Source: Stegostoma tigrinum | Taxonomy: Eukaryota | Reading direction: 5' to 3' | DNA: 64,000 nt | NCBI RefSeq assembly: GCF_030684315.1 | Contig: NC_081389.1 | Coordinates: 15,169,048 to 15,233,047 of the forward strand | Shown: piece after piece, positions 1 to 64,000 of the stretch | How positions within the stretch are numbered: position 1 is the first letter of the stretch | Layout: each line of letters begins with the position of its first letter | Notes under the pieces: model-generated | What the model was told of the DNA's origin: nothing | Database searches by the model: none | Seen by the model: only the letters and a program-made list of their open reading frames with translations | Made by a program: the position numbers and the translations under genes

Positions 1-244
1 GGGTCAATGATTAGCCTAAACCTGCAATTGTTTCTTTACAGTCTAAGTGCAAACACTCACAATTATCCTGTGTTTGAGGGCAAGGCAGGATTTTGTCTAA
101 TATCAGTTGTGCAGAAAGTCGTCTCTTCAATTGAAATGGAGGTCATTATATTTCAGAAAAACTCCCACCAACATATACACTTGCAAACGTTACCTTTACC
201 AGCCAAGCATAAAGCATCATTTGTGTGCAGAATGGAGAGCAGCA

Positions 245-442
245 TTTGAGAGGGGCATTTGAAATAACTTACTCAGGACTTTTCAAAGTGCCTTATGACC
301 AATTAATTTACAATCCCTTATCAAAATGCAGCAAAGGTGGCATCCCATCTGTGCACACAAACAACACTGGGATAATAACGGCTGTTGAGTTTTGAAGACC
401 GAGGGATAATCTCACTGAAACATACAACATTCTCGTCAGGGC
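245..442 (-). mobile_element. DeuSINE (SacSINE1/AmnSINE1-like) 3' fragment
   Basis: Reverse-complement similarity to the Deu-domain copies at 23590 and 45265 (caggacttttcaaagtgccttatgaccaat...tgcagcaaaggtggcatcccatctgtgcacacaa); degenerate. Confidence 0.5.
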
Positions 443-454
443 AGGAAGAAGAAT

Positions 455-560
455 GATGCTTCTCACAAAGGCTCATTGAACTTAAAACGTTAACTCTGTT
501 TTCTCTCCAACAGCGCTTGCCAGACCTGCTGAGTTTCTCTGGCAATTTTTGACTTTGTTT
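455..560 (+). mobile_element. PLE-derived hammerhead module, family B, degenerate
   Basis: aaacgttaactctgttttctctcc...ccagacctgctgagtttctctggcaatttt, matching the 19220 copy downstream of its ribozyme core. Confidence 0.7.
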
Positions 561-569
561 GGGGAGGGG

Positions 570-860
570 TTGTGGTTTAGAATCTGGAGACATGGACTCA
601 AATTAGGGGACAGGCAATTTAGAATGGAGAGATGGTCAAATTTCTTCACCAAAGGTGATGATATTTTGGAATTCTTTACCCCCAGAAGACTGAGGGCCTA
701 TCACTGTCTTGAAGACAGAAATTGATAGATATGAATGACATCAAGAGATATGGGGATAATACAGGGAAGTATCATTGAGATAGATGATTAACCACGACTG
801 ACAATGGCAGAGCAGGCTCAAGGGAGCTGAATGGTCCACTCTGTTCCTATGGCTCTGTGT
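570..860 (+). mobile_element. CR1/HER1 LINE 3' fragment, old
   Basis: tttcttcaccaaaggtgatgatattttggaattc and tail ggcagagcaggctcaagggagctgaatggtccactctgttcctatg, typical CR1 3' end. Confidence 0.75.
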
Positions 861-1119
861 TCCAAGGCTATATCATCTATTTTGATGAGGTTAGTCAAGG
901 GATTACCGTTGATCATGGCGTTGGAATGAACTCCCTTGCTTTCTTCTCCAAAGCACTGCTGCTGGCTCCTCCTAACACAGCAGACATGGTTTATGTGAGC
1001 TGGCTCTCACTGAGTTCCTCTGAATGGGAAGTGGATCAGGCAGTCTGTGTTGTGGCCAATAATTCTTCCCAGCCTGATATTCTTTCCAATGTGACACTTC
1101 AGCAAAGAAGGAATCAGAG

Positions 1120-1575
1120 GTAGTGCAGGATAGATACATGAGAATGGTTCCAGGGATAAGAAACTTATGTTACACTGAGAGATTGGAAAAGTTGGGATTG
1201 TTTCACTCGGAGAAGAGGTGGGGACGAGATGCAATAGAGGTCTTCTAAGTCATGAAGGATCTGGACACAGTAGGTGAGAAGAAACTTTTACCAGTGGTCA
1301 AAGATTTAAAAACAAGTACGCATAGTTATATGTTAATTGGCTAAAGGAGAAATGGAGACTCAACGAGAAATGTTTTCATACAATAAGAGGTTGGGATCCA
1401 CATGGTGATGCAGGAGAATAGCACAGGGAGGTTCAGTTGAGAATTTTAAGAAGGAATTGGATCATCTCCTGTCAAGGGCACATATGCAGGGTTACAGGGA
1501 AAAGGCAGGGGAGTGGCATGAAACTTATTCAGAGAGCTGGCTCAAAGCATATGGGCTGAATCACCCGTATTATAA
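1120..1575 (+). mobile_element. CR1 LINE 3' fragment, old
   Basis: agaatggttccagggataag...gagattggaaaagttgggattgttttcactcggagaagagg, degenerate ORF2 C-terminus (ERLEKLGLFSL) plus 3' UTR. Confidence 0.75.
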
Positions 1576-1589
1576 CCATGCTAGTGGCA

Positions 1590-1880
1590 GATGATATCCT
1601 AGTGGTTTTATCTCCAGACTATTAATTAAGCCTGAGACCCAAGTAATGATCTGGGAATCGAGGTTTGAATCCTGTCATAGTAAACATTGGAATTTAAACC
1701 CAATAAAAATCTGGAATTATTATTCTAGCAGTGATCATGAATCCAAGGTCTGGCCTACATGTGACTGCAAACCCACAGCAATGTGATTGAAGCTTAACTA
1801 CTCACTTGGTAATTACGGATGGGTAAATAATGCAGGCCTAGCCAGTGACACCAACATCCAGTGAATCAATTTCAAAACAA
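1590..1880 (+). mobile_element. tRNA-derived SINE sharing a LINE 3' tail (here 'SINE-T')
   Basis: A-box-like cctagtgg, B-box ggtttgaatcc, body ggtctggcctacatgtgactgcaaacccacagcaatgtg, tail ggatgggtaaataatgcaggcctagccagtgacacc. Confidence 0.75.
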
Positions 1881-2159
1881 ATTTGAGACTCTATCATTGA
1901 TCTACATTGAAATGACCCTTAGGTTCAAAGTTCATGACAATCTACAATTTAAAAGGTAAGCTAGATAAATATATTAAGGGGAAAAGAGGGATATATTTAG
2001 GTGAAAGGAGGGTGTGAACATACTTGGGTGGAGCATGAACATCAGAAAGGACCTTTGCCACAGATAGCCTGTTTCCGGGCTATAAATATTGTGCAATTCA
2101 ATTTAACAACAGCAATACATAAGAGGATTGCAGATAAAACGGTCTGTTTATGTAAGTAT

Positions 2160-2345
2160 AAAATACTGTCAATGCTGGAAATCTGAAATAAAAACAGAAA
2201 ATTTTGGAAAAGAAGTCAGCAGTTTTGGGCAGTATATGGTGGAGCAAAACACCGAGTGACCCAGACTCAAAACGTAAACTCTAATTTTTTTCCTCACAGA
2301 TGCTGCAAGACCTGCTGCGCTTTTCCAGCAACTTTTTTTTATTGT
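2160..2345. mobile_element. PLE-derived inverted-repeat module, family B
   Basis: Left arm atgctggaaatctgaaataaaaacagaaa...; right arm aaacgtaaactc...cacagatgctgcaagacctgctgcgcttttccagcaac. Confidence 0.65.
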
Positions 2346-2499
2346 TGTTGTTCTGTGTGTGTTGAACATTTCAGGCCCTTGTCTCATTCATCAGATCTTA
2401 CAACTGCTAAAAATGTAATAGCTACTGGATAGGACAAGGACGATCTGCAACAGGACAATAGACAAGGAGGTAGTGAATGATGGATTGAAACGCCCCATC

Positions 2500-2702
2500 C
2501 CTGCTTCAAATCAAATTACCATTCCTTCACTGCCACTGGGTCAAAATCCTGGAATTCCCCAACAGCACTGTTTGGTTTAACCTATACCACAGCAGTGGCA
2601 CAAGAAGGCAGCTCAGCACCACCTTCTCAAGAGCAATTAGGGATGGGCAGTAAATGCTGACCCAGCCAGTGATGCCCACATCCCATGATTGAATTTAAAA
2701 AG
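2500..2702 (+). mobile_element. LINE 3' end, partner of SINE-T
   Basis: ttccttcactgccactgggtcaaaatcctggaattccc...caccttctcaagagcaattagggatgggcagtaaatgctg...cccacatcccatgattgaatttaaaa. Confidence 0.75.
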
Positions 2703-2859
2703 AAATAGAGAATGGAGATGGGGCAAGAAACAAAAAGGTTTGACTTGAGTAGATTCTGTGCTAATTTAAAGCACAGAATCCAGCTAAAAAAGGAAATATA
2801 AAGGGATAGATTTCACAGTTGATTTCAATGTTGAGCCTAAATTGGCCAAAGATCCTCAG

Positions 2860-3172
2860 GAGCACCTTCCAAACCCACAACAACTTCCACATAGAAGGAC
2901 AACGGCAGATGATATATGGGAACACCACCATCTACAAGTTCCCTTTGGAGCCAATCACCATCCTGATTTGGAATTATATTGTCATTCCTTAACTACTGCT
3001 GGGTCAAAATCCTGAATTTTCTTTCTTAACAGCTTTATGGGTCTACCTACAGCATATGGACTGCAGCGGTTCAAGAAGACAGCTCACCATGACCTTCTCA
3101 AATGGCAGTTCGGGATGGGCAATAAATGCTGGCCCAGCCAGCAAGGTCCATGTCCCATGAGAGAATAAAGAA
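2860..3172 (+). mobile_element. LINE 3' end, same family as 2500-2702
   Basis: agcaccttccaaacccacaacaacttccacatagaaggacaa...gggatgggcaataaatgctggcccagccag. Confidence 0.8.
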
Positions 3173-3289
3173 AATGGATTTAAATGGTCCATCAATGAGG
3201 ATGAACAGCTCTTCTTTCCTTCAATGTTGTCCTCTCCTCCTCTACACCAGGGAGGAAAGTGCCAAAAGAAGGACACAAAGATGGGGGAG

Positions 3290-3480
3290 AGCACTGTAAA
3301 AGCTAACAGTCGTAGACGCGCCAACTTTAAGGGCATTTAAGTGGTCATTGGATAAACATATGGATGATAATGGAATAGTGTAGGTTAGATTAGCTTCAGA
3401 TTGGTTTCACAGGTTGGCGCAATATCGAGGGCTGAAGGGCCTGTACTACACTGTAATATTCTATGTTCTATGTTCTATAT
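3290..3480 (+). mobile_element. Young CR1/HER1 LINE 3' tail
   Basis: gcatttaagtggtcattggataaacatatgg...gggctgaagggcctgtact, ending in (ttctatg)n; same subfamily as 7397-7685. Confidence 0.85.
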
Positions 3481-4384
3481 ATGATTGCCTGATCTTTGCT
3501 GGTATGTCCCAACAAAGGTCACCAGCTGGTGCTCACAGAGGTGAATCCTGGCCAACTGTTAGCCTCTGCTCCTCAGAGACAACATGGCCAGTTGTAAGTG
3601 CCTTATTGTCAACTTATCTGTGGCCAGATAACTGAGTATTGGCCAGTGTCTAAATCCAACATCTCTTATCAGTGAAACACTAAGTGATGCCCTTCGCAAA
3701 CTCACGAAGGAAAGGAAGGCTTTCCTTTTGCAATTAAAAACTATCTGATTAATTATTGATTTATTCCACTCATCTCATTTATTAAAGAATGTATTATTTA
3801 GAAATATATTTCCTATATATTTTTATCTTCACACCTACTCTTCTGCACCACTTCAATCATTCCATAAATTACCTTCTTTCAGGAGAGGTGGCAGAGATGA
3901 AGAGAATGGCATTTGAAGATGATATAAGGAGCACATATACCAATATATGGTACGGCTGTGCTAGGAAGAGTTAGGTAGGGCCATTAATACAAAAATCACC
4001 TCAGGCAAACTCATGACATCTCACTAAGTAACAATAGCTAAAACTTAATTTGTCCCATCCTGGTGATGTGTTTGAATGACAAGCTATTCTCCATCTCCAT
4101 TTACTTTAATGCTAGAACATAGAAAAATCTAGCTTTTTCCAGTATATGTAACAGATCCTGCAGCAAATTTGCAAGGAACAGCAAGGGGTGCTGATGGTGT
4201 CATGCAAACATCGAGACAGAGGCTGAGCAGCACAGTATGAGGACTGTATACCTCCACATTTATACTACTGAAATCCCAGTATTAACCATTGTATTTTCCC
4301 TCTTCATTTGTCTAAGTGCTGTGTAGCTAAAATATTTAATAGTGTATACTTAAAAGTTAGCAATACTTAGAATAGATTCTTGTG

Positions 4385-4660
4385 ATGATGTAGGTAGTGT
4401 CCCAGACTATCAGCCAGGAGCTCTGGGTTCAAATCTCACTTGAGGTCTTTATAATCGCAGAACTCTGCGACGTTGCCAAACAGCTTAATTATTAATCCAC
4501 AACTCCCTCCAATATACCTGACTGTGGGCAGGAAGAGGAGGAGAGTCTCCCTTTTGGCCATCCTACAGAAGGCATTGGCAAAGCACTGTAGCCCTTTGCC
4601 AAGCACAATCACTGACCAGAGTCCATGGTCACCAATGGTCTCTTAGGGTTTGGTACTGAG
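4385..4660 (+). mobile_element. Unclassified tRNA-headed SINE-like element
   Basis: ggtagtgtcccagact...ctgggttcaaatctcac resembles a Pol III A/B-box head; body not recognised. Confidence 0.4.
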
Positions 4661-4947
4661 AGAGCTAGTCCCGCTATCCCATTAGATCTTGGCCAATTTG
4701 ATCCTGTCCACACCCTCAACCTGATTTCCATGCATTGTCCTCCAACTCAATCCTTAATTTTTTAAAAAACTGAATGAACATTCACTGCCTTTTGGAGGGG
4801 ATGCATGAGAGAGTCCTGTCCCGTACTTAACCTCAAGCATGCTACCAAAATAAATTAACTGACTGCAAATAAATAGCTGTGCTCCACTAGGTTACACAGA
4901 AGCTCTACGCATTATGAAGCATTTTAGAGCAACCCAAGCATAAGAGG

Positions 4948-5165
4948 ATGTCTGCGTGGGTTTCCTCTGGGTGCCTCCAGTTTCCTCCCACAATCCAAAG
5001 ATGTGCAGGTTAGGTAGACTGGCCAAGCAAAATTTCCCATAATGTGTAGGCAGATGGATTAACCAAGGTAAACGCAAGGTTATGGACTTAGGGTGGGATA
5101 AACTTTGGAAGGTCAGCACAGATTCAGTGGGCTGAATGGTCTCTTCCTACACTGTAGGGATTCTC
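4948..5165 (+). mobile_element. HE1-type V-SINE, 5' truncated
   Basis: V-domain tgtctgcgtgggtttcctctgggtgcctccagtttcctcccacaatccaaagatgtgcaggttagg; tail gggctgaatgg...acactgtagggattct. Confidence 0.85.
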
Positions 5166-5524
5166 AAGTGTACAAAACATCTCCAAACACTGAAGCCTAT
5201 GAGCAACATTGAAAGCTACAGGCCCAAATTATGATATTTACCCTCAAGCCGTTTTGATTGAAGATCACACCACACTACTTTCCAGCTCCATGTTCGAATT
5301 ATTTTAACACTGAGGGCCAAATAGGTGATTAGATGTTGAACGCTTATATGTAACAGACATTTTGTTGACAACATGGCTGCTTCTGAGCTTCTGACTTGAC
5401 TGTATGTTATCGTGGATGCTGCAAGATGGCAGCCATATCGACTGGCCAAACAAGATGGCTCATGGTGTGACTATCTTTCATAACGAACTGGATGGAAGGC
5501 AACTGTAACATTCCATGATAGATG

Positions 5525-5890
5525 TAACAAGAACTACAGAAGCTGGAGTCAGAGCAACGCAGTGTGGAGCTGGAGGAACATAGCAGGCTAGGCAGCATCA
5601 GAGGAGCACGAAGTTTCGGATTGGGACCTTTCCTCAGAAATGGGGAGGGGGAGGGGAACTGGGAAGTAAATGGAGGGAGGAGGGGTGGGGCTGGGGAACA
5701 TAGGGCGGGATAGTGATAGGTGAATGCAGGTAGCAAGTCGTGGAGTTAAGTCAGTAGGATGGTTGGGGAGGATAAGTGGGAGAGAAGGTGGGCAGGTTTT
5801 GATGGATCAAGGAGGCAGGAGGGAAGATGGATGGGGCTGGGAAAGGTAGTTGGGGTATTGATAGATTGGATGCAGATTAGGGAGGGGTAG
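5525..5890 (-). mobile_element. Penelope-like element 3' UTR/pLTR, inverted, with hammerhead motif
   Basis: Purine-rich tract (pyrimidine-rich on minus); minus strand reads CTGAGGA aaggtcccaatcc GAAAC at 5637-5613; homologous to 47775-48114. Confidence 0.8.
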
Positions 5891-6228
5891 TCCCTTTTCT
5901 GCTGTTACGCTGGCATTATCCCCGACCTCTTCCTCTGCTACACTGATGACTGTATCGGCACCGCCTCGTGCTCCCACAGGGAGCTTGAACAGTTTATCAA
6001 TGTTACGAACACCTTTCAATCTCAAATTCACTTGGGCCATCTCTGATACCTTCCTCACCTTCCTTGACCTCTCCATCTCAATTTCTGGTGACCACGTCAA
6101 TACCAACATCTATTTCAAGCCCACTGATTCCCATCACTACCTGACTACACCTCCTCTTATACCCACCCTCCTACAAGAATGCGATCCCTTACTCCCAATT
6201 CCTCTGTCTCCGCCGCATCTGCTCCCAA
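5891..6228 (+). pseudogene. Penelope-like reverse transcriptase fragment, frameshifted
   Basis: LFLCYTDDCIGTASCSHRELEQFINVTNTF (YxDD at 5939-5950) / NLKFTWAISDTFLTFLDLSISISGDHVNTNIYFKPTDSHHYL / PSYKNAIPYSQFLCLRRICS, characteristic PLE RT palm-thumb motifs. Confidence 0.92.
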
Positions 6229-6704
6229 AATCTCAATAACATTCTACTGAGTTCAGGCAAAGCTATCAAACTTGATGTGCCTGATTCAGAACATTGCAGA
6301 CCAACACTTAATTTTTTTTTTGCTCATTTAAAGTGTTTTTTGAGGCGTGAAGGGGCTTTAAAGTGCAATTACTCAGGGGGCTTGTCAACAAAATGCAATT
6401 TACCTGTTTGGGGACCTCTGGCACAGATAGGATTTGAATTTGAATGATCTGCTCTGGAGATAGGGACACCACCTCTCAAAAACATTTAACCTCCTCTTTA
6501 TAGCTAGTCAGCATCTCCCTACCATGGAGTTGAACCTTGGCCATCCACATAACAAGCAGGAAGGCTAACATCTATACAAATAAGGAGCTCCTGCTTGATG
6601 GTCTTCAAAAGTTAGGGCATGATACTCAATGACACGTACAAGTTCCACATGTTTAATCACAGCCAGAACTCGACTAATCTGAGCTTGCCGACATAATGAC
6701 TGAA

Positions 6705-6795
6705 GACAAAAAATGCTGGAAATCACAACAGGTCAGGCAGTATCTGTGGAGAGAGAGCAAGTTAACGTTTTGAGTCTAGATGACTCTTCATGCGA
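6705..6795 (-). mobile_element. PLE-derived hammerhead module, family B, degenerate
   Basis: aaatgctggaaatcacaacaggtcaggcagtatctgtggagagagagcaagttaacgttttgagtctagatgactcttca. Confidence 0.75.
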
Positions 6796-7396
6796 GCTCC
6801 TAAATAATGCACTTGATTGAATGAACACTGTTCTGCTGAGGCTCTTAACCCATTGTTATGGATATAATGATTAATGACTAACCAACCCATCAAGGGAATT
6901 GAAATTCATGCTTTCTTACTTCACAAACACAAAGCAACAGAATCTCTTTCTCACAACTAAACTCACCAGAGGACTGCAGAACTCCCCAACTGTCATTCCT
7001 TAATGAAAGGAATCCTTGTAAATATTATATATACTTCTGTTTTAATCATTGCACTGGAAATGAACTACCCTGGGATATCATTAAATCATACTGTCTGGGT
7101 GTCTTATCCAGAGGTGAATCCATTAACCAAGTTGTGAGGCATTCTGAATTTCTGAAAGAAGAATGTGTTAGGGTAAGAATCTGCATTTCCTGTCCAAATC
7201 ACTGAGAGTTATATACCCAGACAATTTCCGGGTGAATGAATGGGACATCTTATGTCCATCAAAAGTTAATAAATGACTAGAATAATTCAATTCATGTCAA
7301 ATTACCACATACACTCATGTACAAGTCAAGGTTCTGAGTGCAAATTTTTCCAGGGAAAGTGTAAGAGGTCAATTACACATAAATACCATTTTTAAG

Positions 7397-7685
7397 AGAA
7401 CATAGAACATTACAGCACAGTACAGGCCCTTCGGCCCTCAATGTTGTGCCGACCTGTCATACCGATCTCAAACCCATCTAACCTACACTATTCCATGTAC
7501 GTCCATATGCTTATCCAATGACGACTTAAATGTACCTAAAGTTGGCGAATCTACTACCATTGCATGTAAAGCGTTCCATTCCCTTGCTACTCTCTGAGTA
7601 AAGAAACTACCTCTAACATCTGTCCTATATCTTTCACCCCTCAATTTAAATCTATGCCCCCTCGTGCTCGCCGTCACCATCCTAG
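7397..7685 (-). mobile_element. Young CR1/HER1 LINE 3' end
   Basis: ORF 7483-7680 (STRGHRFKLRGERYRTDVRGSFFTQRVAREWNAL) is CR1 ORF2 C-terminus; (agaacat)n tail; CpGs retained. Confidence 0.93.
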
Positions 7686-8107
7686 ATTGAAATTCATGCC
7701 AGTTCTCGGGAACTCATGAAAATGACACTGCCTCTGTGGTTGCTGTCTACAGTTCTGAATTCAACTGGAAATGGTTACCCCGAGATTATCTATTTCTGAC
7801 TATTTTAATTCACAAAAGAGTAATTCTGAAAAAAAGACTTAGTAGACCATTTCTTTTAACCCTGCCCTTACAAGAGGCAACAAGGCGTTTTTGAAAAATT
7901 AAAAGATTTTGAGCCAAGTTCAGGGGCTGACTTATACATAATATCGACTGTTTTACAAATGCATGTAGTAGTCAATTCGAAAAAAAAATCAACTTTCTTT
8001 TATCAAACAAAACAAAGCTGGAAGGGAAAGGAGGATAAATTCTTTAGACACACAGAACTGCTTTAGGCTGACATTCAACAGTAGTTTTTGACAGAAAGTT
8101 GGATGTA

Positions 8108-8385
8108 GGGGTGGCACGATGGCTCAGTGGTTAACTCTGCTGCTTCACAGTACCAGGGACCCAGGTTCAATTCCACTCTTGGCTGGCTGCCTGTGTGGGC
8201 TTCCTCTGGGTGCTCCGGTTTCCTCCCACAGTCCAAAGATGTTCAGGTTAGGTGTATTGGCCATGCTGAATTGCCCCAAGTGTTCGGGGTGGGTTCTTGT
8301 GGGATGCATCTGGATGGGACATTCCGAGAGTCAGTCTTGACATGTCGGGCTGAAGGGCCGGTTTCCACACTGTAGGGATTCCATG
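8108..8385 (+). mobile_element. HE1-type V-SINE
   Basis: tRNA head ggtggcacgatggctcagtggtta...ccaggttcaattcc, V-domain, CR1-like tail gggctgaagggccggtttccacactgtagggattc. Confidence 0.9.
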
Positions 8386-9114
8386 AACTATATGCATCTG
8401 AATAGGAGCAAGTTAAAGGGTTTAGGGACAAACAAAGGAGTGGGACAATTTGGATAGTCAGTACAAAGAGGATGGGCTGACTTTCAGAATCAAGTGAGGG
8501 TCTCCTCCACCATTTGCAAAATCAACAGCAATCCATTTTTGGGAAGGTAGATGGGATTAAATCCACTTTGGAAATCCCACCTGGCTCCTGCAAAGGGAAT
8601 ATCCTCCTCAAGAAATCCTGGTGCAATGTAAATATCCCACACCAAAGAACATGGATAAACCAAGATCAAATTTCAATTGAGCAATAGTTCTGAGACCAAA
8701 ACTACACTACTTTGAAGTTTGTGCATAAAAGGGATAAGATCTGATCGAACTTTACTCCTGATCGGACAGCTGATTGTACCTTCATCCCACCTACAGGTGT
8801 TAGACCTTTGTAAATTCCTGACAAATGCTTCTGAGGCACACAATTTTCTTTGTGTTTGGTTCACCAAAAAAAAAGTTGTGCACAAGCATTAAGATGAAAA
8901 AAGAAAAATGAGGAAAGGAACAATACTTGACAAATAGCTGTGCAGTGAGGAAAGCTGGAAGTGATCGATGCCAAAGGCAAGAAATAATTGGAAAAAATAA
9001 ACAAATGGATGTCACTTTGAAGGTCTTACACCTCCTGTAGTCTAAACGTACTGTGCCGCAAATTGTTGCATTTCTCCTGTCAATGGTGTGATTCGATTGT
9101 TTTCTCTGCTCGCA

Positions 9115-9720
9115 CTGAAGAGCCAAGCTCAAAGGTGACCACTTTGCAGGACACACATGTTCTGTCCACTAAAAAAGACTTGAGTTTCCAGTTGTCTGCC
9201 ACTTCAACACATCACCGTGTTCCCTGGTCAATATCTTTGTCTCAGACTTGCTGTAGGGTTTCAGTGAAGCTCAGCGCAATCTGGATGAACAGCACCTCAT
9301 TTTCCACTTGGGTACACTACGGCCTTTTGGACTCAGTATCGAGTTCAACAGTTTTAGGATGTGAGCTCTCCAATGTCCTTAACTCAATCCCCATACACCA
9401 GATCATGTCATCACACAGGCTGCTACCACACATGATCCATTGTCAGCTACCAATAGTCCCCATTAGCTCCTATTCATTCTCTCAGGCTGACCTTTATTCA
9501 CTCCTTTGTCTGTACAACTGTAATTTTCTCTTCTTTGGGTTCTATCTCCACCTATTGTTTACTCCTCCCACTCAACCTACCTTCTGCATAAATACCAAGC
9601 TTTTCATAGCTATAATCATTTCTGAAGGAAGATTACTGGACTCAAAGTGTTAACTCTGATTTCTCGCCACACATGTTGCCAGATCTGATGAGGTTTGCAG
9701 ATGAATTTCTGCTTTTGATG
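9115..9720 (+). mobile_element. Penelope-like element 3' end: GIY-YIG endonuclease C-terminus, 3' UTR and decayed hammerhead
   Basis: GDHFAGH..SVH*KRLEFPVVCHFN...EAQRNLDEQHLIFHLGTLRPFGLSIEFNSF* with two internal stops, then ttctgaaggaagattactggactcaaagtgttaactctg. Confidence 0.88.
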
Positions 9721-9859
9721 CTCAAAGGAGGCATGGGCTGGGGTGGATTCTCAATGTTCTCGACTTGGTTCTCTGCCCTGCACTCACTTGGAGACCAACT
9801 TGTGAAAGAGAACGTGCAATTGTCTGTGAATTCCTTATCCTCCCTCTAAATTCAGCAGA

Positions 9860-10200
9860 GCCCTTGAATGTATGGCACAGGGAAAAAGCCACTCAGCCCT
9901 TTGGTACAACATTGCACATAATCCTGTTCCTTTACTCTTTCATTGTAACCCTGAAATTTTGCTTTCTATTGCAGTATCCATCCAATTCTCTTTTAAATAC
10001 TTGCTTCTATCTCCCTTTCAGGCTGCACATTCTGTAGTGAACAATTCACTGTGGCACAGTCAGCAATCACCCGTATCTCTGCTAAGCAACCCTTCCTCCA
10101 CTAATAACAATTCCTCCCTTTTCATTTTAGCCAACCTATTCAGAATTTTGAACAGCACTATCAATTCTCCTCTTAACATTGTTTGTACTCTTCCTGGCCT
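9860..10200 (-). mobile_element. CR1 3' fragment, highly decayed
   Basis: tggcacagggaaaaagccactcagccc...tatccatccaattctcttttaaat...ttttgaacagcactatcaattctcctcttaac. Confidence 0.6.
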
Positions 10201-10364
10201 GATTCAGAAAGTGCCTGAACTCCCCATTGCTTCAGTTTCCCAGCCTTCTGCAAGCTCTAAATCTCTGCTACCTAAGCTTTGCATTGCCTCTTCTTCCCTT
10301 CCCACTTTCCTTAGTGTTTCAGCAGCCAATGGGAACTGCGAGGCTGGAGCACAAAGGAGCTAGC

Positions 10365-11005
10365 TGCAAGAATAGGCCATTCAGCCCCTTGAGAACTCCC
10401 ACCTTTCAATATGATCTTGCCAAATCTGAGGAAAAAAATTTAAGAAAGAGATGAGGGGCTTTTTTTAAACACAAAGTGTGGCTCACGGATGGAATGAACT
10501 TCCAGGGGTTGTGGGTACAGTGATAACATTTAAAAGTCATTTGGATAAGTACCTCAATAAGAAATGTTCAGAGAGATATGGGCCAAGTACAGGCGGGGAA
10601 AATGGTCGGCATGGACTGGTTGGGTCGAAGGGTTGGTTTCCAAGCTGCATGACTCTACAACTGTGACTTTGACAAACTTCAGCTGACTGAAAGACCTTAA
10701 CTCCCTTCTCGATCATCAAACTGTCTAAACCAGGCTTGAACGTATTCAATCACTCAGCCTCCGTGTTTTATTTGGGAACAAGAATACCACAGAATGGCGA
10801 CCCTCTGAATAAGAACATAGAAAATAAAGTATAGAACACTACAGCACAGGAACAAGCCCTTCAACCAATCATATCTGTGCCAAACATGGTGCCATTCTAA
10901 ATGAATCTCATCTACTTGCACATGGTCCATATTCCTCTCTTCGCTGTCTGCTCATGTGTCTATCTAAATGCTTCTTAAACATTGCTACTGCTTCTACCAC
11001 CCTCA
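10365..11005. mobile_element. Cluster of nested CR1 3' fragments (+ 10430-10665; - 10365-10420, 10680-10810, 10810-11005)
   Basis: ORF 10478-10666 (WNELPGVVGTVITFKSHLDKYL); minus-strand tails aataggccattcagcccctt and agaacactacagcacaggaacaagcccttc. Confidence 0.75.
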
Positions 11006-11629
11006 ATGTAAAAAGCTCTCACTCTTAAATGGGAGACGCCTAATTTTTTAAATGGTCTTCCATAGTTCTAGCTTCCCCCATAAAAGGAAACAATTGCGCA
11101 TCATCCATTCCTTAGGTTCATACATTCTTTTTGATTTAATTTAGTTTGATTGTTCTAAACTCCAATGCACTCATCATCTGTCTTTCACCAAGATGACTAC
11201 ATCATCCCCAGGAATTTCCCCATTTTGACTTCAGCAACAGATGACCGGTGGCGATCTGGTCCTTTGAAACTTCAACATAATCTGTTGTATATTATTCTGA
11301 AAGAATTAATACTGGGGAGTGCCTTAAGCACCACCCACTACAATAACGTCATTGGGACTTGTGGGCTGAGGAGTTTAGGATCTCAAAGGAGTCAGGCCTA
11401 ATTTCTGGTGTTCCTGAAAGTCTCGGAAACAATGACTATTGTATCAACGTAACCTGTTGCTAACTAGTCGCTAACATACAAGAAACTAGATCTTGCTAAT
11501 GACAAGATACTACTAGTTAGACTACAAAGTGGTTTTCCTCCCCTACACTAGGCCCTGTAGTGTCCTTTATAGCAGCAACAACCTTCATCATGAATAACAC
11601 TGACTGTATAACAAGCTAGTAAGCCATTA

Positions 11630-11850
11630 CAATTACTCAATCGGTTAGATCGTTAGTTTGCAATGCAAAATGACGTCAATCAGTGTGAATTCAACTCTTA
11701 CAGTAGCTGCAGTTAACATAAGGGTCCTTCCTTCTCAATGCCATCCCTTGCCTGAGTCATGGCATTAAACCTGAGGTTAAACTCAGCACCAGACATCTTT
11801 CTCTCTCTACTGAGAGAGCACAACTCTCCGGGACTCTGTTGGCTTTACCT
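11630..11850 (+). mobile_element. Unclassified short SINE-like repeat (here 'SINE-U')
   Basis: ttctcaatgccatcccttgcctgag...gaggttaaactcagcaccagacatct...tgagagagc; homologues at 14735-14900, 33410-33600, 41150-41330. Confidence 0.6.
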
Positions 11851-12869
11851 GATAGACCAATGGTCCCCTACCTTGCACAGTTATGGTAGCCAGGGGCAGG
11901 GGGTAGGCAAACAAGATTAATGGACCAACAGTTCTTTATGTGCCCGCAGTGTGTGTGTGGTCAACCCATGGATAGAGAAACAAAATTACAAAACAACGCT
12001 TTCAGCGGTTAGTGTCAAACTTTGCGATCCTTTTCCCATCATTTAATTCAGAGGATGAGATTAATGATGATTTTTAAAAGACAGTAAATTATCTTATAAA
12101 GTGAAATCCATGAATACCCTAACAAACTAAGAATTAATATGAGACAATATATTTGCATCTGGATGACACCTCATATTACTGATTAAAACCTCTTTCTCCT
12201 CGCTGTAAGATTGCATTGTACCAGCTGGTAAAGAGAGCCAAGGATGCATCCTCTATGGTCTAACACATTCAGTTTGCATCCTAAGGGATTGTGCCCATTA
12301 TTAAACAAAAATATGCAAAGTACTTTTTTTTCCTCTTCTTCATCCCTCATTGGATTATAATTTTTTTTATCTTTTTTTCATTTGGAAACAAATGCCGTGG
12401 ATATTTGACGGCATGTTGCCCTGGGCTTTGTCAGGGTAGTCAAGAATCCTCAGTAACAGCAATTCAATTATGGCCATCTCCTGCCTAAAACATTAAAAAG
12501 CTATTTTGGTCTAATTATTTCTTGTGCCAGGGCTCTAGGAAATTGCTTTATTCTCTTGCACAAAAATATAAAATAATATGATGGCTATATTCAGATAATT
12601 TCACCCCTCCCCTTCAGACACTGAGCAAATACTCCCAACAGCAATGAGCTCATAGGTTTTATGAGATATAGGCACGCGCAATGCATTTTAATATCATCGG
12701 GGGACCCGCGGCTGGCCAGTTTCATGCTAAGTTGGAATAGGTTGAGCTTCATAAGGATATGGACGTTGTAGAATGCAATACACCAACCATTAGAGAAACA
12801 CAGACAGTTCACAACACAGGAGAGGATTATTTAGCCCATCTTGTCTGTGCTAGCTAAAATCAAAGGCAT

Positions 12870-13000
12870 TAGCGTGGAAAATGCAGGGTTACAGGGATAG
12901 CGTAGGGGCTGGGTCTTGGTGGGATGCTCTTTGGAGGGTCAGTGTGGATTTGTTAGGCTGAATGGCCTATTTCTACACTGTATGGATTCTATGGATTCCA
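12870..13000 (+). mobile_element. HE1 SINE 3' tail
   Basis: aaatgcagggttacagggatag...gggatgctctttggagggtcagtgtgg...ctgaatggcctatttctacactgtatggattctatg. Confidence 0.8.
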
Positions 13001-13156
13001 CGGAAAAAGCAATATTAAGTCTAACTCCACTATCAAGGTCTTGTTTGACAATCCTGTATGTTAGAGTACTGGAAATGCCTATCAAAGTACTCATTAAGTT
13101 CACTGATGCTTTCTGCCTTGATCCCCATGTTTAGATAGGAATTCCAGAACTGTACA

Positions 13157-13500
13157 GGCAGCATGGTGGCTCAGTGGTTAGCACTACTGCTTCACAGTGC
13201 CAGGAACCCAGGTTTGATCCCAACCTCAGGCATCTGTCTGTTTGGAGTACGTACATTCTCCCCACACCTGCGTGGGTTTCCTCTGGGTAGTCCAGTTTCC
13301 TCTCATTTATAAGGATGTGTAAGTTAGGTGGATTGGTCATGCTAAGCTGCCCATAGTGTCCAGGGATGTGCAGGCTACGTGGGTTGGTCAGGGTAAATAC
13401 AGGGTTACAGGGATGATGTGGGTGGGCCTGGGTGTCATGCTCTTTGAAAGACTGGTGCGGACTCGATGGGCTGAATGGCCTGTTTCCACAGTGATTCTAC
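13157..13500 (+). mobile_element. HE1-type V-SINE, full length
   Basis: ggcagcatggtggctcagtggttagcactactgc...aggtttgatccc...gcgtgggtttcctctggg...gatgggctgaatggcctgtttccaca. Confidence 0.92.
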
Positions 13501-13569
13501 GTACCATCATCTGAGTTAAAACAAAAATCTCTAACTCCCCAGAAATTCTTCCATAATTCCTTGACTAGA

Positions 13570-14035
13570 AAGTGTTGCTAAAGTATCTGTAGAGAGACGA
13601 AAGAAGTTAACATTTTGAACTTACCATATCACTTCTTCAAAACTGAAGTGTGGTGTAATTTGTGAGATAACAAGGTATGGAGCTGGATGAACACAGCAGG
13701 CCAAGCAGCATCTTAGGAGCACAAATGCTGACGTTTTGGGCCTAGACCCTTCATCAGAAAAGGTCCAGGCCCGAAACGTCAGCTTTTGTGCTCTTGAGAT
13801 GCTGCTTGGCCTGCTGTGTTCATCCAGCTCCGCACCTTGTTATCTCGGATTCTTCAGTATCTGCAGTTCCCATTATCTCTGTGGTGTAATATGAGATGAG
13901 TTTGAGTATCTTTCTTCACATCTGTGCCTCTCTTCAGAATCTGAAGAGATATATTTTACTCCAAAGGATAACTCTGTTTCTCTCTCCACAGATGTTGCCA
14001 CACCTGCTGAGTTTCTACAGCGCTTCCAGCTTTTT
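13570..14035. mobile_element. Old PLE-derived inverted-repeat module (family B) hosting the 13660 insertion
   Basis: Left arm tatctgtagagagacgaaagaagttaacattt...cttcttcaaaactgaa; right arm ttcagaatctgaagag...taactctgtttctctctccacagatgttgccacacctgctgagtt. Confidence 0.7.
13660..13879. mobile_element. Palindromic PLE-derived hammerhead module, family A, with TSD
   Basis: About 86-bp arms 13664-13750 / 13761-13846; direct repeat tgtggtgtaat at 13649-13659 and 13880-13890. Confidence 0.9.
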
Positions 14036-14249
14036 AAAAGAAATTCAGATCACTAGCACTTCTCTTTTACCCTCTTGTTCTTGACTCCTGTGCTGCAAGA
14101 TTCTGAGGACTTCGATGCCAAATGTATCACCACATTGTTTTTTATTATTCTCAGAAAGCTCTTTGCTAAAAGTATGGCTGATTTTGATGCACGGCCAAAA
14201 CTGGAGAACAACATCCTCATAGGAACACCTTCTATTATACAATGGATAC

Positions 14250-14645
14250 TCCAATACAGGAAGGATATTATTATAGGAAAGATATTATTAAGTTGGAGAG
14301 GGTTTAGAAGAGACTTACCAGGATGTTGCCGGGAATGGAGGGTTTGTGTTGTGGGAGAGGCTGGATAGGCTGGGACCTTTATTCACTGGAGCGTAGGAGG
14401 TTTCAAAGTGACCTTATAGAGGTTTATCAAATCATGAGGTGCGTAGAAAAGATGAAGGGCAAGTGTTTTTTTTTCCCTAGGGTGGGAGAATTACATGACT
14501 ATGTGGTATATTTTTAAGGTGAGAGGAGAAAGATTACCAAAAGACATGAGGGGCAATTGTTTTTTACACAGAGGGTGGTTCATGTTTGTAATGGACTGAT
14601 TGGACTGAAGGGCCTGACTCCATTCTATGTAACTCTACGACTCTG
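14250..14645 (+). mobile_element. CR1/HER1 LINE 3' fragment
   Basis: MLPGMEGL...LYSLERRRFQSDLIEVYQIMR (ORF 14323) and tail ggactgaagggcctg...ctctacgactct. Confidence 0.88.
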
Positions 14646-14679
14646 ATACTGATATGATGGAGCAGACATAATGCTGTTG

Positions 14680-14900
14680 CGATAGCCTAGTGGCTTTATC
14701 ACGAGACTATGAATCAAGAATTCCAGGGAATGCTCTGGGTTCAATTCCCAGGCCAGCTGAACTTACAATGAAGGACTCTCCATCTCAAACTCACCCCTCA
14801 GCTGAGGTGTGGTGACCCTCAGGTTAAATCACCGCCAGCCATCTCTCTCTCTCTGATCAGTGAGCAGCCCTATGGTCTAGTCGGACTATGGTAATTTTAT
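14680..14900 (+). mobile_element. SINE-T head fused to SINE-U body
   Basis: gatagcctagtggctttatcacgagactatgaatcaag...gggttcaattcc then ctgaggtgtggtgaccctcaggttaaatcaccgccagcc. Confidence 0.6.
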
Positions 14901-15849
14901 GTTGCCACCGTCTTATTCCTTGAACACACCAGGCTTGTTTTTTTTTCCCAGCTTGTTATTATTTCACGTTTCATTCAGATGATGGCTCACTGTGAGTTTT
15001 CCTTCCCAAACTGAGAAAGAACAGCCTATTTAGTATGTGGAATAAAATTGATAAAGATGAGGATGACATGGGCCACAATCTGAAAACCTGATTGCATCTC
15101 ACTTTGCATTGCCCCTTCTTTTGAAAACATCCTGCAGATTGTTCCTGATAAACTTTCATTAATGATATTGTAAAACAATGTTGCAGTCTTGCACAAGAGT
15201 CATTTATCCATGTACTGTCTCTGCAGGGAGAAAAAAAAACCTGCCTATGTTTAAAGTCATTTATCACAGTAGTGAGACTCCAGCAAGTTTACAGGGACAG
15301 CAGCAAAGCTTCAGAACATTCAACAAAGGAGCCAACATTTGAACTTTCAACTCTATGTGCACACAAACTCGATTATACATATATATTCAGACTGAGCGAC
15401 GGCACTTGGGAGAGGGTTAAAGGCTGCAACCGAGTCATGGGGATTTGAGATGATATTTATAGCTTTGCTCTCTCTGTTTATGAGGTCACCTCAATTCGTA
15501 GATTAAGTTACTAGCTGTGTAACTGAGTCTCGGCTATTTATTCACCTCACACATCACGGTTGCTGGGTCAGCCCAAAGTATTTCATATGCTGATCCAACT
15601 ACCCCGGAGTTGCAGGAAAGTTAGACCTCAGGCGGCCCTTGTTAGATTCCCGACGTACAGCTGCAATCTGTTTCAAAGTAAGAGCGAGTTTGTTGGTCGA
15701 AAGAAATGCTTAAATTTACAATCACGCCTCAGGAATATCTTGGAACATTTCACTGAGTTATTCTCTAGTGTGGCGGGTGTTTTTAGGTTGGCAAATGTGC
15801 CAGCCACTCTGTCCGCTGCAAGCAGTGCTGGTCTGAATTACTCAATTTC

Positions 15850-16070
15850 AGGCCCTCAAGCCTGCTGTTCCATTCAGTAGGACCCTGGATGATCCTCATG
15901 TCCACTTTCTTGTCATTATTATTCAACCCTCGATTCCCCTACTGATCAATTATCGATCTATCTCCTTAAGATAGATGCCCCTTAAGCATCCTAAACATTT
16001 CAATGAGATCACCGTTCATTCTTCTAAGCTCCAGTGAGTAGAGTCCCAACCTGTTTAGCCTTTATCTGTC
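15850..16070 (-). mobile_element. CR1 fragment
   Basis: ggccctcaagcctgctgttccattcagtagga...atgagatcaccgttcattcttctaagctccagtgagtagagtcccaacctg. Confidence 0.7.
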
Positions 16071-16229
16071 CTTGATGATATTGGCTAAGTGACTAAAGAT
16101 TTGGCCAAAATATCAGAAGAATTCTGTCTTCCACTTTGAGCAGCGCCATGGGTCCAACAAGAACAAGCACTGGTGCCTGGGTTTAATGCCTCATCTGAAA
16201 AGATAAACATTCTCAGTGTCCCTGTAACA

Positions 16230-16362
16230 TTCTACGGAAGGGTCACTCAAACTGAAATGTTAACTTTGATTTCTCTCCACAGATGCTGCCAGGCCCGCTG
16301 AGCTTTTCCAGCAACTTATGTTTTTCTTTCTGATTTCCAGCATCCACAGTTCTTTCAGTTTG
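16230..16362 (+). mobile_element. PLE-derived hammerhead module, family B
   Basis: gaagggtcactcaaactgaaatgttaactttgatttctctccacagatgctgccagg...tttccagcatccacagttcttt. Confidence 0.8.
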
Positions 16363-16473
16363 TATTTCCCTCTGTCTTTTGCCCTGGGCCTTTCTGTCAA
16401 AAGTAAAAAAATAATTCCCAACACCTTTCAGTTCGGAAGAAACCATACCGGATTTAAAAAAATGTTAACTCTG

Positions 16474-16840
16474 AGGGGTGACCTTGTAGCGGTTTATACA
16501 ATTATGAGGGGCGCAGATAAGGTGAATTGCCAAGGACCTTTCCCCAAGGTGGGGGAGTCCAAAACTAGAGGGCAGAGTTTTAGATTGAGAGGGGAAAGAT
16601 TTAAAAGGGTCCTGAGGGGCAACATTTTCACACAGAGGGTGCTGTGTTTATACCAGAAGAAGTGGTAGAGGCTGGCACAATTACGACATCTGAAAGACAT
16701 TTGGAAGGATAGTTGGATAGGAAAGGTTTTGAGGGATATGGGAAAATGCAGTCAAATGGGATTAGTTCAGTTTAGGAAATCTGCTTGGAACGGATGAGTT
16801 GGGCCAAAGGGCCTGTTTTTCCCATGCTGTAAGCCTCTAT
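16474..16840 (+). mobile_element. CR1/HER1 LINE 3' end inserted in a family B module (16428-16905)
   Basis: LRGDLVAVYTIMRGADKV...KTRGQSFRLRGERFKRVLRGNIFTQRV; taactctg at 16466-16473 and 16840-16847. Confidence 0.88.
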
Positions 16841-17419
16841 AACTCTGTTTCTCTCTCTTCATAGATGTTGCCAGACTTGTTCAGCTTATCCAGCAGTTTC
16901 TGTTAAAATCAGCCTGCTTGACTACACTACAAATCCACATTCTGTAACCACAAAGTCCTGGTATGGGAATCGAGCCTTGACTGTTTGATTCTATAAAACC
17001 TGTTGTGAGAGAGCTACCCACTGAGTGGCCACTGACACGTCTCCAACCTGCTCATTTCGCTATAATAATTATACCCTGTGATCCCTAAATTTCCAACTCA
17101 TTCATTTGGATGCACGAGCTGATCAAAGGAGAGTCCTCAGCTTTGTCCTTTGGAACTGCGCACATTGACAAAGATGTAGAATTGGACCCTCCCTATCTGG
17201 GACAATTGCCAGGCTCCCGATGTTAAAATTGCAATAACCCTCATGGATTAAAAAAAGGTGGATTTCAACACACATTTTATTGTGGTGAAATGAAGAAATA
17301 TTCTAAAAGTACTTCATCATATTATCATTTATGAGCAGTGAGACTGTGGTATCATGACAAGGTGCACACAACTGAATTGCTCTCCATTTACAGCCATGCA
17401 GTGGTCTAGCAGGAATATG

Positions 17420-17668
17420 ACTGAACTGGTTAATCAGAACCCCAGGTTAAGGAATATGGGTTCAAATCTCACCATGGCAGATGGAGAAACTTGAGTCAAT
17501 TCTTAAAAAAGAACTGGAATAAAGAACTAGCCTGAAGGGGAGAGAAATCATCTGTCCTTACCTGGTATGGTCTTTATGTGACTGACTTTTAACTAAGCTC
17601 TGATAAACTCGGGATAGACAATCAATGTTGGACTACTTAAAGATGTTCGCATTCCATGAATGAGAAAA
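17420..17668 (+). mobile_element. SINE-T copy
   Basis: gggttcaaatctcaccatggcagatggag...tgtccttacctggtatggtc...gcattccatgaatgagaaaa. Confidence 0.7.
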
Positions 17669-17684
17669 CGGATCCAATATTCCA

Positions 17685-17785
17685 AACAAAAATAGAAACT
17701 GCTGGAGAAAGTCAGGAGGTCGAGCAACTTCAGTAGAGAGAAAGTTGAGTGAACATTTTGAGTCCCGTGATCCTTCTTTGTTTCA
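17685..17785 (-). mobile_element. PLE-derived module, family B, degenerate
   Basis: aacaaaaatagaaactgctggagaaagtcaggaggtc...gagtgaacattttgagtcccgtgatccttctt. Confidence 0.65.
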
Positions 17786-17911
17786 TTTTTCTATACGACA
17801 ATTTCCCAGTTACAATGCCACCTAAACAAGGTCACATTGCTGTTTTGGGAGCTTGCTGTAGATTGATTGTCTTCCATGTACCTTCTATTACCATGTGGAA
17901 TCAACTACTAA

Positions 17912-18740
17912 AGTATTTTGGAGTTCAATCCAGGCAAATGCGAGGTGAAGCATTTTGGAAGATCAACTTCAAGAGCAAACTATACAGTAAATGGAAAAGT
18001 CCTGGGGAAAATTGATGAACAGAGAGATCTGGGTGTTCAGGTCCATTATTCCCTGAAGGCGGCAACACAGGTCAATAGAGTGGTCAAGAAGGCATATGGC
18101 TTGCTTTCCTTCATCAGACGGGGTATTGAGTACAAGAGTTGATAGGTCATGTTGTATAAGACTTTGGTTCGGCCACATTTAGAGTACTGCGTACAGTTCT
18201 GGTCGCCACATTACCAAAAGGATGTGGATGCTTTGGAGAGAGTGCAGAGGAGGTTCACCAGGATGTTGCCTGGTATGGAGGGTGCGAACTATGTAGAAAG
18301 GTTGAATAGATTAAGATTATTTTCATTAGAAAGACGGAAATTGAGGGGGGATCTGATTGAGGTCTACAAAACTATGAGAGGTATAGACAAAGTGGATAGC
18401 AAGAAGCGTTTTCCCAGAGTTGGGGGGGGGGGGGGGCTCAATTACTAAGGGTCATGAGTTCAAAGTGAGAAGAGGAAAGTAGATGGGAGATATGCATGGA
18501 AAGTTCTTTACGCTGAGGGTGGTGGGTGCCTGGAACGTGTTGCCAGCGGAGGTGGTAGATGCAGACACGTAGCGTGTTTTAAGATATATTTGGACAGGCA
18601 CATGGATGGGCAGGGAGCAAAGGGTTACAGATCCTTAGAAAATAGATGACAGGTTCAGACAGAGGATCTCGATCAGTGCAGGCTTGGAGGGCCGAAGGGC
18701 CTGTTCCTGTGCTGTAATTTTCTTTGTTCTTTGTTCTATT
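17912..18740 (+). mobile_element. CR1/HER1 LINE, longest fragment in the window (ORF2 C-terminus + 3' UTR)
   Basis: EFNPGKCEVKHFGR...EQRDLGVQVH...KAYGLLSFI.RGIEYKS* then LYKTLVRPHLEYCVQFWSPHYQKDVDALERVQRRFTRMLPG; (ttctttg)n tail. Confidence 0.95.
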
Positions 18741-18989
18741 TCTTGAGCTGAGAAGTGCTTTGAGATAGCTTTAAGTTAATTAGGTTAAGGTTTTCTTGTT
18801 CTCAGCTTTTAACTATCTTGGAGTAGGTCATTTGTTAGTTCTTTAAACCACCCTCTTTCTGCAGTTGGTGTGGAGTCCTAACTTGCTCTTCATCCACTCT
18901 GTACTTTTCCAAAATTTTGCTGAAATGTCTAATTTCCAGCCTTCAGTTCCAGCAGCTTCTTCCCCACTGTTTTTATGTTTTTCCCACTG

Positions 18990-19190
18990 TTTTCTGAATG
19001 GACCTTTCAAATTTTAAATGTAATGTTGATCCTTCTCTTTATGCACCTTCTCTGCAGCTGTAACATTGTGCTGTTCGCTCTGTTCTATTACCAGAATTCA
19101 CTTTGTATGGTATGATCTGCCAGTACTCCATGCAAAACAAAACGTTTCACTATACCTATGTACATGTGACAATAATAAAATCAAATCAAT
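18990..19190 (+). mobile_element. Non-LTR retroposon 3' tail (Rex1/Babar-like)
   Basis: Ends tttcactatacctatgtacatgtgacaataataaaatcaaatcaa; reverse-strand homologue at 45545-45685. Confidence 0.55.
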
Positions 19191-19218
19191 AGAAGTCTTA
19201 ACCCACAAAATCACGATC

Positions 19219-19256
19219 GGTTCTGAAGAAGGGTCACCGGATCCGAAACGTTAATT
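19219..19256 (+). ncRNA. Minimal type-I hammerhead ribozyme motif, family B, intact core
   Basis: ggtt-CTGAAGA(19223-19229)-a-GGGTC accg GATCC-GAAAC(19245-19249)-GTT-aatt; 5-bp stem II, palindromic ACGT stem III; module continues to about 19320. Confidence 0.75.
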
Positions 19257-19712
19257 CTGCTTTCTCTCCACAGATGCTGCCGCACTTGCTGAAATTTTCC
19301 ATCAAATTTTGTTTTTGCATCATGATCTGTCTTCCCCATTACAATGCGGACTGAACTGATGCTTATTTCCAGCCTGTGCTGATGGTCAAAACAGGAAGGG
19401 AAGCTTACTGATTCTTTTTTTCTTCTCAATTCGAGTGAGCCTCATTAGAAAAAGAATCAAAATCGGTTCTTGCAATGATGGAAAGGGAGCTTCATCTTTT
19501 GCATTCAGTCAACTGAATCATTTCTCTAGGTTAAATTTGTTTTCGACGTTCCTCATTCTTCAATGGAATGTACTATACATCATGCCTTTAGGTGGCAACT
19601 CCCCAGAAATTGTCAATTATTAAGCTACATCGCTACAACTAAGCATTTCTACCACTAATTGGAGCTCCTTATGCTGCTACACAGGCTGAGTGGCCTCCTC
19701 TTATTCTCCACA

Positions 19713-19890
19713 AAAAACAGAAATTGCTGGAGAAACTCTGCAGGTCTTGCAGCATCTGTGGAGAGAGAACAGAGTTAACGTTTGAGTCCAGCAGTCCTTC
19801 TTCAGAACACTGAACCCCAAACTGTTAATTCTGCTTTCTGTCCACAGATGCTGCCAGACCTGCTGAGGTTTTCCAGCAATTTCTGTTTTT
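19713..19890. mobile_element. Palindromic PLE-derived module, family B
   Basis: aaaaacagaaattgctggagaaactctgcaggtcttgcagcatctgtgga... pairs with ...tccacagatgctgccagacctgctgaggttttccagcaatttctgttttt. Confidence 0.88.
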
Positions 19891-19949
19891 GTTCACTGTT
19901 GCTTGTATTGTTTATGTTTGTTGACATAGCTCCTCAGATCAGCACCTAC

Positions 19950-20310
19950 AATGTCACCAATGTGGAAAGTGCACTTTTCCCTTACTTTACTTAAGTAAGA
20001 AAGATCCGCATATATTGATTGTCCCCCATGATCTCTGGCCATCCCAACACTCCAATTAAATTATGTTTTTCTGTAATGTATGAAGTATGGCAGCCGAAAT
20101 TTCACACAGCAAGCTCCCATAAATGGAGATGCAATAATGACCCGATCATCTACATTGATGCTCTATGGAGAGAAATGCTGCAGACCTCCTTTGATCTTTA
20201 AAATACTGCCTTGAGATCTTTTACAACTACTTGAGAGGGCTGCTCATTGAGGCTTTGGCTTAATATCTTATCCCAAAGGCAGCACATGTGACAGTGCTGC
20301 ACTCCCTCAG
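19950..20310 (-). mobile_element. DeuSINE (SacSINE1-like)
   Basis: ggcagccgaaatttcacacagcaagctcccataaa...gagatcttttacaactacttgagagggc...gacagtgctgcactccctcag. Confidence 0.7.
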
Positions 20311-20439
20311 AGGAAACTCTGAGGGAAAGATTTAAATGTTAAATTTGCAAATGACATATATTGGCCCAACCCGTATACTTCAAAATGGAGCTCCAGTATT
20401 ACCAGTCCATTTATTTGTTAATGCCACTGTTTTCTTAAA

Positions 20440-20660
20440 TGAAAATAGAATGTACAGGAAAAACTCAGCAGGTCTGACAGTATCTGTAGAGAGAGAGCAA
20501 CAGAGTGACATTTCATGTCCATCATGACTCTTCTTCACAACTGAAGAATAAGAGTCTTACTGGACTCCAAACACTAACTCTGTACTTTCCCTACAGAGTT
20601 TTCCCAAAACTTTCCATTTTTGTTTCTGATTTCCAGCATCCTCAGTATTTGGAATTTTTT
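20440..20660. mobile_element. PLE-derived inverted-repeat module, family B
   Basis: aaactcagcaggtctgacagtatctgtagagagag...cttcttcacaactgaaga...ggactccaaacactaactctg...gatttccagcatc. Confidence 0.75.
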
Positions 20661-23589
20661 TTCTGTCCACGAGGAAAGGTTTCTAATTTCTAATTTCAAG
20701 GATGTGGGCACAACATTTTGGAGATGTTTCCCACCCTTCAAACATTTAGGAGTGGCAACCCTCAGTTTCGGGTTCATAACCTTCTGAATCATAACCTGAA
20801 CCCATAACCTTCTGACTCAAAGGCGAATGTGTGACCCCGCAGATACGAGAAGATGACGCATAGCTTTAATGATGAGCACATATTCAAGGGATAAGTTATA
20901 TGCCTTGTTAAGATGAATCACGCATCATTTAAAAGAGGGACAATATTTGTCGCCCAGCAGAAAAGGAATGTGTGAATACTTCTATCTTATCGTTGTAGCT
21001 AACCAGTTGGACAAGCAAAGCCACATTCAAATGCAAATTGCTTTGCATATGGATGACTGCCAGATAACAATTTGCCAAGCATCTTTCTTTTTTGTTAAAG
21101 CTAGTGTTTTTTAAAGCAAACAAGACTCATCGAGCAAAGCGCCCTACATTAGCCCTACATAGGGGGGGGGGTCATAAAGAAGCCTTTTTAATCACTTTGA
21201 TTTAAAGCCAGAATTATGCCTGGATTCCAGGAGATGACTGGAATTCAGTTGTTGTAAGTGGAAATGTTTTTATTTCATTTCCAGGATGGAGGCACCAAGT
21301 TATTTAGGTGTTCCCCACCCTCCAAATATTCAGGACTATTTTAACAATTTGACATTTGAGTTTCAGGATCCAAAAAGAAGTAGATTACAGCTCATAACTT
21401 GGTTATCGATTTAGTCCGCCGTTTTATAGCAGAACTCAATTAAGTCAAAATGACTTGTTTACAACAAGATGCTGAAACAGGTGACATATGCATAAACATT
21501 GAAATAATAGAGGCCATCAACGTAATCTGACATTACACACGCAATTAACATTTGAGATATTACCAGGGAAACCATTCAATTCAGAGGAATGTATCAAGGT
21601 AGGGAAATGCTCACAATGGAATTATTCACATCACTTTTTGGTGGCTTCTTCTTAACCATGAAAGTGGGACATGTATTTATTGAAGGGTATGTGCTATATT
21701 TTCAAAGTGACAAAAAAATCTTTAAATTGTATGTTCACACTGTACACACAATCAATTGGATTGCCAATTAACTGAGCTCACCCCCTCCTCTATCTTCCTC
21801 TGGAGTATTATTAGGGAGGAAGACATCAGCTACTTCACAGTGCAAGTGCTAAAGAGCATGAAATCCATTCAAGGTCTTCATCCCTTGTCAACTTGTTCAG
21901 GGACTGAACATTAACAAAATGTCCAGGACTTGCTTCCACATGCTTGGTTATTAAATAGGGTCAGGTGTGGGTGATAAATGGTTTCTTTGTTCAGAGAACA
22001 TGAGTTATGCAATGTAATGAACACATCACAGTCAGTGACTCTGAACCAAGAGAGAGTGCATAGCCTAGTTAGCTGTCCAAATGGCCCTTCATTTCATTTC
22101 CCTTTCGTATTTGGGGTGCCAAATAAGGCCTCAACAACCCCAGCTTGCCCACTTCACAATAAAACAGAAAGGAATCAGTATGAGTAATTCTTCCCACAGT
22201 GAGAGACTGTAGCCCCTTTCACTTTGAGATGGTGTTGTCTAGTGCATTCTTTTCCCCTATTTTGATGAAAACTGGACATTCAACCAAGATTTGAAAATAC
22301 GTACAAGATAGCATCTTCCCATTCACATTGTTGCCTGTATGGTGCAAAGGCAGTGAAATTATTCTATGGTGAGATCCCGCACGTAGTTGATCCCAATCAT
22401 AATATGATACAATGGTTACAATTTGGCAGCAAACATTGCTTCACTGCACTTTGGTTACACTTACTAGACTGCAACTGCTTGGAAATGTCTGGTCACATAG
22501 TGAAAGTAGATGTCAAGATTCTTTGCTTTTAGTTTTCAGCAGACTGCAATGAGAACATTTGAAGACTAGAAATTCACTACACAGCATTCAGTAATTACAT
22601 TTTACTTGCAGTACAGCCTTGTTGAGATCGACACTACGCCTGTCACTAAAACCACTTTGTCACAAAATTGCACAAACATATGAGTTATGTTGTTTGGGAG
22701 AGCCCAAAGTGTTACCAAAATTAATGCCATAGCTCATAGCCTGTTCCTTCTCTCAGCACCATCCAAAATTTAATTTATCTAGTTAGACCCACATATGCTG
22801 CTCCTCTCCCCTTGCAGTCTATGCTCATGATATTTCCACCCCTCTGTGTTCATAAGGCCATTAGAAATAGGAACAGGAGCAGGCCATTTGCCCTTTACTT
22901 ATGCTCCGCCATTCCATAGGACCACGACAGGATTTGGACCCAATGACACTAAAGGAACGGTGACATATTTACAGGCAACAGAAGCCTGACTCCCTACAGT
23001 CTTAACAACTGAGTTAAGCATCTTGAATTAAGTAGAGGTGCGAGAAGTCTGAAGGAGAACACATAAAAGGGGTTCTTTAATAGGAGTGGAAGGGAGGAAG
23101 TTATCCAAATCCATGGGGAGAATTCACTTCCTACTTGGTGCATCTGGAATTCAAGGACAAAAAGGGGCAAGAGATCACTGGAGGAAACAAACATCTCCCA
23201 ACCACATGGTGTTTTACTCAATTGCTCGAATCCAAATGTATAATTTAAAACATTAGAAACTACAACACATGAGAATTGAGAGGAGACAGCATAGTTAAGG
23301 AAAGGCTCTATTAGAAGATATTTACACTCCTTTTTCCTTCATCAAACTTGTATTATGACATTGCTAGTCATATTTCAGACAGTTCACAGTGATGACCCAG
23401 AAACAAACCGTCTTACTTTGTAGTTGGCAAACAACTTCTTTTTGAGGCACTAAGTCATTAGCATAATGAGCTCATCACATTAATTTATAATACTGTGGTG
23501 ATTAAGATCCATGTCTGCTTTTCCTCAAACACAGGCAGCTCCATTATTCAGTGCTTTAAATTCACTACGTGTAGCTTTATGATAGCCCA

Positions 23590-23930
23590 GCTCTTCACAA
23601 GGCTGACAATTCTAGTGTAGGATTGAGGGGCTGCTTCACTATTAGAGGTGCCACATTTCAGATCAGACATTAAACTCCATATTGTCCTCTCAAATGCACA
23701 TAAAAGACTACAGAAAAGAATTCTCCCTGGTGTCCTGGCCAACATCGAACCATCTATTTACATATGGAAACAGATTATCTCGCTATTAAAATGTCTTCAT
23801 TTGAGGGAGTTGGTTGTTGACAAATTCCTATTGTGGTTCCCGCATTACAACATTGATTATACAACAAAAGATGCTTCTTGACCTGCAATGAACCTGGGAA
23901 CATCCTGAGGTTGGGAAAGGTGCTGCAAAA
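23590..23930 (+). mobile_element. DeuSINE (SacSINE1/AmnSINE1-like)
   Basis: ggctgacaattctagtgtaggattgagggggctgcttcactattagaggtgcc...ctggtgtcctggccaacat...aaacagattatct...catcctgaggttgggaaaggtgct. Confidence 0.75.
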
Positions 23931-24019
23931 ATGGTGAACATTACTCAGAAGTATCCTCATTTGTACTGTCGTCTTCATGGCCATTGGACTCAACATGCAT
24001 TGCAACTGATGAAGGGATA

Positions 24020-24100
24020 GCAACAACTGCAGAAACAGGAGTCAGAGACATCACAGTGTAGAGCAGGGGGAACACAGCAGGCCAAGCAGCATTAGAGGAT
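24020..24100 (-). mobile_element. PLE family A terminal fragment
   Basis: aactgcagaaacaggagtcagagacatcacagtgtagagcagggggaacacagcaggccaagcagcattagagga. Confidence 0.7.
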
Positions 24101-24489
24101 GAGGTTTGCATTGGCAGATGCTTTTGGTGTGGTGTTCCGACAGCCCGGCGTGGCGTTTTTCATCCAGGGTGGCAGTCTTGTCCTGTGGTGGTTTCCTTCA
24201 GCGAAGGCTTTCGGCCTAGTTTTTCCAAAGGGCCAGCATTTCGGTTTCATCCCAACATAGTGTTCTCATCATGGATTGATGGTTTCATTCTGTCTTGTGT
24301 TTCTTCTTTTGATGGGCTTCCTCTGAAACCAGGAGCCATTAAATGGTCTATGATGAACTTTTGTCTTAAATTGACTTTTTATTGTTACTTATCAATTTAC
24401 TTATGACTTCTGTTATTAATACAAGTGCCATGGTATTTTTCTCGACATAACAATAAATTCTAAATTAAATTACGTTTGAAGTGTTAGCC

Positions 24490-24785
24490 ATAGAAATGTA
24501 GAAACTAGGAGTAGACCTTCCAGTCCTTTAAGCCTGTTTCCCATTCAGTATGAGCATGACTGTTCCTGCTTTAACCAAAACACTTTTCATCCTGTTAGCC
24601 CTAAGAATTATAAGTAACTTCTTGAACACCTTCAATGTTTTGGCCTCAGTGCTTTCTGTAACAGATAGTTCTACAGGCTCACCACTCTCTGTGAAAATAT
24701 TTCTCCTCATCTCAATCTGAAATAAACTACCCCATATCCTTAGGTTGTGACCCCTGGTTCCGGACTCCCTGGTCATCAGGACATC
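24490..24785 (-). mobile_element. CR1 3' fragment
   Basis: Within ORF 24528-24956: MTRESGTRGHNLRIWGSLFQIEMRRNIFT. Confidence 0.8.
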
Positions 24786-24789
24786 CAAT

Positions 24790-25900
24790 GTAGTTATTGT
24801 TGTGATGGAGGTTAGCCAACAATACATCTGGTGGTAATGACTACCGGAAAGAAACAAAACATGGGTCCAGAGGAGGTGTTGACTAAGGTAGGTTTCTGTC
24901 CAAAAGCAAATGAACGAGACCCAAGACACAAACTGACACCTCAGGAAATGGTTCAAAATAGAGCTCAGAGTTTGTAAGCTGAAGATGTTGAACTTATTTT
25001 TGAGTCCTTAAAGGTGTAAAATTCCTAGTTGGAAGATGAGGTGCAGTTCCTTAAGTCTTTAATGCACTTCACTGGAACTCTGCAACAGGCAGAGGATTTA
25101 TAGTTTAACACAAAAACAAATTGCTGCATTAAAATGACAAAAGACTGAAAAGTCAGTGCCGTTCTTACGAAGAGGAGATGTTCTGCAGTTCCCAGTGAAG
25201 AAGAGAATACATTGTGAATATAGCAGAAAAGAATGAAAATACAAGTAAATTATTGATTCACTTTGAAGGAATTTTTTTTGGCCCTTGGATAATTAGAAGA
25301 GAGACTCCAAACAGGCAGGTGGTACATTGGGAACAAAATCAAAGTTGCTGGAAAAGCTCAGCAGGTCTGGCAGCATCTGTTGAAGACAAAAAACAGAGTT
25401 AACGTTTCGGGTCCGGTGACCCCGCCTCAGAACTTTACAGCATCCACAGTTCTTTTGGTTTTATCAAGTGGCACATTGCCTGCATTTGCATGGAAAGATG
25501 CCATGGAGAAGGGAGTGGTTGGCATTGAGTAAGTAGCAACTCAGATGTTACTGAGGGAATCGCTCTTTTTGGACTTCGAAAGGCAACGGTGTGAAGATGC
25601 ATTTAGCGGTGGCTAAAAGCGACAGAATTGCCAGAAAGTGATCTGTTGATTACAGATACTGGTGCTGTGGAAGGTAGGGATTAAAGAAATTCTCTTGTGG
25701 TTCCTACAGGAAAGGGGAGAGGAGAGTGCAGAAGTATTGGAAATGTACAGACATGGTCAAGAGACCAATCAATCATTGGTGGGTTTAGGAATGAAAGAAG
25801 ACACCTCAGAAGCACTAATGAGGAAAGTTGCACCATCATAACAGGTACTTCAGAGACAGAATGATTATTGATATGGATGGGAGATCTTAGAGGGTCTAAG
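24790..25900 (-). mobile_element. Old Penelope-like element fragment (GIY-YIG region + 3' UTR)
   Basis: ctgaagatgttgaacttatttttgagtccttaaagg...cctagttggaagatgaggtgcagttcc is the reverse complement of the EQHLIFxLG...GLNxEFN motif; homologous to 9115 and 29015. Confidence 0.65.
25330..25464 (-). mobile_element. Short hammerhead module (family B, young subfamily) inserted in an old PLE
   Basis: Minus strand agttctgaggcggggtcaccggacccgaaacgttaact; flanks caggtggtacattg (25316-25329) / caagtggcacattg (25465-25478). Confidence 0.82.
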
Positions 25901-25944
25901 GTGTGAGAAGTTGCTGTCAAGGTAACTGCAGGAGACAACATTCT

Positions 25945-26345
25945 AATGATGTAAATGTAAGGCCATCATGTATTGTTTGTTCCTAACTGCCCTCGAGAAG
26001 GTGGTGAGTAACCATCTGGTCTATGTACATGTAGACTGCTTTTACACAAAGCATTTACTGCAACTGAGGGGCTTGTTTAGCAAATTTGGAGGCAATTAAG
26101 GGTCAATCACTTTGCTGTGGATCTGGAGTCGCATGTAGACCAAACCAAGTAAAGACACCAGATTTACTTCCCTAAAGAATATTAGTTATTTTCATGACAT
26201 TCCAGTAGTTCTACTGTCAATAAAACTAGCATTTTAGTTGAAATTTATTAAACAAACTTAAAATTATCAGTCTCTCTGGTGGGATTTAAACTCTTTGTTT
26301 CAAGTGTATTGGTCCAATCCTCTGAGATTACTAGTCCAGCAATAT
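25945..26345 (-). mobile_element. SINE-T-related element
   Basis: tttgctgtggatctggagtcgcatgtagaccaaaccaagtaaagacaccagatttacttccctaaag...ggtgggatttaaac...attactagtccag. Confidence 0.7.
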
Positions 26346-26974
26346 TTAAGGGGGCGATTGAAATTTTAGAAGTTCAGTGTGGGGCATTGAAAGTACAATT
26401 AATCCCACAATTTTTCCTTTCTTTTCTTTCGTCTTTGCCTTAATTCCATCTTGTGCTCAGTCCAATTTTCTCACCAACTTAGAAACCTCCTGGGCAGTGC
26501 CTATACTAGACACCCCATTCACTAACCAAGTCATTAAGGAGTCACGTTGATGTATTTTAATGCAAGGCATTAGAAAGTTGTCAATCTTTAGGAGATTAGA
26601 AACACCTTTAGTTAAATAAAAAGAACTGCTGCACTGGCCTAATTTGAATGCCAGTAATTATTCCATCTCACTGTAGCAATCAACTCAATCATAGTGTTGC
26701 TTCCAGTATCAATACACAGAGATTACTAGTTATTTGATTTTGTGCTGATGAAATTGACCTGAAATTAACAAGTAGATCATCAGCAAATTGGATACTGTAA
26801 CTTTAATTGGGTTTTGCTGAGCCACAGCACTTCTGGCCCCTGAAGTGCATCATTTTCAAGCAGTGGCAAAAGTAACAGAGCTTCTGCAAGGAACACTGGC
26901 AGAATATTTCATATAGTGCCTTTATGAGTATCATTGTTACAATAAGATGTAAGGAAAGTTATTAAAAGTAGATG

Positions 26975-27287
26975 ATTAGATTCCCTACAATGTGGAAACA
27001 GGCCATTCAGCCCAACAAGTCCACACCGCCCCTTGAAGCATCCCGCCCAGGCCCATCCCCCTATTACCCACACATCCCTGAACACTACGGGCAATTTAGC
27101 ATGACCAATCCACCTAGCCTGCACATCTTTGGACTGTGGGAGGAAACCGGAGCACCCGGAGGAAACCCACAAGGACACGGGGAGAATGTGCAAACTCCAC
27201 ACAGACAGTCGCCCGAGGCGGGAATCGAACCCGGGTCCCTGGTGCTGTGAGGCTGCAGTGCTAACCACTGAGCCACCATGCCGCCCC
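26975..27287 (-). mobile_element. HE1-type V-SINE, full length, young
   Basis: Minus: ggggcggcatggtggctcagtggttagcactgcagcctcacagcaccagggacccgggttcgattcccgcc...; CpGs retained, intact A/B boxes. Confidence 0.95.
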
Positions 27288-27368
27288 ATGCTTTTGGTAA
27301 TGAAGAAAATTATATCCATTGGCCAATAATGTCATGACCTATAAGAATTAAAGTTGAGATTATTATAC

Positions 27369-27505
27369 CCTGAGGAAGGATCACCAGACCCAAAAGGTTA
27401 ACTCTGATTTCTCTTCACAGATGCTGCCACACAGGTTGAGCTTTTCCAGCAACTTCTGTATTTGTTCCTGATTTACAACATCGACAGTTCTTTCAGTTTT
27501 TTTTT
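27369..27505 (+). mobile_element. PLE-derived hammerhead module, family B
   Basis: ctgaggaaggatcaccagacccaaaaggttaactctgatttctcttcacagatgctgcc. Confidence 0.8.
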
Positions 27506-27549
27506 AAGACCATTGCTTGATTAACACAGAGGTTGAGTATTGCTGAAAA

Positions 27550-27870
27550 GAGAGATGTGATATTAAAGGTTTTTGTCCTGCACTCATCAGGACGGGTGCA
27601 AGAATGTCAAATTTCAAAGGAAGCAACAACATCTGCTTCCTGAGAATAGGCTGCTGATTTGTTAGTAAGCAAAAATTGTTTGACTGAGGCTTTGCCATGG
27701 AGGATGCATCAGGAATGATTATCCCTAATTTTAATTTTTAAAAAAACTCAATATTAGGACATGTTCTTTTTTGTTTTCAGAGGATGGGTCACTGTGCAGT
27801 ATAAATTATTGCTCCCTTTGAAATTTGGCATTCTTGCATCCGTCCTGATGAGTGCAGAATGAAAAGTTAA
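27550..27870. mobile_element. Inverted-repeat element with outward-facing CTGATGAG hammerhead cores (family C)
   Basis: About 60-bp arms 27569-27629 / 27806-27868; CTGATGA at 27845-27851 (+) and 27590-27584 (-); interior homologous to 37190-37390. Confidence 0.8.
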
Positions 27871-29014
27871 GGGCATAACTAAAAGAACAAAGGAAGATCT
27901 TATATACATATTTGAGCATAATATCACTTTAAAATATTGTGCTCATCATTCATATACAACGTCGTGTTTAAAGAACATACACTTTGTAGACTGAATATTA
28001 AATTGGAAAGGGTGGTGGGGAGTTTGGTTTGACTTATAAGCGAAGATGAAGCGTACCCCTTATATCAATTTTAATAAAACATTTTTCATCTGACTGCTGC
28101 CAACCAGCTGGAGAGGTTAATTGATCTCTCAGGTCTTCAGTACCAGACCATAATCGTGGAGTGGAAAAGGCTGAGGAAGGTAGCAAAGACTGGGGTAGAG
28201 ATTGATAGGACTGTGGAGCTGGGAAACACTAATGAAACCGAGCTCAGTGTAGATCGGAAGTCTCAAAGTCGGGGGTGTGAGGGGTGGTGTGGTGGTCAGG
28301 GGATTGATACATCTATCAGAGGAGGCAGATGAAATAGGTATGCTTTTGGCTCCAGTTGGCTAAGTGGGAAACAATTTACCTCCTAGGTATTTGCCTCCTG
28401 TTAATTGGTGAGCTTCCTGATACCTGGAAAACTGAATTGGCCTGGTTTAAATTTAAAATGGTCATGAGGTCGAGGTCATGGGCATGGAGCCTCAGTACAA
28501 CACTTGAACTGGTAACCCACCTCCTGGGAGCAGCTTTCCTGTCCCCAGGAAAGGTAAACTCTGGAGTTGTTAGATTTAAATTTTATGTGTACTCAAGCAC
28601 AAAAGTACAGGAGTGCCATGGAAAGTTTATAAAGTCTGCACCCTTATGTACAAAGATACCCAAGTACAAAGAAACTGAAGTACAAAATAGGAAGAGAAAC
28701 AAAGTTAAAAAGTTAAGCATTACCTTCATAGAATAAGTAGGCAAATAAAGGAATAAGGTAGTAGTCATTATTAAAGTCTTTCTTAATTTAAACTAGAAAG
28801 CAATGGACTTAAGTTCAACAGTTGTCGATGAGTCCTCTGTTTATCTCATTCTCTGGGAGACTTTAGCTGCCTGTTCTCAACAGCTTGGGAGGGTTGGGAT
28901 TCAAATTTTTAAATAGCCCACCCAGCTCAAACCAGCCAAACAGGGGATTTAAATTCCATCTATTTATCTGCAAAATAAAAGCAGGTCTCTGGTATACATT
29001 GTTGTATTAATCTC

Positions 29015-29680
29015 ATACAAGAAACAGAAAGTGCAGGAGAAACTCAGCAAGTCTGGCAGCACTCGTGGAGGGAAAGCAGAGTTACTGTTGTGGGTTCAGT
29101 GATCCTTCTTCAGAACTGGTTGTAGCTCAGTTTATACGAAGACATGGTGGGGTTGGAGAGGGGGTGGAGGTGCTGTGGGGAGTAAACAATAGGTAAAAAT
29201 TGACCCCAGAGAGACAGAACAGTTGGGCAGCCAAGGGAATGAGTAAAGATCATCCTGGGAGAATCAATAGCTGCTAATGGGGACCATTATTAGCTGACAA
29301 TGGGTTGGTTGTGGTAGGAGTCCTTGTGATGATGTGACCTGGGACGAGAGGATAAGTAAAGAACATGGATAAAGGTGCCTCAGGCCCTAAATTTATTGAA
29401 TTCGACATTGAGTCCTGAAGGCTACAGGGTCCCCAAGTGGATCAAAAACAAAAGTTGCTGGAAACACCCAGCAGGTCTGGCAGCATCTGTGAAGAAAAAA
29501 AAACAGAGTTAATGTTTCGGGTCTGGTGACCCTTCCTCAGAACCCCAAGTGGATGCTGTTCTTCCAGCTTGCTGGAACACTGTAAAAAGCCCGAGACAGA
29601 AACGCTGGCTAGGGAGCAAGATGGTGTGTTCAAGTGACAGGCAACTGGAAGCTCAAGGTCATTTTTTTGTGGACAGGAGA
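29015..29680 (-). mobile_element. Penelope-like element 3' end (GIY-YIG C-terminus + UTR + terminal module)
   Basis: ORF 29442-29633 begins NTPSCSLASVSVSGFLQCSSKLEEQH; reverse homologue of 9115-9720. Confidence 0.88.
29443..29542 (-). mobile_element. 100-bp hammerhead-only insertion with 12-bp TSD
   Basis: ccccaagtggat at 29431-29442 and 29543-29554; minus strand ttCTGAGGAagggtcaccagaccCGAAACattaactct... Confidence 0.88.
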
Positions 29681-31159
29681 ATTACTGCTATTCTGGAAAG
29701 CATAGCGCCCTGTATTAAAACAAAAACCTGCATTGGTGTTCCACTCATTTACCAGAATTACTTATCTGAAAAAAGAATGAATGTGAACAGCTATGACACT
29801 CTGTCATCATACCTTCCCTAGCCATGACATTAACTCTGAGACAGTATAAACGGATTGCTTTTGATGCCATATAGGAGAAGACAGTGGATGTCTAAAGAAC
29901 ATAGTCGGTACTTTTTAACATGCACCGTCCAATAATCATAATAGTCACATCAAATCTTTCTACACAGATTAAAAATCAGCAGTTGAATTTCAAGATGCTC
30001 CAATCCATCGGGGGTGCAAATAGGAGGTCGATCATTCTGATTGTCTTTTAGAAATAAGCATTTTCCTGTCCCCAGACTTTTAAGTTTGTGCTTTGCCAGA
30101 TGTGAGGGAAACTTGTTCATTTTTCCATCCTGGGAGAAGTTTTCCCTCCTGACATTCTCCAATGAATTCAGTTCAGAATTTTTCCATCTCCACCTGCCCA
30201 TGTGGCATGTGAGAAATGCCACGTAAAGGTGAAACAGAATGAATTGCACCAAGAAGGAATGAGGCTGCAACACAGGTGATTGCAGTTCAATGTCATTGGA
30301 GAGAGCCCAGGGAGAATTAGAAAGAGGCAAACCAATTGTCTGTCACAAAATTTAAAATATGCATCTAAGAATATATTGAGGAGCTTTGTACTGTGCATAA
30401 AGCAGCAGGATTATAATGAACGTAAAGGAGTATTAAACCTATATAGAATATACATATAAAAGTGTTAGATCTCTGTGAAAGAGGAACGCAGGAGTATTTC
30501 AACTCTGTAATTAAAAAGAGGACTATAAAGTGAGCAGTTGTAAGGCAGCACCTCTGTAAAATAGTGCAATTTCAATATATTACCTCTGTGAAATAGACAT
30601 GCATGAGAATATCATACATTATGAAGCAACAATTGATAAGATATCTGAGAGAAATACACAGTTTAAAGATGGTGACCAAGAAATTGCGGGCTAATTCAGT
30701 TAATTTTTAATGAATAGTCCCACGACAACATCTAACTGTTAAAAGGTTGTCTCAAATAAACATATTTGGATTCAGGGCTTTTAATCAGAACCTCATTGCA
30801 AAGTTGAAAAATATTGCAGTCTGTAAGGTGTGTCTGTAAATCATTAAATTTAGTGGCCTTTCATAGTGCTTGGATATTATCTGTAAAACACACATTAATT
30901 CCATCTATTGGTCCTGCTCCTAACAATTCCTGGACTGTTCTCTCCATTGAAACACAATCTTTCAAATAAAAAATTGAAGCAGCAAGCCTGAATGCTGGAT
31001 GTCAACCTGTTGAAATTCTTTGCATAACCCACATTGAGTTTGTCCATTCTTTTCAGAGAAATTACATTGAGCTACGTTGAAACAGCAGCAGAGAATGAGG
31101 CGATTTGTCCCAAGTAATCCTTATTACTTCTTTAACTCTGCTTTAACTCCTCTGCTGCA

Positions 31160-31500
31160 TTATAGACATTACTGGCAAGGCTGTTGTTGGGTTCCCATCA
31201 CTAGTTGCCCTCCCTAGATCATTTGAGAGGACAGTTAAGAGGCAACTGCATCGCTGTGGGTCTGGAGTTGTGTGTCAGCCAGACGGGGTAAGGTTGGCAG
31301 ATATTCTTCCCTAAAGGACACTAGTACAACCAGATTGTTTTGTATGAAAATTGACAGTGGTGACATGGTTGTCAACAGTCTAGCTTTTTCTTCAGATGCC
31401 AGATTTTTATTGAATTCAAATTTCGGCAAATGCCATTGCGTAATCAGAAACCACATCACCTCAAATATTAGTCAGGGCTCTAAATTATAAGTCCAATAAT
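31160..31500 (-). mobile_element. SINE-T copy
   Basis: gctgtgggtctggagtt...ggtaaggttggcagatattcttccctaaaggacactagt...ccagatttttattgaattcaaattt. Confidence 0.75.
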
Positions 31501-31705
31501 ATTCTCTATATTGTGAGAATCCTGCCACCTTAAAAGATTATTTTGTCCTTTTTTTGAAGAGTGGTTGTAAGGCAGAGGTGCAGAACTGGCTGCTGAAGAC
31601 GACTTAAGTAAAAACTAGTGAAGCCTTGTGTGTTTTTTGAAAGTTGGAAGGCCTTTGACATGCCTTTACCAGCTCCATGAGTCTATCCACCATCCCTATT
31701 GAAAA

Positions 31706-32030
31706 GGTGGCGCAGTGGTGAGCACTGCTGCCTCACATCTCTAGTGGACCTGGGTTCAATTCCACCTGCAGATGACTGTCTGTGTGGAGTTTGCACATGC
31801 TCCCTGTGTCTGTGTGGGTTTCCTCTTGGTGCTTCAGTTTCCTCTCACAATCAAACAATGTGGAGGTTAAGGATTGGCCATGTTAAATTGTCCATAGTGT
31901 CCTGGGTATTCAGGCTAAGTGGGTTAGCTCTAGGAATTGTGGGTTTATAATGATTAGGTGGGATGCCTTTCAGAGATAGGATGGCAGTCATAATGGGTTG
32001 AATGGCCTATTTCTGCACTGGAGGAATCCT
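31706..32030 (+). mobile_element. HE1-type V-SINE
   Basis: ggtggcgcagtggtgagcactgctgcctcac...gggttcaattcc...tgtctgtgtggagtttgcac. Confidence 0.9.
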
Positions 32031-32459
32031 ATAAATAGTGAACGTGTACTCTGGTCAGCGATTGGCTACTCAGGGAAATATCATCACTTTCTGTCTGTCT
32101 CTAACACACAGACAGTTGTTATAATTCAATGCCAAACAAATCTGTCAAGTATGAAATCAGGCATCAATAGCTTTCATGATAATTCATTAACAGGGGTGGT
32201 CCCCTTCATAAGCTCATACTAACGAAAACGATCCCACACAGAGATGTAATTTTAAAGATCTAATGCACAAACTCTTGTTGTACTTAGGAACAGCTATTTT
32301 CAATCATCCGGCATTGTGTTTCGACTTGTATAGGAATTGGCTTACGAATGGACTGAGAATGGAACCCCTTTTGCAACACAGGGACTTGCCAGTGCTTACA
32401 GAATGTGGCATTCGATATCTGCTTCCTTTCAACTAATCGTTGTGTTAGGGCAGTCTCAC

Positions 32460-32555
32460 TTTCTGAAGTAGGGTCACCAGACTTGAAACGTTAACTCAGT
32501 TTTCTCTCTCCACAAATCTGCTGAGTTTCTCCAGCAATTTCTGTTTCCGTTTCTC
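32460..32555 (+). mobile_element. PLE-derived hammerhead module, family B
   Basis: ttctgaagtagggtcaccagacttgaaacgttaactc...ctgctgagtttctccagcaatttctgttt. Confidence 0.8.
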
Positions 32556-32675
32556 AACTTCACATTACTTTGATTAAAACAATTCAAATCAATCCAAAAT
32601 AAAATGTGACAGTGCCTGTGAGAGGTGCCGCACCAACCGTCAAGATTTCAAAGGAAACTTATCAAATGAAATTAA

Positions 32676-32794
32676 AAGATAGTGGGAACTGCAGATGCTG
32701 GAGAAGAAGGGTCTAGGCCCGAAATGTCAGCTTTCCTGCTCCTCTCATGCTGCTTGGTCTGCTGTGTTCATCCAGCTCCACACCTTGCTATCAT
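32676..32794. mobile_element. Short family A module with 12-bp TSD
   Basis: Inverted tip agatagtgggaactgcagatgctggaga fused to gaagggtctaggcccgaaatgtcagc...; aaatgaaattaa at 32664-32675 and 32795-32806. Confidence 0.85.
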
Positions 32795-33099
32795 AAATGA
32801 AATTAAGAATTCTTTTTGAGACGTGCTGCAGTACTGGCAGTGCCCACCGGGAGGCCTGATGACCAATGGACACCAAGTGCTTCTGTTCCAAGGTTCTGAA
32901 TGTAAGCAAGAAAGAGATACAGGGTGTCATGAGCCCCTCCTGGGCCTGCTAATGGCCACAACCTCCCTTTGAACTATTTTAATAAATCACTGAACCCAAC
33001 GTAACCCCAATCAAGCTAAGTGAATGGGTGACCACCTCTCAAAGGGGGCACTGCAATGAAGGATGGAGGTTTTGATTACATGCTACCAAGAATTAACTC

Positions 33100-33390
33100 T
33101 GGTGGCACGGTGGTTCAGTAGCGTTCCTGCCTCAGAGTACCAGGGCACCTGGGTTTGATTCCACCCTCGGGTGACTGTCTTGTGGAGTTTGCACGTTCTC
33201 TCTGTGTCTTCATGGGTCTCCCCTGGGTGCTCTGCTTCCTCCCAGGGTCCAAAGAGGCACAGGCTAAGTGAATGACCATGGGAAATGCAGGGTTACAGGG
33301 ATTATGGTATGGGAGTGGGTCTGGGTGGGGTGGTCTTTGGAACGTTGGTGTTGACTGAATGGCCTGCTTCTATTCTGCCGGGATTCCAGA
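33100..33390 (+). mobile_element. HE1-type V-SINE
   Basis: ggtggcacggtggttcagt...gggtttgattccaccctcgggtgactgtcttgtggagtttgcacgttctc. Confidence 0.88.
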
Positions 33391-33409
33391 GGCATGTGGG
33401 GGTGGGTTA

Positions 33410-33600
33410 ACCCGGATAGCTGGTTTACGATACAGAGCAATGCCAATAGTGTGGTTTCTGTTCCCACGTCACCTGGGGTCACCATGGAGGTTGCACTTTC
33501 TTGGCCTCATTCTTTACCTGAGGTGTGACGAGTCTCAAGTCACTCCACAGTCAGTCGTCTCATTCGAATGAGAGAGTGGGACTGTGATTACTTTACTTTT
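33410..33600 (+). mobile_element. SINE-U copy
   Basis: cctgaggtgtgacgagtctcaag...cagtcgtctcattcgaatgagagag...gattactttacttt. Confidence 0.55.
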
Positions 33601-34429
33601 CTATAGATCCACGGGTACAATCAAGCAGGATTCAAGGCTGTGTGGAGAAACTCTGGCCATGTTCCAAGCCCTTTTCTTGAACCACATGGCCTTGAATGTG
33701 AGTCTCTCCAAATTGCTCTACGTCTTTTAATCAACCTGTTTAGAGTTATTATGACTTCTCAAACAGGTGCATCTTGAACCTGGACCTCCTAGTTCAGAGG
33801 TAGGGACTACCACTGCACCACATGTGCCCCTATTAGTGATCTGGGTACCTAATTAAACAGTGTTTACTGTGTATACCATTAACATACCAGTAAAAGCTGT
33901 GAGCCTTTGAGTCTGACAGAGGAGATTTCAAGGAGCCATGGAAAATCCCAGTCCTGGGTGAACTCCCAATGGCCCTTGTCAGGAAGAGGGCACCTGTAGA
34001 CCTCAGGAGAGCATGGGATCTGTGTTTCACGCATGACGCCCTTTCAAATAGAACAGCGCACTAGCATGCACAGGCTTAGGGAGTATATGAAAATAATAGA
34101 AATTGGAATGTTACACTGTTCCCCGCAACCCCAATCCCTCCTCCCCCCAATACCTCCATCCTTCCTTCCCCAAAGACTGCTTCCAACACCCCCAACCGCC
34201 ATCTCAGACTGCCTATTGCCACACCCAAAAGGACAGGGCAAGACCCTGAGGCACATATCAGCCCACCAAGTTCCAATCGGCTGTAGTTTTGGGGAGATAT
34301 CATTGCAAAGGAGGCCCTGAGAGTTGAGGGGTGAGGAGGCAGGTGAGTGATGGGAACGGGGCTGGAGTTGGAGCAGAAGAGGCGGGGTAGTGGTAATGTT
34401 GGAGGGCTGGGTCTGTACTCTTGCCAAGC

Positions 34430-34870
34430 GGTGGACTGATTAATTGAACAGCTGTCACACAGCACTCCTGTCAGCCTCACAGACAGGCTTCACATCTTCA
34501 TCAGCTGGAGATGGGATGTAAATGTCAATCAATCCTCATTGCAGGAGAACCCAAATGTGACGAAAGGTCACGTCCCCTTTCCCGCTGATCAAAGCAAGCC
34601 GTCCATCAATACTCTTGCTCATCAATTGTCAAATTAAGCTGCATGCAATTGCATTGCTTTATCAAGCTCCAACCTCTTCTTAACAGAGTTGCTATCTCCC
34701 GCTGCAAGCATAAGGTGATTCCAGGAGGGGGGAGCTGGGGGAAAGGATGGAAAATCTTCTCCAATAGGCTTTATGTCAACAAGAATTTCTCTTTTCAGCC
34801 CAGTGAAAATGGGCTTTTGAAGTTGCTTGCTAATAAGGCACTGCAGTATTTACTGCATGGTTGGCCCTGA
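34430..34870. promoter_or_regulatory. Candidate conserved non-coding enhancer
   Basis: TE-free block with TGATTAATTG, two CTGTCA (34452, 34468), minus-strand TGATTGACAT (34522-34531), ATCAAAG (34588-34594), AGGTCA (34565-34570); conservation not testable here. Confidence 0.55.
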
Positions 34871-35719
34871 CTGTGTTTTTCTCACCTGGGAATACATGTA
34901 ATTAGTATAGAATAATAGTATATGGAAGACCGTTTGAAGCAAATCATCTCCCTGCCAGTGAGCTCAAGGCTCAAAGGAACGGAATTATATAGAAACTGGT
35001 TGGGAAAAAGAAAAGGAAACTGGTCCCAGCTTCCTGTCAGTGTGTCTGGACTAGAATGCTGACACTGTAATCACTTTCTTTGGGCTGTGTAAAGACAGTG
35101 GGTCAGGAATCACACAGTGACACAGACCAGAGAGAGATCATTTGGCCCACAAAGTCTGTTCTAGCTCTTTCCACAAGCCATGTGAGGCCTAACTCTTTTT
35201 CTAAATCCCGCGCTTGTTTAAACTCCTTCAAAAATTAAGTCTATTTCCCCTTTGAATGCGATTAAGAATTTGTTTCCATAATTCTATGTGGCAATGCATT
35301 CTGGATTCAAACGAGACATTGCTCTAAAAATAGATTTTGAAAATGTCTTTGATGGTACAAAGGCCACATCGGCAAAGTCCAGCATCTGTTTAAAACATTT
35401 ACATTTACCAATCCTGACCTGCCACCCAGTCGCAAAGACTTTACAACAGAAATCAAGGTGATTCGGCCCATCATGTCCATACTAGTCATCAAGCAACTCT
35501 CTATTCCAATCCAATTTTCCAACAGTTGGCTACGGCATTTCAAGTGTTCATCGAAGTACTTCCCAAATATCTTGTGTTCCTTTTGTTGGATGGAACTAAA
35601 TAGGCAGAGTTTAAAAACTGGGAAATTCCTGTGCAGATTTTTAAATTTCCAAGCAATGACTCAACTTGAGCAGGGACTCTTACAAAGCAATGCCTCTTGA
35701 TTCTGTGATGTGCAGGTTC

Positions 35720-35885
35720 TGGTGCTGGACTGGGATGGACAAAGTCAAAAGTCACATGACACCAGGTTAGAGTCCAATAGGCTTATTTGAAATCACAAGC
35801 TTTCTGAAGGGGCAGTGCCTGAAAGCTTGTGATTTCAAATAAGCCTGTTGGATGTGACATGGCCTGGTGTGATTTTTGATCTTGA
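35720..35885. mobile_element. Hairpin element, PLE/hammerhead family D
   Basis: Perfect 26-bp arms 35779-35804 / 35821-35846 with 16-nt spacer; centre ctgaaggggcagtgcctGAAAGCTT resembles a truncated hammerhead. Confidence 0.75.
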
Positions 35886-36164
35886 TTTTGTATCTGATCA
35901 GAAACCCTGGGTCTTACTCCAGAAAATCTAGGTCTAGAAATAGATATAAGTGCATCATTTACCTGTCTCTTGCGTTGTTAGGTGTGTGCAAAGAATATTC
36001 TATTACCTCATATTTATATTTTTCCATTTATTAGGTTAACTCAAATGGCGAGTACTGATGATACAATCAGTGGTGGCAGTTCAGAAAAAGTGATCGAAAC
36101 CGATGGAGCAAGTGAAGAGAAATTAACATGCAGAGTGGAAATGATACAATTGCTCGAGTAGCAT

Positions 36165-37060
36165 GGGGTTAATGAGTGTATCTGCCGATGTTAATTCAGG
36201 TCCCTTGCCTTGTCAGGCTCAGTAATTCCTCAAAGCCAGCCTGTCTGATAATACTGTCAGGATGCGAAGACAAAAATACAAACCTACACATCTGTATAGG
36301 TACGGTTGATATAACACATCAACAGAATCACGCTGCAAAAAAAGGTAATTAATTACAATTTTTCTTATTCCAGGAAAGCCCAATATTAAATGTCTTTATT
36401 TATACAATTGTAATTAGTGTACTCATTACTGTATTAATATTAATAGGAATAATAATAGTCTGTGTCCTGCTCAGCTATCTCTCAAATCTTCTGATAGCAA
36501 CCAGAACTTCCAAATTACTGGAAAGGTATCTATTTCCCACCCTGAATTCCTAGGTGTGCATTTGTAATGAAAGCTGCCTAAGTAGGTTTGTCATACTGTA
36601 ATTGCACCTTACCCCCCAAGAGGAGGGGCTACATCCACATTGTTGACAGCCAGATCTAATTAAAGCAGGGCAGGTTTGCAGAGGCAATGCTTCCATGATA
36701 ACTAGGGACAGAGGCATTTAGAATAGAGACAGGGAAACAAGAGGGGAATGTGTAATGTTAAAATGGGAGCCAAATTACTTCCTGTCTGACTATCCCTGAG
36801 CTTCCAATGTGAAGGCAATACCAAATCGTGAAACCCAATGTCAAAGGGGAACAAGCAGATTATCAAAAATTCTGACATACATGCAATTGCTTTCTACAGA
36901 CCTTATTCCTGTTAGACTTTCAGTTAACACAAGCCATTGCAAATTGCTGTCAAAATTTTCTGCTGAATTTAGCTATGTAAACTGTCACAATGCAGTGCAA
37001 TTTATGGCCACTATATGGCTCAACTAATTGAGCTCCACCTTGTCGTCTGCTATTTACTTA
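36165..37060. promoter_or_regulatory. Candidate conserved non-coding blocks
   Basis: TE-free; repeated TAATTA/TAATTAATTA, TGACAG/CTGTCA, ATGCAAT and TTTATGG motifs. Confidence 0.4.
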
Positions 37061-37124
37061 TCTCCCTACACAAAGACACAGCTCGCTTGGTAATACAAAA
37101 CTTGAGTATTGTTATCAAAGAGTA

Positions 37125-37440
37125 TGTTATCGAAAGTTTGTGTCTTGCATTCATCAGGACAAACACAAGGATACCAGCTTGCAAAGGTATATGATTTTAC
37201 ACTGTGTGCGTCAAGGCTGCTGATTGGATGGCGAGTTCACTCTGATTGTTCATGACATTACCATGGAAAATGCAGCAGAAAACTATTGACCTCCATACTT
37301 ACAGTCAATTCAAGAGAAAAGCACAATGCCCGAATATGTTTTTTTTCTGCTTGTAGAGGATAGGTCACTGCATTTAAGTATATATAGCTTGTAGTAAGCA
37401 TAAGTGAGCCACATTGTAAACATTTCTGTTTCATCAGCAG
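37125..37440 (-). mobile_element. Family C hammerhead element, older single-arm copy
   Basis: Minus strand cctgatgaatgcaagacacaaactttcgataaca; interior aggctgctgattgg...ccatggaaaatgca matches 27640-27720. Confidence 0.7.
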
Positions 37441-37844
37441 TATAATCAACTTGTATTTTATTTACCGTGAACAACAGCAGATATAATGCACTGGTTACAG
37501 TACGATTTCCATGCTACTTTCCTTTGTCTGCTTCCTTAAGAGGCATGAGGTTGCTGTGTTTGAGTGATCTGGACTCGGCGTAAGTGAGCTGGACCAGGTG
37601 AGAGTACGAGAGAGCTGGGCAAGAGAGCAGTTGAACTAAACTGCATCCAAGTGAGCAAGCTAGAAGTAAGATGAGGGAGCAAGCTGAAAAAGAGCTTCTA
37701 ATGTTCTCAAAAGTCTGATTGAGGGGCTTTGAGATGTATCCACTTCAGAAGTGCTAACGACAAGCAATCACTGTACCTTTCTGATTGAAGGGGAGACGCA
37801 CATGAGGCAAAGTGAGGACTGAGGCATTGAATATCAACTTATAT

Positions 37845-38450
37845 TGAAACAGTGAAAATTTATGGCATGGAAAGAGGCCACTTAGCCCATCCTTTGTATG
37901 CTATCTGAAAACAGCAATCAAGTTTAATCCCTGTGTCCAATCTTCGTCTATAGCCCCGAGGATTAAGGCACTTCAAGTGCACATCCTAGTGCATTTTTAA
38001 AGGGCATTGTGGGTTTATGCCTTCAATATCACACTTTCAGGTAACAAATTCCATACTTTATCCTTCCCTGGCTGGAGTAAAATCTCCCCAACTTCCTTTT
38101 AATTCTGAAACCATTGACTTTTTAAAATCCATCTCTCCCCAGCTATTGACCTGTCCACAAAGGAAATCAAGGCCTTCTTATTCAGTTTATTCAAAACCCC
38201 TCGTCATCCTCTAAATAAAATAAATCTGAGTAAAATTCTTCTCTACAATCACATTCCTCCTGCAAAATGTAGCCATAAATGAGCACTGTGTTTTATTCAG
38301 TTCTAAGATAACAATCCTACTCTTCATTGCTCTACCTCAATTGAAATAGGAAAGCATTTCATTGAAACGCTCAGGCAATTTTTCTACCTGTTCCGCTACA
38401 TCTGGAATTCTGTGCAGATGTACTTCTAGGTGCCTCTACTCCCATTCTCT
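37845..38450 (-). mobile_element. CR1 3' fragment, old
   Basis: ttatggcatggaaagaggccacttagcccatc...cacttcaagtgcacatcctagtgcatttttaa. Confidence 0.65.
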
Positions 38451-38489
38451 TTATTTATTGGCTGGGCTTTATGTCCAGGGTCTTGACTA

Positions 38490-38955
38490 CCAGCTGGAGA
38501 GCCAATGAGTGACCTGCACTTGCTTGATGAGTGAAGCTCTAACAATATTTACTAAGCTTGACTCCATTTGGCTCACATCCATAAACAGCCATTCCCTCCA
38601 CCTGCAATACTCAATAATAGCAGTGTGTATCAACCACAAGATGCTTTGCAGAAATTCACTAAGTTTAAATTGTGAGATAACACGATGTGAAGCTGGATGA
38701 ACACAGCAGGCCAAGCAGCAACAGAGCAGCAGGAAAGTTTGACGTTTCAGGTCGAGACCGTTCTTCAGAAAAAGGGTCTCGACCCAAAATGTCAAACTTT
38801 CCTGCTCCTCTGATGCTGCTTGGCCTGCTGTGTTCATCCAGCTTCACACAGTGTTATCTCAGATTCTCCAGCATCGGCAGTTTCTACTATCTCTGTAACA
38901 AGTTTAAATTGTGTTTCAGCTCTGGACCATTGTCAGTCCTGGAAACAGTAATCTT
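38490..38955 (+). mobile_element. LINE fragment (SINE-T partner family) split by the 38675 insertion
   Basis: cacttgcttgatgagtgaagctctaacaatatttactaagcttgac...cattccctccacc; homologous to 51735-51870. Confidence 0.6.
38675..38899. mobile_element. Palindromic PLE-derived hammerhead module, family A, with TSD
   Basis: About 88-bp arms (mirror-image ORFs MKLDEHSRPSS on both strands); aagtttaaattgtg at 38661-38674 and 38900-38913. Confidence 0.9.
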
Positions 38956-39199
38956 TTGGACATTAGGAGAAGAGTCGGACTCCGTTAGACCAGGTTCAAA
39001 CACAATGTAACACTAATGAAGAGTAATGCATGTGGCTTCATTCTTGTAGATGTAGGTACAGTCAATGAGGCTGGTGATGATGTCAGAAAAACAGACAATG
39101 CTGGGGAAACTCAGCAGGCTTGGCAGCATCTGTGGAGAGACAAAAGGAGAACTTCCACAGTATTTTGATTTTAGGTGAAGATGTAAAGTAGAAATACAT

Positions 39200-39850
39200 A
39201 AAGTCACCGAGTCATACAGCACAGAATCAGGTCCTTTGGCCTAATTTGTCCATGCCGACCAGGCTTCCTAAAATGAATCAGTCCCATTTGCCTGCCTTTG
39301 GCCCACACCCCTCTAAACCTTTCCTGTCCATGTACCTTTCCAAATGTCTTTTAAATGTTATAATTATACCTGCCTCTCCCACATCCTCATTGCATGCATG
39401 CACCACCCTCTTTCTGAAAAAGTTGACCCCCAAGGCCCTTTCAAATCTTTCCCCATTCACCTTAAACCTATGCCTTCTCATTTTGGACTCCCCTATCATG
39501 GGGAAAACATGGCTGATCACCCTTTCCACACCCCTCATGATTTTTGAAAACTCTATTAGATCACCCCTCATTGTTCTATGCTTCAGGGAAATAAGTCTCA
39601 GTCTATCCAACCTCTCCCGCTGACTCAAACACTTCAGTCGCAGTAACATCCTCGTAAAATGTTTTTGTGCCCTTTCCAGTTTGATAACATCCTTTCTGTA
39701 GCTGGGTGGCCAGAATTATATGCAGTACTCCAAATGTGGCCTTATCAATGTCACGTACAGCTGTAATATGATATTCAAATTCCTGTACTCAGTGCTCTGA
39801 CTGATAAAGGCAAGCATGCTGAACTCTTTCTTCACCACCCTGTCTACATT
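39200..39850 (-). mobile_element. CR1/HER1 LINE 3' fragment
   Basis: ORF 39278-39649 ERLDRLRLISL...RGDLIEFSKIMRG...ITFKRHLERYM; plus-strand gcagtactccaaatgtggcc = PHLEYC on minus. Confidence 0.9.
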
Positions 39851-40592
39851 TACAAATATGAGCTTCTATTTATAGTGAAGTGTCACCTATGCCACCAATG
39901 TGTCCTCAGTAACTTTTCCTCACACAACGTGCACCGGGAAGGTCTATTCTTGGTGGCAGACATTCACCTAGTGTGCAGATGAACCTTAAATATGGGACCG
40001 GTGGAGGAAATCCCAGAACATGCCGGTATTGGCAAGTATCCCGGCTGCCTTGCGAGCACAATGGTGTGAAAGCAGCATCGCAGTGGTACAAGGTGAACAT
40101 CAGAGAATAGCAAGAGGTAACTCGCCGGAGAGAGAAAAACCCTCCATCAAACCCCCTGAAATTGACAACTGGCCGATTCTCTGGTGAAATTGAGTCCACA
40201 GTTGACGTATTTATTTTTTTGCACAGGTACACAACATAATTCTCAACTCAATTCTTGGGTGGGTACACCACACAGTGCCTCACAGTCGCTGATAATAGAA
40301 AAAGAGGACTAAATCAGTGTAAAATATGTGGTGACACACAAAGTTGGAGTAGGGGAGTCAAGAAGCTGAAATTTGGGAATTCCAGAGACAAAATGGTTAA
40401 TATTTGAAGTTAAAAATACATGCTTGTCCAAATAGTTTTTGTAAGCTGGATGCAGACCTGAATTTGGGAAAATAAACACGGCAGCGTATAATCCCATTGC
40501 AAAGTCTAATCCTTCAGGATTTCTTGTTTAAAAATCCGGACAATGATGAGCGTCCTTGCAAAATAAGAAAAATTGATTCCTACTTAAAATTA

Positions 40593-41839
40593 CATGGAGA
40601 CTCATCACATGGTTTAAACTTCAATAGAGTTTATCTATAGCAAACATGTCTCTTTGAACTATTTACACACTAGTTTTTAGCTGAATAAACGAAATTATTT
40701 TCATGAACACTTGAATAATAAAGTTTGCAGAGATAGAAACTGTATAATTTAATGTGGTATTATCTTCTTGCATGATTATCCCTTTTGCCTAAATATGACA
40801 TTGAACTTCAATATTTAATTCTTTCACAGATTATAATTCTGCAAAGTCTTCACTTATTGTGTTGGGACAAAGAAAATCAGTCTCAGCGAGAGACTGTAAA
40901 ATGGGAGGGGTTTATGACCATTTGCATAGCAAGTTTGAGGGCCAAAGTGCATTTAATTAGGAGGGATGCTGATGTGCCTGAATGTCATTGTATCCCCATC
41001 TCATCCAGAAATAAACCCAGCTGGCCTCTCCATGGTTGGACATCCCATTCTTCTGTGTTTTGAGTTCCCTAAATGACCAATAATAAATGGCATTAGTGCG
41101 CTGGAGGATGGGTCTGTCACCACACAGTGTGAAGCAGCCATTCTGTAGGGCTGTTCTCCCTTAAGAGAGATAAATGACTGGTGGTAGTTTCACCTAGAAC
41201 TATGCCTCAGGTAAGAGGGGAGGTTGAGAAGGAGATTCTTTCATGGTAACCCTAGTTGATGGGGGAATTGAACCCATGCTATTAATCTCATTCTGCATTG
41301 TGAACCAGCCACCCAGCCAACTGAGCTGAACAACTAGTGAGCTGCGTGCCCCAGGTGAATACGTTGGTGAGACATTCCGGGAGGCACAGTGGTGAAAATG
41401 GGGTGGCCCCTCTTTCAATGGTGTTTGCTGCCTGATTTGTGACTCGGAGACTTGGGGTTCGTTGGAGGCCATAGATTACCAATCACCCCACCATGGCTCT
41501 TACTGTTGGAAACCTCCCAGCTCCTATTCCTTCCCATACCAGCTCCACTCAGCTCCCATCGAGCTCTCCCAACATTACTGACCGGAGGCCGAGGTCATTG
41601 ATCCTGGGCTGCGGGAGCTTGTTTTTCTAGCAACACCCACAGCCTGCCCAGTGGCATTGCTGCCAACATGAGATGCTAGTCCCTGGCCAGCAGCACTTGG
41701 CAGGTGGAACATCTGACTCCATGGGCCTTTGGTCATGAAAACTCATCACATGGCTTAAACTTCAATTGTGTTTATCTATGATAAACAAGTCTCTTTGAAG
41801 TATTTACGCACAGTGTTTAGCTGAATAAATAAAATTGTT
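40593..41839 (+). repeat. About 107-bp direct repeat pair (40593-40699 and 41734-41839)
   Basis: actcatcacatggtttaaacttcaatagagtttatctat...gtctctttgaactatttac...tttagctgaataaa vs actcatcacatggcttaaacttcaattgtgtttatctat...gtctctttgaagtatttac...tttagctgaataaa. Confidence 0.9.
41150..41330 (-). mobile_element. SINE-U copy
   Basis: gctgttctcccttaagagagataaatgactggtggtagttt...cctcaggtaagaggggaggttgagaagg...gggaattgaacccatgct...cagccaactgagct. Confidence 0.65.
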
Positions 41840-41899
41840 CCACCCTTGGTCTGAGAGTTGCCCGAGTGACACAATATTATGCAGGCCTTTCTGAAGGAG

Positions 41900-42235
41900 A
41901 CTTTTTTTATTCACTTGTGGGACATGGTCATTGCTGGCTGGGCCCAGAATCTATTGCCCTCTGTACTTGCCCTTGAGATGGTGGTGGTGGGCTGCCTTCT
42001 TGAAATGCTGCTGACCATATACTGTGCAACCAGGGAGGGAATTCCAGAATTTTGGCCCAGTGACACTGAAGGAGTGGTGCTATATTTCCAAGTCAAGATG
42101 GAGTGTGTCTTGTACACTTACAGGTTCACATGTATCTACTGCCCTTGTCTTTTGAGATGACAGTGGTCATGGGTTTGGAATGGGCTGTATATAATGAAGG
42201 GCCAAGGCAAGGCAAAAATACAGTGAGCCTGTAAG
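41900..42235 (-). mobile_element. LINE 3' end (SINE-T partner)
   Basis: ttttttattcacttgtgggac...gcccttgagatggtggtggtgggctgccttcttgaa...ggaattccagaattttggcccagtgacactgaagga. Confidence 0.8.
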
Positions 42236-43754
42236 TTCTGAATAATATGGTAATGCACAAAAAGATGAGGCAAACCAGGCAAGACAGGGATTCTATCAGC
42301 ATCAATGTTGTCGGATAGTGAGTGGGACCTAAGAGAGCAAGTGAAAAGTCCAGAGATGCACTCTGCTCCAAACCATGAGTTGGGTGTCTGTCCCTGCACA
42401 CAAAGTGGCTTGGTATGAGCATTACAATGCAAAGTGCTCCGTATTGCACCCTTCAAGTGGATGGACTGCATTCTGAGTGAGTCAGAGATGTGGCATGGTG
42501 ATGCACTGAGGTTGATATGTGTCTGAAACCAACCTCTATGGGTGGGGATAGGGCTTGGTGGGGAGATGTTATGCAGGCAGTAAATACACATGGAGGATGT
42601 CCTGACTTCTCAGGGACTGCTAGTCAAGAGGAAGGCCTGGCAGAGCTAGTGGGGAGCTGGAGCTACCACGTATCCATTCTAAATTTTATGTCAGCACTCA
42701 TGGCCATCGAGGCTCTCTTTGCTACATAGGACAAACGTAAACTGCGTATAAATGGAGCAAAAACAGTTAATACTGAAATGTTAATGCATGCAAACAGGCC
42801 CCTCAGCACTCATGAGTATTCTCATTTTACCATTCAAATATTGGGTGGAAAGTTGGACCCTTTTTTCTGGATGTTGAGGGCCTTAATTTTGCAATCTTGC
42901 AATATTTTCCCACATTATTTGGGGCTTGGGATTACTCAGTCCTAGGTTATGTTCATCTCTCCCTATCCAGGACTCCAGCTGACCTCATCATGGAATGGGC
43001 ACAGGTTGAGGATTGGAAAGCATTTGGTTGCAGTTTAAGTTGGAATAGTCCCCAAACTGATGCACAATGCCTTAGTGCAGACCTGGGAAAATGGTTCATT
43101 TAACCAGAGACACCAGAGAAGGAGCAATTGGAGAAGTTGGGAAAATGGGCAAATGAATTCTTTAAACAAACCTCAGGCAGGGATACCACTGTTTTATCCT
43201 CCACTACTTTCCTCCACCTTATTCCGAAAGTTGACAATCCACACCTAGCCCTTTCCTGCAAAGAAGCAGTCACTCGAAGCCAACAAGTTCACAAAATCAC
43301 AGGGTTTATGGTGCAGATGGAGGCCAGTCAGCCCATCGTACCTGCCGTAGTTCTTTAAATGGGTATCATTAGCAAGTTTCAATCTCCTGAGTTTTCCATT
43401 TGATGAAGAAGATCGGTTTGCAAAAGGCAAATCCTGCCTATTTTGTGACAGCGTGACTTTCCACGCTGACTCTTTGTGAATTCTGATTTCATGTCCAAAG
43501 ATACAATCTGCTGCTCAGTGAAAGAAAGCGATAACTACTGTGCAATTCAGAACAAGAACCAACCTCTCCCAGCATAAGTCATCCTCTATGAAATGCCTCA
43601 AAACCTGGCAGCAATGATGCCTATTTTATGAAATGATATGACTCTAAAAGTGAAATCAAGGTTATCACTTTAGTGAAGGGAAACATTTGCAGGATGATTG
43701 GAAATGAGATGCCTTTGTGTGTCTCATTCGCAAAGTTGGGACAGAGTTCCTTAC

Positions 43755-44360
43755 ACAAGAACATAGGAAGAGGAGTAGGCCATTCAGCCTCTCAGGCCTG
43801 CTCCACCATCAATGAAATCATGGCCGATGTGTGGCTGAACTCCATCTACCTGCCTATGGCCCCGGTCTCTTAATATCTTTGCTTAACGAAATTGTATCTG
43901 TCTCTGATTTAAAATTAATAACTGATCCTGCATCCACTGCAATTTGTGAAAGAGTTCCAATTATTTATCACTGTTTGTGTGTAGAAGTACTTCCTGACAT
44001 CTCTCCTGAATGTCTATCCCTAATCGTCACACTATGGTACCCAGTTCTAGAATCCCTAATCAACAGAAATAGTTTATCTTTATCTACCTTGCCCTTTTCC
44101 ATTAATGTCTTGAAGACTTCAATCAGATTGCCCCTTAACCTTTCAAATTCCAGAAGGAAAAGGCCTAATTTGTGTAATCTTTCATCATAACCTAACATCT
44201 GAACTCATGGTGTTTTTCTTGTAAACCTATATTGTGCTTGCTCCTAGACCAAATTATAGCTCCTAAGATATGGTGCCCAGATCTGCTCACAGTACTCTAT
44301 TGGGTCTAACCAGAGTTTGTATGACTGCAGTGTAACTTCTGCATCCTTGTACTCAAATCA
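43755..44360 (-). mobile_element. CR1 3' fragment
   Basis: ORF 43968-44198 YDERLHKLGLFLLEFERLRGNLIEVFKTL. Confidence 0.88.
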
Positions 44361-44364
44361 GAGA

Positions 44365-44940
44365 TTTGCAGAGTCACACAGCACAGAAACAGACCATTTG
44401 GTCTAACCAGCCCATGACAAACATAATCCCAATCTAAAGTAGTCCCACCTGCCTGCTACCGGAACCCTGCAAACCTTTCCCATTCATATACTTATCCAAA
44501 TGTCTTTCAAACACTGTGATTGTGCCCACGTCCACCACTTCCTCAGGAAGCTCATTCCACATGCAAGCACCCCCTGTATAAAACATATGCCCCCTCATGG
44601 CTTTTTAAAATCTCTCTCCTCTCACCTTAAAAATATGCCCACTAGTCTTGAAACACACCAATTTAGGGAAAAGGCAACTATCATTAACTCTATCTGTACC
44701 CCTTATGATTTTATAAACTTTCATAAGGTCACCTCTTCACCTCCAACAGTGAATGTAAAAGTCCCAGCTTATCCAGCCTTTCCTGAAACTCAAACCTTTC
44801 CTCTGGCAAGATCATGGTAAATCTCTTCTGAGCCCTCTCCTACAACTGGGTGACCAGAAGTGGATACAGTACTCCAGAAAAAGCCTCACCAATGTCTTGT
44901 ACAAGCTCAACATAACATCCCAACTCTTATACTCACAGGA
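44365..44940 (-). mobile_element. CR1/HER1 3' fragment
   Basis: agagtcacacagcacagaaacagaccatttgg...atacttatccaaatgtctttcaaac...gatacagtactccagaa. Confidence 0.85.
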
Positions 44941-45264
44941 CTTTCTCTAGAGAGGCCAGCACTCAATTAGCTGTCTTACATGTGGCATGATTCTATCCCC
45001 TGCTGGTTAAAGATTAAATGTAGCCAACGCGACATGGAGAACTTTACTGAGAGGTTTAATCTTTCATCCAAAGGATGACATCTCTGATAGTGCAGTAGCC
45101 CCTCAGTCTGCCCAAATAGACTATGTGCCCAAGAAACCAGAGTAAGGGTGAAAAACAACAGCATTCTGAACAATCCTGAACAGCATTCCTCCCTCAATAA
45201 AAATCATGACCATCTTCTTTAGTTACAAATGTTAATTTGAAAGCATTCTGAAAACTATCATTTC

Positions 45265-45540
45265 CATGCAGTATTGTTGCACTGTTATGGGTGCCATTTT
45301 GTTAGATCAGTGGCTAAACCAATATCCCACTTCCTGTGTCAGGTGGATATAAGAAATCCTATGACACTGTTTCAAAGCTGTGCCTTGACTAGCATTTATC
45401 TCTCAATCAACACCACAAAAACAGATTATCTGATCTTTATCATTTATAGCTTATAAGATCTTACAGTGCACAAATTGGCTTCTGTGTTCCTACGTTACAA
45501 CAACTGCTACACTTCCAAAGTATATAGGCTGGAAGTAAAA
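45265..45540 (+). mobile_element. DeuSINE
   Basis: caggtggatataagaaatcctatgacact...aaaacagattatctg...gtgcacaaattggcttctgtgttcctacgttacaaca. Confidence 0.72.
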
Positions 45541-45544
45541 CATT

Positions 45545-45685
45545 TTGATTTGATTTAATTTATTGTCACATGTACTGGGATGCAGTGAAAAGTATTGTTT
45601 GCATTGTATCCAGGCAAATTATACTTTACTGAAGTACATCAGGGTAATAGAACAGAATGTAGAATATAGTGTTACAGCTACAGAG
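45545..45685 (-). mobile_element. Retroposon 3' tail, same family as 18990-19190
   Basis: ttgatttgatttaatttattgtcacatgtactgggatgcagtgaaaagtattgttt. Confidence 0.6.
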
Positions 45686-45689
45686 AGTA

Positions 45690-46140
45690 AATTTGGGCAC
45701 CACATCTTTGGAAGTATATACAGTATTGGCCTTGGATGGAAGGCAATGCAAGTTTACAAGAAAAATATCTGAACTTCTGGTGTTACATTTTAAGGAGAAA
45801 TTTTGCAAATTAAGCCTGTTTTCTCCCGAATTTGAAAGGTTTTGGGGTAATCTGATTGAATTTTCCATGACATGAATAGGTCGTTCACCTCATAGAACCG
45901 ATAGAATCATACAGGACAGAAGGGGCCTGTCAACCTACCAATTCCTGTCAAAAGTATGTTCTTACCTACACTAGGCCCACCTTCTAGCACTAGGTCCATA
46001 ACCTTCAATGTTATGACACTTCAAGCGCTCATCCAAATACATTTTAAAAATTGTGAGGTTTCCTACCTCAACTACCCTTGCAGGTTGTGTATTCCAAACC
46101 CCTACCACCCTCTGGGTGAAAAAGCTTTTCCTTATTGCTG
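45690..46140. mobile_element. Two decayed CR1 fragments (+ 45690-45870, - 45890-46140)
   Basis: EKFCKLSLFSPEFERFWGNLIEF; atagaatcatacaggacagaaggggcc. Confidence 0.65.
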
Positions 46141-46379
46141 CTTATGAGAGTCTGTAGTGCACAAAAGGTTAATCCTGTCAAATCTGCCAATGTACTCAAG
46201 GTATACTTATGCATGATTTCATTTGTGTTCAGGGAACTTGCATTTTTTAGAAAGATTGGAAGAATGAGTTGAACTTCATTTCTCTGTAATAGCGCAACTA
46301 AATGTGATGGAAATTATACCATGTGCATGCTCACAAACTAATTGATACACCAAGCAAATTTTCCCAGGAAGATGTAAAG

Positions 46380-46600
46380 CTGACCAAAGTTAGGACTCTA
46401 GTGATGGATCGTCGAGCAAATCTGCCTGCATCGCACTGCAAAATGTGTGCATTTACATCCTGAAGCAGTCAAATGAGGTTGACAAGCCAAAATAAATGAA
46501 AGGCGACACCTTCATGTGACAGGAGCCTGCAGTGGCATTAATTTTCCAGCACAGGAGCTATCTTAGGCAGTGGCCCATGGAAAAGGTCCCAAGGTGTTGT
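46380..46600. promoter_or_regulatory. Candidate conserved non-coding element
   Basis: TE-free; TGACAG, TTGACA, CATTAATT, AAATAAATGAAAG motifs. Confidence 0.35.
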
Positions 46601-47029
46601 GGTCTGGTGCATTCTAGTAATGGGAAAATATTTCTCATAGACAGGGCCTTAAAAAGAAGAAATTTGTTGCCTTGATCTGCTGTTATTTAAAGGTGCAATA
46701 ATTCTTTAAAAATGTGTCACCAATTGTTGAAAATTTGTAAATACAATAATTCCTACGCCAAATATTCTGTGATACGTTCAAACCAGAGGCGAACATTCCC
46801 TTTTGCCCACGGGTTGGCTCAATGGTCTCCTTTGCTGGGAAGGTTTTGGGGCGAGTTCAGACAAAATGGAACAGTTGTGCGTACAAACGGGAAGCCTGCT
46901 TCACCGCTCAATAAGCTCTGAAACCCGTTTAACACTCCTGCCCCATATCCCACTTCTCCATCCCTCTCCCCAAAAACCTCAATTCACTTAGCACCCAAAA
47001 ACTTCAAGTTCTTGAGAACCGGGGTTTTG

Positions 47030-47165
47030 AAACAAAACAGGCACTGTTGGAGATACTCAGCAGGTTTGGCAGAGAGAAAGCAGAGCTAATGTTTCAAGTC
47101 TGGTGACCCTTCTTCAGAACTCAAATGCTGCCAGGCCCCTACTGATTTTTGTCTATATTTTTCAG
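47030..47165. mobile_element. PLE-derived module, family B
   Basis: actcagcaggtttggcagagagaaagcagagctaatgtttcaagtctggtgacccttcttcagaac. Confidence 0.72.
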
Positions 47166-47574
47166 ACTATGACAAAAACTAAGTGGAGGAGGAGTTTAAC
47201 GTATTACTTTTGAGGCGTTGAAAAATTAAGTTGACCCTGAGGACTGTTGAACTGAGAACAATGACACCTTCGCTGGGTGCAGGCCATGGTGCTGAATCCC
47301 ACCGGGTATGTCTGCCCAGGGTAATCAGCTGATGTTTCTCATGTTTAAATGCAAAAAGAACAATTGTGGAAAAAAAGACTTTTCTGGTTTCAGAACTGGC
47401 TCGACGCAAATTAAAAAAATGAGGGATTGTTGTTCCAAAAATCAGGAATCAACTTCTAAAGAGTGTGTAGGGGTCAAAAGCTGGAGGTTGCTCCTCACAA
47501 CAAGATGGACGATTGCTTCAGAAATTCTCGCAACAGGCAACTAGAATTAAAAACTTTTCTCGGAGAGGCAATCA

Positions 47575-47720
47575 TGAGAAAATCAGTCATCCTTACCTGG
47601 TCTTGCTTACATGAAACTCTAGACCCACAGCAATGTGATTGATTCTAAAAGGGCAATTAGGGACAGGCAACAAATGTTGACCATGCTTACATCACATGAG
47701 AGAATAGCATGCAAAAAAAA
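47575..47720 (+). mobile_element. SINE-T 3' half
   Basis: catccttacctggtc...agacccacagcaatgtg...gggcaattagggacaggcaacaaatg. Confidence 0.7.
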
Positions 47721-47774
47721 ACAGAACTCAATGACTGAACACTTATTAGTCTTCAGGAAAGAAAACTCCAAAAG

Positions 47775-48114
47775 TCCAACCTGTCTCTGCCTCCCTAACC
47801 GGTTCTTCCTCTCACCCATCCCTTCCTCCCACCCCAAGCCGCACCCCCCGCTACCTACTAACCTCATCCCACCTCCTTGACCTGTCCGTCTTCCCTGGAC
47901 TGACCTATCCCCTCCCTACCTCCCCACCTACACTCTCTCCACCTATCTTCTTTACTCTCCATCTTCGGTCTGCCTCCCCCTCTCTCCCTATTTATTCCAG
48001 TTCCCTCCCCCCATCCCCCTCTCTGATGAAGGGTCTAGGCCCGAAACGTCAGCTTTTGTGCTCCTGAGATGCTGCTCGGCCTGCTGTGTTCATCCAGCCT
48101 CGCATTTTATTATC
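47775..48114 (+). mobile_element. Young Penelope-like 3' UTR/pLTR (family A)
   Basis: About 245 bp C/T-rich tract, then hammerhead, then agcttttgtgctcctgagatgctgctcggcctgctgtgttcatccagcc; CpGs retained. Confidence 0.9.
48021..48052 (+). ncRNA. Minimal type-I hammerhead ribozyme motif, family A, intact core
   Basis: ct-CTGATGA(48023-48029)-a-GGGTCtaGGCCC-GAAAC(48043-48047)-GTC(48048-48050)-ag; all conserved core nucleotides and a GUC triplet present. Confidence 0.8.
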
Positions 48115-48269
48115 AAAGATTCACAAGCTGTTGAGTGAAGAAATGTCTCTGTGTCAATTTAAAATGACCAGCTCCATAAATAAGATTATGGCCTCTATTT
48201 TGTGGACTCTTGAATATGGCCTCTGAAAATTTTATTAGCTTGAATGCAAACATAATACAAATCTTTAAG

Positions 48270-48545
48270 CAAGGAGCAGATGTAGGCCGTTCAGTCCCTC
48301 AAGACTGGTCTACCATTCAATAATGGCATAGATGATCTCATTGTCTTTCAAATTTCACATTCCAAACTATCACCAATTTTGATTTGATTCCCCTGTCTAT
48401 CAAGGATTTGTCTAACGCCGCCTTTAAAATATTCAATGATCCCACTAACACTACATTCTGTGGAACAGAGCTCCAATGTTGCACTACCCTACAAAGGTTA
48501 AAATTTCTCATCTCTGTCCTCAATGAGTGAACCTTAATTTTGAAT
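48270..48545 (-). mobile_element. CR1 3' fragment
   Basis: ORF 48338-48523 MRTEMRNF...RVVQHWSSVPQNVVLVGSLNILKAALDKSL. Confidence 0.8.
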
Positions 48546-49119
48546 AAGAATCATTCCTAATTTACCTTAATAATGGAGAATTCTACTACATTGTTTTGGA
48601 GTGGGGAAGGGGGCTTATAACTACTACTCAACCAGAGTGTGCACTTATTGAAGAAGACAGAATTGTTTTGAAAGTCTAAATGAGTCTGCAAAATCTGATA
48701 AAGGAAAAACAACTATGCCATAACACTACCAACTCTGCAGAGTCAGTTATAAAGGATGACGCTACCATTCAAGTGAAATCTGAATGGTTCTGTCCATCTA
48801 ACTTGACATAGGTTATAAATTTTAAACTATATGCTGATTTAACAAATCTACCTTGCATACTGGAACAAGTCTCATTACTGTCAACTGACTAAGCGTTAAA
48901 GTTTCAGGTTGCTTGGTTATTTAACAAGTTATTTCAAATTTTCCTTAAGTGGAAAATTGAACCATCAGTATTTATATTTAGCATCACACTGCACACATCA
49001 GGCTATTCAGTCTGTTTTGTCTGTGCCAGATCTTTGAAAGATCCATCAAATTAGTTCCGTTGCCTCGCTTTTTCTCCTGATGCTATGTGTTTTTTTTGCC
49101 CTGTTAGTGGTACTAACTT

Positions 49120-49745
49120 TCACACAAAACAGGACTAGACCTATCAGCCCATCAAACTTCCTCCCCCATTCAATATTATAATGGATAGTTGTGGGCTCCA
49201 GCACCAGTTTTTCTCCAATTTGCCATTCCCCTGACTCCCTGAGAGAATAAAAATGATCTGTCTGTCCTAGCCTCAATCTGTTAATGTTTAACAATCGATC
49301 CACCAAACTCTGAAATAGAGAATTGCAAATATTCGCAATGCTTTGAGTGAAGTAATTTCCTCCATCTCACTCCTAAATGATCAGTGCATTTACTTGAAAC
49401 TGTGCCCCTACCCAATTTAGATTTCCCAACCACCAGGAAAAGGAATCTCTCGACTTCTATCTCAACAAGACCCTCAGGATCTTCCAAGAGATCCCATTTC
49501 ATTCTTCTAAATTCTAAAGAATGATGGTCCAACTGATCCAGCCTCTCATCATGGGATAACGTCTGCATCCCAGGGACTAAGTGAGTATTTGTTGTACGGT
49601 CTCTAAAGCAGGCATATCCTTCCTAAAATATGGATACCAAAACTACACAGAGAATTCCAGAAGTGGTCCCATCAAAGCCCTGTACAATTGAAGAAAGATT
49701 TCTTTATTCCTGTGTTCCAATTTACTTGTGATAAAGGCCAATGTT
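49120..49745 (-). mobile_element. CR1 3' fragment
   Basis: ORF 49281-49568 LSHDERLDQLDHHSLEFRRMKWDLLE. Confidence 0.8.
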
Positions 49746-51669
49746 ACATAATAAAGGTCAAGGTTCTAGACAAGACGTTAAACTGAGCTTCCTTTGACCT
49801 CTCAGGAAGAAGTTAGAGGTCCCATGATACCCTTGGAAGAAGAGAAGAGGAATTTGCTTTCTGGTGCCCAGGTCAAAATCCAACCTTCAATCAACATTGC
49901 AAAGAAAAATGACAATGATAAGTTGCAAATGTCTTGTCTCTGCAAAGCAACAGTGACTACCCTTCAAAAGTATTTAATTAGCTGTAAAGGAATTTGGCAT
50001 GATAAAACTTCAGTGGTACAAAATGATGCTCTTTTTATTTATTCCCTCTCAGGATGGTAAATGTGGGGTTACAGAGATAGCGTAGACAGAATACGTAGTT
50101 GCAGGCTTATCATGCCGAATGGCCTCTTTCTACGCTGCAGGAATTCTATGATGTGAGCATCACAGCATTCATTGCCCTTGAGAAGGTGCTTGTGAACTGC
50201 CTTCTTGAACCACAGTAGTCCATGTGCCAGACTCTTAACATCCTCTAAATTATTCTGACAAGCTATTCAGTTAAGTGGAACATTAATATAAAAACTTCTG
50301 TTGCTTGGTCATTAAATCAAGGGGTTTGTTGTAACAACAGGTATAAGAATTCCATATGAATGCACATACTGATAATGAGTTACACAGCTTCAGTCTGCAA
50401 CGTATATTAGTGAATCAAGCCAGATCATTATTAACTTCACTACTAGTAATACAACAGCACGTGAATAATGCCCGCCTTGTTGAGAAGAAGTTCATCTCTT
50501 CCCACAGGATTAGATCCCAGTAAGGGAGTCAATGTCATCCGGAAAACAGAGGGGGGATTTGAGAGACATCTATCATCAGGCTTCAATTTGAGTAGGTGAG
50601 TATTGACAACCACTATTTTAGATGTGACAAAACTTTTGATCAATGGGTATCATTAGTGAACTTCAGTGTGAACTTGAATTGATTCATCAATCAATTAATG
50701 GGTTAAACATTGGGTCATTGTTGATTATTTAACATTGCTTGAAGGTTCGTCTTGTTTTGAGAGTGGGAGGTCAGGAAGGGGGGCAGTGAAGTACAGGGGG
50801 AATATGAGATGAGATGAAGTTGGGAGACAGAATAGAGAATGAGGTAAAACCACAAGGAAAAAGGAGCTGTTACACTGACTGACAGGTAAACAGAAGCACA
50901 AAGTCTTGTGTCCCTTCAATATCATTAATTGATCATGGCATGGCAGCAAAAGACAGGGGAGCTATCTAAATCTACCAGTACATTCAGTGCCTCACAGAAA
51001 AAGAAAAATGACGTCTTCGAAGACACTAAAGCCTGGCATCATTCTCATGTTGACACAAGCTGTGTTCGAATACTGTATGCTCATTTCAATGTTCAGAGAA
51101 ATCAACTTCAAAAGCATACAATTCCTTTAATGAGCTGAGGTAGATGCAAGCAATGTCACGAAAGCAGATGATTTAGTCATCACTTCATTCTCGAGATCAT
51201 GCTCTCTGCAAATTGGCTGCAGAGATAGAGGTAAAGGGTGCATAATGGAATTAATAGGATTGTCGTCTGAAAGAAACTGGCACACAGTCAGTGGGCTGAA
51301 TGGTCTTCCCCTGTGCTGTGCTTTCTCACACTTCTATCACGCCAACAGTGGCTATATTTTGTTATCACAGAATCCCACAGAAGCAGGCTACTTAATAGTC
51401 CACATCACCCATTTGAAGAGAATTCCACACTGATTCAAGCCCTACCTTAGACCTCTAGCCTTCATTTCCCATGGCTAACATACCCAGCTTGCACATCCTT
51501 GGACACTACAGGGCAACTTAGAGTCACAGAAGTATACAGCATACCTGTATAGCCTTCAATCTAAAGACCGAAGAAACAGACCCTTCAGTCCAAGTCACCC
51601 ATGTTGAACAAGTTACGATCGAACTTATATCCTTAGTGGTAGTGTAATTGGACAGGGAAACGCATCTCC

Positions 51670-52100
51670 TGACTCCCCACATCCAGCCCAACACCTATAA
51701 GGCACAAGTCAGGAGTGCAATGTGATATTCCACACTAACCTGGATGAGTGCAGTTCCACACAATCTAGGGCAAAGCAGCCTGCTCATTTGGAACCTCATT
51801 GACATTCACCTTCTTTACCAACAACACAGCAGCAGTAGTATGCATCACTTACAAGACGGACTGTACAACCGACTGAGACTCCTCTGACAGCACCTCCTAA
51901 CCTGTGACCACTGTCATCTAGAAGCATAAAGGCATAGAATATGGGAACGCCACCATCTGCAAATTCCACTCCAAGCCACATCCATTTTGATTTGGAAACA
52001 TAAGACCATTCCTTCACTGTTATTGGGTGAACTTCCTATCTAACAGGACTGTAAGCATAGTTTCACCATAATGGAATGCAGCAGTTCAAGAAGGCCAGGT
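51670..52100 (+). mobile_element. LINE fragment (SINE-T partner)
   Basis: cacctataaggcacaagtcaggagt (TYKAQVRS)...gggaacgccaccatctgcaaattcc...gcagcagttcaagaaggc. Confidence 0.75.
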
Positions 52101-52277
52101 AAATGCATGTGGGGAACAAATCCTGACAGATCTGAAGCTAGAGCTTAAAGATAAACACACAAAAAAAGTTAAAAGTCTCTTTCTTGAAATAAGGCCATGA
52201 ATACCTTTAAAATGTATTGCACACCATTAAACCTCAGGCACTGAAGGTGAAGTGAATAACAAATACACAAAATGTCA

Positions 52278-52445
52278 AAGATAGTAAGAACTGCCGATGC
52301 TGGAGTCATAAAACAAACAGTGAGGAGCTGGAGAGCCACAGCAGGCCAGGCAGCATCAGAACAGCTGATGTCATCCCGGCCTGAAATGACAACTTTCTTG
52401 AGCCTTTGATGCAACCTGGCCTGCTGTGTTCCTCAGCTCTACACT
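52278..52445. mobile_element. Palindromic family A module, degenerate
   Basis: gagctggagagccacagcaggccaggcagcatcaga / tttgatgcaacctggcctgctgtgttcctcagctc. Confidence 0.78.
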
Positions 52446-52479
52446 GAACAAAATCTGCTTGCTTGAGCATTGCTATCAG

Positions 52480-52650
52480 AGGCTGCCCAATCCCCTTAAC
52501 CAACACACAATTTGACTATGGGAAGAAACCGGAGAAAAACCATGCAGACGTGGGCGAGAACGTGCAAACTCCACATAGTCACTTCAGGGTGGAATTGAAC
52601 CCAGGTCCCCGATACTGTGAGGCAACAGTGCCAACCGCTGAGCTACCATT
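52480..52650 (-). mobile_element. HE1 SINE 5' part
   Basis: gggaagaaaccggag...gagaacgtgcaaactccaca...ggaattgaacccaggtccc...ctgtgaggcaacagtgccaacc. Confidence 0.8.
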
Positions 52651-53579
52651 TGAATAGAAACTTTGGCCAAACCAAACCTTTGACTTAGACACAATTCACT
52701 GTCCTCATAAATAATCTGACAGACTCATCCATTTTAATGGGCAAATTCTCCTTTTCTTTCATGACCACACAATATCACTAGGGAGAGGATAATGAAAAAT
52801 TCATCCATCCATTGTTCAGTGGAATCTCAGACAAGGGTAAGGGTTCCCAACCTGTTTTGAGAAAGAAAAATCCTCATTGCCAATTTAAATCTGACAGACT
52901 ACGTAAAAGTGTTAATTTAGATCTGCACACCTTTGAAGTTAGTGATGTTTAGGAATCGGCAAGAGGATATCATAAAGATAAACTTGGCCTATATCCAAGC
53001 CATAAGTCTGGCAATGAGGAGTATGCAGAATCCACACAGTGTACAATTGTATTTTTCTTGATTACTGAACTTACTGTATAATTGCTTAAGGGACTCATAC
53101 CACACGCCTCGCATGCTATTTTTAAGCAGAAGTTAACATAAGCACAAAACATGAGGATCCACAAATACCACCTCAGATCATTAAAGCTGTGGCAACTTTA
53201 TTGAGTTTTACTGGGCTACATTTGCGTGGGCCATGTCTTGCACCTTATGTTGCCAGTGTTGTAATGGTGTGCCTGACAACATTGTGCATACTGGTAGAAG
53301 TTTTCAAATTCTATTTGAGCTCTCCCTGCAGTCAAATACAATATCCAGGGATTAGAGTAGTGAGCAACTAAACTCCCGCATGAAGGAAGAACAGGGGGGG
53401 GGTTGTGATGAAGGCCTGGTGGTTATGTTGGCACCATAGGGGTAAGTCCACAATCCTGGCAGTTAGCTGAATTGATCAGCATTGGAAAAAAGATAAGAAA
53501 AAGAAAAAAATATATATATAAAAATTGAAGTCCTACAGTAAAACTTTTCTTAAAAAGGAGAGGGCAATGTTTTGTATAA

Positions 53580-53860
53580 GGCATAAGAACATAAGAAATT
53601 TGAGCAGGAGTAAGCCATCTGGATTATCATTTAATAATATTATGGCTTATCTTTCTGATGGACTCTGCTCCACTTTTCTGCCTGCTCACCATAACCCTTA
53701 ATTCTTTTACTGTTCAAAACTCTGTCTTTGCCTTAAAACAATTAATAAGTTGACTGCACCACTTCACTATGCAGAGAATTCCACAGATTCATATCTTTTT
53801 GGGTGAAGAAGTTCCTCCTCAACTCAGTCCTAAATTGTTCCCTCGTATTTTAAGGTTATG
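53580..53860 (-). mobile_element. CR1 3' tail
   Basis: cataagaacataagaaatttgagcaggagtaagcca...gagaattccacagattc...gaagaagttcctcctcaactcagtcctaaa. Confidence 0.8.
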
Positions 53861-54269
53861 ACTCATATTGCGGATAGCTTGAAATCTCCCCGTTCCGCTG
53901 CCTCGTTATCACAGCGTCACCAGGTTGAAGACAGTCCCTGCCAACTCAAACCCTAAATGTAGCACCGTAATGTCCAAAAGCACATGCAAAGAAATGAGGG
54001 GCTGTACAATCACTGGTATTCATGCACTATGTTATGGGTCAATGAGGGGTTACGTTGTACCAGGGTATATTTGACTTCAAAGACAAGTGGGTAGTCCATA
54101 GATAGTGTTTGGACCTTTTGGACAGATGTTGGGCGTCACCGTACCCATGAGTTATTCATGTAAAATGAATGATATTTGTCCAAATATTCGGGGTTGATTC
54201 TTACCTGAGATTGACCACTACTTGAGAATGGGACAGTATTGCAGTCAAATTTTCAATGTGGTCCCTCTT

Positions 54270-54530
54270 TCTAGCATTGGAGACACATTAAACAAAGATC
54301 CTCTGCCTTCTCAAGTATAACTGAAGAGTCCTATGATATTATGTTGAAAAAGATCAGGAGATTAATCTCCTGGTGTCCAGGCCAATAGTTATCTATTAAT
54401 CAACTAGGGACAAGTATTTGGTCATTGCTTCTTGTGGGACCTTGCTGTGTCCAAATTGTTTGCTACGTTTCCTCTATTAGCTGCATTTCATTTGTTTGCA
54501 ATGAACCGAGGCATTGAATGTTGCTGTTTA
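54270..54530 (+). mobile_element. DeuSINE, degenerate
   Basis: ctggtgtccaggccaatagttat...ttgtgggaccttgctgtgtccaaattg. Confidence 0.6.
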
Positions 54531-54739
54531 ATAATACTTTCTCTCTATTCCTATAAATCCCTTGCTGGAAAAGGGATGACATAAACTACCATGCTAATAT
54601 CAACAGAAATTTGTGTGCTTGGGGTAAGAGCAAAGACAAAGGGCTAAGAAATCAATTAGGAGGAATAAGTATTCTCATCAATGCTGTTGTTGAACTGAAA
54701 CATTTTTAAAAAATCAATTTGTTGTGCTGAGTGGAGTTT

Positions 54740-55200
54740 AAGGCCGCTTCCAACATGGCTGCTCAGAACAGGGGTTGGGGGGGGGGTGGGGGCGTCATCT
54801 CTGTGTGCGCTGCTCTACAAACTCAGACTGTTCTCCAGCTGCAGTGCTGCCCCTTTTCATGTAACCTCTCATGTTAACTTGTACAGGAAAGGTCTCCGCA
54901 CTTTCAAATCAGGCTCCCAGTGGAGAGGCGCCCGCAGCATTGAACCAGGCTAATTGGTGCCAATCTTGTTTGAGCTGAGTGGCCATGAATATTATATGCA
55001 TATGAGAAAGAGATGTCACATTAACGCAACACAGGAGGGTTCCTTCAGAGGTTACAGCTCAGCAAGGGCACCCTTGTCAGCATTTTGTAGAAAAGCCACA
55101 CAGTGCCTGTACTACATTCGACCAGGTCACACAGAGCCTTGGGAAAGTTCCTACTGGTAAATGCCTCTCATTATGAATACATTTTTCACCACTTCATTCC
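54740..55200. promoter_or_regulatory. Candidate conserved non-coding enhancer
   Basis: TE-free, CpG-retaining; CTAATTGG, TGCCAA, CATGAATATT / TATGCATATG POU-like sites, TGTCA; preceded by a G-run. Confidence 0.5.
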
Positions 55201-56029
55201 CCCATTCTCTTCAAGCACAAGAGGATGCCAAGTTTAAAGGTAACATGGGTCGACAACTAGATTCCTTTATTTTGCCGCAACCATTTACTTACTGATTTTT
55301 TTCAAAACAGTTCTCCACTATTTCAATCGAAACATGTGTCCATTTAGTTCAGTTACTCTGAAAAACGTTGCACCAAGTTGTAAGCTCCCATTCGGAGAGT
55401 GTTGAGTTTTGGAAGGTGCCAAGGCTTTAGCAGAGTAATGAAACAGATTTTGATCCCTTATCCTGCGCCTTGTTCACATATAGCATTGATTATCTACTCC
55501 CTAGTGCACTTTGTAGCTTTTATGGGCCCATAACAGAGCCTGCCTCAAGAACTTGTCAGGCCAGGTTGCTTTGGCTTGACAAAGGAGACCAAAAGGACAT
55601 CTCCTTTTGGCCTTCTTGGCCTTAAACCTCACAGCCTTGTGTCAACAACATGAAATTTGTGGCTCTAATTTCTGGTAAACATCCTGTCCCCAAGTGCCAG
55701 GAAATTTAACATCAAAATTTGGAGGCAGCATGTGGAGTAAACCAAATATTCAATGTCTGATTAAGCAATTCTTCATTTCTTCTGGTCATGAGGAAAATCT
55801 GGATGTTTATATCATTTCTGTGAGATTTTGCTCAATTCGCAAGAGTTTGCAGTGATCTCAGGTCAAAATTACAGTGAATATTCAGAAGAAATCCCTGTGG
55901 AAAATTTCTCCCAAATGTACAAATCCTACACCTTATTCCTTCTCCTTGCACTGACAGATTGAAATCAAAGATCTAAAACCTTACAGCCAACTTTCACTCA
56001 TTCACTGGTGTGGCTAAGTCACTAACACC

Positions 56030-56330
56030 CATGTCCTGGCATCAAGTTGCACTCTAGAGCTTGAGCACAAAACAACATTCTTGTCTGACACTCCAAGTGC
56101 TATACCATTACAGTTGCCAGATTTTAGACGAGCTGTGGAACTGAGGACTTGTCTTGGAGGCTCCAATTAAGATACCGTGACACAATTTCAATGAAGAACA
56201 CGTAAGCTTACCACTGCACTTTGACTAATACTGAGCCTGCAAACCATAAAGTGAAATAAATTATCTGTTCATTATCAAATTTATGTCTACAGGAACTTGC
56301 TGTGAACAAATCGGCAACTCATGATTTGCA
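56030..56330 (+). mobile_element. DeuSINE, degenerate
   Basis: tctagagcttgagcacaaa...ctgacactccaagtgc...ttatctgttcattatc...acttgctgtgaacaaatcggc. Confidence 0.65.
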
Positions 56331-56609
56331 GTGCCATGAGGCTTGTGGATCAGAGTTCTATTCAGCACATTAGAGAAGCAACTATCCTTGTATGTGGTGG
56401 TAGTTTGTGGTCTGTACTCTTCCTTATCTGCAAGTGACTGCTGTCTGACTCCCATAGGTTTCTTCAAATGCTTTTATTTACACTTTGGCATGTAATACTA
56501 TTCTCTGTAAATACAGTTCTCTCCCTCAGACTGCTTCATCCAATCTTCACAATCATTTGCACATGACCATTGATCTCACTGTTCCTGTAATAATCAACTT
56601 AAGTTTATA

Positions 56610-56961
56610 AAAAAAAAATTCATGGGATGATGACATCACCGACTAGGTCAGCATTTATTGTCCATCCCTAATTGGCCAGAGGGCAGTTAAGAATCAACCA
56701 TATTGCCGTGGGTCTGGAGTCACATCTATGGATGGTAGTGGCTTTCCTTAAAGGACATTAGTGATCCATATGGATTTTTCCTGACAATCAGCAAAGGATT
56801 TATGGGCATCATTAGACTCTTAATTCCAGATATTTTTTGTAGTTATTGAATTCAAATTCCACCATCTGCATTTGTGGGATTCAAACACCAGGCACCCAGA
56901 ACTTTGCTTGGGTCTCTGGATTAACAGTTCAGTGATAATAGCTCTAGGCCATCACCTCCCC
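56610..56961 (-). mobile_element. SINE-T, near full length
   Basis: agcatttattgtccatccctaattggccagagggcagttaagaatcaacc...gtgggattcaaac...ctaggccatcacctcccc. Confidence 0.85.
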
Positions 56962-57360
56962 AGTATATATTCATATGTATGATTATTTGCATATGCATTG
57001 TACATCTTACATTTTCTACGTGCAACAGTGATGACATCAGAACTACTTTGCAGGCTATAATGTGCCTCACCTGATTTTGAAATGATGAAATGTACTATAA
57101 AAATGCAAGACTTTTTGTATTTCATGTCAGACTTTAAAACAGAAATGAATCTAAAAACTCTGCAATTCTTAATACCTGTTCTTTCTTTTACCTTACAAGC
57201 TTTAGGCTTTTAACAATAAAGTTTAAAGTCATCTCATCCTGACTTGATTTGATGATGTATTCTCTCTTAGCTCGTGTTGTATGTTTTTAGTATTTACTCT
57301 AACCAGACTACACAAATAATATGAAAGATGATAGGCTCAAATACATTTTCTTGAAGAGTG

Positions 57361-57695
57361 TTTTTTTTTATTCATTCATAGGATGAGGACAGCATTGGCT
57401 GGGCCAGCAGTTATTGCCCATCTCTAAATGCTCAGAGGTCAGTTAAGAATCAATCATATTACTGTGGGTCTGAAGACATGTGTAGACCAGACCAGATAAG
57501 GGTGTCAGATTTCCTTCCCTAAAGGACATTAGAGACCCAGACGGGTTTTTCCTAACAATCAGCCAACAGTTGCATGGTCATCATTACATTCTTAGTTCCA
57601 TATTTTTATTGAATTCAAATTCCACCATCTGCCTGAATATTACCTTGGTTTCTGGATTTACAGTCCAGCGATAATACCACTAGGCCATTTCCCCC
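57361..57695 (-). mobile_element. SINE-T, near full length
   Basis: ttttttattcattcataggatg...cagatttccttccctaaaggacattag...gataataccactaggccat. Confidence 0.85.
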
Positions 57696-58179
57696 ATCCT
57701 CATTTAATGAACCAAATGCAGGTTAAAATAGGTATTGTTATTCAAGGGATTAAATTAGTTTCAGTTATCTAGGGGTTAAGTTTTTAGCATATTGTAAATG
57801 TAAATGGGAAGTTCAGATTTACCAAGGCAGGTTAGAAATATTGGAGCTGCACAATCAGCAAGGTAGAGCTGACCTTGGGTAAAAAGACAGACAATGCTTA
57901 TGAAAGACTGTGGGAAAATAAAGATAACCTGAGACACATGAAATGTGGGAATGCAACATGCAAGCTGTAATCTATGCAATGTGTGCAAGTGTGCTTTACA
58001 CTTCAGTGTTAAGACTTCCTCTCTGTATGTTCATATGAAAAATGACCATTGTCCTCTTTCCCTGAAGTCCTTAATCAATTTGACCCCACAATAATCATGT
58101 TAATTAGGTGTACTGAAAAATCTTATCTGAAGGAGGGTGAGAAGACAGGAATGTTATTTCAATGCGACCACCTTATGGA

Positions 58180-58500
58180 GGTTTATAAAATCATGAGGTA
58201 GGTCTTTTCCCCCAGGTGGGAAAATGCAAAACTACATGGCATAAGTTTAAGGTGAGATTTAAGATGGACCTCAGGGGCAACTTTTTCACTGAGGGTAGTG
58301 CATGTATGGAATGAGCTGCCAGAGGAAGTGGTGGAGGCTGGTACAATTACAACATTTACAACGCATCTGGATGGGTGTATGAATAGGAAGGGTTTTGAGG
58401 GATATGCTGGCAAATAGGACTAGATTTATTTAGGATATCTCATCAGCATGAAGTGTTGGACCAAAGGGTCTCTTTCCATGTTGTACAGTTCAATGACACC
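58180..58500 (+). mobile_element. CR1/HER1 3' end
   Basis: gtatggaatgagctgccagaggaagtggtggaggctggtacaattacaacattta...ttggaccaaagggtct. Confidence 0.88.
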
Positions 58501-59089
58501 ATGTCATAGTTGAATCATATGGTTTAGCTGGTCCTGTTGTTACAAATAACAAAAATGATTTGTTAACAGGTTTTGATGCCTTCAGAATCACCTTACATTT
58601 ACTACAGTACAAACTGTCATGACATTTTGGAAATACTCATGGTTGTAAAGCACTTTAGGACATCCTTAGATTATGGGAAGTGCTATATAAACACATCTTT
58701 TCTTCTAGTTGTTATTTTCTAGTGCTATGTTTATTTTGCACAGTTTCAAGTGCTGAGGAAATTTCGTCCTAAAACTGTATTTCCAGCAATGGACTAATTA
58801 ATACTCAGTTGGTACTGTTGTAATCAAGAATAATTATAGATCCTACTTAGATATCATTTACAAACAGTCTGTCTCTGTGCTCAGTAAAATACAAGACATA
58901 ATTATGTCAAGCCTACAGCAGTTAGAAAGAGGTAGAGAAATTAAGACACATGTATTTAGGACAAATTTCACACAGGAAATTTCCCATTGTCTTGCTGTCT
59001 TGATATTGCTTACTGGACAGTGGTTATGTTGGCTATGAAGAGAGACTGTGTAAACTCAGCAGAGCAGGCTGAGGTACGGCCCAATTAAA

Positions 59090-59390
59090 GTGTACAAGTT
59101 TATGAGGGGATACTGCCAAGGAGTACTTTCCCTTTGTGGAAGGGTCAATGATGAGGAGGCATAATTTTCAGGTGAAGGGCAAGAAGTTTAGAGGGGATTT
59201 GAGTTAATCTACTGCCTGGGAGGGTGGGAAAGCTTACATCCTTTCAAATGTACTTGGTTGAGCACTTGAAATGTCATAACATACAAGGCTGTGGGCCAAA
59301 TGCTGGAAAGCGGGACTGGTGTAGATTCAGTTTTGTTATTGCAGACTCTGTGGTTGTCTTCTAAAACACATGATCCTAAGATTCTATGGC
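59090..59390 (+). mobile_element. CR1 3' fragment
   Basis: ggtgaagggcaagaagtttagaggggatttga...tacttggttgagcacttgaaatgtcataacat. Confidence 0.72.
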
Positions 59391-59527
59391 AGAACGAGCG
59401 ATTGGCTTTGATTCTTTAATAACTGATGCCTGTAAACTACAACTGATAGCCTGCTACCCAAACAGTCGAAAGACAGCTTTCACTGCTTCCCAGACTGTTG
59501 AGAAAACCTAGCCTTCATGAACATCTG

Positions 59528-59909
59528 AGATTTGGTAGGAACTGCCGATGCTGGAGAATCTGAGACAGCCACGTATAGAGCTGAATGAACATAGCAGGCC
59601 AGGCAGCATCAGAGGACCAGGAAAGCTGACGTTTCAGGGAGTCGGTAGGCTTGAGATAGACTTGAAGTAGATATTGGTTTCCAGGTGGTTCCCCACCTTT
59701 ACTGGCTCAATCCCTGCATTCTTGTCCTGTCCATCTTCTCTCCACCTATCTGCTCCTTTATCCACCTTCTATCATCGCCTCCCCCACCCCTCTATTTATT
59801 TCAGAGTCTCCTTCCCCTCCAACATTTCTGAAGAACCGTCCTGACACGAAACATCAGCTTTCCTGCTCCTCTGATGCTGCCTGGCCTGCTGTGTTCATCC
59901 CGCTCTACA
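59528..59909. mobile_element. Composite family A PLE insertion with 15-bp TSD
   Basis: Inverted terminal arm + minus-strand RT scrap (NHLETNIYFK) + plus-strand UTR with CTGAAGA...CGAAAC; cttcatgaacatctg at 59513-59527 and 59910-59924. Confidence 0.88.
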
Positions 59910-59929
59910 CTTCATGAACATCTGTTGTT

Positions 59930-60025
59930 TTTCCTGAGAGAGCGTCACTGGACCCGAAACTCTCTCTCCACAGAAGTTGCCAGACCTGCTGAGCTTTTCC
60001 AGCAATTTCTGCTTTTGTTTCTTGT
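59930..60025 (+). mobile_element. Family B module
   Basis: cctgagagagcgtcactggacccgaaactctctctccacagaagttgccagacctgctgagcttttccagcaatttctg. Confidence 0.78.
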
Positions 60026-60847
60026 TTTGCCTCAAGTTCTAAGAATCATGTCTTGGTACCAACCACTGAAAGAGGTTATCTGGCCCATTAAGCCATGCCA
60101 GATCTTGGCAACAGTGATTTAGCCAGTCCCAACCCCGTCTGTTAATCTTTCCAATTTTTTTCTCCTTCAAGAACTTTCCCAATTTCATTTTCAAAGTCGC
60201 AATCTGCCACCGCCATCCTCTGAAAGTGCATTCCAGGTTGTAACAGTTGTTTGTGTAAACAACATTTCAATCTGGTCATCTTTGACATTTTCCCGAATCA
60301 TGTCAAATGGTTGCCCTGCAGTTCAAGCTCCTCCGTCCATAGGAATTATTTCGCTGTGCCTAAGTCCAGCGCCTTTCTTAAATCTTTCAATCTTTTTGTG
60401 ACAAGGTCAAGAGAAAAGAAGATGGTCAGGAATCTGCTGAAGAGACTGAAAATGGAAGCTAGACAGAGACAAAAAGGAAGGCAGCAAATAAGCAGAAGGC
60501 ATATGCATGATTTTTTGAGGGGCCTATATCTGAAACATTTACACGTTCTTCTAATGTTGTGTATCTTTCAGACATTTCCACCTTAAGACATCAATGACAT
60601 TATGGTGATCTTGACAACTTAAAGAACAAACACAGCACGCTCCTGCTTAAGGTGTAAGTCTACAAATCAGATATACATTTCATGATTGAAAGTCTCATAT
60701 CTAGCATTTGACTGATATTACTGTTCTTAACACATTCCCAGACACTGCTGGCTCTTACATTGTCTCCAAGCTCCTCATTTGATGAACAAAACCACTCACA
60801 TTAATTAGCTTCAAAGTCTGTCCTCATATCACTGAAAGAACAGCAAA

Positions 60848-61285
60848 GCTATAGGAAAGATTTGTGAAACTTGAAAGGGTGCAAAAAAGATTGACAAGGA
60901 TGTTGCCAGGGTTGGAGGGTTTGAGGTACAGGGAGAGGATGAACAGGCTGGGGCTATTTTCCCTGCAGCATCTTTTCCTCGGGGTAGAGGACTCCAAAAC
61001 CAGAAGACATAGATTTAAGGTTAGAGGGGAAAGATTTAAAAGGCACCTGAGGGGAAACCTTTTCATGCAGAGGGTAGTGCGTGTATGGAATGAGCTGCCA
61101 GCGGAAGTGGTGGAGATTGATACAATTACAACATTTAACAGGCATTTGGATGGATATATGACTAGGAAAGATGTAGAGTGATATGGGCCAAATGCTGGCA
61201 AATGGGACGAGATTAATTTGGAATATTGGTTGGCATAGATGAATGGGACCAAAGGGTCTGCTTCATGCTGTGCAGCTCTATGGCT
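60848..61285 (+). mobile_element. CR1/HER1 3' end
   Basis: ORF 60864-61181 KLERVQKRLTRMLPGLEGLRYRERMNRLGLFSL...QRVVRVWNELP. Confidence 0.92.
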
Positions 61286-62054
61286 CTTGGTACAAGTGAG
61301 TAGCTGCAGGGAAATGTTGGCTTAGAACAACTTTTCAGAAATGCCCAACAGACTCACTATACCCTTGGAGCTAGAGATCTAATGTGCCGGCCCAGTCTGG
61401 GCTGTATGTAACTCCAGACCCACACCAATGAAGTTAACTTGCAACCATTCCCTGAAGGGTGTTACCAAGCCTTCTGGCTATATTGGGTAGAGAGCTGAAA
61501 ATATTAACAGCAACACTCATTGTGGGGTTAAATGAAACAGACAGGTCTCAGATTACTTAAAGAATATAAAGGCTGTAGAGCAGGTGCAGGGGGAACAGAA
61601 GTACAAGAATGGCTTCAGGATTGAGACGGTATGACAATCAGAAAAGATTGAATAGGTTGGGGCCTTGACGCTGAGAAGTACAAAGGTTGAAGGTGAAAGC
61701 AGTCTTAAAGGCTATGAAAGGGATATTTCGGAATGTAATGAATGCAAATGTAATGAAGATGTTTCCACTGTGGGAGAGACAGAAATGAGGGCTGTAACAA
61801 TAATATAACCAAAAGGACATGGAGCAGGGATAGGACAGACATTTAATCCCCAAAACTTATTCCACCGTTCAGCTAGAACACAGCTGATGTCACTTCATTG
61901 TCACCATCACCTTAACCTTGAATCAACGTTAACAAAGAATTACACACTGATATTGACATCATTAATATTAATGACTTATGAATCCAATTAAAGACTGCAG
62001 AGAAATACCTGTGCCATGAGATGTGGGCATTGCTGGCCAGGCTAGCTATGCTGG

Positions 62055-62405
62055 GTGAAGAGGTATCATGTATTGGTAATGTTACAGGACTGGTAATCCA
62101 GATTCCTTAGCTAATGTTCTGAGCATATGAGTTCAATCCCACCATAGCATACGGTGGAATTCAAATTCAGCAATACCTGGAATTAAAACGTTAACCTGGT
62201 GGTGACCATGACCATGTCCTTTGTTGTAAAACTCTAAATGGTTCAGTCATGTCCTTCAGGGAAGGAAATGTGCCAGCCTTACCTGGTCTGGTCTAACATG
62301 ACTCTAAGCCCACATATATATGGTTGTCTATTACGAGCACTCTGGGTCGATACAGCTGGACAATAAATGATGGCCTATCCAGTGAGGCCTTGAATAAATA
62401 GAAAA
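62055..62405 (+). mobile_element. SINE-T copy
   Basis: ggactggtaatccaga...gagttcaatcccaccatagc...tgtccttcagggaaggaaatgtgccagccttacctggtctggtcta. Confidence 0.8.
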
Positions 62406-62544
62406 TAAAACTCAAAAAGGAGCTGGCCATCTGCCTGTTTGAACTGTTACAGTCTTGGAATTGTAGAGACAGCTACAGTTCTATTAAGAAGGGTGCTCCA
62501 AGATTTTTCAGCGAGGAACAGTAGATAGAGTTCCAAGTTAAAAT

Positions 62545-63000
62545 GGTGCTTGTCTTGCAGGCAAATTTGCAAGTGGTGGTGTGCCCTGTGTCTGCTGCCC
62601 TTGTCCTTTGAGCTAGCAGGTTTGCAAAGTGCTAATAAAGAAGCCTTGGTGAGCTGCTGGTATGCATCTTGTAGAGGGCATATACTGTAATCAATGTGTG
62701 TCAGTAGTGAAGAGCATGAACATTTAAGGTGGTGGATGTGACACCAATCAAGTGGGCTCCTTTGTCATAGGTGCTGATGAACCTCTTGAATATTGTTTTA
62801 GCAATAACCCTAATCCAGCGAAACAGGTAATTCCGTTACAGTGCTGATTCATGCCATATGGATCATGGATAGATTTTGGGAATTCAGAAGCTGAGTTGCT
62901 CACCACAGAATTCCCAGCATCTGACCTGCTCCTGTACCCACATTAGTTATCCAGTTACTCAAGTTAAGGCTTTGGTCAATTATAACAACTGGGATACTCT
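62545..63000 (-). mobile_element. LINE fragment (SINE-T partner)
   Basis: aatttgcaagtggtggtgtgccctgtgtctgctgcccttgtcctt...ccaatcaagtgggctcctttgtc. Confidence 0.72.
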
Positions 63001-63499
63001 TCGTCAAGGTGAACAGTAAAGGGGAAACTAGATAAGCAATTTCAAAAGAATAGCAGGTAATGCTGATAAGGTGAAACAATGCAGGCATGGAGGAGACTTG
63101 TAAAATGTAACCATTGGTTTGGGCTGGATGGCTAATTTCTGAACTGTGTCTGTGAATTGCTACCAATTATAGAATGTAAAGCAAGGAAAAACTAGAACAG
63201 CCTTGACTGAACATGATTCAATTCAACTAATACCACTCATAAGCAGATTAAAACATTTTCTAAAATTCAAATTTGAAATCCTTTCTCATCCCACTAATTG
63301 GAGTTTCTCTGTGCAGCACACTGCACTAATCACAACATAGGGCACAAATAAACACAGTGCAACAATACACTGAACAAGATTTTCACAAGCATTCTACAAC
63401 TTATTAACTTCTGGTTCAAGTATAAAGAAATCAATTGTGATCACTCTCCCTTAATACCATTATGATGATGCCAGCTCATGGCAATACTAAACAAGTCAG

Positions 63500-63900
63500 A
63501 TCCCATGCAGAAACTTGGCTTCATAGATCATACATTTTAGTGAGACCCACAGTGTTTTTAGGAAGGTATTTCCAGGACTTTGACTTTGTGACAGTGAAGG
63601 AACAAAGGTTTGGTTCCATGGCTGGATGGTGAGTGGTTTGGAGAGGAACTTGCCAGGGTATGGTATTCCCATATATCTGTTGCCCCTGTCCATTTAGGTG
63701 GTAGAAGTTGTGAGTATGAAAGGAGGCTATCAAAAGGGGCCTTGGTGACTTGCTGAAGTGCAACTCAGAAATGGTACAAACTGCTGCTACTGTGGATCAG
63801 CAGTGAAAAGAGTGAATGCTGAAGGTGGTGAACAGGGTGGCAATCAAGCACAATGCTATATTCTGGACAGCATCAAATGCCTGATGCTGTAGGAAATGAT
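63500..63900 (-). mobile_element. LINE fragment (SinE-T partner family)
   Basis: ttccaggactttgac...gacagtgaaggaac...ggatggtgagtggtttggagaggaacttgc...ttcccatatatctgttgcccctgtcc. Confidence 0.75.
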
Positions 63901-64000
63901 AGTAATAATTAAGAAGTCCAATTGCAGAGTGAAACTGACTTGATAGACCAGAAGTTTTATTTTTACCATTTGATTACCATGGTGATCAGTGATTGACCAT

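Follow-up and report, generated by a model that had tools for sequence, protein, structure and literature searches.

Solo minimal hammerheads, tails, inverted arms, pseudo-LTR (pLTR) promoters and target-site duplications (TSDs) have already been described for Penelope-like elements (PLEs), according to the accessible text of these sources (PMC4209133; PMC11167929; PMC8557442; PMC3846280; PMC2377424; PMC6765202; bioRxiv 10.64898/2026.07.22.740005). The solo minimal PLE hammerheads of Cervera and de la Pena (2014, PMC4209133) have a type-I motif with a long stem II and an extra nucleotide 9.1, a short stem I and a palindromic stem III, and are mostly found as single copies. The hammerhead studied here is alike in these respects; however, such sequences were there termed probably truncated PLEs, whereas here the 5′ ends are non-random and the palindrome of the present copy is broken. 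Non-LTR retrozymes (bioRxiv 10.64898/2026.07.22.740005) are likewise described as non-coding, hammerhead-bearing and PLE-derived, but as tandem units with at least two hammerheads, whereas the insert reported here is a single promoterless stub and retrozyme-like arrays occur elsewhere (L086, L102).

The Anolis Poseidon element PAc (Frangieh et al. 2024, PMC11167929) resembles the two families compared here, family B, to which the insert belongs, and family A, its younger sister in the same genome. In PAc, two internal reverse transcription (RT) start sites give rise to a tail, the hammerhead lies at the pLTR-ORF junction, and both strands can be cut and extended. As reported for its purified protein, the two internal start sites match a 30-40-nt tail, RNA downstream of them is required, both strands are extended, and hammerhead cleavage is dispensable for insertion in vitro (PMC11167929). 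By contrast, the PAc ORF starts in stem II, whereas the first ATG of families A and B lies at about +170, and this evidence on RT starts comes from a different clade, Poseidon. The portions of that paper drawn on here do not discuss stubs ending at the RNA 5′ end. Likewise, the accessible text on Neptune-type PLEs (PMC8557442) yielded no description of a sharp 5′ boundary common to stubs and ORF-bearing copies, and neither such a common boundary nor its reading as a run-off or strong-stop end was found in the full-text literature searched, in which few subscription papers were covered.

A 100-bp insert within an older copy of its own family

The window, by which we mean the whole 64-kb stretch of DNA analyzed, contains CCCCAAGTGGAT just twice, at 29431-29442 and 29543-29554, and the two copies are separated by exactly 100 bp. 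The 12-bp duplication is perfect and does not extend further, and the chance of such a repeat is ~2e-6 when 49 boundary placements are allowed for. The element lies on the minus strand, so 29543-29554 is the 5′-side copy and 29431-29442 the 3′-side copy. Throughout, positions in the element are numbered from the CTGA core, whose C (window 29540, minus strand) is 0. The intervening 100 bp (29443-29542) correspond to positions -2 to +98 of the family-B PLE, with ~90% identity to the family consensus, and represent the front of the element as far as the first of the two sites at which 3′ ends preferentially fall, since the module precedes the ORF, whose first ATG is at about +170. The last minus-strand base of the 5′-side duplication, the G at 29543, agrees with the family consensus at position -3 as well, giving 1 nt of microhomology.

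Read on the minus strand, the insert consists of TT, CTGAGGA, A, GGGTC-ACCA-GACCC, GAAA, CATT, AACT and 64 further bases. An earlier note had described it as starting 2 nt ahead of CTGAGGA and containing only the hammerhead plus about 65 nt downstream, and both statements agree with what we found: the sequence begins TT-CTGAGGA at 29542, the core, stem II and GAAA follow, and 68 nt separate the predicted cut site from the end of the insert. The claim of a perfect 12-bp TSD also stands. Compared to the family consensus, the host has an 8-nt deletion at the first base of the duplication, and both 12-mer copies have this deleted form; a true TSD is thus supported, by a clue of one base, which is a sign that the deletion may have preceded the insertion and that the 12-mer was then duplicated from this locus. 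The 5′ junction is unique in the 3.2-Gb genome and was also found in contigs of two runs from the same species. TSDs of 10-15 bp flank 15 of 53 non-inverted short copies, compared to 0-2 in each of 20 shuffles, and a short TSD of variable length, 12 bp here, is a mark of PLEs with an endonuclease (EN+ PLEs). The figure of exactly 100 bp is a coincidence, because stubs span about 90-140 bp. The insertion is a genuine but ordinary short PLE insertion.

The surrounding host sequence is an older, 5′-truncated family-B copy on the minus strand (29019-29666; consensus 950-1501, 68-84% identity), so that the insert is nested in its own family. The host was said to be a GIY-YIG remnant, and tblastn identified it as the C-terminal part of that domain (29669-29478 and 29460-29386), which reaches to about 29383. 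The host 3′ UTR follows, and then a TATA-like box (29136-29131) and the host's own hammerhead module (29115-29022), all on the minus strand. Between the TATA-like box and the initiator-like motif (29120-29136, minus strand), the host is missing 10 nt. Nesting in PLE bodies was not enriched among short copies (3 of 53, compared to a body coverage of 6.9%; p 0.72), which gives no indication of own-family targeting.

Further copies are found on the plus strand of the window: a family-B stub at 19221-19317 that begins just before CTGA, a family-B stub with a 38-nt tail at 27369-27505 that begins at CTGA and ends at about +137, and an older family-B-like stub at 32461-32554 that begins at TT-CTGA. 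These three copies thus start at or just before CTGA, in line with what the earlier note had stated of them. There are also head-to-head inverted module pairs (19713-19894, 25322-25462 and 2172-2340), in which often one or both arms reach the same 5′ boundary, and further family-B-like body remnants at 9134-9696 (plus strand), 24975-25151 (minus strand) and 6027-6221 (plus strand).

No empty site was seen: among the joints listed, no contig from the related organism bridges the whole site or shows a clean 112-nt skip, and the joints that were listed close to the site stem from paralogous copies, with short sides and substituted letters. A 61-nt contig from run X6 (29412-29473) spans the 3′ junction with one mismatch and one gap, at a depth of 11.3 compared to 11.1 in the unique flank. 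Because of this contig, one from one run, the insert probably predates the split from the related organism, whose flanking sequence differs at 31 of 662 positions (~5%).

The element family and its hammerhead

In family A, natural open frames matched the Pfam models RVT_1 (E 0.0037) and GIY-YIG (E 0.01), both below Pfam's curated cut-offs; PF01541 is present in several close homologues, and a skate protein is among the homologues, as would fit a cartilaginous fish. Family B has the same layout and motifs, with a single ORF encoding first the RT and then the GIY-YIG endonuclease. The CCHH mark of EN+ PLEs, with two cysteines between GIY and YIG and as defined in PMC8557442, was identified by eye in family B as VYCIRCSQCGLLYIGET...AEH...CHF and in equivalent form in family A. 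The linker between RT and endonuclease contains a CX2-5CxxC motif, CNWRRCNTC in family B and CNRRKCYTC in family A. By these motifs alone, which match those given in PMC8557442, families A and B fit the Neptune or Nematis type.

The hammerhead module lies both ahead of the ORF and behind the 3′ UTR, and the families have a pLTR with a hammerhead at both ends, inverted 5′ arms and an optional tail. Tandem family-A mini-elements with inverted arms were observed at L102:5000-6180 and L086:6750-8435. Their units, of 301 bp (-59 to about +242) and 440/448 bp (-115 to about +330), are retrozyme-like and retain the TATA-like box and hammerhead as well as the ORF start and the two 3′ end sites. The tandem units with at least two complete hammerheads that define non-LTR retrozymes are absent from the present locus, where the insert is a single stub and the nearest hammerhead is that of the older host copy.

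Families A and B have in common a conserved block at +140 to +170 (L246:1257-1300, oriented; L086:7590-7625; further ORF-bearing copies), which resembles a branch site, a pyrimidine run and a CAG just ahead of the ATG. It may act as a 3′ splice site, in which case the 5′ UTR would have an intron containing both RT start sites, or as a protein-binding site; no clear splice donor for it was found.

From its sequence, the insert is predicted to carry a minimal type-I hammerhead on the minus strand (29507-29543), with the CUGANGA and GAAA cores, a stem II and a stem I that closes the cut site. Its parts are the stem I 5′ arm (G)UU (29543-29541), the CUGAGGA core (29540-29534), the extra A (29533), stem II GGGUC/GACCC (29532-29519), GAAA (29518-29515), CA-UU (29514-29511) and the stem I 3′ arm AACU (29510-29507), with the predicted cut at 29511/29510. 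Position 2.2/1.2 of stem I is C-G, U-G or U-A across subfamilies, and stem I of family A is only 2 bp long. The fold was not significant (z -1.04), and Rfam gave no match at gathering thresholds. A PDB sequence search yielded no match. A dimer form through palindromic stem III has been described for minimal hammerheads in PMC4209133, and the family has this palindrome (GAAA-CG-UU). In the present copy it is broken at 29513, where the minus strand of other copies has G, leaving GAAA-CA-UU. Because it has lost the CG palindrome on which the dimer form depends, the hammerhead in the insert is probably inactive. The duplicated GGGG of the target (29543-29546, minus strand) happens to lengthen stem I of this copy to six pairs.

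A preferred 5′ boundary and two preferred 3′ ends

Copies were sampled from large contigs in 117 segments of 10 kb, placed at fixed positions (1.17 Mb); a first pass had covered 97 stretches and the window. They were found by their 3′ part only and then extended upstream, and 7 family-A and 4 family-B matches near stretch edges were left out. In family A (n=166), 50 copies had their 5′ end at -7 to +2, compared to 7 in the next 40 nt upstream (-47 to -8), while 40 ended at +3 to +42, 9 further in, and 60 read on. The corresponding numbers in family B (n=63) were 24, 3, 18, 7 and 11. The peak at the boundary exceeded the downstream rate with p 1e-13 in family A and p 1e-7 in family B, it persisted in non-inverted copies (17 of 97 and 11 of 34, respectively), and two more 3′-anchored sets of best matches gave the same picture. 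The ends of the sampled copies are thus piled up at -7 to +2 and not smoothly spread, which upholds the preferred 5′ boundary suggested earlier from a few solo copies. The family-A ends seen at -88 and -59 are artefacts of subfamilies and arrays.

The boundary is common to ORF-bearing copies and stubs. In an independent set obtained with an ORF query, 17 of 30 copies reached the module; 8 of these 17 stopped at -10 to +5, 5 at +25 to +103, and 4 read through by at least 73 nt, while none ended at -11 to -72. A tally of junctions placed base matches at 41, 37, 31, 21, 19 and 14 of 44 for positions -1 to -6, with matches fading between -3 and -6, and the boundary is spread over -5 to -2; this tally alone also used a copy set biased to full coverage, which did not enter the histogram. 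Almost no ends fall in the 40 nt upstream, although long copies conserve this stretch well. The preferred 5′ boundary is therefore real, and ordinary truncation cannot give it. Small partial repeats of the module's first bases were seen just upstream of the boundary at the 5′ junctions of L003, L004 and L109; they look like enzyme slippage at the end of a template, although this is anecdotal.

The 3′ ends were bimodal in both families. In family A, 63 of the 166 copies ended at +91 to +95 and 39 at +126 to +132 (about +93 and +129); in family B, 22 of 63 ended at +95 to +99 and 14 at +132 to +138 (about +98 and +136). The two sites are 36-38 nt apart, which matches the two RT start sites and the 30-40-nt tail reported in PMC11167929. 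Inverted arms were present in 69 of 166 family-A and 29 of 63 family-B copies of this random-position sample. PLE bodies made up ~7% and modules ~2% of the sampled genome, and scaling from 74 boundary-ended arms in 1.17 Mb gives a rough estimate of ~200,000 genome-wide.

A TATA-like box was found at -33 to -36 in families A and B (66 of 72 motif matches among 79 extended copies), a count that is partly circular because the regular expression was written after the motifs had been seen. The upstream regions of the two families cluster apart, yet they have the TATA-like spacing in common, and the boundary lies ~30 nt downstream of the box, at an initiator-like motif. The box of family A, TATTTATT, is a weak TATA. 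The contexts of position -4 are TCAGTTC in family B, CCATTTC in old family A and CCTCTCT in young family A, which has C rather than A. We take position -4 to fit an initiator in family B and old family A, and the CCTCTCT of young family A to be TCT-like. From these motifs, we infer that transcription of the element would start at about -4. A cap-derived extra G was not significant in the junction tally (p 0.2-0.4) or in the random-position sample (4 of 7 in family A, 0 of 8 in family B). A pair of TATA box and initiator inside a pLTR has been noted in PMC3846280, whereas the Drosophila Penelope promoter is described as TATA-less and internal, with a start well upstream of the hammerhead (PMC2377424), and in D. 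virilis the start precedes the hammerhead by about 120 nt; this layout of promoter and hammerhead is therefore not universal.

Candidate origins of the boundary

We consider it reasonably probable that the insert is the front of a PLE whose RT was primed near the RNA 5′ end and ran off at the transcription start. The module sits at the 5′ end of the element, ~170 nt ahead of the ORF, and the pLTR promoter, with its TATA-like box and the initiator-like motif at -4, would start the RNA at about -4. By analogy with the Anolis PLE, the RT-endonuclease protein would nick the target and prime cDNA synthesis at either of two internal sites, where the 3′ ends indeed cluster. When priming takes place at the site nearest the 5′ end, the cDNA would exhaust its template after 100-140 nt, and the 5′ ends pile up at -7 to +2. 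The product is found flanked by duplications of 10-15 bp or joined head-to-head to a second arm, and at this locus the front 100 bases would have been inserted into an older family-B copy. The resulting stub is predicted to be a dead end because it has lost the TATA-like box, and the hammerhead would be a passenger. The ribozyme probably does not create the boundary, since its cut site sits 30 nt inside it.

Since the initiator-like motif and the 5′ arm of stem I both lie at the boundary, its position by itself does not distinguish a start site from an effect of the stem. A less likely possibility is that the RNA reaches further upstream and that the RT tends to stop just past the hammerhead in a structure-linked manner, for example through a stem-II hairpin in the new cDNA ~10 nt behind the enzyme. 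Such stops would fall at the stem I 5′ arm, where the boundary lies in both families, and would also be expected in ORF-bearing copies; ends are, moreover, commoner inside the module than upstream of it (40 compared to 7 in family A, 18 compared to 3 in family B). However, an RT halted by structure generally stops at the 3′ foot of a stem and not after the last stem has been unwound, and at the 3′ foot, here +22 to +34, there is no peak. Nor does this possibility sit well with the TATA-like spacing kept in two families, or with the mere 2 bp of stem I in family A.

A 5′ end set by processing of the RNA, through splicing, an excised intron or some other cut, rather than by initiation appears quite improbable. 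Family B does have a branch-like CTGAC, a pyrimidine run and a CAG directly before TTCTGA, and a D. virilis intron is reported to end at helix I (PMC4209133). On the other hand, family A shows the same peak with neither AG nor GT at the boundary, stubs have no upstream exon sequence in common, and ORF-bearing copies are unspliced from the boundary into the ORF. Splice-acceptor and excised-intron origins in particular were rejected on the lack of AG/GT at the family-A boundary.

The earlier note had taken the insertion as evidence that the hammerhead module moves as a discrete unit. The fixed boundaries, the TSDs and the estimated 200,000 boundary-ended arms would be in keeping with a self-copying mobile unit, SINE-like or defined by the ribozyme, but we regard this as very improbable, and the claim did not hold up: the inserted piece is the first ~100 nt of an autonomous element, and its boundary is that of the ORF-bearing copies. 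Self-cleavage would leave 5′ ends at +28/+30, and no significant peak was found at these positions around the predicted cut site (~+30; 7 of 24, p 0.08, and 2 of 12, p 0.6). Neither the upstream TATA-like box nor the conserved +140 to +170 block is present in stubs, and hammerhead cleavage is reported to be unneeded for insertion in vitro (PMC11167929). Furthermore, stubs are intermingled in sequence with long copies, and a nearest-neighbour test on small samples of 47 family-A and 33 family-B copies gave no separate stub lineage in young family A (0.48 compared to 0.52 expected, p 0.76) or in family B (0.34 compared to 0.54, p 0.95), while stubs of family A of all ages cluster slightly (p 0.03). 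Finally, random 5′ truncation with the boundary as an alignment artefact, to which about one quarter of the copies, ending at scattered positions within the module, and the earlier ascription of solo hammerheads to truncated PLEs (PMC4209133) might point, is almost certainly wrong, as copies were anchored on their 3′ part or ORF and almost no ends fall in the upstream 40 nt that long copies conserve.

The run-off of reverse transcription at the transcription start, which we favor, recalls the minus-strand strong-stop DNA of LTR elements, in which priming near the RNA 5′ end yields a short cDNA ending at the cap. The stubs would be alike as short cDNAs primed near the RNA 5′ end and ending at the cap, but unlike strong-stop DNA they would be primed from nicked target DNA, not from a tRNA, and are left in the genome as insertions. 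A further step, which we put forward only as a speculation and think doubtful, is that PLEs have a retrovirus-like strong-stop step, that the ~200,000 stubs in the genome are failed jumps, and that the job of the ribozyme is to define the repeat. Here, only the 5′-near RT start would be competent, as it would need the +140 to +170 block that is absent from inserted 3′ ends; the RT would copy 100-140 nt to the cap and then jump to the RNA 3′ end, thereby building the pLTR; and the downstream hammerhead cut would trim the RNA 3′ end, leaving a 34-nt repeat (-4 to +30).

The single insertion is ordinary, whereas the fixed boundary across the family is a testable handle on PLE replication, and the pattern bears on the open question of how PLEs copy themselves and what their hammerhead does. 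If the boundary is the transcription start, the many solo hammerheads in animal genomes would have arisen by priming close to the RNA 5′ end and run-off, and DNA sequence alone would suffice to locate, from their ends, the promoter and the two RT start sites. This would also explain why PLEs need tandem, circular or jumped templates for full-length copying. Since modules make up ~2% of the sampled DNA, the route would have shaped a large vertebrate genome.
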